Source of the DNA: Mytilus trossulus
Lineage: Eukaryota
DNA length: 64,000 nt
Direction: 5' to 3'
Assembly: GCF_036588685.1 (NCBI RefSeq)
Contig: NC_086373.1
Span: forward strand, 90,520,001-90,584,000
Positions within the stretch are counted from its first letter, which is position 1, and each line of letters opens with the position of its first letter. Positions 1 to 64,000 of the stretch are shown one piece after another. Position numbers and translations under genes: made by a program. The notes beneath the pieces are model-generated. The model searched no databases and was not told the origin of the DNA. It saw nothing but the letters and a program-made list of their open reading frames with translations.

Positions 1-630
1 AGCACGTTTTAAAAGTAAGCATACATGTAATGAAACAACATTTGTGTGATACATTTTCCTTTTTTTTTTAAATTCTATATCCTTGAAAGGCAAAAAAAAA
101 TAATCAGTCTTTCAATAGTATACATGTACATTGTACCTGCAAATTTGATTTTTGTTAGGCCTTACATGATGTATGACATTTCTATTCTTTTAACATGGTT
201 AAGGAACTGAAAAAAGGCATATTTCTCTTTCTCTTTCTCATATTCAATGACTTTTTCCTACTCCCAACCTTTTTTTGTAAAATGTACAGAATGCAATTAG
301 TGTTATTGTGCCATCCACTATTAGTTTATCAGGTAAATGAGTATGCACCAATGTAAAGAATAAACTAAATGTTCTTATTATTTATCAATAGAGTCAACTG
401 GAAAGTATAGTAAAGAATTATTTGCAAAGTATAAAGATAAACTGCTAGAGATTGGAAAACAAGGTCCTGTGTTAGTTCATTGTGCCAGTGGAAAGAGAGT
501 TGGTAAGGTTTTTGCTTATAGACACTAACAAATTTTGATTACCTATCTTTGTCAATATCATAGTAAAAGTGACAATAATTTTTAAAAAAGTCCTGCTTTT
601 AGTGCTTAATATGATTAGGGTAATGCAGAT

Positions 631-760
631 AAAATTGAGAATGGAAATGGGGAATATGTCAAAGAGACAACAACCCGACCATAGAAAAAACAACAGCAGA
701 AGGTCACTAACAGGTTTTCAATGTAGCGAGAAATTCCTGCACCCGGAGGCAACGTTCAGC
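631..760 (+). repeat. Dispersed ~380-bp non-autonomous repeat family, partial copy
   Basis: Begins AAAATTGAGAATGGAAATGGGGAA; related copies at ~2076-2340, 8267-8645, 41934-42012, 43395-43500 (-), 53003-53380 (-) and 62200-62510 (-). Confidence 0.8.
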
Positions 761-798
761 AGGTATGCCTATGTCTGTATTTGTGTCAATTTATTCCA

Positions 799-1037
799 AA
801 AGAGGGACAAATGAAACTGGAAGGACAGTCAAACTCATACATGTAGATTGAAAATAAACTAACAACACCATGGATAAAAATTAAAAGACAAACAGACAAA
901 TAATAGTACAAAAGTCACAACATAGAAAACTAAAGACTAAAGCAACACGAACCCCACCCTGGGTTGATCTCAAGTCCACCGGAAGGGTAAGCAGATCCTG
1001 CTCCACATGTGGCACTCGTCATGTTGCTTTTGTTATT
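799..1037 (-). mobile_element. 3' terminal fragment of a Penelope-like retroelement
   Basis: Reverse complement of the GGGTGCCACATGT..AGCAGGATCTGCT..CCTTCCGGAGCACC tail that follows RT fragments at 52786 and 57745. Confidence 0.7.
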
Positions 1038-1410
1038 AAGTTTGTTCAAAAGTTTGCAATTAGGAATACACAATCCCTATATGTAATAAAACAATTCAAT
1101 GTAATAAACATCAAAATACAGATATAAAGGTGTTATTTTGCCTCACTTTACTTTTACAAAATAAAAAACAATAAAATGTACCATTTCATATTTATATCCC
1201 TTTATTAGGTATGTGTCTAGATGATAGATAAAAAAAGTGAATAAATAAAATATTTAATGAATGATTACAATAAGGCTAATAAAAACCATGTTGAGTTTGA
1301 TTTTTTCATTGTTTTTTTAAATTGTGTGCCATTTGTAATAACTATTTATTACGAAACTAATGATGTGGTCTAAAAAGAGACTAAAAGTAAATTTCAAGCA
1401 TATTTTTCAG

Positions 1411-1580
1411 CATTTATGGCAGTCCTCGCAGCAGCCTTACAACATGAGAAAGATTTTAAGTGGGCACTAAAAAGAATCAATGAACTAGGATTTGAAGTGA
1501 GTCGAACCAAGAACAGAGATGTTTATGAGATGTACTCTGCTTGGCTAAATCCAGATCATGGTAATAAAACAGAGTTATGA
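1411..1580 (+). CDS. Terminal coding exon of a DUF442-like protein, paralog A (upstream exons lie outside the window); C-terminus KTEL
   Basis: TTTTTCAG acceptor at 1403-1410, phase 1; translates (A)FMAVLAAALQHEKDFKWALKRINELGFEVSRTKNRDVYEMYSAWLNPDHGNKTEL*; clearly homologous to exon 39780-39928 (AFIGVLAAALQYNKDLPWALKRINELGF). Confidence 0.85.
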
Positions 1581-1743
1581 TGAAAAAAAGACTAACAATA
1601 CATTTTACATGTTTCTATTGCTCACATAACATATGACTTGTTACTGTTAAGTTTATTTTTATGTTTTTTTCATAAATGTCACCTCTAGGGAAGACTTCAT
1701 GACTTGATGATAGTACTTGAAGAATCATAAGCTTACCAAAAAA

Positions 1744-2024
1744 TTTTCATTTTTGTTCGACAAAGGACAGAGCCAATCTTTTTACTTTCTAGATATAAAA
1801 ATTTATAAATATAAATAACCCACCACATTATTAGTGCTATTTAAAATGTAACTAATAATATTATAACATATTTTAAAGAATTATTTTCATTTTTGTTGAC
1901 AAAGGACAGAGCCAATCTTTTTACTTTCTAGATATAAAAATTTATAAATATAAATAACCCACCACATTATTAGTGCTATTTAAAATGTAACTAATAATAT
2001 TATAACATATTTTAAAGAATTATT
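1744..2024. repeat. ~140-bp direct tandem duplication
   Basis: TTTTCATTTTTGTT..GACAAAGGACAGAGCC...AAGAATTA occurs twice and is nearly identical. Confidence 0.9.
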
Positions 2025-4100
2025 CCTAAGGAATGATACCTATTTGTTCAAGTAATTTAGGTAAAATGCTTGATTAAATTGAGAATGGAAATGGGATACG
2101 TGTTAAAGATACAACAACCCACCCAATCAGCAGAAAGTAGCACAAGGCCACCAATGGGTCTTAGTGTACCGGTAAACATATTTGATTAAATAAATTCATA
2201 TTAAATAATGTACACAATTTGGCATTTACATTTCAATACAATTAAATAATAAATAGGATCCGGAAACAAGCTGTCAACTTGTATTAAACCATTTCTCACC
2301 AATGGGTCTTCAACACAGCAAGATATCCTCCATCTGGACGTGGGATTGAAAACATGTTTTAAACAACATGCACAATCTCTAAATCGTCAAAGGTTTTGTA
2401 ATTCCACTCTATTAATATTTTTGTTTTCTAAAAAATGTATTTAAAACTATTTAAAGAGAGATAACTGTGGTAAAAAATTTGTTTGTGATAAATATTTAAA
2501 TATTTGTTTCTACTGATAATATTTGAAGAAGAAATTCACAGCATTTATTCAGTTATGTATTAATATGCATTATGCAATAAATATGTTATCAAAATGTAAG
2601 TTGTTACTGTATGCCATTTATGTCACAGAAAGTAAAATATATGAATCTGATAAAACATAAAAATCTCAGAAAGTTCTCCACTGCCAAGTGTTTGATATCA
2701 ATTTTTCAATTTCTCCACAAACTTGTAAATTTTGCATTTATAAACCAAAGCAAAACATGCCAGTATTTACATGATAAGATCACATGTTATGTAAATTTTC
2801 TTTGTATGAAAGACTTAAATGAGGAGCAATTTAATATACATGTAGTTTTAAATTCAATTCTGTGATGAAATATTTTTTTGTAGCATTTCTATTTTTATAC
2901 CCGTCACAAATTGTACTTGAAGTTTTAGGTTTTCCCCCTTTTACCTACATGTACATCTGTTCAGAAATCCATTTTTTACTCCACGACTGCAATTCTCTTA
3001 TATGGTATACTATTGCTATTAGTGTTGCATTGAATTTACATTTTATTCTTTAAGGTTTGTATATCTATGTGCCATATGAATCCTGCTCAAATTTGTCAAT
3101 CTTACTGTTATTATTACACATTTCAGTATCTACTAGTTATGTAAATTGTCATGTTTATGTTCATTGATATGTCAGATTGTGTAACTTGTCATATCAGATT
3201 ATTTCATTAGAAAACTTTTGCATACTTTTTTATAGATGTGACCAATTGTAAAAAAGTATGAAAGTATCAGTTTGTACCATATATGTACAATTAAAATGAC
3301 AACTTTTACATTGAACTGTATACAGAGGGCTATAAACTGAAATTACAAGTAATCCACAAGGCCATTAATAATATAGGAACTGCTTTATTTATTAAGATGT
3401 CTGTGTGCATGGTTGTAAGGTTTTTGTAAGTTGTGACTCCATTATTTTTGTTAATTTGAAAGATTGACCAGTGACTCTGTTAAGTTCAGTATTGACTGAT
3501 CTGATGACCACCTAGAAAATCTAAAAGGCTTATTTTACATTGGTGGTCTTGTAATGTTTTCAAATATAGTCATGATAGTGGTCCCGAACATGTGGTTTAA
3601 GAAAACCAACTTATTTTGAAAATTATACCTTTTTTGAAAATTCAATTAATTGCTGCTGAAACATCCAAAATTAAGTTCAAAGAAGTAACCCTTTAATATA
3701 GTGATTCAGATTTTAGAAATTCAACTGTCTCAATATAAATAACATTTTATTTGACCATGGTCACTAGACAAAAGATAAACAGATTAAAACATAATGAATT
3801 ATCATTGTTATGAAATTATAGATCATACATCTATTTATTTTGATTGTAATAAGGAAATGATATTATTATATTTATAACAAGGAATTAGTGTTTTATTGCC
3901 TGTATTGTTATTACATGTTTAAATTGTATTTAGACATTTAGTTTGTATTACTGAAAAATTTACTTTCAAACATTCCAAAAACAGGTATCTTTGTTTTCCA
4001 AAATTTCTTCAACTATCAGATTTCAATTTGACCTGAAATCTGTCTGTCTGTTTATACCATGTGTATTTCTTTCTACATTTTTTAAGTGACATTTCTATTT

Positions 4101-5970
4101 TTAGCTCACCTGGCCTAAAAGGCCATGTGAGCTTTTCTCATCACTTGGCGTCCGTTGTCGTCGTCGTCTGTCGTCGTTAACAATTTTTCAAACATCTTCT
4201 CCTCTGAAACTACTGAATGGATTTGAATGAAACTTAATAAGATTGTTCCTTAGTATATCCTGCACAAAATGTGCGCTTCGATTTTTGATCCGTCAAAAAA
4301 CATGGCCGCCGTTACTAAAAACAGAACATAGGGGTCAAATGCAGTTTTTGGCTTATATCTCAAAAACGAAAGCATATAGAGCAAATCTGACATGAGGTTA
4401 AAATGTTCATTAGGTCAAGATCTATCAGCCCTGAAATTTTCAGATGAATCAAACAAACCATTATTGGGTTGCTGCCACTTAATTGGTAATTTTAAGGAAA
4501 TTTTGCAGTTTTTGATCATTATCTTGAATATTATTATAGATAAAAATAAACTGTAAACAGCAAAAATGATCAGCAAAGTAAGATCTACAAATAAGTGAAT
4601 ATGACCAAAATTGTCAATTGACCCCTTAAGGGGTTATTGTCCTGTAATGACAATTTTTCACAATTTGTTCATCATATTTGCTAACTTTAAAAAATCTTCT
4701 TCTCTGAAACTACTGAATGGATTTGGTTAAAACTTAACACGATTGTTCCTTAGATTATCTTGCACAAAGTGTGTGCTTTGATTTTTGATCCGTCAAAAAA
4801 TATGGCTGCCGTTACTTAAAATAGAACATAGGGGTCAAATGCAGTTTTTGGCTTATATCTCAAAAACGAAAGCATTTAGAGCAAATCTGACATGGAGTAA
4901 AAATGTTCATTAGGTCAATATCTATCAGCCCTGAAATTTTCAGATGAATCAAACAACCAATTGTTGGGTTGCTGCCACTTAATTGGTAATTTTAAGGAAA
5001 TTTTGCAGTTTTTGGTCATTATCTTGAATATTATTATAGATAAAGATAAACTGTAAACAGCAAAAATGATCAGCAAAGTAAGATCTACAAATCAGTTAAT
5101 ATGACCAAAATTGTCAATTGACCCCTTAAGGGGTTATTGTCCTTTAATGACAATTTTTAATTGTGCTTCATATTTGCTAACTTTAAAAAATCTTCTCCTC
5201 TAAAACTACTCAACTAAATTCAACCAAACTTCAACTGAATGATCAGTAGGGTGTATAAAATAAAGTTTGTGCTTTATTTTTTATTTCGTCAAAAAACATG
5301 GCCGTCATGGCTAAAAATAGATCACAGGGTAAAATGCAGTTTTTGGCTTATATCTCAAAAACTCCAGCATTTAGAGCAAACAAGACAAGATGTTAAAGTA
5401 TTTATTAGGTCAAGGTCTACCTGTCCTGAAATTTTCAACCGAATTGGGTTACTGGTTTTTCAGGTATAATGCCCCTGAATTGATGATTTTAAAGAAATTT
5501 TGCAGTTTTTGGTTATTATCTTGAATACTATTATAGATACAGATAAACTGTTAATAGCAAAAGTTAAGCAAAATAAGATCTACAAATAAGTCAATTTGAC
5601 CAAAATTGTCAATTGACCTCTTAAGGAGTTATTGCCCTTTAAAGACTTTTTTCACAATTTGTTCATCATGTTGACTTACTTTTAAAAATCTTCTCCTTTG
5701 AAACTGCTGTATCAATTTCAGCCAAACTTAGGCTAAATGAGTTTCAGAGTATCTAGTATAAATTTTATATTTCATTTCCTTGTATGTCAAGAAACATAGC
5801 TCCTATGGCTAAAATAGAACAATGGAGAAAATGATTTTTTTTTTGCTTTTGAAGAAAATAGGACGATTCAAAGAACATTTAAATAAATTGAAAAGCCAAA
5901 ATAATCATTGATGAGAGATTTAACCAAAAAAATTAAGGTGAGTGATTCAGGCTCTTGAGAGCCTCTTGTT
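4101..5970 (+). mobile_element. Helentron-associated non-autonomous element (HINE-type) with ~500-bp internal tandem repeats
   Basis: 5' subTIR AGCTCACCT with inverted GTGAGC, then a (GTC)n microsatellite; ~3.3 units starting AAATCTTCTCCTCTGAAACTACT at ~4190, 4690, 5186 and 5685; 3' AGGTGAGT plus palindrome GGCTCTTGAGAGCC; T-rich insertion site. Confidence 0.85.
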
Positions 5971-7904
5971 TAAGTAGCGATCAGTAGACATGAAAGGGTT
6001 ATCAAAGATGATGTTTTTTGTATCGATGATTAGTATTTTTTAAAATTATATTTATAGATACTTTCTTTCTTATATTGGTTATAAATCTTTAGTAGGTTGT
6101 TTTTAAATCTTGGTATGATCTGGTGTCAATTTGAAATTAATTCAAGACAAAGATCATTATCATGTAGATCTATATTTATTCTTGTTGCAAAGAGTAGTCA
6201 TATATTTTTTCATATTTATAAGATATGTTTAGCAAATCAGTGTATTGTCCTTTTGGTTAAGGGTATTTGAGTTGCTAGCATCATTTATATTACATCTAAG
6301 CTCTGGACATTTCTGTTGATATTACTAACCATAACGATTTTTGGGGGGTGAAAAGAGCCCCTGTATCTCAGATGAATGTATTATGATTTATTATGAAATA
6401 ATGATGTCTTCCCAATTGTTCAAACTCACATGATATATTTATTCATTATTGTTTTAAAATATTCTCAGCAATTATTACATGATGATAAAAATTATTGAAA
6501 TTTAAGCACTTTTTACTTTATTGTGCACAAGCTTGATCAGAAAATATTACCACATCTCAAATTTTGAATGATAATTCAAGCATCATTTACATATTAAAAA
6601 GCCCAAATGAGAATAAAGATGATCTTTTATTAAGACTACTTTATTAACCATTGCAATGTGTTTTCAACTTAATGTATGTAGCACATTATAAATCATCTAA
6701 TCTTCTTGAACCAGTTATTTGAAAAGATTGTTAATTGATGTTGGGATTCATTGCAGTAAGCTCATTAGATTTTTTTCTCATAAAAAATATTGAAAAAAAT
6801 CACATTTGTCTTTCCATAGAAATGAGAATTCAATAAGGAAAAAATTGTTATTATTTTTTTCATTGAAAGGGTACTGGCACATCATTTATTACTGACATAT
6901 TTGTTTAAAAGTATTTTCACTGATTATTTAAGAGCTTTAAATGACATAAAATGTTGCTGTTGATTATAATGAATACCAATGTTTATACATGCTGTTATGT
7001 TATCTATTTTCTGTTCTACAAATCTATTGACATTCTCAGTCATTTTATCTATAATTTTCTTAATTTGTTTAATTATATACTTATTATGAAAATAAAGAAT
7101 ACATTTCATTAAAATTCCTATTATATGCAAATTCTGTTCATTTACTAAATTTGTTAAAACAAATTTTACAACCCTTTACTGTTGTTCTTATTATGCTAAG
7201 GAGGAGTGGTATGGTTGCTAATGAGACATTTATCCACATGAGATCATAAGACAGGGATGTTAGTGTCAGACTAACATTACATACTCACAGGATTGCAAAC
7301 CAGAAAACATAAAATAGACCTAATAAAACTTGCTGTAATCAAGCTTACATATTAATGTTTTTCTCAATGCAGTTATAAAAGATCATAAAACATGTTACCC
7401 TGAAAGTAAAAATGTTTTATCCTATTATAACGAACTTCACTTTGGTTTTATTGTCTCTATTGTGATGAAAGTGGCAGAATGCGAGACATAAGGATTACAA
7501 TCTGGCAGCATTAACTTTACAGCCAACTATACAGTGTGGGTAATTCTCATTATTGAAGGTCGAAGCGTTGCCTATATAGCTCACATCCACTTCATTTGAA
7601 CTCTGGGTGGATAGTTGTTTCATTGGAAGTCATACCACATCACCTTATTACTATGAAGTAGACAGCAACCAATGACCACCGCTGAAATTCAGGTAAGGCC
7701 CCTTACTTGGGACAGATATATTCAGAATGTCGTAGGGTTCAACCAGTTTGGAGTGATTAACCCTATACTGGGACACAGGACTAACAAGACAAGATAAAAC
7801 AATACAAACCAATTTAAACGAGGCAGGTGATACCAAGGGAAAAACTGAGTGGCAAAAACACAGAAGTGGATGAAAAGGCAAACAAGTTTACTAAACACTT
7901 CTTA

Positions 7905-9195
7905 GACCAGAGTGCACACGCACGCTGAAATGTCTCACCTTCTTTGCAAACAATTGATTTTATGTTGATAGTCCTAAATATAAAACTTTACTACAAGTAC
8001 CACATAAACTTTATACTAGACCTATTGCTTATAATTTCTATGAAACAGCCTTACCCAAGAAAACTAAACATTGACCAATGAACCATTAAAATAAGGTCAC
8101 AGTCAGATAAACCATGCCAATGCCAGACAGACATGTTCACCTTGCAATCATTCTTCATTACATATAATTGACCTATTGCTTATAGCATCTAAGAAACACA
8201 CTTAACATTGACCAATAAACCATAAAAACTGAGGTCAAGGTCAAATGATACCTGCTAGACAGACATAAAATTGAGAATGCAAATGGGGAATGTGTCAAAG
8301 AGAACAACCATAAGTAGAAAAAAAGCAACAGCAGAAGGTCACCAACAGGTCTTCAATGTAGCGAGAAATTCCCGCACCCGGAGGCGTCCTTCAACAAATA
8401 TATACTAGTTCAGTGATAATGAACGCCATACTTATTTCCAAATTGTACACAAGAAACTAAAATTAAAAGAATACAAGACTAACAAAGACCAGAGGCTCCT
8501 GACTTGGGACAGGCGCAATAATGCGGCGGAGTTAAACATGTTTGTGAGATCTCAACCCTCCCCCTATACCTCTAGCCAATGTAGAAAAGTAAACGCATAA
8601 CAATACGCACATTAAAATTTAGTTCAAGAGAAGTCCGAGTCTGATGTGATACCTTAAAATTCTTCCATATAACAAATATAGTTGACCTTTTGCTAATATA
8701 TTGCAAAAACTTTTAAAACACTGAGCAATGAACCGTGAAAATAAGGCAACGGTCAAATAAAATATCTAAGACTGACTTGTACATAATAAAACCTTTCCAA
8801 ACATCAAATATACTTGACCTATTTGAAAAAAAAGACAAAAACTCAAAAACTGTAAAAATGACCACTAAACCATGAAAATGAGGTCAAGATCACATGACAC
8901 CTGACAGTTGGACATTTACATCTTTTAAAAATCATTCCATACACCAAATATAAAAGACCTTTTTAAAAATTGCTTCTAGTATCTGATATGCGGACTTGAT
9001 CACGAAAACTTAACCTTGTTCACTGATCTATAAAATGAGGTAGATGTCAAATGAAAACTGTGTGACGGTCATGAGCACCTTGCAAGGTACGCACCAACAA
9101 ATTCTAAATATAGGTATCATTTTACTCATAATAAGAAAGGAATTTACACTGAGAAAAAAAAATCTTAACTTTTTTTCAAATAGTTACTGAACCAC
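7905..9195 (-). mobile_element. Degenerate HINE-type element, same family as 12428-13637, interrupted by a dispersed repeat at 8267-8645
   Basis: Shares AGAGTGCACAC..GCTGAAATGTCTC and tandem AACCATGAAAATGAGGTCAAGGTCA units with the 12.4-13.6 kb copy. Confidence 0.7.
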
Positions 9196-9534
9196 TAAGT
9201 TGTCAAAATTCTAGCACACACAAGTTTTTAACTACAATGTAAGTCATCATTTAACATTTAAAAAATGAATAGGACCTTCCTATTATGGATACTGCATATT
9301 TTTTTTTACAAAATCAGAAATAAAATTGATTTATGAACGACAAAGATAATTGTCTTGACGGACGACATGAAAGTACAGACAGACAAAGAGCCCAAATTAT
9401 GATACTATACAGTTTTCATAATATTTTTTTAAGACAAGTTGAAAAGTTAAATATTGTTCACAAATACTTCATGCGTTTTTTAATCACAAATCCAGATGTT
9501 TGAACATAACGTTACATTATTAGGTAGTTGTTTT

Positions 9535-9705
9535 TATGGAACGCCATAACTGCCTTATGTTCATGATCAGCATTATATGCAGTGCTCACAATATTATACG
9601 CAGTGGTGCAAACATTATATGCAGTGCTCACAATATTATACGCAGTGGTCACAACATTATATGAAGTGCTCACAACATTATATTAAGTGCTCACAACATT
9701 ATACG
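9535..9705 (+). mobile_element. Solo TIR (TATGGAACGCCATA) followed by 21-bp subterminal tandem repeats
   Basis: Terminus matches the 14341 element; about 6 copies of CATTATATGCAGTGCTCACAA. Confidence 0.65.
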
Positions 9706-10606
9706 TTTTTTTATGATAAAAGTGATGATGATGTTTTATGTATGATGAGATTGATGTATGATGAGATGGCCGAATATTATATAGCAAAAGATGGGTTGTT
9801 CTTCCTGTTTGTCTGAGATCAGACCGTCTTGATGTGATGTTCACTTTTACTTTGACTTGTTATTAGTGTGTACGACAGTTTTGATGTTAGTCATTATGTT
9901 ATCTGTTTCTTCGACTTATATTTTGGAGTTTTTTTCCCTTTGGTTCGTCTTCCTTTTTCATCTATGATGAAGATGCACAGATTGTCAAAAGTTCGATGAT
10001 AACATGCACTCACATGAACAGATACTAAACAAAATTAGAATATAGAGAAAATAAAAAAAAATCTAAATTTGAAAACAACGTTCATAAGTACGTCTGAACC
10101 AGTGAAAACTCTACGACAGATTTTATCCATAAGATCACCAGTGATTGGGATACAAGGCTGAAAATACATCATCAGTCTTTATTTTACTTATACTTTAGTT
10201 AAAGTTTTAGAGATTCCTCAAAATGTAGTTTAATTTTTGGAAAAAATATAATTTTTCCCAATAAAAACATATTACAAACTGATTTATTTGGACTTTTGTG
10301 ATTAAATTAGAATAACGCGAATATTAAAAACGTCAATCTGTGTTTATAAAAATAATCCACCCAACAAAGCCGTCAAACCACATGAAGGGCGAGACCGTGA
10401 CCAATAATGTCTGCTTTAATATGTTTGATTACATGACATACAATAATGCCAACAACTGATCTAACATTTTCAAGTTAGTTACAATTCATTGTTACCATAT
10501 ATATCCTGATATTGTACATGTATAACCTTTCAATATGTCAATTCTCAATCATTGTATGACAGACGACATTCAGGAATTAATCTACTACTGTAATAGTTTT
10601 CTGCTA

Positions 10607-11062
10607 AACTGTCATTCCGAACCAATCTTATACGTCGTCGATACTGTCAATGTACGCTAGCCGGGATACAGTCTAGTTTTTCGAACACCCTTATAAGCCG
10701 TGAGACAGGGCCTCAGTGTTCTGAAACCCTTATAAGCGGTGAGACAGGTTTTTTTTTCCTGATGACCTGTCAGCCTGACCCAATCTTACATGTCGTCGAT
10801 ACTGTCAATATAGCTAACAGTGAACCAGGGCATCAGGGTAGTTTTCGGATGACCTGTCATCCTGACCCAATCGTCCATGTTGTCGATACTGTCAGTAATA
10901 GCTGAGGACACCAGGCTAGTTTTCTGAACACCCTTATAAGCCGTGAGACTGCAGGGCCATAGTCTAGTTTTCTGATGACCTGTCATCTTGATCCAATCTA
11001 TACTGTAAGTGTTAGCTAGCAGTAAGACACGACACCAGGCTATGCTTCTGAACACCCTTATT
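10607..11062. repeat. Two-module degenerate tandem repeat
   Basis: Module A, GATGACCTGTCATCCTGACCCAATC..GTCGATACTGTCA (x4), and module B, GAACACCCTTATAAGCCGTGAGAC (x4), in irregular order. Confidence 0.75.
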
Positions 11063-11392
11063 CAGATATATTATGTGGAACACCGATCATAGAATTTTAA
11101 TGTAAACCCATGGGCAAGTAAAGTACGTGGGGCTCTAAACTTCATCAATTATGCAAGTTTATATGTTACTTTTGGTAAAATAACACCAGCAAATTACGTT
11201 ATAAGATCATGCCTACTTTTGTTCTTGATACTGATTGATTGAATTATGTTATACAGATACAATGGGATAAGCGTGGATTCTTGAAACCATGAGCCCAGAT
11301 TGTAAATCAGAATTAAAACTCAATGTAACTTGTCAACAATTTGTTACTAGAAAAAAAACCGTAATTACACATGGTTTGTTTCTTCGGATAGA

Positions 11393-12336
11393 CACATAGA
11401 CCATAACAACTACTGGTAACAGTTTTAACATCACAGAGACCATATCAACTACTGGAAACAGTTTTAACATCACAGAGACCATATCAACTACTGGTAACAG
11501 TTTTAACATCACGGAGACCATATCAACTACTGGTAACAGTTTTAACATCACAGAGACCATATCAACTACTGGTAACAGTTTTAACATCACGGAGACCATA
11601 TCAACTACTGGTAACAGTTTTAACATCACAGAGACCATATCAACTACTGTAACAGTTTTAACATCACAGAGACCAAATCAACTACTGGTAACAGTTTTAA
11701 CATCACAGAGACCATATCAACTACTGGTAACAGTTTTAACATCACAGAGACCATATCAACTACTGGTAACAGTTTTAACATCACAGAGACCATATCAACT
11801 ACTGGTAACAGTTTTAACATCTGACACAGAGACCATATCAACTACTGGTAACAGTTTTAACATCACGGAGACCATATCAACTACTGGTAACAGTTTAAAC
11901 ATCACAGAGACCATATCAACTACTGGTAACAGTTTTAACATCACAGAGACCATATCAACTACTGGTAACAGTTTTAACATCTGACACAGAGACCATATCA
12001 ACTACTGGTAACAGTTTTAACATCACGGAGACCATATCAACTACTGGTAACAGTTTTAACATCACAGAGACCATATCAACTACTGGTAACAGTTTTAACA
12101 TCACAGAGACCATAACAACTACTGGTAACAGTTTTAACATCACAGAGACCATACGAACTACTGGTAACAGTTTTAACATCACAGAGACCATATCAACTAC
12201 TGGTAACAGTTTTAACATCACAGAGACCATATCAACTACTGGTAACAGTTTTAACATCACAGAGACCATATCAACTACTGGTAACAGTTTTAACATCACA
12301 GAGACCATATCAACTACTGGTAAAAGTTTTAACATC
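11393..12336. repeat. 39-bp minisatellite, about 24 copies
   Basis: Unit AACAGTTTTAACATCACAGAGACCATATCAACTACTGGT, with -1 and +4 (CTGA) variant units. Confidence 0.95.
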
Positions 12337-12427
12337 TTTTTCAGTCGTCGACTAACTAAAGGTTTATGAATTGACAATACAGCCAAAGTTACATAATAAA
12401 AATACAAATTGTACAAGTGTTATTGGA

Positions 12428-13637
12428 AACAAGCTAGAGTGCACACACTGAAATGTCTCGCCTTGTTTACTAATCATTGATATTATGTTGATATTCCTAA
12501 AATATAAAGCTTTATTACAACTGTTACATAAACTTAACATAAACAAAGAAAATTATACATTGACCTTTGAACCATGAAAATTAGGTCAAGGTCAGATGAA
12601 CCATGCCACGCAGGTATGAACAGCTAACAATGCGTATAGTTTAAGAAAAAGTGACCACAAAACAGAAAAACTTAACACTGAGGAAAGAACCGTGAAATGA
12701 GGTCAAGGTCAAATAACAACTGCGTGACTGACATATAGACAATTTCGCTCTCCTTTTTTTCCTAGAGACGTTCAGATTTCTGTCAACAACAAAAAATAAC
12801 ATCGGAAATGTGGTATCGGGGAAACAAGAAAGAGGTTTTGGAAAAAGAGAATATGTTAAGTATTCTAAAAAAAAAAGAAAACCAAACGTCTTTCTCTTGC
12901 ACTCAAAATACACCAAATATAGTTGACCTATTGTATATTGCATTAGAAAAAAGACCAAAACTAAAAAACTAAACTTTTGACCACTGAACCATGAAAATGA
13001 GGTCAAGGTCAGATGACACCTGCCAGCTAGACATGAACACCTTACAATCATTCCATACACCAAATATAGTGTAGACCTATTGCATACAGTATAAGAAAAA
13101 CAGACCAAAACACAAACACTTAACTATAACCACTGAACCATGAAAATGTGGTCAAAGTCAGGTGACACCGGCCAGTTGGACATGTTCACCTTACAGTGCT
13201 TCCATACACCAAATATACTAGACCCATTGCTTATAGTATCCGAGATTTGGACTTGACCACCAAAACTTAACCTTGTTCACTGATCCATGAAATAAGGTTG
13301 AGGTCAAGTGAAAACTGGCTGACAGGCATGATGACCTTGCAAGGTACGCCACAACCCAAATATTGTTATCCTATTACTTATTATAAGAGAGAATTTAACA
13401 TTACAAACAATGTTAACTTTTTTTTCAAGTACTCACTGAACCATGCACATAAGGTCAAGGACATTGGACATGTGACTGACGGAAACTTCGTAACATCCAT
13501 ATACAAAGTATAAAGCATCAAGGTCTTCCACCTTCTAAAATATAAAGCTTTAAACAAGTAAGCTAACACCGCCGCCGCCGCCGGATTGTCCCTATGTCGA
13601 GCTTTTTGCGACAAAAATAGCAGGCTCGACAAAAAAA
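12428..13637 (-). mobile_element. HINE/Helentron-type non-autonomous element with internal tandem repeats
   Basis: Minus strand starts TTTTTGTCGAGCCTGC...AGCTCGACA, then a (GGC)n microsatellite and ~150-bp ACCATGAAAATGAGGTCAAGGTCA units; a related 5' end lies at 51322-51380. Confidence 0.8.
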
Positions 13638-13953
13638 CCCGGGACGTTTGGCAATAAATAATATCTTGAATTGTACAATATATATGCAAGCAATAGTGAC
13701 TATACCAAACCTAATTGTTATGACTCAGACAAAATTTCTGTAAAATAATCGGAAGGAGATAAGGATATGACTTGTTCACTTAGAGAATTCAACGATCATC
13801 CGGGTTCAGATGTACATCCTTCTTTTTTTTAAATTATTGTTGCACTTGAGCTGACAGTACGATGCTGTGGCGTTCTATACGACGATGATGAAAACCAGCT
13901 TTCTTATCATCAAAAGCAAACTATAATTTTCTTCTGTTAATAGCTCATTAATT

Positions 13954-14219
13954 TCAACCTAACGGTCTATTAGGAAAAAGACTTTGGTAAGATGGTGGGG
14001 CAGTTCGTAATGAGTCTGTTGGTAATCCTCTGTGCTCTTCATAATATGGTGGCGGCGGAGAGTCACAACTTAGATGATTAGGCTGTGAAACTATAGCAAT
14101 ACACAATTCTTGAGTATCTGGTTGAGTCCAACGTCGCTGATTGAGTCTACGCCGAACTGGTTGCGATGTTATAGGTTGAATTCTGCGTCTTCGATGTGTA
14201 CGCCTCGTATAATGTTTTT
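13954..14219 (-). CDS. SPEC3/Stum-family gene A, coding exon 3 (Arg-rich tail with PPxY motifs)
   Basis: TATTTTAG acceptor; phase 1 matches exon 2; translates KKHYTRRTHRRRRIQPITSQPV...SPPPPYYEE...APPSYQSLFPNRPLG*; ITSQP is echoed by VVTSQP in paralog B. Confidence 0.75.
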
Positions 14220-14340
14220 CTAAAATATAACCACAAAAGAACAGATTGAGGGAACAGTTTCAATATTTGTTACAAAACATTACATAAAGAGCATTAAAAT
14301 TACCCTATAATAAGAACTTATAATTTTATCTATATAAATC

Positions 14341-16756
14341 TATGGAACGCCATAGCTGTCTTATGTGTCTTTTTTATTGCTTTTCTATTATAAGATGGTG
14401 CTTTTCTATTATAAGATGGTGGTTTTCTATTATAAGATGATGGTTTTCTATTATAAGATGGTGCTTTTCTATTATAAGATGATGGTTTTCTATTATAAGA
14501 TGGTGCTTTTCTATTATAAGATGGTGCTTTTCTATTATAAGATGATGGTTTTCTAATATAAGATGGTGCTTTTTTATTATAAGATGATGGTTTTCTATTA
14601 TAAGATGGTGTTTTTCTATTATAAGATGGTGCTTTTCTATTATAAGATGATGCTTTTCTATTATAAGATGATGGTTTTCTATTATAAGATGGTGCTTTTC
14701 TATTATAAGAACCACCTATTATAAGGTGCTTTTCTATTATAAGGTGCTTTTTTATTAACCCCTAGGGGTATAAATGTGCATTTCATTAATAAATAAATAA
14801 ATAAATGAAATAAATTAATAAAAACTTTGAGCTCAAAATATTGACATGAGTAAGTTCACCAGCACACTAGAAGACCTGATATATAAAATATTTATTACAT
14901 GTATTTAATTAGATTACTATCTAATTTTGACACCTGTCGTAATCACTAATCAAGCAAATAATCATGTCATTTAAGTTTTCACACCTGAGACATCAAATAC
15001 ATTTAATTGAATTAACTTATATAATCAGATGGCAATCAGAATCCAAACAAAGATTACAGTGAATTGAACTTTTTATTAAAGAATGCCAAAACTGGCTCTC
15101 TCTTTTTTTTTAAAGATAAAACTAGATAGCTGACATGGATTAAATTAAAGTGAGACCACCAATCTGCCGGTATCAAATCATTTGAAAAAACAACAACAAT
15201 GTATTCCAATATGACCTTTAACATCGAAGAAGTAAACTTGCATTCAGTCGTGTTCAGACACTTTACAATAGAAAATAAACGAAGGCCATCGAACACAAAG
15301 TTACTTTTGTATAATACTGCACTGTCACTAACTAGGCTGTCACTATATTTAAATTTAAAATTGAGGCAAAATATATTCACCATTCGGTGAGGGGTCTGGC
15401 GGTCGCTCAAGACCCCCAGAAGCCTTGAAAAAAAACCGCAAAATCGTGCATCCCGAGAGCTTCTCGGACTCTTAGGAGGCACATTATTTGAGTGTCCTTT
15501 CCCTTGGAACCTCAGTCTCCAAAAACAACAAAACACCAGCCAGGTAAAAGACATCAGCCAAGTTGAAAACACCAGCCAAGTTAAAAAATACCTCAGTCAA
15601 AACAGAAAGGTTGTATAAACACCGAAATCTACTAAGATTGAGGTATGCTGATAATGGCAGTCAAGATCATCAGATACTTCTTACTGACAGTCAACCTTCT
15701 GTGAAGAAAGAAAATCCTGTTAATATATTTAAAACCAAAGACCTAAAATTTAATTATAGATGTGCGAATCTCTTCATGTATCATATATGTCTCTGTTAAA
15801 CACATCGGCGAATGTGAATTCAGTCCGGTCAACTTTTTTAGCAGAAACATATTTGTTTTTACTATAAATTTATATTTTCGTATAATTTGTTTTTAAATTT
15901 CACAGATTCCTGAATTACTTGGACAATTATTGTCAAAGATATTAACACTTGTTGTCGACAAGTTGAATATATGTACAGCGTATAACGACGAGTGTGAATA
16001 CCGTCCGGTCAACTTTATTTGCTCAAAAATATTTTTTTTTCACTTATTTTGTTTGATTTTCATAAAATATATTTTAATATCTTTAAGGTCTACAAATATT
16101 AAACAAATCTACCGAATAACAAAAAAGTTATGACTATTTATATCTCGTCCGGTAAACCGTCTTGTCACTATCCGGACAATCGTCTTGTCATTAGTGGTTC
16201 CCCACACTCCCGGTTAATCACGGGAACCACCATCACATAATAAAAAAGCACCTTATAATAGAAAAGCACCTTATAATAGAAAAGCACCTTATAATAAAAA
16301 AGCACCTTATAATAGAAAAAGCACCTTATAATAGAAAAGCACCTTATAATAGAAAACCACCTTATAATAGAAAAGCACCTTATAATAAAAAAGCACCTTA
16401 TAATAAAAAAGCACCTTATAATAGAAAAGCACCTTATAATAGAAAAGCACCTTATAATAGAAAACCACCATCTTATAATAGAAAAGCACCATCTTATAAT
16501 AGAAAACCATCATCTTATAATAGAAAAGCACCATCTTATAATAGAAAAGCACCATCTTATAATAGAAAACCACCATCTTATAATAGAAAAGCACCATCTT
16601 ATAATAGAAAACCATCATCTTATAATAGAAAAGCACCATCTTATAATAGAAAACCATCATCTTATAATAGAAAAGCACCATCTTATAATAGAAAAGCACC
16701 ATCTTATAATAGAAAAGCAATAAAAAAGACACATAAGACAGCTATGGCGTTCCATA
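14341..16756. mobile_element. Foldback-like non-autonomous DNA transposon with ~400-500-bp repeat-built TIRs (IS3EU-like termini)
   Basis: TATGGAACGCCATAGCTGTCTTATGTGTC at 14341 and its exact reverse complement ending at 16756; 21- and 18-bp TTTTCTATTATAAGATGGTGC arrays in both arms; 6-bp TSD TAAATC. Confidence 0.9.
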
Positions 16757-17698
16757 TAAATCCATTCATCGGAGGCACAGGTTTTTCAAAGCCATGCGTT
16801 ATTTTTCAATTAGAAAACTACCATGCATTTTGAGTGCCCAGGATTGCAAAATTTGTAAAAATAAATAAAAAATAAATAGCATTCTGTTGCAGCAATGAGC
16901 AATGCAAATACTGCATTCATCTTGAAATTTAAATGTCGTATTGCTATTTCCAATGTATGTTGTCGATAAACTGTAAAATCTTTAGTTTTGAGGAGTTTAC
17001 AGGAGTCAATTATTCAAAAGGCTTTGTTTTCACATATTTACTTACTCTCATACCTTAGGGATTATTTTGCAATACTATCTGACATAGTTTAAACAAGAAC
17101 TATCTTTAAAAAAGATATCCGACGTATTTAAATTTGAATATAATTTTTATGTTTAAAACTATCATTTCGATAACCTTCAGAAGCACAATGACTTAATGAT
17201 GCAGGACCTCTTTAATTAAATCTCCATCTCAATGTAACTACAAGAAATTCTTTACTAAGTCTGGTTATATTAAGGCAATAATATATAAGAATATTGTGAC
17301 GGCACCTAAAAAAATTATTTAAAAAAAATCCAGTGCAAATAACAAGAAGAATTACCAACAAAAGAACGTTACAAATTGTTTTGTGAATATTCTGATTATA
17401 TTTAAATAAGTGATTTAACAAAACCCCGCGGAAATCTCACATTCGTAGGTGCGTTCTAAAAGTCATGTACGTTTGTACAAGAAAGTTTACATTAAAAATC
17501 ATATAATTGTCCCGAATAAACAGCTGTCATGGATGCAAAGAGCTATTGGAGAAACAAATTATTTTAAAAAATATAAGTCATTGTAAGATCTAGTTCAAAT
17601 ATTTACAGTTTTTCACTTGCTTTCCATCACGAAAAAATATAAGTCATTGTAAGATCTAGTTCAAATATTTACAGTTTTTCACTTGCTTTCCATCACGA

Positions 17699-19230
17699 AC
17701 GGAAGCGTATTAGGGACATAGAAAAAATAAAATTGGCAGTGAACTTTTTTTTCTAAGTCGAAATTTTGACATTTCAAATCTCGAAATTTTGACTACAACT
17801 TGAAATTTTGACTTTTCAAATCCCGAAATTTTGACGAAATTTTGACTTTTAAAAAGTCAAAATTTCAACTTTAAACTCAAAATTTCGACTTATTTCAAAC
17901 TCGAAATTTCAAGGTATTTTAAACTCAAAATTTCGACTTGTTTTAAACTCGAAATTTCGACTTATTTTTAACTCGAAATTTCAACGTATTTTAAACTCAA
18001 AATTTCGACTTATTTTAAACTCGAAATTTCGACTTATTTTAAAGTCGAGTTTTCGACTTTTTTAAAACTCAAAATTTCGATTTTCCTCAGTATTTAAACG
18101 TTTGCGTCTATCACATTCACAGTCATTTATATCAACAAGCGGAGAGCCATATACATCATAAATTTGATAAGCATATTTTAATAAACTAATCCATTTTAAA
18201 GAGGTTATTTTAGATAGAATATCTTTTTTTTGCCGAAGAATAAATAAAATATGTTTCTCGTTCAAATACATATTTCAAGTCTGGACTTCATATACATGAT
18301 ATATGTGTATCAAGACAACCTCGTTATTCCGACACACCTTTATTTCGACATACTTTTATTCAACAGTCTAATATATAAAGACTAGGGTTAATAGTTGTGT
18401 CATAAGAATGCCAACTGGTACGGTTTAATCAATGTTCAAGAAAAAAGAACCAACAATTAAAAATTTCCAAACTAGAAAACTGAGCAGCTCATTGGTTGTT
18501 CTGAATATGCATGGAATTTTTTGCTACTTGATTTACCATTGTTTAAACAAGGCAAAGTCAGTGACTTGCTATTGGGAATCTAAACAGGCCTTTGAAACTG
18601 TGATGCTAAATATCATCAGATTGTCGATCCTATGACAGTGACGTGGAAACTAAAACATGCCTGGAATATGGAGAAAAAAAATGTTCTTTCAAAATGCAGG
18701 TTCTTTCCGAAAGAAACTCTTCAATATTAAATACTAACTGATCTTAATTAAAGAACAAAACCAATTTCTGAATATAAATTGCAAAAATGTGTGGATGACG
18801 CTTTAATAGTTTGCGTCAATGTCTACTCCTTCTAAAATTATAATGACTGTGTTTGAATACTAACATCAAAGTTTTCAAAGTAATTAGAAAAAGTCAAAAT
18901 TTCGAGATTTCAAAAGTCAAAATGTTAACTTTGAAATAAAAATTTCGAGATTTTAAAGATGGAATTTCGAGTTTAGAAAAAGTCGAAATTTTGAGTTTAA
19001 AGTTGAAATTTTGACTTTTTATGAAGTCGAAATTTCGAGTTTTAAAAATTCAAAATTTCGACTTTAAAAAAGGTCGAAATTTCAAGATTTTAGAAAGTCA
19101 AAATTTCAGTTGAAGTCAAAATTTCAAGTTGTAGTCAAAATTTCGAGATTTGAAATGTAAAAATTTCGACTTTGAAAATAAAGTTCACTGCCAATTTTAT
19201 TTTTTTCTATGTCCCTAATACGCTTCCGTA
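17699..19230. mobile_element. Second foldback-like element with AAATTTCGAC-type subterminal arrays
   Basis: (T)ACGGAAGCGTATTAGGGACATAGAAAAAATAAAATTGGCAGTGAAC at the left end and its reverse complement ending at 19230; arrays at 17757-18082 and 18890-19172. Confidence 0.85.
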
Positions 19231-19447
19231 GTTTTTCACTTGCTTTCCATCACGATAAAATTAACGAGACGTTTTTTCAAACACAACCAAATTACCCACC
19301 ATGACAGCATTTTGTCCAATCACAGAAAGAATGTTTGAGCATGCGTATTCTGTTGCCATAGTTAAGCGTCCTTAAGTCCAAAGGGCACAAACCGAAACTA
19401 TAAAAATAAACCACTCGATTAGTAAACCAGAAAGTTACTTCAGAAAT

Positions 19448-20461
19448 ATGTCACTGAGCGAAACCAGAAAGTTACTTCAGCAAAGCAGAAAAATAGTCGA
19501 CGAGGCAGATGAAAGTACGAGTGTAAATCTCATCTTAAATATGATTCTGAAACTTGTTTCAAGCATCGATAATAGACTACAAGGGGTGGAAAAAAGTGTA
19601 GGAAAATTTGATGAGCTTAAGAATATTATTACCTCAGTAACAAGCCGAGTGGTGACAGTTGAAAAAGATGTAAATGATTGCCACAAGAAAATTAGCGAGG
19701 TTGAAAATAACTTACAGGGTGTTGGAAACTTGTTTGATAACCTTAAATCACTTTGTGACACCAATAAATCTACAGTTGAGAAAGTCCAGGACCAATATGA
19801 AGTAGTCAAGACTGCATGTAACAAAAACAAAGCAGAAATAAAGAAAGTTTCTGAAAACTTAGAAAAGGTAACAAATGGAGAAGGCAATCAGTGTGTTTGT
19901 ATGGAAGAAGTGCAAAACCTAAAAAAATCAGTTCTCGACCTGAAATGCCGATCTATGAAAAACAATCTAATTTTTTCTGGTCTGTGTGAAGTACGTGGAG
20001 AAAACACAGAGGAGCTCTTAAGAACGTTTCTTCACAGAGAAATCGGTATTGAGTTTGGTAATGTTCACAGGTTTAGCAATTATCCAAGAGGAAAGCGCCC
20101 AATAGTAGCCAGATTTCTTTACTTCAGTGACTTGCAATATGTTTTAAAAAATGCATATAAACTACGAAACTCTCAGTATGGCATTCGACATCAATTTCCC
20201 AAAGAGATTGAGGAAAACCGAAAATTGTTGTATCCTATTCAAAAGGAAGCAAAACGTCAAGGAAAAAAGGTAGTACTTGTCCGAGATCGCCTTTATATAG
20301 ACAATCATCTATATATACCGTACAGTGAAACCGACGAAAGCCAAATGATGAATGATGCTGAACAACCGCCAGATGAGGTTTGGACAACACCGACCAATGG
20401 TGGCTCTAGACAACCCCCAAAACGTCAACGTGTAAGCTCGTCCACTCCCAGGGGATACTAG
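19448..20461 (+). CDS. LINE ORF1 (coiled coil plus L1-type RRM/CTD)
   Basis: 337 aa; heptad-rich region followed by DLKCRSMKNNLIFSGL, VHRF, RPIVARF, QFPKEI and VRDRLYID. Confidence 0.9.
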   Translation: MSLSETRKLLQQSRKIVDEADESTSVNLILNMILKLVSSIDNRLQGVEKSVGKFDELKNIITSVTSRVVTVEKDVNDCHKKISEVENNLQGVGNLFDNLKSLCDTNKSTVEKVQDQYEVVKTACNKNKAEIKKVSENLEKVTNGEGNQCVCMEEVQNLKKSVLDLKCRSMKNNLIFSGLCEVRGENTEELLRTFLHREIGIEFGNVHRFSNYPRGKRPIVARFLYFSDLQYVLKNAYKLRNSQYGIRHQFPKEIEENRKLLYPIQKEAKRQGKKVVLVRDRLYIDNHLYIPYSETDESQMMNDAEQPPDEVWTTPTNGGSRQPPKRQRVSSSTPRGY

Positions 20462-23400
20462 GGATGCCTTGGAGAACAACATAACTCACGAGACTCTTAC
20501 TCAAGTCTGTTATCTAATTGTTGTAACATAGATACATGTATTGTTGATATTGTAAACATAAACAGTAAATCTCTGTTGGTTGATGAAAATGAATGTAATG
20601 TAAAAGTAAATTCATGTACAGTTGACTCTATAAATATAAATAATTTACATGTTTCAAAAGCCAAACCTAGTGAAAAAATTGTATTAAACAATCCTGTAAT
20701 AGAAAATAGTGACACAAACTGTATTATTGAAAACAAATGTAAATTAGATATTTTAAGTCTGAACTGTTGTGGTATAAATAAGCGTCTTCAGTACCCTGAA
20801 TTTTGTGAACTTTTATATGATCATGATATAATTTGTCTACAAGAAACGAAGACTGATGATTTAGATACAATAAATCTTCCTGGTTTTATTTTTCATATGA
20901 AAAACAGACAAAAATATGGGAAAAAATCTGGTGGTATTATTCTAGCATATAAAGAAAAACTTAAGAATTATTTAGAACTATTAGAAACAGATACAAAATA
21001 TACATTCTGGTTCAAGCTCTCTTCGGTTTTTTTCAAAAATAGATGAGGATGTTGTCTTTGGTATAGTATACATCCCGCCAGAAAACTCCACTAGTGAAAA
21101 ATCTGTTCTCGGCAAATGATTAGTCGAAATTTGATTATGACGTCAAAATGTTTTGTTTTCTTCTCAGTTTTCCCATTGTGACGTCATGAAAAAAGGCGAC
21201 CTTGCCTGATGACGTCGCATATAAAGAGCACAATTTTTCTGAAAATCTTTGCAAAGGAACGATAAAAAAGCATTAGAGAAACAGATTCCGACACTATAAC
21301 TCGTGTATTACGATATTTCTCCACTCTCGACAGTTAAATTTTATTATTTAAAGGGCTCGGCAAGCCTCGCGCTTTAAATAATAAAATTTAACTGTCTCGA
21401 GTGGAGAAATATCGTAATACACTTGTTGCAGTGTAAGAATCTATATATATCACCAGCCAGATACTTTTGATCAAGTTGAAAATGAAATACGTAGCTTTTC
21501 TCAAAATTTTAAATATATTTGTTTATTGGGCGATTTTAATGGCAGAACTGCAGATGAACCAGATTATTTTGAGATCGAAACACATGAACACGAGCAAGAT
21601 TTTTCGGAATTTATACAAGATAATTTAAATTGCTTAGAGACTCTTAATATTGACAGAAAAAGAAAGAGTATGGATTCTGTAAAAAATCGTTCTGGTCAAA
21701 AATTATTAGAATTATGTAAAGGTAACGACCTGTTTATTGTTAATGGTCGTATTGGTGATGATAAACATGAATCTGGTAAATTAACATGTAAAAATACCAG
21801 CGTTATTGATTACTGTATTTGTACATATGCTTTTCTTAAATTTGTATCAAACTTTAAAGTTAAAGAGTTTTCACGTTTATACTCAGATGTTCACTCTCCA
21901 ATTACCGCTACTTTACACATGAATGAATTTACCGCTGTCAATGACCAAATTGACAATTCATGTGATAATTCAGTTAGCTGTAGAGTTAAAAAGTGGGACG
22001 TGTCAAAAAAAACTTCATACGTTGATAATATAGATAAAGAAAAACTTCAAGTATTGTATACTGATTTGGAAGAAACTTTGAGTGACAATTTAGATAAGGA
22101 TAAAGTTAATTCTTTTGTTAGCAAGTTAAGCAATCTTTTTATTGAAAGTGCAAAGAATACTTTTGGTTCCCGAAAAGATACCCAAAAACGAAAATCTACA
22201 AATAAGAAGCCCAAGGGAGATAAACCTTGGTTTAACGAAGAATGTAGATTCGAAAGACAAAACTATCGTAAACTTAAAAGAAAGCTTAAGTTTAGAAAAA
22301 ACAAATACACTTAAACGAGAGGTTTCAGAAGCAGAGAAAAGATATAAAAAGACACTCGATGCGAATAGTAAAAAGTATAGAAAGCAAATGCGTAATAAAC
22401 TTAAATATATGAAAACTTCCGACCCGAAGGAGTATTGGAATCTTTTGAATAGGGGTAAACAGAAAAAGCAACCAAATCTTCCGCTCGAGGACTTATTCGA
22501 CTTTTTTAAAAAACTGAACCAAACGGTTGAAGAACCCCCTAATCAAGAAATGTCTAATACAGATATATTTGATAATGTTGATATTGATCATTTAAACGAT
22601 AAAATTAATGCCTACATTTCCAGAGAAGAAATAGCTAAATGCATTAAAAATCTGAAGAATAATAAAGTCTGCGGTGAAGATCATGTAGTAAATGAATACA
22701 TGAAATCTACTGCAGATTTATTTCTTCCGATCTATGAGAAGCTATTTAATCTCATATTTGACTCCGGCGTCTTGCCCGATATTTGGCTAATTGGAAATAT
22801 AAAACCTATATATAAAGGTAAAGGCAACCAGTTTGATCCAAAAAACTTCCGTCCGATAACAATTTTGAGTTGCCTTGGTAAATTATTTACAGCTATACTT
22901 AATGAAAGATTATGTCTTTTCTCTGAAGAAACACTTTTGTTAAATGAAAACCAATTTGGATTTCGAAAATCATACTCGACAACTGATAGTTTGTTTGCTC
23001 TATACTCATTTTTTGAAATTTTGAAATATAGAAATAAAAAGCTGTTTTGTGCATTCGTCGATTTTGAAAAGGCGTTTGACACGGTTTGGAGAGAGGCTCT
23101 GTGGTACAAACTTCTTTTAAATGGTATTAAAGGGAAATATATAATGTTATTTTAAATATGTATAAAGATATTAAATCCTGTATTACATATAATAAACAGA
23201 AATCAGACTATTTCTCATGTGATATTGGTGTACGGCAAGGTGAGAATTTGTCGCCTTTTCTGTTTGCCTTATTTTTGAACGATTTGCAAGATTTTTTAGA
23301 AACAGAAAATCTTCAAGGTCTTAACGTTATTTCAGATTTACTAGAAGATAAGTTGAACATTTATCTGAAACTTTTTGTTCTGTTATATGCAGACGATACG

Positions 23401-24571
23401 GTCCAAATGTCTGAATCAAAAGAAGACTTACAAAAAATATTAAACAAATTTGGAGAGTACTGTAATATATGGAGACTGAAGGTTAATGTTAACAAAACCA
23501 AAGTCATGGTGTTTTCCAGGGGAAGGCCTTGTGCAGATTTGAAATTTTCCTTAAATGGGGCAGATATAGATATAGTTCATGAATTTAACTATCTTGGTAT
23601 ATTATTTAGCAGGACCGGCAATTTTAGTAAAGCAATTAAAAAGCAAGCAGAAAAGGCAACAAAAGCAATGTATGAGGTTTTAAAAAGAGGTCGCATTCAT
23701 AATTTAGCTATTGAATGTCAAGTAGAACTGTTTAATAAAATGGTAAAGCCCATTCTTTTGTATGGCTCAGAAGTATGGGGATTTTGTAAAAATATTCAAT
23801 GTATTGAAAGGGTACAATTACGATTTTGTAAATTGTTACTTAAGTTAAAATCATCCACCCCAAACTATATGATTTATGGTGAACTTGGCATTTTTCCTAT
23901 TCAACTAGATATCAAACTAAAAATGATTGCATTTTGGACAAGACTTTTATCTGGAAAGGATTCAAAACTGTCTTATTTATCTTATCAATTATTATACAAA
24001 TTGTCGGTCGACAATCATTTTGAATCGCCATGGTTAAAGTTTTTAAGAAACGTTTTTAATGATACTGGCTTTTCCTATATTTGGACAACTCAGCTTTTTC
24101 CAAGCGCAGATTGGCTTATCCCTTCGATAAAGATGCGCCTACATGATCAATTTAGACAAGAATGGCATTCACTTATGTTAAATTCACCAAAATCTATAAA
24201 TTATAGATTATTTAAGGAGACATTTCAGTTTGAATGTTTTTTAAATATATTGGAAGATAAAGATATCTATACGCTGTGTAAGTTTAGAACCACAAATCAT
24301 AGACTTCCTATAGAAACAGGACGGTGGAATGGTATAGAAAGGGAAAATAGAAAATGTTTGAAATGTAATAACAACTGTATTGGTGATGAATATCATTATA
24401 TTCTGGAATGTAAATTATTTGAAAAATGACAGAAAAAAACTAATTGATAAAAATTTGTGGCAAAGGCCAAATATTTTGAAATTCAAAGAAGTAATGAGTT
24501 GTAATAACAGGTTTAAATTAGAAAAACTATGTAGATTTATACGCCAAATAAATAAATCATTTGTTCTCTAG
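20462..24571 (+). pseudogene. LINE ORF2 (AP endonuclease, reverse transcriptase, CCHC zinc knuckle), broken by about 4 frameshifts and a ~355-bp insertion
   Basis: APE motifs LNCCG, LQETK, GDFNGRT, IDY, SDVH; RT motifs FRPITIL, QFGFRK, DFEKAFD, GVRQGENLSP, YADD, YLG; C-terminal CLKC..DEYHYILEC. Confidence 0.9.
21092..21443. mobile_element. Hairpin-bearing non-autonomous element (Crypton-like architecture) inserted in LINE ORF2
   Basis: Interrupts APE between YIPPENS and PDTFDQVENEI; IR pair at 21092-21107/21280-21296; ~70-bp-arm hairpin at 21283-21442 with loop GGCTCGGCAAGCCTCGC. Confidence 0.75.
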
Positions 24572-24782
24572 GCAATAACATAACCCCTATTTTGTATATT
24601 CTGTACATACTGATACATGTGCATGTGTGTATTTAACGATAGTTAGTGTATGTTTGTGTGTATGTATGTTTGTGTATAAGATGTTATTATAAATAAGTTT
24701 GTTTTCATTGCTATATGTATGAATATCTCTGTACCGTTGTACCTTATGGTTTATGAGAATAAAGATTATTAGTAAAACCTAC

Positions 24783-24968
24783 TAGACATTTCAATGTAGG
24801 AATATCCCCAAATAGCGCTCCAACACCAACCAACGAGCAGAAATGCTGTAAACAGTAGCTGAAATAGTCCAAGCACCAAGCCACAACAACACGATGTACA
24901 TTTATCCCCAAATTCCATATCGTCATTTTCAGCACAACAAAAAACTGAAACTCCTGCAACAACAGTGC
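24783..24968 (-). CDS. SPEC3/Stum-family gene A, coding exon 2
   Basis: AG/GT bounded, 186 nt, phase 1-1; GTVVAGVSVFCCAENDD...GLFQLLFTAFLLVGWCWSAIWG, which carries the SPEC3 signature GxxQ..VGWxWSxxWG. Confidence 0.9.
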
Positions 24969-25953
24969 CTAAAAGAAAACAATGCAAAACAAATTCTCAA
25001 TGTAATATTAATAAGATGTAAAAGATATTTTTGTAATAATCTAATATTTGTTACATATACCATTATAATAGAAGTTTAAAAAAAGTAGACATTCAAAAAT
25101 AAAATAAACACACCGTATGTTTAGAATTTACGTCTAGAATAGAACTGGTGAGCAGGAACGAAAAATCGTTTGTTTTGTCGTAATTTTCAGAACTCCATAT
25201 GCAATATGAAACGAATATTCGTATCCGTGCCAATTTTTTTTATTTGTGCTAAATATTTTACCTTATGAAGAAACGAATCAGTCTTTAGTTTTCTATGTAG
25301 TGTTTTGTGGTGTGATTTTTTCTTTCGTCGATTTCGTAATTTGCCATGCATGTCGTTGTCAGTTTCAATTTGACTTAAGAAATTTGAATGTCCCCCTTTG
25401 ATCTTCCGCCTTTTTTCTAAACTCGCCTAAAACATTACAAAAACCCAGAGGAAAACAATTAGTGTAAGAGAAAGACGTTTGGTTTTCTTTCTTTTTCTAG
25501 AATACTGAACATATTCTCTTTTTCCAAAACCTCTTTCTTGATTTCCGATACCACATTTCCGATGTTATTTTTTTTGACAGAAATCTGAACGTCTCCAGGA
25601 AAAAAGGAGAGCGAAATTGTCTAAAATGAAATTTGATTTTTACTTGACCATTTAGATAAAAGATAGAAAATCAGCAGCCGCCAGATTAAGTTTTTTAAGA
25701 TTTTGAATCTCTGTTTTTGAATCTTTTTTTGTGTAATAAATACAAGCGAGGTGCATGCTTGCGTGCCATGTACAGTTTGACTTACATTCTGTATATTGAC
25801 CTCAGAATTATTTGACTATGTCCGAGACAATATGTCATGTTAACTGCTTTCCCCTATGTTTTGGATATCTTTAGAGGTCTCTTTGCAGACGTTTACTTTT
25901 CAACTTTTTTTTTCTAAAATTTTATTTCTTTACACATATAATGATTATCTTAC

Positions 25954-26050
25954 CTGATCCAGGTATAATGAAGTTGAGAACACAGCAAAAATAAGCCATA
26001 CAAAGTGGCATTGCAGGAGTTACAATTCTATCTGCAAAATCACCAGGCAT
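25954..26050 (-). CDS. SPEC3/Stum-family gene A, coding exon 1 (whole protein ~182 aa)
   Basis: MPGDFADRIVTPAMPLCMAYFCCVLNFIIPGS|G with a GTAAG donor; an acceptor at ~26065 implies an upstream 5' exon. Confidence 0.85.
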
Positions 26051-28590
26051 TGCAATTATTATCCCTAAAACATAACGAATGTATGGCGATGTAGTGCAAT
26101 TAAAGTCTTTTGTAGTTCTTCTTTTTCTCTATTTTTTTGGTTCGTCTTGTTATTTTTAAGTTAAGTGTCATTACATATCACATACAGCTATATACACAAA
26201 TATTTAAAAGACAAATTTTGTGTACGTCTGTGTTGTCAATCAATATGTTTGAACATTTTTACGTATACAAACATAGATTTAAATTTCATTCATTTACAGT
26301 TATTCATACAAGTGTGTGTTGTACAAAAATAACTCTAAAAAAATAATTTTAAATATATCGTTTGATATCTTAGTCTATAATCGACTTCTCAAACTGCAAT
26401 CAAGACACCCGACGGTTCTAAATCTTTTAAGGTTCTATGTCCGTAGCAATTTTCTTACGTGGCCGCTCACATTCTGTATGTTTGTGCTTGTTTCATGTGT
26501 TCAAAATCAGGAGCTTGCAATTCAGTGGTTGTCGTTTGTTTATGTGTTACATAGAACTAAATTCATAACAGTGTGGTCGACGGTAAAACGTTTGTTAGTA
26601 ATTATACCGAAAAATTCACATATAACTTGTTTGTCGTTGGCGATGATTTTATGCTCACTCAGTCTATCAGAGGCCTTCAAGTGGGGATTTAAATAATAAT
26701 TGATACATAAAATGAAACTTTCTTTTCACAAATCATTTAAGGAATTTGTTTTAAATATTTTTTTTACCATCACTTACTACAGTTTCACTTTTAAGAATGA
26801 TAATGATCAGAGCTGATATCAATAAATAATGATAAAAAAAAAAGTTTATTCATTTAAAAAAAAAACCCAAACTTTTAAGTTATGGGGACCCGCGTTATTT
26901 CACAAAATATCTTATTGATTAAGAGAACAAAATCATTTAAGAGTGACCTTCTATTTATTCAATGCTAACCATGTGGGCTTTGTTTGTGAAGAGATCCAGA
27001 TGACAAAAAAAAACATTTTTTTGTTGTTGTTTTAAACCATAAATCGATCCGTTCATTCAGATATTTGTCAATTTGCCTTGGCTCTTAAGTCCAACACTTG
27101 GTACAGGAGGATCAAATGCGTCCTGTATGATTTTGTAAATAAATGCATCTTTTAAAAATAGTCGAAAACAAAATTGTCTGTCCAATGGAAAGGTCGAGGC
27201 CAAAAAAAGATGAACGGTGCATTATAGAAACATAGCAGCTGGTTGCAAAAGTTGACGACAAGATCTATTTACAACTTGAGTATGGCCTTATACTATTAAC
27301 CTGAAATAAATATTTTTATAGCAATTCCCTTGATACGAATACATGTTGTCTTGGGCTTGTTTTGCTCTTTGGTTGGGTTGTTGTCTCTATGACAATTCAA
27401 TTCTCATTCTTATCATAGATATAACTGCATGAAAAAAAAGAATGTGTGGTGTGATAAACAATCATACAAATTCTTTCCAGGGACCAACAGGCGTTAGCAA
27501 ACTATAGGCCCCCGTATGGCCTTCAACCATTAGCAAAATACACACTTTATAGAATGAAAGCTCCAAGAGGTCTTGGCATGTAAAAACAAACACGAAAGTT
27601 GAGCGAGAGAAAAACAATAAGGATACCGCATACAAATTGTAAAATGGTCCGCAATATTACTTTAGTCAACTCACTATGTTGAAATGAAAGACCTGGCGAA
27701 TTTTAGCCTTTTCAATGGATGTGATGTTTGTTTAAAATCATGGTTTGTTTAGACATTTAATTCAAGTCTTGTTTTTAAATTATTTGCAAGTAAGTTTAAA
27801 GTATTTAAAACAAATAATCACTCACAGAAAGACGTCCAATCCATCAACAACAGAAAAAATAAATTAATAGACGACCTATAACGCACAGAATATCATGTAT
27901 GTGTTCGGGCCGTATGAGTATTTGGACCATACGCGTAAGGTCTGGAACATATTTTATTTGCGATCACAAAATGCACGAAGTCGTCCATTTCTATGTAAAT
28001 TGGGTCGATTTGAATATTAATAAGATGAATGCGTTTCTGTTTCACAAAGTAGTAGCAGTATAGCAGAACAGTTTTACCAATACAATACCGTAAATGCATG
28101 CAAATTTTACAAGGTTTAATCCAAATAGCTTTCTTACTATCCAATAACTTTCAAGTACGAAAAAGACAGGGCAGATGTATATTTTGTCTATATGTTATGT
28201 ATTTGCACAACTTTTGAAAGTGGATTATGCTATCGTTCTAAAATAATTTTTTTGACCAGATAAAAAAGTTAAAAGATGACATTATTCGACAATCGCAATT
28301 GTTAAATATCTTTGACGTCCGAAAAAGATAATCAATCAACACATGCATTGCAATTTTTAAAGCCAGTAAGTCATTTTTTTTTCAAAAACACAAATTCCTG
28401 ATTAGTATTTCGAATTATTTTATTTAGGCGTTGAGAACCTTTGGTTACCCCACAGTTTAAATGTCTATACTAAGGACGTCGTGAGCTATGGGCGTTATAG
28501 ACGAACGTTCGCCTAATCTGTCCCAGTCAATGGGAAATTAAAGTGCACCAATCAATGTCCACAGCCACACTGTTACGAATACGATTCTTT

Positions 28591-29362
28591 AATAGTTATC
28601 CCAAAAGGACGCGGTGTGTCAGTGTAAGGTCACCCCGATGGCCGGAGGCCAGAGGGTGATCTAACACTGACACACCAAGTCCGACTGGGATAACTATTTT
28701 ACATCCCAGCTATTTTAGATTAGACAAAAAACCATTTACAATTCATAAAATCTACTTTAGAAGGCCACACAACCATAACAATATACTTTATATATTACTT
28801 TATAATGTATACCCTTTTTGACCCCCAAACACGATGAGTAGATATCAACTGATGTCAACTCGCCCCACTTGCCAATCGGTCCACACTATATCGCCACTTT
28901 ATAAAATACCGTCCCACTCTTGTTAACCGACTTGCTCCACTTTGAAAAAGTGTAAAATCAAATTGAACAATCAGTCTGAAAACTCCCTTATTAACGAAAA
29001 AGGTTTAAACCCCACTGAATTAAGGTCTGACAACTCTCCCCGCTTATAAAAGCTCTTGCTTTCTTTAAGTATGTCAAATTACAAATATTTCGTATCCAGT
29101 CGTCCTGGTGTAGTGGTATGAGTTTGATATGCTAAAGGTCTTGAGTTCGAATCCCAGCATATACACTGGATTTTTCTACGTGATTTTGATAGATATATAA
29201 GAGGTAAAATTAATTATAAGTTTTAAAGTGGATTTGACATTCCCGCCAAAATGTTACAGAACAAAGGAAAGCATGCATGACAAAGAAACTCAAACTGGGG
29301 TGATCTGGTAGGGGTGATCCGGCTCAGATCACCCCTGTTAGAACAAAGGAGCTGGGATGTAA
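28591..29362. mobile_element. Hairpin-bearing non-autonomous element (Crypton-like architecture)
   Basis: Hairpin AATAGTTATCCC..GGTGTGTCAGTGT..TCACCC / GGGTGA..ACACTGACACACC..GGGATAACTATT with a GGCCGGAGGCC loop, then IR pair TTACATCCCAGCT (28699) / AGCTGGGATGTAA (29350). Confidence 0.7.
29100..29160 (+). repeat. tRNA-derived relic (Pol III A and B boxes), probably a SINE head
   Basis: TGGTGTAGTGG and GTTCGAATCCC at tRNA-like spacing; no intact cloverleaf. Confidence 0.45.
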
Positions 29363-29843
29363 ATTTGTTTATCGTTCATTTTTGTTCAAATTTAATGCTG
29401 ATAGTTTTCCCATTTGAATTGTTTTACATTGTTATTTCGGAGCGTTTTATAGCTGACTATGCGGTATAGGCGTTGCTCATTGTTGAAGCCCGTACGGTGA
29501 CATATAGTTATTATTTTTTTGTCATTTGGTCTCTTGTGGAGAGTTGTCTCATTGGCTATCATATAACATTTTCTTTCTTTTTTTTTTTAAATTTAAACAC
29601 AGACTGGACGGACCAAATCAGAAAATTGCTACGTATTCAGAACCCAGAAAAGGATTTCAAAGGTCCTACAATGACAGTGACCGGTTACTACATGATAATT
29701 TTTTACATGATTATAGAAGTAATATCATATGTAATTTGTGTAAAAGGTATAATACATGTAGTTGCTTATTTTAAATGCTTTATTCGTGAAAAAACATTTT
29801 TTTTTACTACACATAATCCTTAGATAACTAGAAAAAACTTAAC

Positions 29844-29966
29844 TTAGCTAGCCAAGGTTTTTCGATCGACTTCCCTCCTTTCCACTACAAGGGTTATGAT
29901 CCGCTCCCCTCCTCTCACACAGTGGAGAGGAGAGGAGTGGATAGTTACCCTTGGCTAGCGAAGATG
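29844..29966. mobile_element. Short MITE with degenerate TIRs
   Basis: GCTAGCCAAGG ... CCTTGGCTAGC. Confidence 0.55.
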
Positions 29967-30898
29967 GGAAAAACATCTCAATGATTTACTCATGTCCTCA
30001 CTTTAAGCACTTGAATCCTAGGTAGAAACTGATCAGGCTACTTAATTAATGAAGCAATAATACCAGTTCAAACTCCATTGGCATATATACACAACCAAAT
30101 CGCAACCAGCAAATATCTAGTTGTAACCATTAGTTGAGGCAGAAATATTGGTAATAAGACTGGCAACCGAAATAAGAAATCATTATTTATCTGCCGAAAT
30201 CTTTACAAGAGTGATACGCTACGCTGAAATATCTTGCCTGCTTTACTGATCATCGGTTGTATATTAAAAAATTTAATCAAAAGGGTTTTACTAAACTTGT
30301 TTAATGATCTATGAAAATCATGTCAAGGTAGGATAAATCGTGTCAAATAAAACATGTACACATTACATTTTTTTCTTCTAGACATCAAACTTTATATACT
30401 GACCGACTTTAGAAACGCAACACCAGATTATTTTTGTGTTATTTTAGAATGAATGTGTCAACGTCAAAAGCGATGACTGCCTGTTACAAACGCCAAAATG
30501 ATAGTCAGAAAGGTCAACAAATTTTGTCTGACTTTTTTTGGGTTCTGTTTTACACCTTCTGATTTTGCATTTGTTCAACCCATTAATTGGTTTTGGCAAT
30601 TATGCGGTTGGAACTTGAGGGCTTTACAGGTTTTCCTTCAGTCAATTCTTTGGCAATGCAGTTCATGAGAATTATTTATGGCATGAATCTGTACTCAATG
30701 GCACTAGGCAATTTGGTTAGCAGTTGACGTTGCGGCTGTAAACATGATTGGCAAATGACTTTGAATAATCAAATTATGTTGATGTTTCATTGTCCCTACA
30801 CGTTGATCACGGTTCATTGATGGACAGCAACAAATCTTGTCTACTTGTATCGTTGTCGGAAGGACAGTATGACGAGTTTCTGAAGTCATACGGTATGG

Positions 30899-31029
30899 TT
30901 GCAGCACATTTATGTTTTCATGTTTGCAGCACATTTATGTTTTCATGTTTTCAGCACATTTATGTTTTCATGTTTGCAGCACATTTATGTTTTCATGTTT
31001 GCAGCACATTTATGTTTTCATGTTTGCAG
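30899..31029. repeat. 25-bp minisatellite, 5 copies
   Basis: GCAGCACATTTATGTTTTCATGTTT. Confidence 0.9.
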
Positions 31030-31639
31030 TATTCTTAAGGGCTAATTCAGTTCTTTGTTTTTATTATTTCTCAGACTTGGCAAAATGGAGATGCAACTTT
31101 AAAAAAAAATTTAAGTAAGGCAAAGGATTGTAAGAACTGTTTCACAAAGCAATACAAACTGAAACAATCTTTCATGGGACCAAAATTTCGCTTTAAGAAA
31201 TTCGTGCGACTTTAAAAATTCGGTATGTTCAATAACCACAGGTAAGTCAGAATTTATTTTTTGTAAGGAGAAAGAAGCATGATAAGCATGAAAAGTAGTT
31301 GTAAGAGAATCAAAAAAGATATAGTAAAAAAATCAACAAAATGAGTGTTACGTTTCTAAAGCCGTTCAGTATAGTTGACATACTGTTTTACTCTATGCTT
31401 ATCGAAAACAGATCAAAATACAAAAACTAAACATTATTCAAAGAAACATTAAAAATAGGTCAAGGTAAGATTATCGAACAGACATATGCACATAATAAAT
31501 AATACATACACCAAATATCTTACTTAAAACTTTAAAAGTTAACTCGTTGTAATTACTTAGCTAAGTCTTAGTAGAAGAAGTAGCAAAGTCGTTAAATGAG
31601 TTGTTACAACGAGTTATCACAAACGTTATGATGACTTGA

Positions 31640-32308
31640 GGTGGTATGGGAGTCTAAAATAAAAATGATAGAACTTGTTCATACTTTGACAAAACGTAGT
31701 ATCTATTGATTATATATTTTGAAAAATATAACTAAAATGATAGGTCACCGCGCATTTTCTCATGCTACAGGATGTGACAAAATGACACATTTTGAATGGA
31801 TTATACAGGAAAAAACACCATTTTGTGATTAGAAAATAAACAAAATGATAGAATTGTAAAATACTTAAGGAAAAGATAGCTTTCATACAATGCTTTGAGA
31901 ATATCAAAAGAAAAGATAGGGTCACCGTACGTTTTTTTCTGGCTAAAATACAAAATAGGAAAATTCCATGTAGAATCCTTCAGAAAAATTAACTGTTTTA
32001 GAGTTACCTCCCCTTAAAATGACAATTTACAAAATAATCAAAACAACCAAAACTAATCAACATTTGCAAAAATATTAATATTTATAAGTTATATTCTTAT
32101 CAATTGGTTCTTTTAAATGAAAATTCACATTAAATGTCTGCATTCCTGCATCAAATTTAGCTAACTTGATAGAAAATCTGGACCTTTGGTCCTCTTTTTT
32201 TTTACATTCCAAGATGCGCAAGATCATATTCATTGCGAAGTGCTCCTTTGAAGGAGGGGTTTCCTAAAACAGATTCAGATACAGATGGCGGAAGACACCC
32301 ATACCACC
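31640..32308. mobile_element. TIR MITE, Kolobok-like (TTAA target)
   Basis: GGTGGTATGGGAGTCT / AGACACCCATACCACC; flanks TTGA and TTAA. Confidence 0.7.
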
Positions 32309-32848
32309 TTAAAAACAAAACTCAACTCCAGTCTGACACTAACCGGACTCCGTAGTAATGAATTTGACATGATTGCATGTGCGCCTCGATTTAAGCGCTC
32401 AATAGACAGTTTATGGTTTAAACTTGATCTGTATAGTGCCCGTATAAATTTATCTCCAAACATATAAAACATCAATGAAATTGAAATGATGACATTGAAA
32501 GTATATGAATTTTGATCAAGCACATAAAGAACAAACATGAAATTAATATATGATCTTTCAAAAACTTTATTGGTACATGTGTTTAAACAATAAAAAAAAA
32601 GAATAATGACGGCTCTAGTCAAATATTTCATAATTCATATAACTTACCACTTTAATATATCTATCCGAAAAACTCACTTCGATATATCAGACGAAGTTGT
32701 TTACATATCATAATCCTTTATTGATTTTACTTTATGACTGCCTCAGCATGCCATACAAATTTAAATCTCTGTTATGAAAGCAATAGGTCACGGAGGTCAT
32801 ATATTTATCATCATTGACTATATTATAAGTGCGCAATTCACTAGCATA

Positions 32849-33926
32849 ATGGTTGTTAGAATAGCAAAGAGGAATACAGCAGTTGTTCAGTATGGAATTT
32901 TCTTTTTTCGCTCTATGTCGTCAGGAGGTGTCGATTTTCGCCTTGATACTTTGTCCCCAAGAAGTGCTCCTGGATTCAAATCATCAAAGAAATTATGGTG
33001 GGCAAAAGAAGTGACACCAAAACTTTATGTTGCTGGAGGATTAACAGAAACGCAAATAAAATACGCACATGATGGAGGATTTAATGGCGTTATATCTCTA
33101 TACCAAGAAAACGACCCTGGTCAGTTTGGGGGTGAACAACTAGCATCTGTATTAGATGCCAAATATGCTGCAAAGATTGCCGGTCTTCAGTTTGATGCCA
33201 TTCTGAAAGAGAACGAAGACTGGGCTTGTGTTAAAGCAGTTAAGAAACTAACCCACTCAATTATTGAAATGGAGAACCCAATTTTGCTCTATGGCAGTCA
33301 ACCACAAGCTGTAGCTTTTACAACATTATTGCATACGGCTCACATGTCAAAACTGGACTCTAAATACGAACCAAAAGTTAACAGTGAGAAATTCTATAAA
33401 ATGAGTGCTCTAATGGGAATGGATTTCACAGCAGATAAGTTGAAATCGGTTGTTGCAGAAATAACAGGTGAGCCAATCGTTAGTAACCCACCAAAATGTG
33501 ATGCATATCAAAATTGGTTAGGATATTGGCTTGCTCATCCTGTGTATAAGAATTGGTTTACTGCCGGTCAGATTAGAAGGGGGCATTTAAAGGAACTGGA
33601 AGTTCATGGATTTAAATCAGTCATCAACATGCGGATGGGTAAAACTTTGGACAGCAATCCTTCACAAGAGACTGTAAACCTCATCAACATACCAGACAAC
33701 GTCAATACTTATGACGAGAACTATAACCCTGTGCGACAAACACAATCGACTTTGGAAAAAGTGGTCTTAGATCCAGCCTTGGACAGAAAACACATATCTC
33801 CTTCATCAATGGTTAATTATGAAACCCAGAACGCCGAGGAGTATGGTGACGAAATTGGCTTTAATGAAGAAATTGAAAGCAAACATTTTAAGGAATCATC
33901 ATTGAAATATTACCATTTACCTTTAG
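32849..33926 (+). CDS. Tandem DUF442/Blh-like protein B, coding exon 1
   Basis: Within ORF 32774-33943; preferred ATG at 32849, just after TATAAG at 32824; two repeats of V...L/W(Y/F)xAGx(L/I)...GFxxVI(S/N)(L/M)...GL/SL(Q/K)(F/Y); donor G|GTATG at 33927. Confidence 0.85.
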
Positions 33927-34421
33927 GTATGGTTGCTTTTTAATCTTACAAATTTAAGAATTTCTAAAAATAACATTTAAAGTGAAGTGAATATTATAGA
34001 AAAAAAGACGAAAAAAATGTTTTTGAATGTATGCGCTTTTATTTTATTTGCAATAAGGTGAAATGAATGTCCAGTATGAAATTTAGGTAAAATTTCTCCT
34101 GAAGTAAATCAAAGGTCCCGTATTAAAGAAAAAAACATTGAAATTACTGCTCCATTATTAACTGTTAAACATTGTTTATAACCATAGTTACAACTTTTTA
34201 ATATGTTTACAAAACATTTGATATTTGCATCATAAATTTCTACATGCTCTGGTTGTCAAGCTTTATTTCTTTCATTTTTAAATCAACTTCATTTATAACT
34301 TTTTCAGCTTACCAGCTAAAGCAAATGAAGTAATATTCCTAAATGTGCACCAGTATTCACGGATTATTAGTTTTCCATACTATATTTGCATATTTAAAAT
34401 TAAGATAAAATTATATTTCAG

Positions 34422-34532
34422 ATTTAAATGTAACATACAGCGCAGATGTATTTCAACAGTACAAGGACAAGCTACTAGAAATAGGACGAGACGGTCCAGT
34501 TTTGTTTCATTGTGCTATAGGAAAAAGAGCTG
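34422..34532 (+). CDS. Tandem DUF442-like protein B, exon 2 (putative active site HCAIGKRA)
   Basis: TTTCAG acceptor, GTAAAT donor, 111 nt, phase 1-1; DLNVTYSADVFQQYKDKLLEIGRDGPVLFHCAIGKRA. Confidence 0.9.
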
Positions 34533-34707
34533 GTAAATATTAATAGACCATGAAAATATATTATTTGCTCATTCTAATTTTCATTCAGTGATGAGGTCAA
34601 CTAGAGTCATTAACCTGGAGTCAAACGGCCATGATACATAAAGATAACATGGCCATAATCAAGGTCAACTACCAACAAAAAGTCATAGGGCAGAACAATT
34701 TGTTTTT

Positions 34708-35033
34708 TTTTATGCCCCACCTACCGATAGGTAAAGGGCATTATGTTTTATTGTCTGTGTGTCCGTTTGTCCGTCCGTCGTTACTCGTACCGTTTGTCGT
34801 ACCGTCCGTTCGTTCGTCCGTCCGTCTGTCCTGCTTCAGTTCAAAGTTTTTGGTCGAGGTTGTTTTTGATGAAGCTGAAGTCCAATCAACTTCAAACTTA
34901 GTCACATGTTGCTTATGTTATGATCTTTCTAATTTTTAAGCCAAGTTTTACTTTTGACCAAATTTCACGGTCCATTGAACATGGAAAATGATAGTGCGAG
35001 TGGGGCATCCGTGTACTTTGGACACATTCTTGT
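34708..35033 (+). mobile_element. Short pearl/HINE-type element
   Basis: TTTATGCCCCAC 5' subTIR, (GTCC)n-like microsatellite, 3' GTGGGGCAT plus a short palindrome. Confidence 0.75.
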
Positions 35034-35420
35034 TATCCTTTATCTTTGTAAAAACCCATAATTGTTTGTGTCTTACTGACAAATATATCTAATAGAAACA
35101 ACATGTGTTTATGATTTATCATTACCCATCAATTTCTAGTTTACTTTTTTCAATCTCGGTCAACGATACTATAATGCATGATAGTTGCACCATGCGTTTT
35201 TTGAGGTTCCTTTACCTTCTGACAAATATGGCCGTGTTGACTCCTATTATTTTTTGTTTATCTTAGTTTAGACTAACGTGTGCACCCAGTAATGTTTATG
35301 GCTGCACATATGGTCATACTGCAGATAACCTGAATGCATTCTTTGGAAGAACCTTAGTCCTAATGACAACAGGAAATTAAAAAAAAAGAGTTTTCATCTC
35401 GAGAATGTGGCCCAAGTTAA

Positions 35421-37146
35421 TTTTTATACGACCGCATTCAAATTTTTCGTCGTATATTGCTATCACGTTGGCGTCGTCGTCTGCGTCGTCGTCGTCGTCG
35501 TCCGAATACTTTGAGTTTTCGCACTCTAACTTAAGTAAAAGTGAATAGAAATCTTTGAAATTTAAACACAAGGTTTATGACCACAAAATGAAGGTTGGTA
35601 TTGATTTTGGGAGTTTTGGTCCCAACATTTTAGGAATTAGGGGCCAAAAAGGGCCCAAATAAGCATTTTCTTGGTTTTCGCACTATAACTTTAGTTTAAG
35701 TTAATAGAAATCTATGAAATTTTGACACAAGGTTTATGACCACAAAAGAAAGGTGGGGATTGATTTTGGGAGTTTTGGTTTCATCAGTTTAGGAATTAGG
35801 GGCCAAAAAAGGGCCCAAATAAGCATTATTCTTGGTTTTTGCACAATAACTTTAGTTTAAGTAAATAGAAATCAATAAAATTGAAACACAATGTTTATGA
35901 CCACAAAAGGAAGGTTGGTATTGATTTTGGGAGTTTAGGTCCCAACAGTTTAGGAATTAGGGGCCAAAAAGGTACCCAAATAAGCATTTTTCTTGGTTTT
36001 CGCACCATAATGTTAGTATAAGTAAATAGACATCTATGAAATTTAAACACAAGGTTTATGATCATAAAAGGAAGGTTGGTATTGATTTTGGGAGTTTTGG
36101 TCCCAACAGAATAAGGGGCCCAAAGGGTCCAAAATTAAACTTTGTTTGATTTCATCAAAAATTAAATAATTGGGGTTCTTTGATATGCCGAATCTTACTG
36201 TGTATGTAGATTCTTAACTTTTGGTCCCGTTTTCAAATTGGTCTACATTAAGGTCCAAATGGTCCAAAATTAAACTTAGTTTGATTTTGACAAAAAATGA
36301 ATGGGTTGGGTTCTTTGATATGCTGAATCTAAAAATGTACTTAGATTCTTGATTATTGGCCCAGTTTTCAAGTTGGTTAAAATCGGGGTCCAAAATTAAA
36401 CTTTGTTTGATTTCATCAAAAATTGAATAAATGAGGTTCTTTGATATGCCAAATCTAACTGTGTATGTAGATTCTTCATTTTTGGTCCTGTTTTCAAATT
36501 GGTCTACATTAAAGTCCAAAGGGTCCAAAATTAAACTTATTTTGATTTTAACAAAAATTGAAATCTTGGGGTTCTTTGATATGCTGAATCCAAACATGTA
36601 CTTAGATTTTTGATTATGGGCCCAGTTTTCAAGTTGGTCTAAATCAGGATCTAAAATTATTATATTAAGTATTGTGCAATAGCAAGTCTTTTCAATTGCA
36701 CAGTATTGCGCAATGTCAAGAAATATCTAATTGCACAATATTGTGAAATAGCATTTTTTTTTAATTAGAGTTATCTTTCTTTGTCCAGAATAGTAAGCAA
36801 GAAATATGTGCATTAGCAAGATTTTTTTTTTAATTGGAGTTATCTTTCTTTGTCCAGAATCAACTTAAATCTTTGTTATATACAATATACAATGTACATT
36901 CACTTTTTACTACCAACTGATAAATTAAAATAATCTTTACCATTCAGTGATAACAAGCAGTTTTTTTACATCTTAATATTTTATGATGTATTTAAATGAG
37001 TAGTTATTGTTGCAAACTCCATTAGAAATTTTAATTGAGATTAGTTTTGGAATAAGGGAAAGGGGGATGTGATTAAAAAAATTGGGTTCAATTTTTATAC
37101 GACCGCAAATTTTGAAAAAATTTCGTCGTATATTGCTATCACGTTG

Positions 37147-37193
<47 letters not shown>

Positions 37194-39348
37194 CGAATAC
37201 TTTTAGTTTTCGCACTCTAACTTTAGTAAAAGTGAATAGAAATCTATGAAATTTTAACACAAGGTTTATGACCATAAAAGGAAGGCTGGTATTGATTTTG
37301 GGAGTTTTGGTCCCAACATTTTAGGAATTAGGGGCCAAAAAGGGCCCAAATAAGCATTTTCTTGGTTTTCGCACTATAACTTTAGTTTAAGTGAATAGAA
37401 ATCTATGAAATTTTGACACAAGGTTTATGACCGCAAAAGAAAGGTTGGGATTGATTTTGGGAGTTTTGGTTTCAACAGTTTAGGAATTAGGGGCCAAAAA
37501 AGGGCCCAAATAAGCATTATTCTTGGTTTTCACACAATAACTTTAGTTAAAGTAAATAGAAATCAATAAAATTTAAACACAATGTTTATGACCACAAAAG
37601 GAAGGTTGGTATTGATTTTGGGAGTTTTGGTCCCAACAGTTTAGGAATTAGGGGCCAAAAAGGGACCCAAATAAGCATTTTTCTTGGTTTTCGCACCATA
37701 GCGTTAGTATAAGTAAATAGAAATCTATGAAATTTAAACACAAGGTTTATGACTATAAAAGGAAGGTTGGTATTGATTTTTGGAGTTTTGGTCCCAACAG
37801 TTAAGGAAAAAGGGGCCCAAAGGGTCCAAAATTAAACTTTGTTTGATTTCATCAAAATTGAATAATTGGGGTTCTTTAATATGCCGAATCTAACTGTGTA
37901 TGTATATTCTTAATTTTTGGTCCCATTTTCAAATTGGTCTATATTAAGGTCCAAAGGGTCCAAAATTAAACTTAGTTTGATTTTAACAAAAATTGAAACC
38001 TTGGGGTTCCTTGATATGCTGAATCTAAAAATGTACTTAGATTTTTGATTATTGGCCCAGTTTTCAAGTTGGCCCAAATCGAGGTCCAAAATTAAACATT
38101 GTTTGATTTCATCAAAAATTGAATAATTGGGTTTCTTTGATATGCCAAATCTAACTGTGTATGTAGATTCTTAATTTTTGGTCCAGTTTTAAAATTGGTC
38201 TAAATAAAAGTGCAAAGGGTCCAAAATTAAACTCAGTTTGATTTTAACAAAAATTAAATTCTTGGGCCTCTTTGATATGCTGAATCTAAACATGTACTTA
38301 GATTTTTGATTTTGGGCCCAGTTTTCAAGTTGGTCCAAATCAGGATCTAAAATTATTATATTAAGTATTGTGCAATAGCAAGTCTTTTCAATTGCACAGT
38401 ATTGCGCAATGGCAAGAAATATCTAATTTCACAATATTGTGAAATAGCAATTTTTTTTTTAATTAAGAGTTATCTTTCTTTGTCCAGTATAGTAAGCAAG
38501 AAATATCTGCAAGAATTTTTTTTTAATTGGAGTTATCTTTCTTTGTCCAGAATCAACTTAAATCTTTGTTATATACAATATACAATGTATATTCACTTTT
38601 TACTACCAACTGATAAATTTAAATAATCTTTACCATTCAGTGATAACAAGCAGTTTTTTTACATCTTAATATTTTATGATGTATTTAAATGAGTAGTAAT
38701 TGTTGCAAACTCCATTAGAATATTTTAATTGAAATTAGTTTTGGAATAAGGGAAAGGGGGATGTGAATAAAAAATTGGGTTCAATTTTTCTCATTTGAAA
38801 TTTCATAAATAAAAAGAAAATTTCTTCAAACATTTTTTTGAGAGGATTAATATTCAACAGCATAGTGAATTGCTCTAAGAGAAATCAAAAATTTTAAGTT
38901 CATTTGAATACATTCATTCTGTGTCAGAAACCTATGCTGTGTCAACTATTTAATCACAATCCAAATTTAGAGCGGAATCCAGCTTGAATGTTGTGTCCAT
39001 ACTTGCCCCAACCGTTCAGGGTTCAACCTCTGCGGTCGTATAAAGCTACGCCCTGCGGAGCATCTGGTTCTCATTTGAAATTTCATAATTAAAAAGAAAA
39101 TTTCTTCAAACATTTTTTTGAGAGGATTAATATTCAACAGCATAGTGAATTGCTCTAAGAGAAAATAAAAAAAATTAAGTTCAATAGAACACATTCATTC
39201 TGTGTCAGAAACCTATGCTGTGTCAACTATTTAATCACAATCCAAATTTAGAGCTGAATCCAGCTTGAATGTTGTGTCCATACTTGCCCCAACCGTTCAG
39301 GGTTCAACATCTGCAGTCGTATAAAGCTACACCCTGCGGAGCATCTGT
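35421..39348 (+). mobile_element. Two copies of one HINE family; the second (37092-39068) is nested in the first; both lie in intron 2 of the DUF442-like gene
   Basis: Both start TTTTTATACGACCGC..CGTCGTATATTGCTATCACGTTGGCGTCGTC; two 3' ends TGC(G/A)GTCGTATAAAGCTAC..GCGGAGCATCTG at 39031-39068 and 39312-39348; internal ~160-bp and ~260-bp tandem units. Confidence 0.9.
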
Positions 39349-39779
39349 TTTTTTTCAATATAGAATTACCGTCTTGCGCATCTACAAATCTAGTACAATG
39401 AATAATTACAAAGAATAGATCTTTGTAAAAAAAAAAAAAATTCGCAACATTAGGCACCTTTGATTTGTATAGTATATTAATTCTCCCGTATATACTACCG
39501 TATCTAGCGAGTTATTTTACCTGGTGTAAAATTTCGCGATTTTCATTTAATAAGGTATATGAAATATTTTTGCGATTATTATTTTGGCGGATTCAAAACT
39601 TTTCTCAATACCTCTGCTTGTGCACTTTTCAATTGACGGAATTTATTTTGGCGATTTGTTCTATCCGTGAATATTTACACTCCGCTAATATAATCCTCTA
39701 TACGGTAAAATATGATGACATCCAAATTGCATTTTAATTCACATAAACACGTTATAGTATCTAAACTGATTTATTTCAG

Positions 39780-39928
39780 CATTTATTGGCGTCCTGGCAG
39801 CGGCATTACAGTACAATAAAGATTTACCGTGGGCTTTGAAGCGCATAAATGAGCTCGGATTTACTGTCAACGAAACAAGTTTTAGTGATGTCTACAAGAT
39901 GTACAATGACGTGCTTAAGAATACATGA
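39780..39928 (+). CDS. Tandem DUF442-like protein B, exon 3 (whole protein ~445 aa)
   Basis: TTTCAG acceptor, phase 1; AFIGVLAAALQYNKDLPWALKRINELGFTVNETSFSDVYKMYNDVLKNT*; AATAAA at 40151. Confidence 0.9.
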
Positions 39929-42249
39929 CTTTAAAAATTTCTTTGCACTGATTTTTTTCTGCAGTATTTCTATGATCATTTTCTCTTCAACATAGAAAAA
40001 ACTAATGTAACATTTATTGAAATCATTGCTTTATAATTTCTATATGTTGTTAAAGAGGTGACGGATCTTTTTGGTTCTATCGCAAATGCATTGCTTATAT
40101 ATAATTGGACTGATTATTTTGTTTATTTTCTATTTTGAATTGCTTTTTTAAATAAAGATGTATTTTTACTGTATTTGTTGTGTCCTATTTTTTTCACAAA
40201 CTACGCCCGAATGCATAATTAAAAAATCTTGAAATCTTGAAACGCTTCCCGGCAAAAAGGGGGAAAATCGTAACAATTTATACATTCACGTAAATCGCTT
40301 TCTAAAAAGGGTTAATTCCACTTTTCTGTATACCAGACAGCCTTGCCATTGTCGGGATAACAAAGTAAATATAGGAGTATATTTTCTTATATACGCACAC
40401 ATATTGGTGAGACACAAACTGCTTGCATCTTTTGGAGGCAAAATGTCCTATTAGCCTGTCTATATTCCTATAGTCGGTGACATATGGCAAACTTTTGACT
40501 CCTGATTTCCAGTACAGGATCCCTAAGTTATTTTGCATACTATTTTGTTCGTGACTTACGGCTCTGTATAGTCATTGTAATAGATCTCTTCATCAGACCA
40601 ATTATCTGGTCAGTTTGTGGAGGCATTTATTTTATGAGGGAGCTTTGTTAATTTTATCTAGTAGTTTGTTCCATATTTATTATTTGTTCTACAAAAGTGA
40701 AAATTGTATTACAAATACCTGATTTGAAAATCAATCAAGTTATAATTAGTATATTAAAGACAAGTGTTAACTTTTTTTTATAAACTTTAAATTATATTCA
40801 TGAACTCTTCTCAAAATAGTTTGTTATTGAGAAGGACTGTCACACACTTTCATATCCGAGTACTACGTAAAGGAAACTGGTAAGTTAGTTTGAACAAATT
40901 GATTTACAATTTATAATTTTTATATATAATATATATAATATAGAATGATCAATGCTTTTTAGCAGCTGTTCATCAAAAAACTATTTTATAATTCAAGTCG
41001 AAACGAAAACAATGTAGACATGCATATATTATACTACAATGAAGGATCTTATAACGTTGGTTTCCCCGACAGAACATGTTTTTCGATGAAAATGCCATAT
41101 ATTTCAAAACAGTCGCGATAGATGAATATATGTATTTAAAGTTATTGCTGTGAAAATGTGATCATTGTGTGACATAATGTTATATGTCAGACGGAAACTA
41201 TCTTATAATATAATTTGCTTTCCTGTTAAAATCTTATAATCTTACATAATTAAGATCCGGGTGTTCTTGAAAAACTAGATATTTGTTGAATTGAAGACTA
41301 AAACTCCCGTCTCGACTTCAAATTCTTATTAAATTCACATTTCAGCCAGAAAGTTGTAAACATGCACACTTCATATCATTTATAAAAATGCCATGTGTTC
41401 ATCAGTTGTTGTTGATGGGACAACCATGTTTGGGGATGTGTTTAATATACATGCCAGTCAGACAGGATTAACATGACCTTGACCTCATTTCATGGTCAGT
41501 GGTCAAGGTTAATTTTGCGTGGTCAAGTTGTATCTCAGGTACTCTAACCTATAGGTTAACTATACTACGTGCATGGAATGAGTGTAAATAAAAGGACAGC
41601 GCCATGTCAGAAAAACGAAAGACCACGTAAAGACAAACAAAATAACACAACACTGTCACTGTGTTCACAGAATTACACAGAGTGTTCCCCACTAGTGTAA
41701 CCCGTAGAGGTGTTCATGATGTCTATTAGTATCCGATAGTATCTGTAAGCTATATGTTTAGTGAACTAATTATTCAATTGGTGTACGGAATGGTTGCAAG
41801 TCAGTCTGGTAGGGGTGTACGGAATGGTTGCAAGTCAGTCTGGTAGGTTTTATCGGACTGGACCTCATTTTCAATGTTCAGTGGCCAATTTTAAAAGATG
41901 TATGGTCGTTTTCGTTTCTCAGAAACTAAACATAAAATTGAGAATAGAAATGGGAAATGTGTTAAAGAGACAACAACTCGGCCAAAGAGCAGCGAGAAAA
42001 TCCTGCACCCGGCTTGCTTATTATTGCTTACATCCACTACATTTGACCTTCGGTGGATAGTTGTCTCATTGGCAAATATACCATATCTCCTTACTATTAT
42101 ATCCAGCAACAGATCATCTAAAACTCTGTGTGTGCATTCTTTTTCATATATAAAAGAAATAATATAGCAATGCTTCTTAAAGATATTATGTGTCTTTAAT
42201 CGTTCTTTTAATATAGTATGCTTAACAAAGCGCCAGTGAACCGTCTTTG

Positions 42250-42469
42250 ATGTCTGGACAAGCCAAGAGAAACAGCAGTAGCAACAGCAATGATTCCTTA
42301 CTTGAACATAGTTTGTCACTAGATTCGAGTGTAATTATCACAGGATATGAAAAGCCCTGGCTTGATAGATCTGCTATTTGTTTGGACGCAGGGTCGGATA
42401 CAGATCATACGAACATAGAGAACAACGAAACAGCTCTTGAATGCAACTTAAACATACGAGGAAATCAAG
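42250..42469 (+). CDS. Unrecognised RS-repeat protein A, coding exon 1
   Basis: MSGQAKRNSSSNSNDSLL..VIITGYEKPWLDRSAICL..; donor G|GTATA; conserved with 48035-48227, including synonymous changes. Confidence 0.7.
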
Positions 42470-43541
42470 GTATATTATTTTCGTATAATTATTTTTTCAT
42501 ACGATCGAAAATGAAATGTAAATCACATTTTAAAATTCACATTTTAATACCTCCTATCCTCGTTCATGCTATCGTCATATATATGTGTACACCGTGAGAA
42601 CAAAACGGTTGCCACTCTTTGTCTGGGGCACCGCAGGTATTACTTCATGCTATCGCCATACATCTATGTGCATCCTGAGCACTAAACGGTTGCCACTCCT
42701 AGTCTAGGGCATCGCAGGTATTACTGCTATCCAATTTTCAATGACATATTAATAGATCAGTAGCCTTCATTATATATAACTTTGAACTTGAATAAATATC
42801 AAAAGATGCAAGCAGCCACTAATCTAATAATAAGATTCGTAAAAGAGGACTATATGACCAAATGAGATACTTTTCAACAGAACTGTTATTGATATTTGAA
42901 ATCTTATAAAATCTAAATATGAAACACAGAAAACTAAAGAAAATAGCAAAACGTTGACCTAGCAATAGGTCAACTATATTTTTTGTATAAAATGATTATG
43001 ATTGTAAGGTGTATGTCTGTTTGGCTATTATCGTCGTACAATGACCTTATTTTCCAAAATTAAGTTCTCCTGGTTAAATTTGTTTCTTAGATACAACACG
43101 CAATAGGTCAACTATATTTAACGCATGTCATACTTGTAAGGTATACATGTATGTCTGGCAGGGTTCGTCCGTCTTTGACCTGATTTTCATGGTTCATCGA
43201 TCAATATTTCTTGTTAAAGTTTTCTTAGATACTATTTGTTATACTAGTAGGTCAACAACATTCAAAGCATATTTGTATATGGAATGATAGTAATGGTTTA
43301 CATGTATTTCTAGTTTGGTTTGTCTGACCTTGACCTAATTTAATTGGATCATGTTAAGTTTATGCGATAGTAATAAAAAAAAATTGAAGGACGCCCTAGG
43401 GTCGCTATATTGAAGACCAGTTGGTGGCCTTTGGCTGTTGTTTGCTGTATGGTCGGGTTGTTGTCGCTTTGGCACATTCCCAATTCCATTCTCAATTTTA
43501 ATTGCAGTAGATATATCATTTTATCTTTTATACTTTTATAG

Positions 43542-44197
43542 AACAAGATAATGGGAAAAGGCGGTCATCATTGATGTCTATAAAGAACGATTCTGGTATT
43601 GAAAATAGTATGACAATAGATAAAAGTATAATCATTACCCAGTACGAGAAACCTTGGGCTGACAGATCTGCCATTGACCTTGAACCTGGTTCTTTTTCTG
43701 AACAATGTGTTGATAAAACAACTGAGTCAAACACTACTGAAAAGGAAAATATAGAACTCCACCCTGATAGGTCTTCTCAAGGTCATTCAGACGTACAGCA
43801 AAGAGCACGTGATCATGAGAGAAGAAAAACCCGTAAACACAAAATTCAAGACAATGAAAATGACAAAAAACAAAAAAGAAGCAATAGAAAAAGTAAAGAA
43901 CGATCAAGAAGTAACACACCCGTTCATCGCACAAGACGAAAACCACGCAGATATCGATCAAGAAGCAGTGAAACAAAACATCGATCCAGAAGCAGGACAC
44001 CAATGTATCGCACAAGACGTCAAACTAGTAGATATCGATCAAGAAGCAATGAAACAAAACATCGATCCAGAAGCAAGACACCAATGTATCGTACAAGGCG
44101 CAAAACTAGAAGTTACCAATCAAGAAGCAATGAAACAATACAAAGAGCAAGAAGTAAGACACCAATCCGACGTTCTAAACGCAAAAAGCGCAGATGA
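43542..44197 (+). CDS. Unrecognised RS-repeat protein A, coding exon 2 (whole protein ~291 aa)
   Basis: TTTTATAG acceptor, phase 1; IIITQYEKPWADRSAIDL followed by HRTRR..RYRSRSNETKHRSRS repeats; AATAAA at 44395. Confidence 0.75.
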
Positions 44198-44652
44198 CGT
44201 TTCGAAAGCCAAACATCAGGTCAGCGATCATTGACATTGGACGCAAGACATCCACACGAAGGAAATAAACTGACAAAAGCGTAGTTTAACAATCAAAGTT
44301 ATGGTGGAGTTATCAGTAGTACGACATTATTGAAGTGTTGTTAGTATGTCGTATTGCAGCACATGAACTATTTTAAGATGTTGTTTTTTCTGGGAATAAA
44401 TGCAATAACCTAGCATAATGATTTATATTCTAATAGGAAAACTCAGTGCACCGAAAACACTAAAGCCCTTATCAAAAACACATCACAGGGATTTAGTATT
44501 TTAACGTCATTAATAGTCAAAGAAGACATGACTAGTGCAATGTCAAAAATTAATGTATCGACAGGTAGTAGTATAGTGAAGAGCGACATCTATAGAAATA
44601 AAAGTTAACGTGTCTGTGTCTCTATACATCTCGCCTCAAAAGATAATGAAAT

Positions 44653-45905
44653 TTAGTTATGTTTTAATTTGCTAATGACAAAATCAATATTAGTGCCAAT
44701 GTGAACTATATTCAGAGATCTAATTACAATATTGGTACGATAACCCTTACTTATAAGTTTGTTTAAAGGTTCGACGAGTTTACAAGGATCACATAGTGAT
44801 TTCCTCGCTTTAAGTACAATATTACCATAAAATTTAGGATGTGAAATACCATTTTTAATAAGCTTTCTACAGGTATAGCCAAATTTACTAATCAAATCTT
44901 TGTATCTATGAAAGAATTTAGTAAAAGTTTTAAGTAATTTATGGTATCGAAATCCCTGACACACAAATTTACCAGTGATGCATTGATTACGTTCGTTAAA
45001 ATCTATGACATCAGAACACACACGGGCAAACCGAACGAGTTGCGATATATAAACACCGTATGATGGAGCCAAAGGCACATACATGGCCGTCTAAAAAAGA
45101 AAAAATTAACAATAGGAAATGAAAAATCGTCTCTTTTGTCGTAAATTTTAGTGTGAAGTTTCCCGTTTGAAATTGAAATGTCTAAATCTAGAAAAGGACA
45201 GCTGCTGCTGTTTATGTTAGATTTAGTTAAAGTAAGTTCGTTTGGGTAAATTTCTGAAGTATATTTAGAGAACTCTGGATTATTCAACGAAAAAATATCA
45301 TCCAAATAACGGTAGGTATTTTTGAATGTATCAACCAAATGTAACAATGATGGGTCTTTACTGAGTTTGGTCATAAACTGAGATTCATAGCAATATAGAA
45401 GTAAATCTGCTATTAAAGGGGCACAGTTGGTGCCCATAGAAATACCTACTACCTGACGATACACTTTATCGCCGAAACGTACATAAATGTTATCAAGCAG
45501 AAAGTTTAAAGCTTCAATCATATCCTCACATTTCCAGTAAGTGTATCTAGCATACTTTCCTTTTTCGTTACAGAAAAAGGCCTTAAACGAGTTACAGCAA
45601 ATAAAATTACAATGAGATTTTTCGAAAGACCATTTTATCAAATACAAAAACTTTTTCTTTATAAGATTGTGTAAGTGTAGTGTACAGAGTAGAAAAATCA
45701 TAACTGTCAACAGAATTGTACGGACCATTGAAAGCATGTATTTTATCTAAAACCTCTAAAGAATTTTTAACACTCCAAAAATAATTAATACCAATATTTT
45801 CATAAGCTTTATTACAAAAGTTAATAACCAGTTCTTTGATAATAGTAAGGGAGGTGGTTAGAAGCACTGATAGATTAGTAGTAGTAGAACACTTACTCGA
45901 AGCGG
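44653..45905 (-). mobile_element. Penelope-like (Naiad-type) RT, 5'-truncated and frameshifted
   Basis: SYDFSTLYT, QVVGISMGTNCAP, RYLDD, FLDL, KIYDKRDDFSFPIVNF, SYGVYISQLVRFARVC. Confidence 0.85.
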
Positions 45906-46860
45906 AGATGAATTATGGTTGCATAATTTCTGAAATTCATGCATCAATTGTAAACAAAAACATCAGGTAAGCGACAGACTCCTTGGAGTGTGTAGTTTTT
46001 TATTATTGTCATTATTGATGAAATAAGTTGAATACCCCGTAAACATGGAAATTGGAATAGTAAGGCATATGAGATTGTATCAATTTCTGTCAGTGACTTT
46101 CATATGTTAATCACAGATAACCTAAGTGATATTGTTGTGAATGGTTAATGTGAAATACCTTGTACGTGAAAGTAGTATGAGCTGGCCTTATACTGCTCGT
46201 GTGTGTGAGAAATTGCTTGAATATGTGTACATTTCATCACTTTTAGAATCTACAAAATAAGAGTAAGGTCTGTGGTAATTTCATATAATATGATATTGAC
46301 TGTCACGTTTATGACAAGCAAGATCTATACATGTAGTACTCCACAAAGTGTTACCAGATGCTTATTCCACAAAGTTATCAATGCCAGTTACAGTTTACTT
46401 GTTCGTGTAGATATATATATATCATATTGAACGTTTGACTCAGTGAGAATTCTGAATAATATGAATGTAGGAAACAAAGATATATTAATTATTGGTAATC
46501 TTGATCATGTATTTGTATTTGCCTATGCTCTGATTTGCAAATATGCAATGCACAAATTCATTGGAAATTTTCTTTCTGTCGGGGGATGTTATATATGGTC
46601 ATATATATTGTGTCATTCAGTTTATATGCTGTACGGAATTGCATGTACAAGTGATGTCCGGAAACGCCTTTTTGTTTTACTCTCTCTTTTATTAAATGTC
46701 GTCAACGTAAGACGTGTTTTTTGTTAATGAGCAAGTCTCAAACCAAGACTAAAGTTAAAAGACGAGTCCGCTATATCGTCACAACTTGACCTTACACTCA
46801 TTTCTGTTTCAATGTCATTTTTGAGTTTTTATGGTCGGGTTTGTTTCTCATATGATAATC

Positions 46861-46967
46861 TAGCTGCGGTATCGTAGCTCTTTAGGTCCTTTGTTATTTT
46901 TTGACTATTTGCGGACAAATAGTCAAAAAATAACAAAAGGACCTAAAGAGCTACGATACCGCAGCTA
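46861..46967. mobile_element. 107-bp hairpin MITE with a 9-bp TSD
   Basis: TAGCTGCGGTATCGTAGC...GCTACGATACCGCAGCTA; ~51-bp arms and a 4-nt loop; ATGATAATC on both sides. Confidence 0.85.
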
Positions 46968-47066
46968 ATGATAATCATACTTCATCCACTTCATTTAAAC
47001 TGAGAGGGGGTCTTAACTTCAGTGGATAGTTGTCTCATTAATTTTCAACCATACCATATTTCCTTT

Positions 47067-47820
47067 TTAGCTCACATGACCCAAAGGCCCAAGTGAGCTT
47101 TTTTCGTCACTTGGCGTCAGTCGTCGTCGTTAGGGAGCTACCATTTGATTTTTATGGGGGGACTAGGATGAAATTTGAAGAAAAAAATAGGCAGGACAGG
47201 AGTTTGAGTAAAAAAAAAAGGCAGGATGAGACACTTGCAAAAAAAAAAAAAGACAGGACGACAATTTAGGTAAAAAAAATCAGGATAAACTAAAAAAAAA
47301 AAGGCAGGACCGAACAGAGTGAAAAATAAAAAAGCAGGACAGAGATTTCAGCTAAAAAAAAAATGCAGGACCAAATTTTTCATCCTAGCCCCCCCCCCCC
47401 CCCCCCATAAAAATCAAATGGTAGCTCCCTTAACTTTTACAAAAAATATTCTCCTCTGGAACTAATGGGCCAATTTTAACCAAACTTGACAACAATCATC
47501 ATTGGGGTACATAGCTTTAATAATGTGTCCAATTACCCGGCCAACTAACCAAGATGGCCGCCACGGCTAAAACCAGAACATAGGGGTAAAATGTAGATTT
47601 TGGTTTATAAATATTTCTGAAACCAAAGCATTTAGAGCAAATCTGACAAACATTGTTTATCAGGTCAAAATATATGTGACCTGATGTTTTGAGACAAATT
47701 TAACCAAACCTGGCCACGAATATTAGGGTATTTAGTTTTTAAAAATGTGTCCGATGACCTTGCCTGCCAACCATCATCGCTGACATGGGTAAAAATAGAA
47801 CATAGGGGGGAAATGCAGTC
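47067..47820 (+). mobile_element. HINE-type element 5' portion, related to 4101-5970
   Basis: TTAGCTCACATG..GTGAGC, (GTC)n, and AAGATGGCCGCC..AGAACATAGGGG units. Confidence 0.7.
47133..47429. mobile_element. PIF/Harbinger-like MITE inserted in the HINE
   Basis: TIR GGGAGCTACCATTTGATTTTTATGGGGG; 3-bp TSD TTA restores GTCGTTAAC; internal AAAAGGCAGGAC repeats. Confidence 0.85.
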
Positions 47821-48034
47821 TCTTTTTTATATCATGCAACAGGTCAACGAAATATTATGCATATAACGATTACAAGGTTTACATTTTTTTGTGTGACCTC
47901 TTTTTCATATTTAGAAAAACAATTACATAAAATAATATATAAATGCTACTAGTAGATATTATGTGTCTTCAAATCGTTCTTTTAATATAGTGTATGCTAA
48001 ACAAAGATAGCAGGTCGCCAGCAAACCGTCTTTG

Positions 48035-48227
48035 ATGTCTGTACAAGCCAAGAGAAACAGCAGTAGCAATAGCTATGATTCCTTACTTGAAAATAGCTTG
48101 CCACTGGACGCAAGTGTAATCATCACAGGGTATGAAAAGCCCTGGCTTGATAGATCTGCTATTTGTTTAGAAGCAGGATCGGATACAGATCATGAGAACA
48201 TAGAGAACAATGAAACAGCTGTTCAAG
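48035..48227 (+). CDS. Unrecognised RS-repeat protein B, coding exon 1
   Basis: MSVQAKRNSSSNSYDSLL..VIITGYEKPWLDRSAICL; donor G|GTACA, phase 1. Confidence 0.7.
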
Positions 48228-49746
48228 GTACATTGTTTTCATATAATTAATTTTTCAAACGATCGAAAAGGAAATGTAAATCACATTAATACCTCCTATC
48301 GCCTTACATATGTTCACCCTTAGCACAAAACAATTGCCACTTTTACTCTGGTGTTACTGCTTCATATATATCCAATTTTGATTTCAATGACATATTGATG
48401 GATCATTAGACTTCATTACATATATAATATTGAACAAAAAATATCAAAAGATACAACATTTTGCAGTCGCAAACCTTACAAGAGAGCACTATGAACAAAT
48501 GAGATACTCTGCAACAGAACGTGCATTGATATTTGAAATCATGAAATCTCAATATACAACACAGAAAACGAAAAAAGCCACACCAGCACTAGAAAATATC
48601 AAAGGAGAATAGAAAAATTACAATAAAAAAATAACAAGAAGCACAATGAATATTTTTTTTTACTGTAATATTCAACTAGTGTTTATGCATTTTTGAAGCA
48701 ATCTTTAACAGGAACGTTCCGAGCCAAATGGTTGTACAGACGCAGGGGTATAAATACATGAGCAATAGTGTGCATGAAAAAAACCCACCAAAAAAACATC
48801 CTTCATTTATGCCTAAAGGAGTTGCAATCGTTCCTCGTAGTTTCCGTTTAATAAAAGAGAAAAGAAAGATAACAAAGGGACAACAAAATCACAAGTGGAA
48901 GAAAACCCGACACTACCAAAAAACCAAACAAGATAACCACAATCTAGAAACACTATAAATAAAAATTAAAACACAGCGACACGAAACCAACAAAAATCGA
49001 AGGCGGTCCAGAAGGGTATGCATATCTCCTATTTCACATGTGTCACCGGCCCATCGTGTTGAAAATGGCAAGTGCAAATTCGATGACCATTCATTCGGTC
49101 ATGCCGCAAACAAGGAAAAAAGACGTGAATATTGAAATTGACAATGGGAAGCGTTTGAAATTGAAATATTTTGCATCGGAAGGCACCCATAACCAAAATA
49201 ATTAATGATATAATTTTCATATAAACATGTAAAGGTAAAATAGCTGTATCCCCTGGTGACGAGATAATTGAGCGTTTACATATATGTTTAGGTCCGTCAC
49301 ATTCTCCATGTGACTGTCAGAAGCGAGTGGTCTTTTATCAAGTGACTAACTACCTGTAATATAAAAAAAAAAGATAGGGTATAATTTACAATGAGACAAC
49401 TTTCCACAATTGACCAAATAACACATTAATTAACATATATAGGTCACTGTACGGCCTTCAACAATGACCAAACCCCACATAATGTATTCACCTGTAAAAT
49501 GTCCCTAATGACAAATGTAAAACAATGCAAACGATAAAACTAATGGTCTGATATATGTACAAAATAATGAACGAAAGGCAAAAACATACCACAGCAACAA
49601 AACACAACCAATAAATTACAGGCTCCTGCTTTGGGACAGCTAAAGCATACATGTGTCATAACTGTTTTATTGTTAAACTCCGAAATTTGGAGACGACGTT
49701 ACTGAGATGAAAAACTTGTGTCTAATTTATATTCCATACTTTTTAG

Positions 49747-50405
49747 ATCAAGATAATGAAACAATGCGGTCATCATTCACGTCTATAAAGAACGATTCTG
49801 GTATTGAAAATAGTATGATAATAGATAAAAGTATTAGCATTACCCAGTACGAGAAACCTTGGGCTGATAGATCTGCCATTGACCTTGAACCAGATTGTTA
49901 TTCTGAACAATGTGTTGTTAAAACAACTGAATCAAACACTACTCCTTCAGACGAACAGCAAGCGAAACGTGATGGTGCAAAAAGAAAAACCCGGGAACAC
50001 AAACACCAAGACAATGAAAATGACTGTATACAAAAAAGAAGTAATAGAAAAAGGAAAGAACGATCAAGAAGTAACACACCCGTTCATCGTACACGTAGAT
50101 ATCGACAAAGAAGCAGTGAAACACAGCATACGTCCAGAAGCAAGACACACGTGCATCGCACTAGACGCCAAACGCATCGATACCGATCAAGAAGCAATGA
50201 AACAAAACATCGGTCTAGAAGCCAGACACACATGAAACGCACTAGAAGCCGAATGCATCGATACCGTTCAAGAAGCAATGAAACTCAACATAGATCAAGA
50301 AGCAATAAAACTCAACATAGATCAAGAAGCAATGAAACTCAACATAGATCAAAAAGCAATGAAACTCATTATAGATCAAGAAGCAATAAAACTCAACATA
50401 GATAA
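49747..50405 (+). CDS. Unrecognised RS-repeat protein B, coding exon 2 (whole protein ~283 aa)
   Basis: TTTTAG acceptor; ISITQYEKPWADRSAIDL; expanded 27-nt HRSRSNETQ repeats; the stop is TCA>TAA inside a repeat unit. Confidence 0.7.
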
Positions 50406-51917
50406 AAAAGCAATGAAACTCAACATAGTTCAAGAAGTAAGACACCAACCCGCCGTTCCAAACGCAAAAGCACAGATTACGTTCTAAAAGCAAAACATCA
50501 AGTCGGAGATCAAGAAACATTAATTGACATTGGCCAAGGAGCAATACATCAACACGTAAGAAATATACTGGAAAAAGTGGTTAAACAAACAAAATAAAGT
50601 TATGGTGGAGTAAGACATTATTTAATTGTTGTTTGTTTATCTTATTGCAGCACATGGCCTATAGTAAGTTGTTGATTTTAGGTAATAAATGCAATAACCT
50701 AGCATGGTGATGTATATTTTAATAGAAAAATACAGTAAACCGCATATACTAAAGCACATACCAGGAGTTATTGTTCGTTCTTTAAAATATTCCAGCAGAT
50801 TGTAGTTTTATCATTACGCCATGTCACGAAAAGTGCACACCCACTCACCTTTCACCAGTTGCTAGAGATAAATAATTCTTCAAACTGATTTATTCCTTCA
50901 AACAAGGTTTTTAGTTTGACTGTTATAACTTATAATACTTACCATTGTTTTTTCGCGTGTCATATGTCCATTGTACTTTTTTGGTTTAGTGACTGCTTTA
51001 AAAAAAAAAAAAGATATACAAGTATGAATTTCTCACTTACTATGAGTAAAGATCAGTAAAAGGATACACATATTTGGTATATGAGTTCCTTGGGTTCCTT
51101 GTAACGTCTACGTATAATATTCGTCAGACAGGGTCACCTAGCTTTGACCTCATTACATAGACCATACGTCATTAGGACCGTTTCTCAGATACTATAAGCA
51201 GTAGGCCAATTATAGAACTTTGGTGTATGGAAATTTAAACTATTGTAAAGGGGAAGTTTCGGTTTGGCAGGTTTCATCTGACCTTGACCTCTTTTCATTG
51301 TTTATTGGTTTATGTCGAGTTTTTGTCGAGCCTGCGACTTCTGTTGCAGAGAGCTCGACATATGGATGGTGATCTGGCGGCTATACTATGTAGTATAACA
51401 AAATCCGAGTTCTAAATTTAAAATGGATTGGAGAGCGACACTAGCTCATTAGAGCCTCTAGTTTATTATTATTTTACATGCACTATATAGTTAGTATTAA
51501 ACCAAATTAGTTGGCTCATCCGGGAAACAAATATAAAGTCTCAAAGTGGACACATATATGTAAGACTACGCTAAGTTTGACTTTGAAAATGTGTATTTAC
51601 AGAGAAGAGCGAATTACTCAAAAGATGAAACATTTTTACATATTTGGCCTATTTGAGGATACCAACATAATTTTATTGAACCCTATCTTGAATTTCACTA
51701 TGCCTTTGTAGTTTTGAACATTTCAGTGAGTGCTTGTAACTCATATGTCAAATTGAACTTGAAATTTCAGATACATGTACTATGAAAAGAAGTCTGCTTA
51801 ATATTTGGATATTTTTATTGAGATGATTACCACAGATTGACGACTTCCAACTAAAATCTGTGAACAACAAAAATTTCCCAGTCATAATCGTATAATAGTA
51901 TATATACATTTGCATAC

Positions 51918-52745
51918 AGTATGTATACTAAAGAAATTTATCCTGTTGAACTTACTTTAAATAAAGCTAATACTAACAATGACCACTGCACTTTCCTCGA
52001 TCTTGATATCTACATCATTAACGGAAAGCTTTATACTAAAATTTATGATGAAAGAGATGATTTCTCATTTCCTATCGTTAATTATCCATTTTTAGAAGGT
52101 GACGTTCCCTTGTCACCATCTTACGGTGTTTATATATCTCAACTTGTACGATTCGCTCGTGTATGTAACAATGTTTTAGATTTTAACGAGAGAAATTTAG
52201 GTATAACTTAAAAATTATTACACCAGGGTTTTCGATATCACAAACTAGTCAAAACATTTACTAAATTTTACCATCGGTATAAGGACATCATTCGAAAATA
52301 TAGCGCAACATGCAGACTTCTTATACGTTCAGGTGTTTCACATCGATTATTTTATGGAAATCAGTATTCTTTGTAAAGCACAAAATGTCAGTATTCACCT
52401 CAGAAGCTAACAAAACCTTTAAATAGACTTATTAAGAAGGGATATAGTTACGATACTGTGATCAGGTCACTTAAGATTGCATATTTTGGCGTTAATATTG
52501 ATTCACTTATAGGGTCTTTGCATCGGAACTAATCACATATATTTAAAAAACATTTGTTGGCATGACACGGGTTGTGTTCTTCTCATATGTGTAATAATAG
52601 TATGATACTAAACCCCTCACGATAAGGATTGTGCCTGCTATTTATATGATGAAGACATATTTTTTCAATCAGTTTAATCTAAGTCTGGAGCTGGCATGTC
52701 TGTTATATATAACTGCTAGTATGCTGATGTTATTTATGCATAATT
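51918..52745 (+). mobile_element. Penelope-like RT, C-terminal fragment plus 3' sequence
   Basis: IYPVELTL, FLDLDI, KIYDERDDFSFPIVNYPFL, SYGVYISQLVRFARVC; stops and frameshifts downstream. Confidence 0.85.
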
Positions 52746-52779
52746 GTCATTTTGTTTATTTTCTTTGGTTACATCTTAT

Positions 52780-53000
52780 GCAACACGACGGGTGTCGCAT
52801 GTGGAGCAGGATCTGCTTACCCTTCCGGAGCACCTGAGATCACCCCTAGTTTTTGGTGTGATTCGTGTTGTTTATTCTTTAGTTCTCTATGTTGTGTCAT
52901 GTGTAATATTGTTTGTCTTTTTCAGTTTTAGCCATGGCGTTGTCAGTTTGTTTTAGATTTATAAGTTTGACTGTCCCTTTGGTATTTTTCGTCCCTCTTT
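52780..53000 (+). mobile_element. Penelope-like element 3' terminal segment
   Basis: Near-identical to 57742-57957. Confidence 0.75.
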
Positions 53001-55297
53001 TATGACATCAGACTCGGACTTCTCATGAACTGAATTTTAATGAATTTTAATGTGCGTATTGTTATGCGTTTACTTTTCTGCATTGGCTAGAGGTATAGGG
53101 GGAGGGTTGAGATCTCATAAACTTGTTTAACCCCGCGTCTGTCCCAACTCAGGAGCCTTTGGTCTTTGTAAGTCTTGTATTATTTTTAATTTTAGTTTCT
53201 TGTGTACAATTTGGAGTTTAATATGGCGTTCATTATCACTTAAGTAGTATATATATTTGTTTAGTGGCCAGCCGAAGGACTCCTCCGGGTGCGGGAATTT
53301 CTCGCTGCATTGAAGACCTGTTGGTGACCTTCTGCTATTGTCTGCTCTATGGTCGGGTTGTCTCTTTTTCTCTTTCAATTTTATTTCAGGGGATGTGTTT
53401 CGCGCGCGAAAATTAACATTCGTCTTCATGCAGACTGCCTTTAAATTTATGAGGGACAGTTTTGAAATAAACACCACACAAGCTGTACCGGTCACCATTT
53501 ACAATTAGTTGACAGTAAAGATGCGTCTCTCTCAAATAACAAGAGACATGTACCGCGATATTAGATCTTTATACCAGAATAGACGTCTGATGCTTCCGAT
53601 TGTTTTCCATCACCTGTTGTTATATTTTGCCCGAAAATATTGTGTTAAGATGGTAATGCAAGATACCCTTTCCCTGTCGATAAAGCCGTTCTTGAGTTGT
53701 TTCGTTTTTAGTTGTTTTGTTTCTTCGTCATATTGTATATTCTAAATAGATTTGCGAGGTTTGAACATAGGTATAATCTTCTGTTGCCTCTCATCAAACA
53801 TTGTCATAGTGTACGTCCGTTTCGGTTAAACATAATATAGAATTTGGAGCTCCTTGAAAGATACTATAGTACGTAACATTATTTTAATGTAAGAATAGAT
53901 TTGATCCCTGGTTTAGACAAACTTTACATGGGATATGAATCTTTCAAATATTGCGTCAGGTTATAATCATATATACGTTATGAAGACAATGTCGTATTAT
54001 TTGATAGTTTAAAAGTAAATATGATGATAAATTCATTGAATATGAAACTACAGGAGAAGGCATATTTTAGGACTTGTCACAATAAATAGTCTTATCAGTT
54101 CTTTTATTAATAAAAAAAATAATCATAAAATATAACAATGGAAATATAAAAAATGCACTTTGTACAAGACTAGTGTGTGATTCATTAACAAAACACATAT
54201 AAAATGTATGCAGTCAAGTGAGTTATGCCAGTTAAATAATATTTAAAAAAAATATACAAATGTCCTGTTTAAAATAATAAGTATATGCCAGTTATAGGTA
54301 TAATGCACTTTACAAAAATCTCGACTCACAAACTCCTCGAAAACTCAATTACACACGCACTGCTATAGACGTGTTCTGCATTCCCTGAACATTTTGTTGT
54401 CAATCGTTATCTGGTATAACGCCGATTTATAAATGAATTAATATATATTAGAACATTTGCCGTGTTACTTGTAGCCATTTTACTAATGCAAACACACTCA
54501 TCCATACGGTACAGACATACAGAATAATAAAACAACAGAATAGAAACATTGCAAAGTATAACTGTATAGAACTCCAAAAACATCATCAACTAAATTAAAA
54601 TAAAGTTGTAGGGCCAACTTCCCGTATGTCACACCACTGACCATTTATTAAAAGACTTAAATATTTTCTTATATTACATATGTGTATTATGCAAGGCTTA
54701 TGTCAGTTATTTTTCGCTCATGCGACCAAATCTTGTATGTCCAAGATGACAAAAAACTGCAATTTTTAATACATTTTTTTTGCAATTTTTTAGGTTATCT
54801 TAAAATGAACGAGCCATAGAAAAAATACTGAAGGAAGTAAAAGTAAAGCATGACGTATCATTGGTATACAAATTAAATCATTTTGGATACAGACATCGAA
54901 ATCATTTTCATCCTATCACTGGCTATCGGTAAGACAGGGAAAAAAAATTATATCTGATTTTAAACAAAAATAATTAATACTATAAACTATATGAGAAGCA
55001 TAAATTATATTAAAACAGTGTGTAAAATTGACAGACTCTCACATTTCTCAGATCTTTTTCTTACATAAAACAAGTTCACACCGATAAGGAATGGTTAAAA
55101 GAAGTCTGACTAAAATATCACCCATCATCCAATTGCAGCCTACAACCATAATCGGATGGCGGGGACTGGCTTTAGTCGGACTGGTTTAAAAGCACCGTTT
55201 AACAAAAAGATATTTGCATTGATATTAACCCTCCGTACATATTCCTGGCATTCGGAATATTATATACTTGGTCACGAAAGAGTGCATGATTTGATCA

Positions 55298-55698
55298 TTA
55301 TTTCTTTGGATGTGGATCATTGACATCATAAGGAGGTGGTGACTCATGGTACCCTGGTGGTGGTTCATGATATCCTGGTGGTGGCTCATGATATCCCGGA
55401 TGTGGATATCCCGAGTTGTCTTCCGCCGGAGGTGCAGAAGGAGCAATAGGTGATTGATTAGATTGTCCTTGTGGATACCCTGTATGTCCTCCTGAAAAGT
55501 ATCCGGGTCCTGGGCCAGTCTGTCCAGGATATTGACCCCCTTGTGGATAATATCCTTGACTTGGACCAGGCTGTCCACCGTATGGTCCTCCAGGCGGTGA
55601 ACTCCACTGACCAAGATTGGGATTTGCACCAGGTTGACTGGTCACTACGGTATTTGGTTGTGCATCATCAAATGGTTTATTATCATGATAGTATTCCT
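55298..55698 (-). CDS. SPEC3/Stum-family gene B, coding exon 3 (P/G/Q/Y-rich tail)
   Basis: TTTTTTAG acceptor, phase 1; KEYYHDNK..VVTSQPG..YPQGG..PSAPP..HEPPPGYHEPPPGYHESPPPY..KK*. Confidence 0.85.
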
Positions 55699-56127
55699 CT
55701 AAAAAATGTACAAACAAATATATATAACGTCTTACCTGACCTTGCATAGTTTAAATTACATCGCTCAATATGGTAAGTTTACAACCGCCAGGGTCCACTT
55801 GCGTAATGAATAACAATTTTAGTTTTAAAAGTGTGCCTATTAAGTACTACAAACTGTAAAATAAGATTTTTGCAGTCAGCACTATTGGCTGTTTTGATTT
55901 TATTTTGTTAGTCTATGACATTTAGGATGAGATATAGAACATGTTTTAAATTACATGCAACATATTTAGTTAATTTTAATTGACTACTTGTATGTACAGT
56001 ACTTCAATATTGATCGATCGCCATCTTTATTACCGACAATTGGTGTTAATTGTAAGAACTCGTGATCCTACATCCTGTTTATATTTTTGCATTGCACAAG
56101 CCGTTGATGACGTCTTTTTACCCTCAC

Positions 56128-56346
56128 TATATATATATATATATATATACAACTCGTCTAAACATCAACCCAACAATGTTAGATCTGTTTAATTTACAGA
56201 TCTAACATTGTTGGGTTGATGTTTAGACGAGTTGTATATACATTATGTACACAGCCATGTATCACCATCATTGATGGCGATCCGATGGATACATCTGTTG
56301 TAGAGTTGTCACTGACTCAGACGTACTTATATATATACATATATAT
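56128..56346. mobile_element. Hairpin element inserted in a TA microsatellite
   Basis: ~44-bp arms TATATACAACTCGTCTAAACATCAACCCAACAATGTTAGATCTGT at 56144-56240; (TA)n at both ends. Confidence 0.75.
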
Positions 56347-56571
56347 AAAATCCGTTGGATGTGCAATGATTGATTCGTTAATATGGGAGAACATCGTTTA
56401 TTCATTAGTTGAAATTGGATTTTGAACTAGTTTTCAGTACTCTTATTTCTGTGCTTTGTATCTATTGTGTTTATGTTAGTACAGTAGTTGTATCAATAAT
56501 ACTACACACTATGAATATCATTAAGGTTATTCTATGATATTACGAAACAAAGAAACTACATTTATACTCAC

Positions 56572-56757
56572 TTGACATTCCAATGAAAGAAACTCCCCAA
56601 AAACAACTCCATACCCATCCAACAAAAAGTACTGGTGCGAGTATAATTTGTAAAAGTCCAAACAAAACACTTAGAAAGGAACTACAGAACTTGTCACAAC
56701 ACGTCATATCTTCATTTCTAGCACAACAACACACACAAAAACCAGCTATAATTGTAC
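56572..56757 (-). CDS. SPEC3/Stum-family gene B, coding exon 2
   Basis: 186 nt, phase 1-1, same size as in paralog A; GTIIAGFCVCCCARNED..GLLQIILAPVLFVGWVWSCFWG; GTGAGT donor. Confidence 0.9.
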
Positions 56758-57092
56758 CTGAAATTATAAATATTAACTATACTTCAAGGGAGAAAAATGT
56801 AGTTTCTTTCTTAATTATTCTAAACGTTTATTTTGTGAACCTCAAAACCTTTAATAGATACCGTGTAAACGAATTAACAGAGATGTCACTGTGGGATTAT
56901 GTACAGGTCAACTTCAAACACTTGTCTTATACAGTATAACATGGTCAAAATAGTCCCGAGTATAGATATGAATAAATTCCTACTGTGTTATTAAGAATTC
57001 GAGATTTAGAACTAAAATGTGATAGGCACAACGGGACAAGGCTAAATGGCATTATGGGTGATATATATGGTTCTTGCATGTGCATAGGCGAT

Positions 57093-57957
57093 ACTTCAAC
57101 AGACTGTCGGCATCCCAATGGGAACAAATTGTGCCCCTCTTCTTGCAGACTTATTTCTTTATTATTATGAGGCTGACTTCATACAGGAACTTCTAAGGAA
57201 GAAAGATAAGACGTAAGCAATATCCTTTAACTCTACTTTCTGCTATATAGATGATGTTCTTTCACTAAATAATTCAAAATTTGGTGACTATGTTGAACGC
57301 ATTTATCCTATCAAACTAGAGATAAAGGATACTACAGTCAGATACAGTTAAGTCGGCCTCATATCTTGACATACATCTAGAAATTGACAAGAGGGTCAGT
57401 TGAAAACAAAACTTTACGACAAAAGAGATGATTTCAGCTTTCCAATTGTAAACTTTCCATTTCCAAGTAGCAACATTCCAGCAGCACCTGCATACGGTGT
57501 ATATTTCTCCCAATTAATACGATATTCCCGTGCTTGCATTTCCTATCATGATTTTCTTGATAGAGGGTTGCTGCTCACAAGGAAGCTATTAAACCAAGAG
57601 TTTCAGATGGTAAAGTTGAAATCATCCCTTCGTTAATTTTACGGACGCCATCATGAGTTGGTTGACCGTTATGGAATAACCGTTTCACAAATCCCTTTCT
57701 CTTTCATGAATGTGACCTACCGGATTTTTTATAACATAATCAACACGACGGGTGCCACATGTAGAGCAGGATCTGCTTATCCTTCCGGAGCACCTGAGAT
57801 CACCCCTAGTTTTTGGTGGGGTTCGTGTTGCTTATTCTTTAGTTTTCTATGTTGTGTCATGTGTAGTATTGTTTGTCTGTTTGTCTTTTTCATTTTGAGC
57901 CATGACGTTGTCAGTTTATTTTCGATTTTCCCTCTGGTATCTTTCGTCCCTCTTTTC
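57093..57957 (+). mobile_element. 5'-truncated Penelope-like (Naiad-type) RT in intron 1 of SPEC3 gene B
   Basis: QQTVGIPMGTNCAP, YIDD, KLYDKRDDFSFPIVNFPF, APAYGVYFSQLIRY, followed by the conserved 3' tail. Confidence 0.85.
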
Positions 57958-58386
57958 TAACTATGAAAAAATGAACAAAACCGATATGGCATATTGGTGT
58001 GTGGGACAGTAATGATTGTGAGGGTGAAGACTGGGCCTTCTATTTTTTGTCTAAAATCATATTGTGTATACTTATCACTTGTACAAGACACTGTACAAAT
58101 TATAATTTGTACAAACTTATAATTTGTACAAACTTACATATTGTACACAACATATATATTACTATGTTTCTTAATAGGAAAATAAACCATTTCTAGTGTT
58201 TACAAGTGTTTTATTTTCTCAAAATTTCTCGAGGTATTCTTATTCATTTTGGGATTATTCATATTAACCATGTGGAGCATTATAAATAAGAATCAGTATA
58301 CATTGTATTCATACAAGATAACTAACGAGCCTGTACCTCTGTCACTGCATTTTATTGAATGAGGCGAGGATTGAGGTTGCATATAT

Positions 58387-58580
58387 GAGGGGCCTGATGT
58401 TGGGGTGTGGTCTCATCACGATTCACGAGTTGATTTGTTTGTCAAGCACGATTCACAGAAAATTATTTTTTCATGATCACGGATCACGAAAATATATTAA
58501 AAAAAATCTGTAGAAAAAACGGATTACAATAGCCAAAATGCGCCGATCACGAAGAATGGATATAACACATGAGGCCCCTC
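58387..58580. mobile_element. Sola2-like MITE
   Basis: GAGGGGCCT / AGGCCCCTC TIRs; 4-bp TSD ATAT; internal ATCACG repeats. Confidence 0.7.
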
Positions 58581-58761
58581 ATATACCGAACATGAATGAA
58601 GACAAGAACATGACGAGAATTTTTCTTCTACGATAAGTTGTAATATTTTAAACTATCGGCAAACAGGAAGTGGCTGCACAGATTTATTTATAAACCGACA
58701 TAAATTTCTTTATCCAAAGACATTCGTACATTTTATGCCGGACATGACAAGAAACATAAAC

Positions 58762-58803
58762 CAGAGACATATATACACTATATACACAGTATATATGTCT
58801 CTG
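58762..58803. mobile_element. 42-bp micro-MITE
   Basis: CAGAGACATATATAC / GTATATATGTCTCTG with a 7-bp direct repeat CATAAAC on both sides. Confidence 0.65.
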
Positions 58804-58817
58804 CATAAACCAATTAA

Positions 58818-59367
58818 GGTGGCTCGGGACTATTCGACTGCGCATAATTTCACGCATGAATTACAAAAGTATTTGTCGTAAATTCGATATAATTTTTTTT
58901 AATACTTTAATTGATTAGAAATGTTAAATCATTGTAGTTATGTGACTTACAGAATATTTTCGTTATTATCCGTAATTGTAAAAGGTTCAAAAAGACATTT
59001 CACCCATTTTCATCATTTTCCCGCCAAAATTTGGGTTAAAAGGCAAAATATTTTTTTTCCTTATCGGTGACCTGTTTTTTGTTTGCTCATTCTTTGAAGC
59101 TATATTTCAGCTTTTATATTACAGTTTTGTACCAAGTGTCATAGACCGTTTTTTTTATATTCCGATAAAAATATGTCAACCCCTTTATTTTCTCTATTAT
59201 TTCATTGAAAAATGGTTCCTTTTACATACCTGTTAAAATGAAAAATTGTGAGCTTAAATGGTCTGTGACCCCCTGTTTTTTTCGACCAATTTGATTCATT
59301 TTCTGTAAAGAGTGAATAACAAAAATACGGTACTTCTGATAGAAACTTCGAATAGACCCGAGCCACC
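58818..59367. mobile_element. Kolobok-like MITE
   Basis: GGTGGCTCGGGACTATTCGA / TCGAATAGACCCGAGCCACC; TTAA-like flanks. Confidence 0.75.
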
Positions 59368-60325
59368 TTTAAAAGTAATAATTTTTATATTGTATACAAA
59401 TTCACATTTTCGTCTAACATCTATAGACATTTTATAATAAAAACTGAAATATTTTGCGACCAGTAAATAACCAGTAAATAACCAAACAAATTTTATCTCA
59501 TTCATGTCATTTAAAAGATTTGAAAAGTTAAAAAAAACATGTGGCAGAAAATTGGCAAAGATAGGTCTACAGAAACACAAGTTTTCATATTGAAACAAGT
59601 ATTTAATTTTCAGTTGTTTTTTTGTTTGTTCTATGTGTACTGTTTGTTTTCTAAACGTAATAAAAGAAGCAATGCGTCTGAATATTGAATATTCAGCTGC
59701 TTTTTTTATAATGTTACATGTATGTATTATATATATGAAAACCAGCATTCTTTTACTATAATTAAAGCATATTTTGTAAAACAAACAAAATATAGGTATC
59801 AGACAGTATTATAATGCCTTGTTCTATTTTTTTTTATTTTTATTTATACGCAATATATCAGTGCAATATTCTACAATATAGCTCCCCTAGTACTACTGCA
59901 CCAGATAAATTTCTCTGACTAGTACAAGTTCAATGGCCATTTCATATCTATATTTTTTTGGACTAAATCTATAAAAAAAAATTATAGATATGGGTAAAAA
60001 TATTCTGAAATAAATATAGTTTATTTTTTGGGACTATTCATATGAATGACAAAAATGACTACATCTATTTATAAAGTATAGAATAGTGATTACTTTTTAG
60101 TATACTATACGTCATTTGGTCTCTGTTGTCACTTTTAATGTTTAATAATAATATACATTGTACATGTACATGTAACATGTATACCTCAAACTGATGCATG
60201 ATATCTAGTGGATGAATTTCCACATGAAAGATATATGTTCAATTTTACTATAAATGTGCAACGCGTGTTGACACTCACATATACTTAGAAATATGAATCA
60301 GAATGACATAATTTGTATTACTCAC

Positions 60326-60455
60326 CTATACCTGGAACTAGAAAATTTAATATACAACATATTACTGCCAGGGGCATGGGCATTGCCGGGATATATTTCC
60401 TATCTTTCTTGGCCCTGGCCCTGGGCCTACAACCACTACCTTCTCCTAGTCCCAT
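60326..60455 (-). CDS. SPEC3/Stum-family gene B, coding exon 1 (whole protein ~238 aa)
   Basis: MGLGEGSGCRPRARAKKDRKYIPAMPMPLAVICCILNFLVPGI|G with a GTGAGT donor; IPAMPMPLAVICCILN..PG is the SPEC3 N-terminal signature. Confidence 0.9.
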
Positions 60456-60764
60456 TCTCTTTCCTTGTTTTGTTTACTTCGGTTTGTGTATTGAATACAC
60501 TAATACACTAACTTATATGTAAAAATTGATCATGTTTTATATGATCAATATGGTTATTTTTAGTAACAGGAAACTTACACTTGTTTAAAGTTAAAACTAG
60601 CGGGAAATATGAATACCTCGGAAGACTGAAAAATACTTTTTTGAATAAATATAATTTTAGTTTAAAAAAAACAACATAATATCAATATTTTTTTTTTGTC
60701 ATAAGCATAGATACAAAAACCAGGAACATATATATACTGTTCCCAGAAAAAACGGACTCGGAGT

Positions 60765-61845
60765 GTCTATTCGTCGAACGAATAGTTAAAAATCTCTATT
60801 CGTCCGGCCATCCGTTTGCGGATGCGCAAATCTTCAATATCAAAAAAGTGTCATGTGACGCTGAAAGTGTCCCTGATGAGGTGTCGGATAACACACGCGC
60901 GTATGCAATGGACGTTTTGAGAATTGGAGATCGTTACTTATATTTAAAGATGTCATAGAAAAAACCTGAGAGAATGTGATTGCTTTAAACAAAAGTCTAT
61001 AGGAGTGATTCCAGAACAATAGCGTGTACATGTTTACTGTGAGGAATAAGCCTGAAATCGAAGTGAAATTGATGATTTACCCCCATTTACCTTATGGTGG
61101 CAAAACGCATTCGGAAAAAATAGTATATCAAACTTGGTTGAATGAAAAATACTATATCAAACTTGCTTGGATGCATTATATTCAAGTTATACTACAACGG
61201 AGATATATGAACATACTGATATGCCTTGACTGTGAATAAGACACCAGGGTTGGGGTACCCCCCCTTTTTTCCTGTTGTATCTAATACACATTTTTTTCTA
61301 AAACAATCTTATCGAAAACAAAATCCTACTTTTGGGGACAGGTAACACGTGAGTTCCCTTTTCTCTAATTTCCTATGAATTAAAAATCGCCGAACAATTT
61401 AAAAGAAGAATCGTGTATAATCATATGGGGACCTTCCTTTAACCAAACTTCACAGAAACAATAAATTCAGGATCTTTTGGAATCATATATAAAGCCAATA
61501 ATGATTGGCCCGACTATTTACCTTACATAAAATTCATAGGCAGAACTACAAAAGAGAGAATCACCGCCCCCCCCCCCCCCCCCCTTTAGAATATTAGAAT
61601 AAAAATTTCTGAATCAAATGTATAGTTTTTTTTTTTTTTTTATCAGAATGAGTTCTTTTTCATAAAACGATGTTAGACAAAAAAAAATTTAAACAACTCA
61701 TGCTTTATTTAAAACCTTCAAAACACAAAGCTTTATTTTTGGCCGGACAAATAGCGAAAAACCGTAAAAATGCTATTTGTCCGGCTTGCCGGATGAATAG
61801 ACATTTTTGACTATTTGTCCGGCTAGCCGGACGAATAGCCACTGC
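60765..61845. mobile_element. Element bounded by repeated inverted CTATT(C/T)GTCCGGC motifs
   Basis: Motifs at 60766-60809 and palindromic arrays at 61741-61840. Confidence 0.5.
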
Positions 61846-63080
61846 CTACAAAGAAAGCAAGAGATTGAATATTTTTTTATTTTCATTTGAACATGGGCTT
61901 ATTATTTCGCGCGGATTTGTCATGTTTGAACAGAATAGCCCACGCAGCATTTTATTGGGCAGACTTCAATTTCATTTGTGAGTTCTTTAAAGTGGCGTTA
62001 AAATCAACAACAAATGAAATCAAATCATGGTCATGCGTTCTTGGGAAAAGTTATTTTCCTAGTTATTAATAACAGTTAGATACTCACTGAAAGTATTCAT
62101 TTCCATACTCTTTCGTCTCCTTCCCCAGATTATGAAAGTATCGGGTTAGCCTCACGTATCAAGGCATATAATAAGGGAGGGTCGAGATCCCACACCGAAG
62201 TACATAAACTAAGCGAAAATAAACTCAGCCGCATTTTGGGCCTGTCAGGTACCTCTAGCCTTTGTTAGTCTTGTGTGTGTATTTCTTTTTTTAATTTCAG
62301 ACTTAGGTAAGCCGTCCATGATTTCTCTGAAGTAGTATGATACATTATTGTGTGAGGGTCAGTTGAAGCTTACCTCCGTGTGCCCGATTATTTCGCTGCT
62401 TTTAAGACCCATTGGACATGGTGGCCTTGGGCATACAAGTTTCTGCTTTTTCGACTGTGATCGGGTTTTTGTTTTTTTGTCAAATTGACAATTCCCCGTT
62501 CCATTCTTTATTCTATTTACATTTTTTGTTTTAAATAAATTGAAACATACTGGCTGAGCTTGTCAAACTCAGAGAAATTAAATTGCCGTATGCATGGGTT
62601 GTAAAATCTGCAACTAAATAAACAGGCCGGGACATGATATGTTGTCAGTGCTATATTTCCAGGTTGGACTGAGTATGTTAATAAACAAAATGACAAACAT
62701 AAAAACTAGACATTGACCAATTACAATCCAGGATACAATTTTAAAAAAATATTTAAAAAAGTTGTTAAGCAATTATGCTGTTATGCCCTGAGAAATAGCA
62801 ATGAAGTAATCACACCTTTTAAAGCGGCACATAACGTTTGCGCTTTTTTTAATGGACATTTGCGCTGTATGAAAATGGACAAATTGTCAATAGCGGCTTT
62901 AAATATCAATACACCATTTGAGTTAAACTACGGTTAAAAGTTGAAGAGATCATTTAACTTATAAAAGTTTCATTTCAATATATAAAAGAATTGTTTTATC
63001 TGTTAAAAATCATGATGCATTGTCATGCTGTCCATCAAGGGCCCTTGATTGGAATAATAAATATTCTATTCTATTCTCTA

Positions 63081-63220
63081 CATAGGCGGATCCAAGGGAG
63101 TCCCCCTTTGTGTGAAAAATTGGGTTGATCATATAGGAAATCACTAAGTATGACTGGAGCGGCGGCCCCTTACGTCAGTCAGCCCCCTCCCCTTTCCATA
63201 AAGTTCTGGATCCGTCACTG
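63081..63220. mobile_element. Degenerate GGCGGATCC-type MITE
   Basis: CATAGGCGGATCCA ... TGGATCCGTCACTG. Confidence 0.5.
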
Positions 63221-64000
63221 CTCTACTATACAGTTTAAAGACTTCATTTTTCGTCATCGAGCTTGTGCCAGATGAAAATGACAACGCTCCCAAGCGGATA
63301 CACGGAAGAATATTCCTTATAACAACCACAATTCTGTCTAATATACAGCATGAACAGCAAGTGATTTGAAAATAAAATGTCGTTATCAAATGTCGGTCTT
63401 TACAATTGAACCAAACGTACTAGATAAGCCATGATAGTTCAGTTCTCTGTTATATGAATGTTCTTGTGTGTGTTTGTGTTGTATTTCTGTCAAGTGGTGT
63501 TTTGAAGATATTTTAAACCTTGTCATTAAGCGGGAGGTTTGCTAGTCAGTAAACCAGGTTCAACCCATCATTTTTTTTAAAGGTCTTGTACCGAAGAATA
63601 TGGCAGTTATCTATTAGTTCGTTTCCATGTGTGCTGGCATTTTTTTTTTGCACTACGGTGTTCCTGTTTCCTTGGTTTTCCTCTTATAGTTGATGTGTTT
63701 CCTACTGTGATAGTTCTGTGCCATACATTACCATTAACATGTATCTGTTGAAGTAGCTGTGACTAAATTCTCCAATCGTAGGTTTTTATGTATGGCAATC
63801 ACTTTAATTTTGTGTATTGCAATCTAATTATATAGTCACTGTGAATGCGTACAAATTCATCCATTGAACTGAATAATGTACACTTCTTCACCACCATGCA
63901 CAGAAAGGAAAGCTGACAACAGGCAATAAATAGGTGTTCAGTTTATCACAAATTTTATGATTATTAAAGAGAAAAAAATCCAATATGAAAATCTAAGAAA

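Follow-up and report, generated by a model that had tools for sequence, protein, structure and literature searches.

Probable readthrough of a conserved in-frame UAG between the two open reading frames of RTE-X-like LINEs

In a LINE copy of about 5.3 kb from the mussel Mytilus trossulus, the two open reading frames (ORFs) share one continuous frame that is divided by a single UAG, and comparison with many related sequences makes it quite probable, in our judgment, that programmed low-level readthrough of this codon makes an ORF1-linker-ORF2 fusion protein. Readthrough would account for the shared frame, the single stop, the identity of that stop as UAG, the 3' context, an open linker of free length, the missing AUG and the existence of a sister family in which the two ORFs are fused. 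It is most likely a variation on a known recoding mechanism that has so far only been suggested for LINEs. The copy is set in AT-rich DNA of the window, by which we mean the whole stretch of 64,000 nucleotides that was analysed (NCBI RefSeq assembly GCF_036588685.1, contig NC_086373.1, positions 90,520,001 to 90,584,000), and its parts, numbered from the first letter of the window, are as follows.

19448..20461, plus strand: ORF1, 337 aa, with an N-terminal coiled coil, a predicted L1 ORF1p-like RRM and CTD and a basic tail, ending in TAG
20459..20461, plus strand: single in-frame UAG, the candidate readthrough codon; unchanged in 4 of 4 sequencing runs, and related loci have TAG at 50 of 50 intact junctions
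20462..20475, plus strand: 3' context, with G at +1 (as in 45 of 47 families) and the purine tract GGAGA at +10..+14 (a purine-rich tract in 46 of 47)
20462..20752, plus strand: in-frame linker of 97 codons, stop-free, Met-free and rich in Asn, Cys, Ile and Val
20753..21088, plus strand: 5' part of the APE endonuclease (PF03372, E 3e-6), with a private extra base near 21027
21089..21437 (ends approximate), no strand assigned: private insertion, about 350 bp long and containing an inverted repeat, that splits the endonuclease; missing from runs X1, X7 and X10
21438..24429, plus strand: remaining ORF2, with the end of the endonuclease, the RT and a C-terminal Cys/His motif; frame changes near 22270 and 23135

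The order of an APE endonuclease and then an RT in ORF2 (PF03372 and PF00078, the latter matched in two frames by Pfam scan), together with an upstream ORF1 of RNA-binding type as predicted from its L1 ORF1p-like RRM-CTD fold, is that of an APE-type non-LTR retrotransposon, and the part of ORF2 beyond the insertion (21438..24429) matches ORF2 of the related locus L001 at 63-73% identity (tblastn). The copy itself is dead. Apart from the extra base near 21027 and the insertion of about 350 bp, neither of which appears in any of the three runs that cover those sites, ORF2 has other frame breaks. Within the insertion the inverted repeat spans 21283-21442, a CTAGT end is found on the minus strand, and we take the insertion to be Helitron- or MITE-like by its features. 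The window also holds tandem arrays at 11390-12340 (units of about 39/78 bp) and 35400-39350 (units of about 160 and 280 bp), further repeats at 16237-16756 and at 43520-44474 against 49726-50763 (tandem arrays and one dispersed repeat are among these sites), and an ORF of 392 codons at 32765-33943 that is without a Pfam match.

An earlier note on this DNA had described the end of ORF1 as GGA TAC TAG (20459-20461), with a frame that stays open past the stop (GGA TGC CTT GGA GAA) into the APE motifs LNCCG and LQETK, and both descriptions are borne out, as is its remark that the nearby ATG at 20464 opens only six codons in another frame. Downstream of the stop, an in-frame ATG is indeed not reached until 20897, 49 codons inside the endonuclease and beyond the first two APE motifs. 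As a conserved restart site the ATG at 20464 fares poorly, given that an ATG in any frame occurs within +1..+30 in only 17 of the 47 families introduced below. The linker of 291 nt contains no stop in the frame of ORF2, whereas the other two frames have 11 and 17, and it appears to be under coding constraint because none of 20000 dinucleotide shuffles (mean 9.2 stops) was free of stops. Contigs alone, from four public sequencing runs, were aligned to positions 20250-21090 of the window; the TAG is unchanged in all four, and 15 substitutions and one 6-nt insertion in the linker leave its frame open throughout. The openness of the linker in the runs is by itself weak evidence, since only 44 of 873 possible changes create a stop.

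Relatives were gathered by an ORF1 alignment search, which yielded 38 loci on contigs from metagenomes and 4 on contigs from genomes; these 4 all belong to a bacterial bin, G001, from which 30 more ORF1-bearing contigs were taken. G001 is a metagenome-assembled genome labelled Sedimenticola, of about 9 Mb, and its 150 or more RT matches fall mostly in eukaryotic retrotransposon contigs, indicating heavy contamination by the host. The 72 related loci and the window make up 73 rows, of which 58 include the N-terminus of the endonuclease; the 15 others were dropped as short contigs or decayed copies. Upstream of the endonuclease, the first in-frame stop is TAG in 52 of these 58 rows, TAA in 5 and TGA in 1, and at the 50 intact junctions, where the frame upstream of the stop is ORF1 itself, it is TAG every time. 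The eight rows excluded from this last count have a broken ORF1 tail or linker; in six (L001, L021, L035, L005, L090 and L099) the TAG and its context are still visible, and the other two (L030 and L093) are decayed. The terminal stops of ORF2 itself are distributed as TAA 35, TGA 11 and TAG 9 (n = 55), with G as the next base in 5.

Endonucleases of these relatives have a median pairwise identity of 28%, and dereplication at 80% identity left 47 families. The base at +1 is G in 45 of them (in 31 of 32 when dereplicated at 60%), by way of Gly, Asp, Glu, Ala and Val codons, and such a spread over five amino acids indicates that the constraint acts on the base. At least four of the five positions +10..+14 are purines in 46 of 47 families, and +11..+14 are all purine in 38 of 47, against a background of 6%. 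Linker length ranges from 7 to 305 codons, the linker is Met-free in 42 of the 47 families, and a Met stands at or before the start of the endonuclease in 6. The families share ancestry, so that these counts express deep conservation rather than independent trials, and about half of them come from one assembly, G001. When viral contigs were searched by the junction pattern, 125 matches were returned and none was confirmed.

The earlier note had proposed such a comparison of copies, expecting the TAG, the frame and the 3' context to be kept as the linker diverged, and had held that a sense codon in other copies, an in-frame ATG before the APE domain or variable frames of the two ORFs would tell against readthrough. 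TAG, frame and 3' G are kept and the linker varies; no intact relative has its ORFs in differing frames; an ATG ahead of the APE domain is largely wanting, with the exceptions counted above. A sense codon does occur, yet in an intact sister family (L106) that forms a full ORF1-ORF2 fusion. One could read the TAG as a nonsense mutation private to a dead copy with a single ORF, or the common frame as a coincidence, in view of the dead state of the window copy and the existence of that single-ORF relative. We give this next to no credence: all four runs have the TAG, as do all 50 intact junctions, many full-length homologs of ORF1 stop right after the basic tail, and on our reading of these alignments the conservation data refute it.

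The element is best described as RTE-X-like, a placement made by resemblance, as the tree described here contained no RTEX reference sequence. In a quick RT tree of 76 rows, from which a motif filter left out several loci, the window falls in a clade of 45 rows (SH-aLRT 94), apart from Crack-like and CR1-like groups. By eye, 60 of 96 residues around the catalytic motif of the RT are identical to those of RTEX-10_CGi, including a long insert before the motif. Likewise by eye, a consensus published for RTE-X (S. grandis 37) appears to begin with TAG-G and a purine tract and to run in a frame without Met into the endonuclease. The RTE-X (RTEX) LINEs of bivalves similarly combine an APE with an RT in about 5 kb, according to the parts consulted of Martelossi et al. 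(2023, PMC10294476); those parts describe no mechanism of ORF2 expression and do not take up the junction of the S. grandis consensus, and in the main text the word “readthrough” is absent and ORF1 appears once. A paper on gastropod LINEs and its supplement contain nothing on the junction, and within the literature searched, which took in sources outside Repbase Reports and subscription journals and some of them in part, we found no report of stop readthrough for RTE-X or other animal LINEs. Curators of Repbase may have noted the in-frame stop.

The junction resembles what is known as the type III readthrough context, defined as UAG-G or UAG-GGR in the sections seen of PMC3542737 and by hexamers that include UAGGGV in those of PMC13517186. 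Here too an in-frame UAG lies between two ORFs, and the window hexamer, UAGGGA, fits UAGGGV in its 3'-adjacent G and purine and is that of MoMLV (PMC13517186, consulted in part). The strict hexamers (UAGGGV, UAGGUA and UAGGAU) are present in only 23 of the 47 families. Gammaretroviral gag-pol and the replicase of the Tombusviridae share with the LINEs, so far as the consulted portions of PMC3542737 and PMC13517186 describe them, the in-frame UAG, the G or GGR next to it, a purine-rich stretch downstream, and an abundant protein encoded upstream of a polymerase. Unlike those viral hosts of the signal, the LINE is a non-LTR retrotransposon, and Pfam scans of the element found no protease domain. 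The earlier note had envisaged an ORF1-ORF2 fusion made by readthrough of UAG GGA UGC; the fusion by readthrough is supported by the comparisons above, and the conserved signal would be UAG-G with a purine tract rather than UAG GGA UGC as such.

A 3' structure is generally needed for type III readthrough, and the viral type requires a pseudoknot or long-range pairing (PMC13517186, in the excerpts consulted), whereas none was found at the LINE junction. The downstream stem or pseudoknot that the earlier note proposed to look for did not materialise in the window copy, where the junction folds no better than shuffled sequences (z-scores +0.36 to +1.63, with pseudoknots outside the folding model). 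A z-score profile of sliding 60-nt segments across the 47 families has a small dip at the stop of only -0.41 +/- 0.20 and no clear structured zone, and in 20 elements there is neither an excess of long-range pairing partners (10.2 vs 9.9 nt) nor a common position for them. In 37 of 47 families a short stem near +11/+12 encloses a purine-rich loop, a modest enrichment over the 29.4 +/- 2.9 obtained after shuffling (4 of 500 shuffles reach 37); two small subclades retain it as three base pairs, and one of the two, with six members, has one two-sided change between U-A and C-G. We treat this stem as a lead only.

The strictness with which UAG is kept would also follow from A-to-I editing of UAG to UIG (Trp), as in hepatitis delta virus, a mechanism treated in the portions consulted of PMC3542737. 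We think it very unlikely here: no duplex was found around the stop, and a possible RNA run (X6, a status that is guessed and based on contigs only) has TAG. Under cis-preference, moreover, reverse transcription of an edited RNA would leave TGG in the DNA, but not one of the 50 intact junctions reads TGG, and the codon of the only intact sense-codon family is TTC. Splicing could remove the stop if TAG/G were a 3' splice acceptor, whose consensus it fits, and the gene models P0113 and P0115 do join ORF1 to ORF2, apparently by a predicted intron. We consider this extremely unlikely, for the sequence lacks a pyrimidine tract (T makes up 18% at -20..-3 and 17% further upstream), another AG lies within 20 nt upstream in 27 of 47 families, an acceptor would work in any frame, the four runs contain no joints, and a retroposed spliced RNA would be expected to lose the stop.

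The main rival is AUG-independent termination and reinitiation, in which ribosomes would terminate at the UAG and then begin again on some non-AUG codon close by, giving a free ORF2. Reinitiation is used by SART1 and L1 (PMC5972666, parts consulted), and L1 ORF2 still retrotransposes when its AUG is changed to other sense codons (PMC1965478, parts consulted, citing L1 work). In our own set a near-cognate in-frame codon lies within the first 10 codons in 26 of 47 families, and one RTE-X-like subclade (L114, L116, L121, L124, L126, L136 and L141) has ATA, ATT, GTA or GTT directly after a TAG that is separated from the first endonuclease motif by only about two codons. This subclade is the best test case for readthrough against a non-AUG restart. 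Even so, we rate reinitiation as unlikely: it needs neither the same frame, nor UAG over UAA or UGA, nor an open linker of up to 305 codons, all three of which are kept, and 21 of the 47 families have no near-cognate codon in the first 10.

The fused sister family bears on the same question, since an intact sense-codon fusion supports readthrough and sits poorly with a restart that would release ORF2. L106 (contig C632 of G001, junction near 3732-3810 on the minus strand) has one intact ORF1-ORF2 frame of 1487 aa, with TTC at the site that aligns without an indel to the TAG of L109, L122 and L102, and it is 71% identical to L109 in DNA over 4.4 kb. To judge from this one contig, the fused ORF1-linker-ORF2 protein exists as an intact natural family. 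The arrangement is absent from 20 control LINEs of the same assembly (L1/Tx1-like, CR1-Zenon-like and most CR1-like, labels given by motif resemblance), which indicates that the host reads TAG as an ordinary stop. Among the 13 controls with a long upstream frame, that frame differs from the frame of ORF2 in 11 and is far away in 2, and a Met of its own precedes the endonuclease in 15 of the 16 in which the endonuclease was located.

Sixty further G001 contigs were picked by RT match alone, and among them 15 RTE-X-like elements with other ORF1 sequences have ORF1, TAG and ORF2 in frame; four elements could not be judged, and the contigs of this set that enter no count here are of other types or truncated. 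The base following the stop in these 15 is G in 10, A in 3 and T in 2, so that the +1 G is weaker than in the 47 families, and a Met precedes the endonuclease in 1. The arrangement also extends to other lineages. Seven members of a Crack-like clade (L133, L144, L146, L147, L150, L152 and L153) have an in-frame TAG and then a long linker and the endonuclease, with an ORF1 of 600-660 codons that has a C-terminal CCHC motif and includes a GDSL esterase in 3 of 3 scanned; the linker contains a Met in 6 of the 7, and the clade possibly represents a separate origin of the same arrangement. Three CR1-like elements (L154, L160 and L161) have an in-frame TAG GAT between ORF1 and ORF2, and in their near relative L134 ORF1 is overlapping and out of frame.

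The ORF1 protein offers a possible reason for making the enzyme as a fusion. Its closest named homologs are from Mytilus (85% to M. coruscus), its coiled coil comes from sequence-search matches, and against Pfam and PDB sequences only coiled-coil matches were obtained. A structural model (pLDDT 81.6) is predicted to carry the RRM-CTD fold of L1 ORF1p, all of the top 10 Foldseek matches being human L1 ORF1p (E 2e-6 to 5e-5). Many full-length homologs stop just past the basic tail, and a search for longer ones gave nine proteins, of which one is a chimera and the others are ORF1s with long tails or gene models that apparently pass over the junction; we accepted none of the nine as evidence of a natural fusion. 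In a single contig, P0108 has Gln where P0070 ends and then runs into the endonuclease, and the database models P0113 and P0115 bridge the two ORFs over the stop, apparently via predicted introns.

We infer the following course for readthrough. A near-cognate tRNA would decode the UAG in a small share of ribosomes, aided by the +1 G and by the purine tract at +10..+14, which would lie about where mRNA enters the ribosome (the entry channel is placed at +9..+11 in the consulted parts of PMC13517186), and in some subclades perhaps also by a short hairpin. The endonuclease and RT are likely made only as an ORF1-linker-ORF2 fusion, and the output would be much ORF1p and little fusion, like gammaretroviral Gag and Gag-Pol. 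Given the coiled coil and the L1 ORF1p-like fold of ORF1, the rare fusion could co-assemble with abundant ORF1p, its coiled coil carrying the enzyme into the ORF1p-coated RNP.

Such a route would set these elements apart from the better-known bicistronic LINEs. Human L1 and SART1 of the silkworm are also bicistronic, and the mussel ORF1 is predicted to share the RRM-CTD fold of L1 ORF1p, yet they produce a free ORF2 by reinitiation at an AUG that either follows a spacer or overlaps the stop (PMC5972666, PMC1965478 and PMC5009743, each consulted in part), whereas the RTE-X-like junction is usually without an AUG and continuous in frame. Closer in kind is a suggestion made for ciliates. Paramecium reads UAG as Gln, and the stop of its LINE group 3 therefore cannot be UAG. 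For this group, a separate ciliate clade, read-through was suggested in one sentence by Guerin et al. (2017, PMC5405496), in the parts consulted without an analysis of context or a test.

It has long been asked how LINEs produce ORF2 when their RNA is bicistronic, and an answer is available only for a few reinitiating elements. A conserved single-UAG junction in dozens of diverged families, with a naturally fused sister as control, presents a testable second solution that parallels retroviral Gag-Pol, and the families offer many naturally varied forms of a short sequence that may act as a readthrough signal. It also explains the doubtful introns that bridge the junction in gene predictions and an ORF2 without a start codon. 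The broader claim seems to us evenly balanced between right and wrong: that readthrough is the standard route to ORF2 in a whole ancient RTE-X-like lineage of invertebrates and in separate Crack-like and CR1-like lineages, that its signal is compact and largely linear (UAG-G and a purine tract at +10..+14), unlike the viral type that depends on a pseudoknot, and that the RT would enter the RNP as a fusion to ORF1p.

What the first reader, a model, noticed from the sequence alone, without database searches (positions are those of the whole stretch)
32849..39928. Spliced animal gene encoding a tandem DUF442/Blh-type protein with a mitochondrial-like presequence: candidate extra component of mitochondrial sulfide handling
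Seen: three phase-compatible exons give a ~445-aa protein with two copies of one domain. The second copy reads ..WFTAGQI..GFKSVINMR..LKYYHLPL..GPVLFHCAIGKRA..WALKRINELGF. Its loop is C-X4-R (CxxGxR), not the C-X5-R of tyrosine or dual-specificity phosphatases. The N-terminus MVVRIAKRNTAVVQYGIFFFRSMSS is basic, has no acidic residues and ends in an R-x-M-S-S cleavage-like site. Established: the pattern fits bacterial DUF442 (PF04273/TIGR01244; GPVLAYCRSGTRS). That domain has rhodanese-type sulfurtransferase activity when fused to sulfide:quinone oxidoreductase, or to the ETHE1-like persulfide dioxygenase in Blh. Animal mitochondrial sulfide oxidation is normally described as SQOR + ETHE1 + TST. 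Inference: this may be an uncharacterised, possibly horizontally acquired and since intronised, mitochondrial sulfurtransferase in a sulfide-exposed invertebrate.
Basis: partly seen in the sequence, partly recalled or inferred. Interest (0 to 1): 0.85.

Follow-up and report, generated by a model that had tools for sequence, protein, structure and literature searches.

The report
Mussel tandem DUF442-like enzyme, retargeted paralogue
This is a real, transcribed mussel gene for an uncharacterised two-domain cysteine enzyme of the bacterial-type DUF442 kind; it belongs to an old secretory-pathway family of marine invertebrates, and this copy has swapped its ER signals for a mitochondrion-like leader, with its chemistry (sulfur transfer or phosphatase) still untested.

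Summary
Three exons (32849-33926, 34422-34532, 39780-39928) with GT..AG introns in matching phase encode about 445 aa. Spliced transcript contigs from four studies carry the exon 1/2 junction. The two halves are homologous PTP-fold domains, and PF04273 (DUF442) is the nearest Pfam family. The second domain has an invariant C-X4-R loop.

- The first domain of this gene has lost both Cys and Arg, so it is a conserved pseudo-domain.
- The family is not a recent bacterial import. It occurs with the same architecture in molluscs, annelids and hemichordates, and its tree follows the species tree. No prokaryotic relative was found.
- The family is ancestrally secretory, with a signal peptide plus a KDEL-like tail or a hydrophobic C-terminal tail. 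The window gene belongs to a mytilid paralogue clade that lost the tail, lost the hydrophobic signal core and gained a basic, acid-free N-terminus. That suggests mitochondrial retargeting, which I could not test.

Sulfurtransferase activity is plausible by analogy with Blh and SQR-DUF442. C-X4-R does not exclude phosphatase chemistry, because NMA1982 is a weak one.

The scan had already flagged the ER-type paralogue 31 kb upstream (s1-829937).

The parts
32799..32848 (+). Minimal 5' UTR seen in transcript contigs. It contains no ATG. The upstream in-frame ATG at 32774 lies outside every contig.
   Evidence: table 8: contigs start at 32799, 32838, 32847 and 32855. Sequence read.
32849..33926 (+). 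Exon 1: codons 1-359 plus the first base of codon 360.
   Evidence: 93% identity to P0001; covered by spliced contigs in 4 runs.
32849..32923 (+). N-terminal leader, residues 1-25: net charge +4, no acidic residue, weak hydrophobic core, R-S-M-S at residues 21-24. Read as a mitochondrial-type presequence (inferred).
   Evidence: metrics against signal-peptide paralogues; alignment.
32984..33493 (+). Domain 1 (about residues 46-215): PTP/DSP fold of the DUF442 type, with Cys and Arg lost (L-L-Y-G-S-Q-P-Q). A pseudo-domain under purifying selection.
   Evidence: (3gxh Z 13.5 and 2f46 Z 13.2 on model residues 44-208), (dN/dS 0.17).
33524..33926 (+). First part of domain 2 (residues 226-359), which continues in exons 2 and 3.
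   Evidence: homologous to domain 1; Tk-PTP Z 12.8 on model residues 223-445.
33635..33898 (+). Conserved insertion in domain 2 (about residues 263-350), absent from domain 1. Mostly loop in the model but with many invariant residues.
   Evidence: gap of about 62 columns against domain 1; invariant P271, Q273, E274, T287, Y288, R296, Q297, N323, E325, G333, D334.
33927..34421 (+). Intron 1 (495 nt, GT..AG, phase 1).
   Evidence: table 5: the junction is present in 4 runs of 4 studies.
34422..34532 (+). Exon 2 (codons 360-397, split at both ends).
34508..34528 (+). Active-site loop H-C-A-I-G-K-R (Cys390, Arg395): C-X4-R, invariant in the family.
   Evidence: same loop length as the DUF442 structure 3gxg; a true DSP needs a one-residue gap.
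34533..39779 (+). Intron 2 (5247 nt, GT..AG, phase 1). It is swollen by a tandem duplication of about 1.69 kb of satellite-like repeats.
   Evidence: In the near-identical copy at C1:81.3 Mb, exons 2 and 3 lie only about 1.3 kb apart.
39780..39928 (+). Exon 3 (codons 397-445 and TGA). It ends in ...L-K-N-T with no KDEL-like tail.
   Evidence: 91% identity to P0001 residues 396-442.
346..507 (+). Penultimate coding exon of the neighbouring ER-type paralogue. Its first exon lies just before the window.
1407..1580 (+). Last coding exon of the neighbouring paralogue, ending in N-K-T-E-L then stop.

Best explanation
The locus is a functional three-exon mussel gene. It encodes a protein of about 445 aa made of two homologous PTP-fold domains of the DUF442/BLH_phosphatase kind. 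The N-terminal domain has lost its nucleophile and acts at most as a scaffold or substrate-binding module. The C-terminal domain keeps an invariant H-C-x-x-G-x-R (C-X4-R) loop and a conserved insertion of about 60-90 residues; it is the catalytic unit.

The gene is a mytilid-specific paralogue of an old family of marine invertebrates (molluscs, annelids, hemichordates). Other members of that family carry a signal peptide plus a KDEL-like tail or a hydrophobic C-terminal anchor. After duplication, this lineage lost the ER tail and the hydrophobic signal core. It gained a basic, acid-free leader with an R-x-(M/L/I)-S motif.

Shown: gene structure, expression, fold, domain duplication, loss of the domain 1 Cys, family distribution and phylogeny, and the loss of ER signals.

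Inferred: the leader imports the protein into mitochondria. There, Cys390 would carry a persulfide and pass sulfane sulfur between thiosulfate or persulfides and thiol or sulfite acceptors, as the bacterial DUF442 domains of Blh and SQR do.
For: Gene and expression. The spliced junction is in 4 runs of 4 studies, and the first AUG of the observed transcripts is 32849.

Purifying selection: dN/dS against the chromosome 6 paralogue is 0.17 overall, 0.17 for domain 1 and 0.12 for the domain 2 part.

Fold and family:
- The AF2 model of the 93%-identical proxy has pLDDT 81 and pTM 0.77.
- Domain 1 is best matched by the DUF442 structures 3gxh and 2f46 (Z 13.5 and 13.2).
- PF04273 is the commonest Pfam match, 12 of 17 and 17 of 21 members.
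- The NCBIfam Blh model matches domain 2 of the proxy at E 1.4e-8.
- The loop has the same length as in 3gxg.

Internal duplication.

Distribution and tree.

Retargeting:
- All 13 full-length mollusc sequences outside clade A and Patella, plus one Owenia protein, end in x-x-E-L and start with hydrophobic signal peptides.
- The 9 mytilid clade A rows scored have net charge +4 to +8, no acidic residue in the first 25 residues and a maximal 10-residue hydropathy of 0.97-1.84. The others score 1.98-4.12.

Sulfur transfer by DUF442: PMC5823870, PMC9163753 and PMC6441731.

The residue after H-L-P-L, where DSPs place their general acid, is not conserved (D, S, E, A or V).
Against: - No targeting predictor and no localisation data were available. 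The window gene's own leader has a moderately hydrophobic stretch (A-V-V-Q-Y-G-I-F-F-F, hydropathy 1.79), so a weak signal peptide and secretion are not excluded.
- Contigs cannot fix the transcription start. A start upstream of 32774 would add 25 residues.
- Neither the window's own pieces nor the proxy P0001 reach the PF04273 threshold.
- For domain 2 the best structural matches are true phosphatases (Tk-PTP, SsoPTP, PTPMT1), tied with DUF442.
- NMA1982 shows that C-X4-R can run a PTP mechanism (PMC10716126).
- No enzymatic or physiological data exist for any eukaryotic member.
Confidence: 0.5

Rival explanations
1. Same gene and fold, but the enzyme is a phosphatase that acts through a Cys-phosphoryl intermediate on a phosphoprotein, phospholipid, inositol phosphate or phospho-sugar. 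It is not a sulfurtransferase.
For: - Domain 2 is best matched by genuine PTPs and DSPs: Tk-PTP and ShufPTP Z 12.8, SsoPTP 11.9, PTPMT1 11.5.
- There are weak Pfam matches to Y_phosphatase3, PTPlike_phytase and DSPc.
- Foldseek lists the tandem PTP-like phytase and Cdc14 for the whole model.
- NMA1982, a C-X4-R DUF442 protein, uses a PTP mechanism and is secreted (PMC10716126).
Against: - NMA1982's turnover is about 4e-5 per second, hardly physiological (PMC10716126).
- The two DUF442 domains tested for sulfur transfer are active sulfurtransferases (PMC5823870, PMC9163753).
- The general-acid position is not conserved.
- The loop is one residue shorter than in every phosphatase among the structural matches.
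Confidence: 0.28
2. The paralogue is not mitochondrial. Having lost its KDEL-like tail, it is either secreted through a weak signal peptide or stays in the cytosol.
For: - The window gene's leader keeps a 10-residue stretch with hydropathy 1.79 and small residues (S-M-S-S) after it.
- The leader evolves faster than the rest of the protein (dN/dS 0.44).
- No predictor or experiment was available.
Against: - Sister sequences of the same clade have no hydrophobic core at all: hydropathy 0.97-1.33 in several, with a charged residue every 3-4 positions in P0007 and P0010.
- All 9 scored mytilid clade A members keep a charge of +4 or more and no acidic residue in the first 25 residues, despite about 40% overall divergence.
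Confidence: 0.35
3. One reading: a gene acquired horizontally from bacteria and later given introns, now serving as an extra component of mitochondrial sulfide oxidation in a sulfide-exposed animal.
For: - PF04273 is overwhelmingly bacterial, and the nearest protein-language-model clusters are bacterial (a lead only).
- Members occur in animals of sulfidic habitats: Lamellibrachia, Paralvinella, Capitella and Mya.
Against: - The same two-domain architecture occurs in molluscs, annelids and hemichordates, and the tree follows the species tree.
- A profile search of 1.84 billion representatives gave only 543 matches at E up to 0.001, so bacterial DUF442 is barely within reach.
- No relative was found in one genome per prokaryotic species.
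- The ancestral location is secretory, not mitochondrial.
- A very ancient transfer into an early eukaryote or animal cannot be tested with these data.
Confidence: 0.05
4. The protein is a non-catalytic binding or regulatory protein (a pseudo-enzyme). This would extend the decay already seen in domain 1.
For: Domain 1 has lost Cys and Arg yet is conserved.
Against: Cys390, Arg395, Gly393 and His389 of domain 2 are invariant or nearly so in all full-length mollusc members, and Cys is nearly invariant and Arg invariant in the distant set.
Confidence: 0.08

Closest known systems
Bacterial DUF442 / BLH_phosphatase domain (PF04273, TIGR01244): the N-terminal domain of Blh (Xylella, Agrobacterium) and of Cupriavidus SQR
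   Same: PTP-like fold. The active-site loop is C-x-x-G-x-R, one residue shorter than C-X5-R. PF04273 is the best and most frequent Pfam match for the family. NCBIfam Blh and TIGR01244 match at E 1e-8 to 1e-11.
   Different: Here the domain is eukaryotic, duplicated in tandem and not fused to SQR or a persulfide dioxygenase. Domain 2 carries a conserved insertion of about 60-90 residues. Scores lie near or below the curated cut-offs. The protein is targeted to the secretory pathway (most of the family) or probably to mitochondria (this copy).
NMA1982 (PDB 2f46) and the Shewanella DUF442 protein (PDB 3gxh/3gxg)
   Same: Closest solved structures to domain 1 (Z 13.2 and 13.5). They share the C-X4-R loop, and 3gxg has H-C-L-A-N-Y-R against the family's H-C-x-S/T-G-Y-R. 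NMA1982 is secreted, as most of this family probably is.
   Different: They are single-domain bacterial proteins with about 13% identity. NMA1982 was characterised only as a very slow phosphatase.
Tandem PTP-fold proteins with one degenerate domain: Cdc14 (A/B domains), receptor PTP D1-D2, and the tandem PTP-like phytase of Mitsuokella
   Same: Two PTP-fold domains in one chain, one inactive and one catalytic. These are the top whole-model Foldseek matches.
   Different: TM-scores are low (about 0.25) with rmsd 14-25 A, so the domain arrangement is not the same. All of them have C-X5-R loops and are phosphatases.
Animal mitochondrial sulfurtransferases of the rhodanese fold (TST, MPST)
   Same: The proposed chemistry (a Cys persulfide carrier) and the proposed compartment. 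This comparison rests on general knowledge and was not tested here.
   Different: The fold is unrelated. Only a weak, sub-threshold Rhodanese Pfam match appears in two paralogues (E 0.005-0.02).

Membership tests
PF04273 BLH_phosphatase (DUF442) | Score at or above Pfam's gathering cut-off (26.1 bits). | tested here: inconclusive
   The window's exon pieces and the 93% proxy P0001 give no PF04273 match. Close relatives pass: P0012 39.9 bits (domain 1), P0016 31.1 (domain 2), P0014 29.3, P0053 36.3, P0034 26.3. At E up to 0.01, 12 of 17 and 17 of 21 family members match. Membership therefore rests on transitive homology.
PF04273 BLH_phosphatase (DUF442) | Active-site loop C-x-x-G-x-R (C-X4-R), one residue shorter than the PTP signature. 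| tested here: met
   Domain 2 has H-C-A-I-G-K-R at 34508-34528. Cys and Arg are invariant. The loop aligns without a gap to H-C-L-A-N-Y-R of 3gxg, whereas a true DSP needs a one-residue gap. Domain 1 of this gene does not meet this feature.
PF04273 BLH_phosphatase (DUF442) | PTP/DSP-like alpha/beta fold closest to solved DUF442 structures. | tested here: met
   Domain 1: 3gxh Z 13.5 (rmsd 2.8, 143 of 151 residues) and 2f46 Z 13.2. Domain 2: small PTPs at Z 12.8, within about 1 Z of the DUF442 matches. The fold is met, but specificity for DUF442 over other DSPs is shown only for domain 1.
TIGR01244 / NF040641 (Blh-type sulfur transferase) | Curated score cut-off (85.85 and 625 bits); for Blh, fusion to an ETHE1-like dioxygenase. 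| tested here: not met
   Best scores are 34-44 bits. There is no dioxygenase domain. The protein is not a Blh or TIGR01244 equivalog, only a distant relative of their domain.
Sulfurtransferase (functional class) | Cys-dependent transfer of sulfane sulfur through an enzyme persulfide. | not testable with these tools
   Inferred only from Blh and SQR-DUF442 biochemistry (PMC5823870, PMC9163753, PMC6441731).
Mitochondrial matrix protein with a cleavable presequence | Basic, acid-free, amphipathic N-terminus with an R-2/R-3 cleavage motif; demonstrated import. | tested here: inconclusive
   Composition fits: charge +4, no acidic residue in residues 1-25, R-S-M-S at 21-24, conserved in character across the clade. 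The model predicts a helix at residues 4-23, but at low confidence. No TargetP or MitoFates run and no localisation data.
ER-resident soluble protein (signal peptide + KDEL-type retrieval) | Hydrophobic signal peptide and a C-terminal [KRHQSA]-[DENQ]-E-L-like tetrapeptide. | tested here: not met
   The window gene ends in L-K-N-T and its N-terminal hydropathy is below that of the signal-peptide paralogues. The neighbouring paralogue does meet both features.
Classical DSP/PTP phosphatases (PF00782, PF00102) | C-X5-R signature and a conserved general-acid Asp. | tested here: not met
   The loop is C-X4-R. The position after H-L-P-L varies (D, S, E, A, V). DSPc scores lie below its cut-off.

The most novel reading that the evidence does not exclude
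Marine invertebrates have an unrecognised DUF442-type sulfurtransferase system with compartment-specific paralogues: ER-lumenal or cell-surface forms, and in mussels a mitochondrial form. The mussel mitochondrial copy would be a fourth, non-rhodanese component of animal mitochondrial sulfide oxidation beside SQOR, ETHE1 and TST. It would have arisen by converting a signal peptide into a mitochondrial presequence.
Probability: 0.2. Interest if true: 0.8.

Novelty: new variant of a known kind. Interest (0 to 1): 0.55.

Why it matters
DUF442 is known only from bacteria, as a rhodanese-like partner of SQR and persulfide dioxygenase or as a very slow secreted phosphatase. I found no paper describing a eukaryotic member.

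This gene shows that animals of three phyla keep a conserved tandem version. In mussels, sister paralogues carry opposite sorting signals: an ER signal and retrieval tail in one, and a mitochondrion-like leader in the other. If the chemistry is sulfur transfer, reactive sulfur handling would be placed in the animal ER or cell surface and, by a non-rhodanese enzyme, in mitochondria. That is relevant to sulfide tolerance in benthic invertebrates.

The gene pair is also a clean natural case of a signal peptide changing into a presequence-like leader after duplication. The pair sits 31 kb apart on one strand and is easy to test side by side.

Tried and rejected
- Pfam on the three exon pieces gave nothing useful; only exon 2 matched Y_phosphatase3, at E 0.005.
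- A profile search of PDB sequences gave no significant hit. The top PCNA and urease rows are noise.
- A six-frame PF04273 search of the window's own genome found nothing, although the genes are there. That search is too insensitive for this family.
With A2 it found no prokaryotic relative.
I could therefore not check the context of the metagenomic single-domain-looking relative P0133. hhalign shows that P0133 covers the linker plus domain 2 (E 2e-23), so it is probably an exon-limited gene call on a eukaryotic contig rather than a bacterial donor.
- I considered and rejected the upstream in-frame ATG at 32774 as the start. It is not conserved in orthologues and is not covered by any transcript contig.
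- I rejected recent horizontal transfer.
- All full-length analyses used database homologues.
- I could not lay reads on exon 3: the limit is 6 kb and one call. The exon 2/3 junction therefore rests on homology and on contigs that leave the genome exactly at 34532.

Full report
**1. Gene structure and expression**

- An ORF starts at ATG 32849 and runs to a GT donor at 33927.
- A 111-nt exon (34422-34532) lies between an AG acceptor and a GT donor.
- A last exon (39780-39928) ends in TGA.
- Both junctions are in phase 1, giving 445 codons.

Each in-frame piece was searched by reference. The 93%-identical Mytilus coruscus protein P0001 (448 aa) served as the full-length proxy.

Exons 2 and 3 match P0001 residues 359-397 and 396-442 (E 9e-15 and 1e-19).

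Contigs of four public runs from four studies were laid on 31500-37499.
- They join 33926 to 34422, skipping 495 nt with GT..AG ends, so they are spliced RNA.
- Their alignment stops exactly at 34532 and the contigs run on for 23-316 nt. That fits exon 3 and a 3' UTR, which lay outside the stretch I could lay.
- The 5'-most contig starts at 32799. There is no ATG between 32799 and 32849.
- The upstream in-frame ATG at 32774 is in no contig and is not conserved in orthologues.
- Contigs cannot define a transcription start, so the start codon is well supported but not proven.

dN/dS against the chromosome 6 paralogue is 0.17 overall, 0.17 for domain 1 and 0.12 for the exon 1 part of domain 2. 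The gene is under purifying selection.

**2. What the protein is**

The two halves are homologous to each other: hhalign gives probability 96.6% and E 7e-10 over 121 columns. Domain 2 carries an extra block of about 62 columns.

The AlphaFold model of P0001 has mean pLDDT 81 and pTM 0.77.
- Foldseek returns tandem PTP-fold proteins (Cdc14, the tandem PTP-like phytase, PTPRZ D1-D2), but with low TM-scores. It also returns single-domain DUF442 structures.
- VIA-align places domain 1 (residues 44-208) on the DUF442 structures 3gxh (Z 13.5, rmsd 2.8, 143 residues) and 2f46 (Z 13.2).
- It places domain 2 (223-445) on small PTPs: Tk-PTP and ShufPTP Z 12.8, SsoPTP 11.9, PTPMT1 11.5.
- These values are close to tied. 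The fold is PTP/DSP, and fold alone does not separate DUF442 from ordinary phosphatases.

Sequence does separate them to a degree.
- PF04273 is the Pfam family matched by most members: 12 of 17 molluscan and 17 of 21 distant sequences, best E 5.6e-10.
- NCBIfam's Blh and TIGR01244 'sulfur transferase' models match at E 1e-8 to 1e-11, far below their equivalog cut-offs.
- The window's own lineage is the most diverged. Its pieces and P0001 do not reach the PF04273 cut-off.

The active-site loop of domain 2, H-C-A-I-G-K-R (34508-34528), is C-X4-R with Gly at +3. Cys and Arg are invariant. A relative's loop aligns without a gap to H-C-L-A-N-Y-R of 3gxg, while a true DSP needs a one-residue gap.

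**3.

First, domain 1 of this gene is not an active copy. Most relatives have L-L-H-C-N-R-A-Y-T at that position. The window gene and its whole clade have L-L-Y-G/A/S-S-Q/K-P-Q, with no Cys and no Arg. It is a conserved pseudo-domain.

Second, the family is not a lone or recent acquisition.
- Full-length homologues with the same architecture occur in bivalves (Mytilus, Pinctada, Ylistrum, Mya) and gastropods (Haliotis, Aplysia, Patella).
- They also occur in annelids (Owenia, Capitella, Lamellibrachia, Paralvinella) and hemichordates (Saccoglossus, Ptychodera, Glandiceps).
- Unnamed metagenome and metatranscriptome sequences also match.
- A maximum-likelihood tree (quick search, SH-aLRT support) recovers hemichordates, then annelids, then a 100%-supported mollusc clade.
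- A profile search of 1.84 billion representatives gave only 543 matches at E up to 0.001.
- A pattern scan of one genome per prokaryotic species found no relative.
- Recent horizontal transfer is therefore rejected. A very old transfer cannot be tested here.

Third, the family belongs to the secretory pathway.
- Outside the window's clade and Patella, all 13 full-length mollusc sequences and one Owenia protein begin with a hydrophobic signal peptide. They end in x-x-E-L: KDEL, KEEL, RDEL, HEEL, KQEL, KTEL, HLEL or RVEL.
- Hemichordate, Capitella and protist-like members end in a hydrophobic tail instead.
- The gene 31 kb upstream on the same strand is such an ER-type paralogue. It has a signal peptide, and its last exon at 1407-1580 ends in N-K-T-E-L. 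The scan had already flagged and followed up this paralogue (s1-829937, s1-827209).

**4. The retargeted clade**

In the tree, a 100%-supported mytilid clade splits into the KTEL type (6 rows) and a 100%-supported clade of 11 rows that contains the window gene. Every member of the second clade lacks the E-L tail and the domain 1 Cys.

For the nine mytilid clade members scored, the first 25 residues have net charge +4 to +8 and no acidic residue. Maximal 10-residue hydropathy is 0.97-1.84. The signal-peptide members have charge -3 to +3 and hydropathy 1.98-4.12.

An R-x-(M/L/I)-S motif sits at about residues 21-26 throughout the clade. These features persist at about 58% overall identity, although the leader evolves faster than the rest (dN/dS 0.44).

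No predictor or localisation data were available. The window gene's own leader is the most hydrophobic of its clade bar one. I put mitochondrial location at about 0.55, with secretion or cytosol as the alternatives.

Patella has an independently duplicated pair without E-L tails, one copy with a basic leader. This hints at a parallel event, which I did not pursue.

**5. Mechanism**

Two bacterial DUF442 domains have been shown to be sulfurtransferases.
- The Blh domain moves sulfane sulfur from thiosulfate to cyanide or GSH and couples to the fused dioxygenase (PMC5823870).
- The SQR-fused domain of Cupriavidus needs Cys94, carries a persulfide in a basic pocket and limits sulfane-sulfur accumulation (PMC9163753, PMC6441731).

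Against this, NMA1982 is also DUF442 with C-X4-R. It uses a PTP mechanism on DiFMUP and is secreted, but its kcat is 4.4e-5 per second (PMC10716126). The short loop therefore does not forbid phosphatase chemistry, though it makes a poor phosphatase in the one case measured.

In the present family, the position where DSPs carry the general acid is variable. That leans toward sulfur transfer.

My estimates are sulfurtransferase about 0.5, phosphatase about 0.3 and other or non-catalytic about 0.2.

The conserved insertion in domain 2 and the retained pseudo-domain probably shape substrate access, as in Cdc14. This is inference only.

**6. Verdict**

The thing is a new eukaryotic, tandem, compartment-targeted variant of a known domain kind. 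I found no paper on it.

It is interesting mainly as a testable pair of oppositely targeted paralogues and as a candidate non-rhodanese sulfurtransferase in animals. Its chemistry and location remain untested, and the scan had already found the sister gene on adjacent DNA.

Noticed in passing
G000:C1:81335829-81364308 (loci L001, L004, L008, L011, L012), compared with window 1-39928: The whole two-gene block (ER-type paralogue plus this gene) is present a second time, about 9 Mb away on the same contig and in inverted orientation. Exon 1 is 99.4% identical at the protein level, with dS 0.022. This is either a very recent segmental duplication or an uncollapsed haplotype. Exons 2 and 3 lie only about 1.3 kb apart in that copy.
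   Followed up: partly
window 35466-38850 (inside intron 2): A segment of about 1.69 kb is duplicated in tandem (95% identity). It is itself built of units of about 161 nt and 261 nt. These repeats occur at very high depth in RNA contigs of all four runs, so they are a transcribed high-copy satellite or transposon family. A trinucleotide run at about 37070-37275 encodes poly-Arg or poly-Ser ORFs.
   Followed up: partly
G000:C6:38610660-38615484 (loci L003, L006, L009): A third copy of the leader-type paralogue (83% identity to the proxy) lies on another contig. It is the orthologue of the annotated M. edulis, M. galloprovincialis and M. californianus genes. Its exon 1 ORF appears to contain a short internal repeat of the last 45 codons.
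   Followed up: no
Patella caerulea genes SNE40_014479/014480 (P0023, P0169) and P. vulgata P0024: This is an independent tandem pair in limpets. Both copies lack the E-L tail, and one has a basic N-terminus (charge +4). It may be a parallel loss of ER retention.
   Followed up: no
proteins P0092, P0098, P0102, P0115, P0118, P0120, P0128, P0138: A shorter subfamily (about 370-420 aa) of unnamed origin has a signal peptide, H-C-x-S-G-Y-R in domain 2, and a conserved C-terminus ending in L-G-C or L-K-C. The meaning of the terminal Cys is unknown.
   Followed up: no
window 32760-32766: A TTTAAAT element lies about 33 nt upstream of the 5'-most transcript contig start (32799). This would fit a TATA-type promoter placing the upstream ATG (32774) outside the mRNA.
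   Followed up: no
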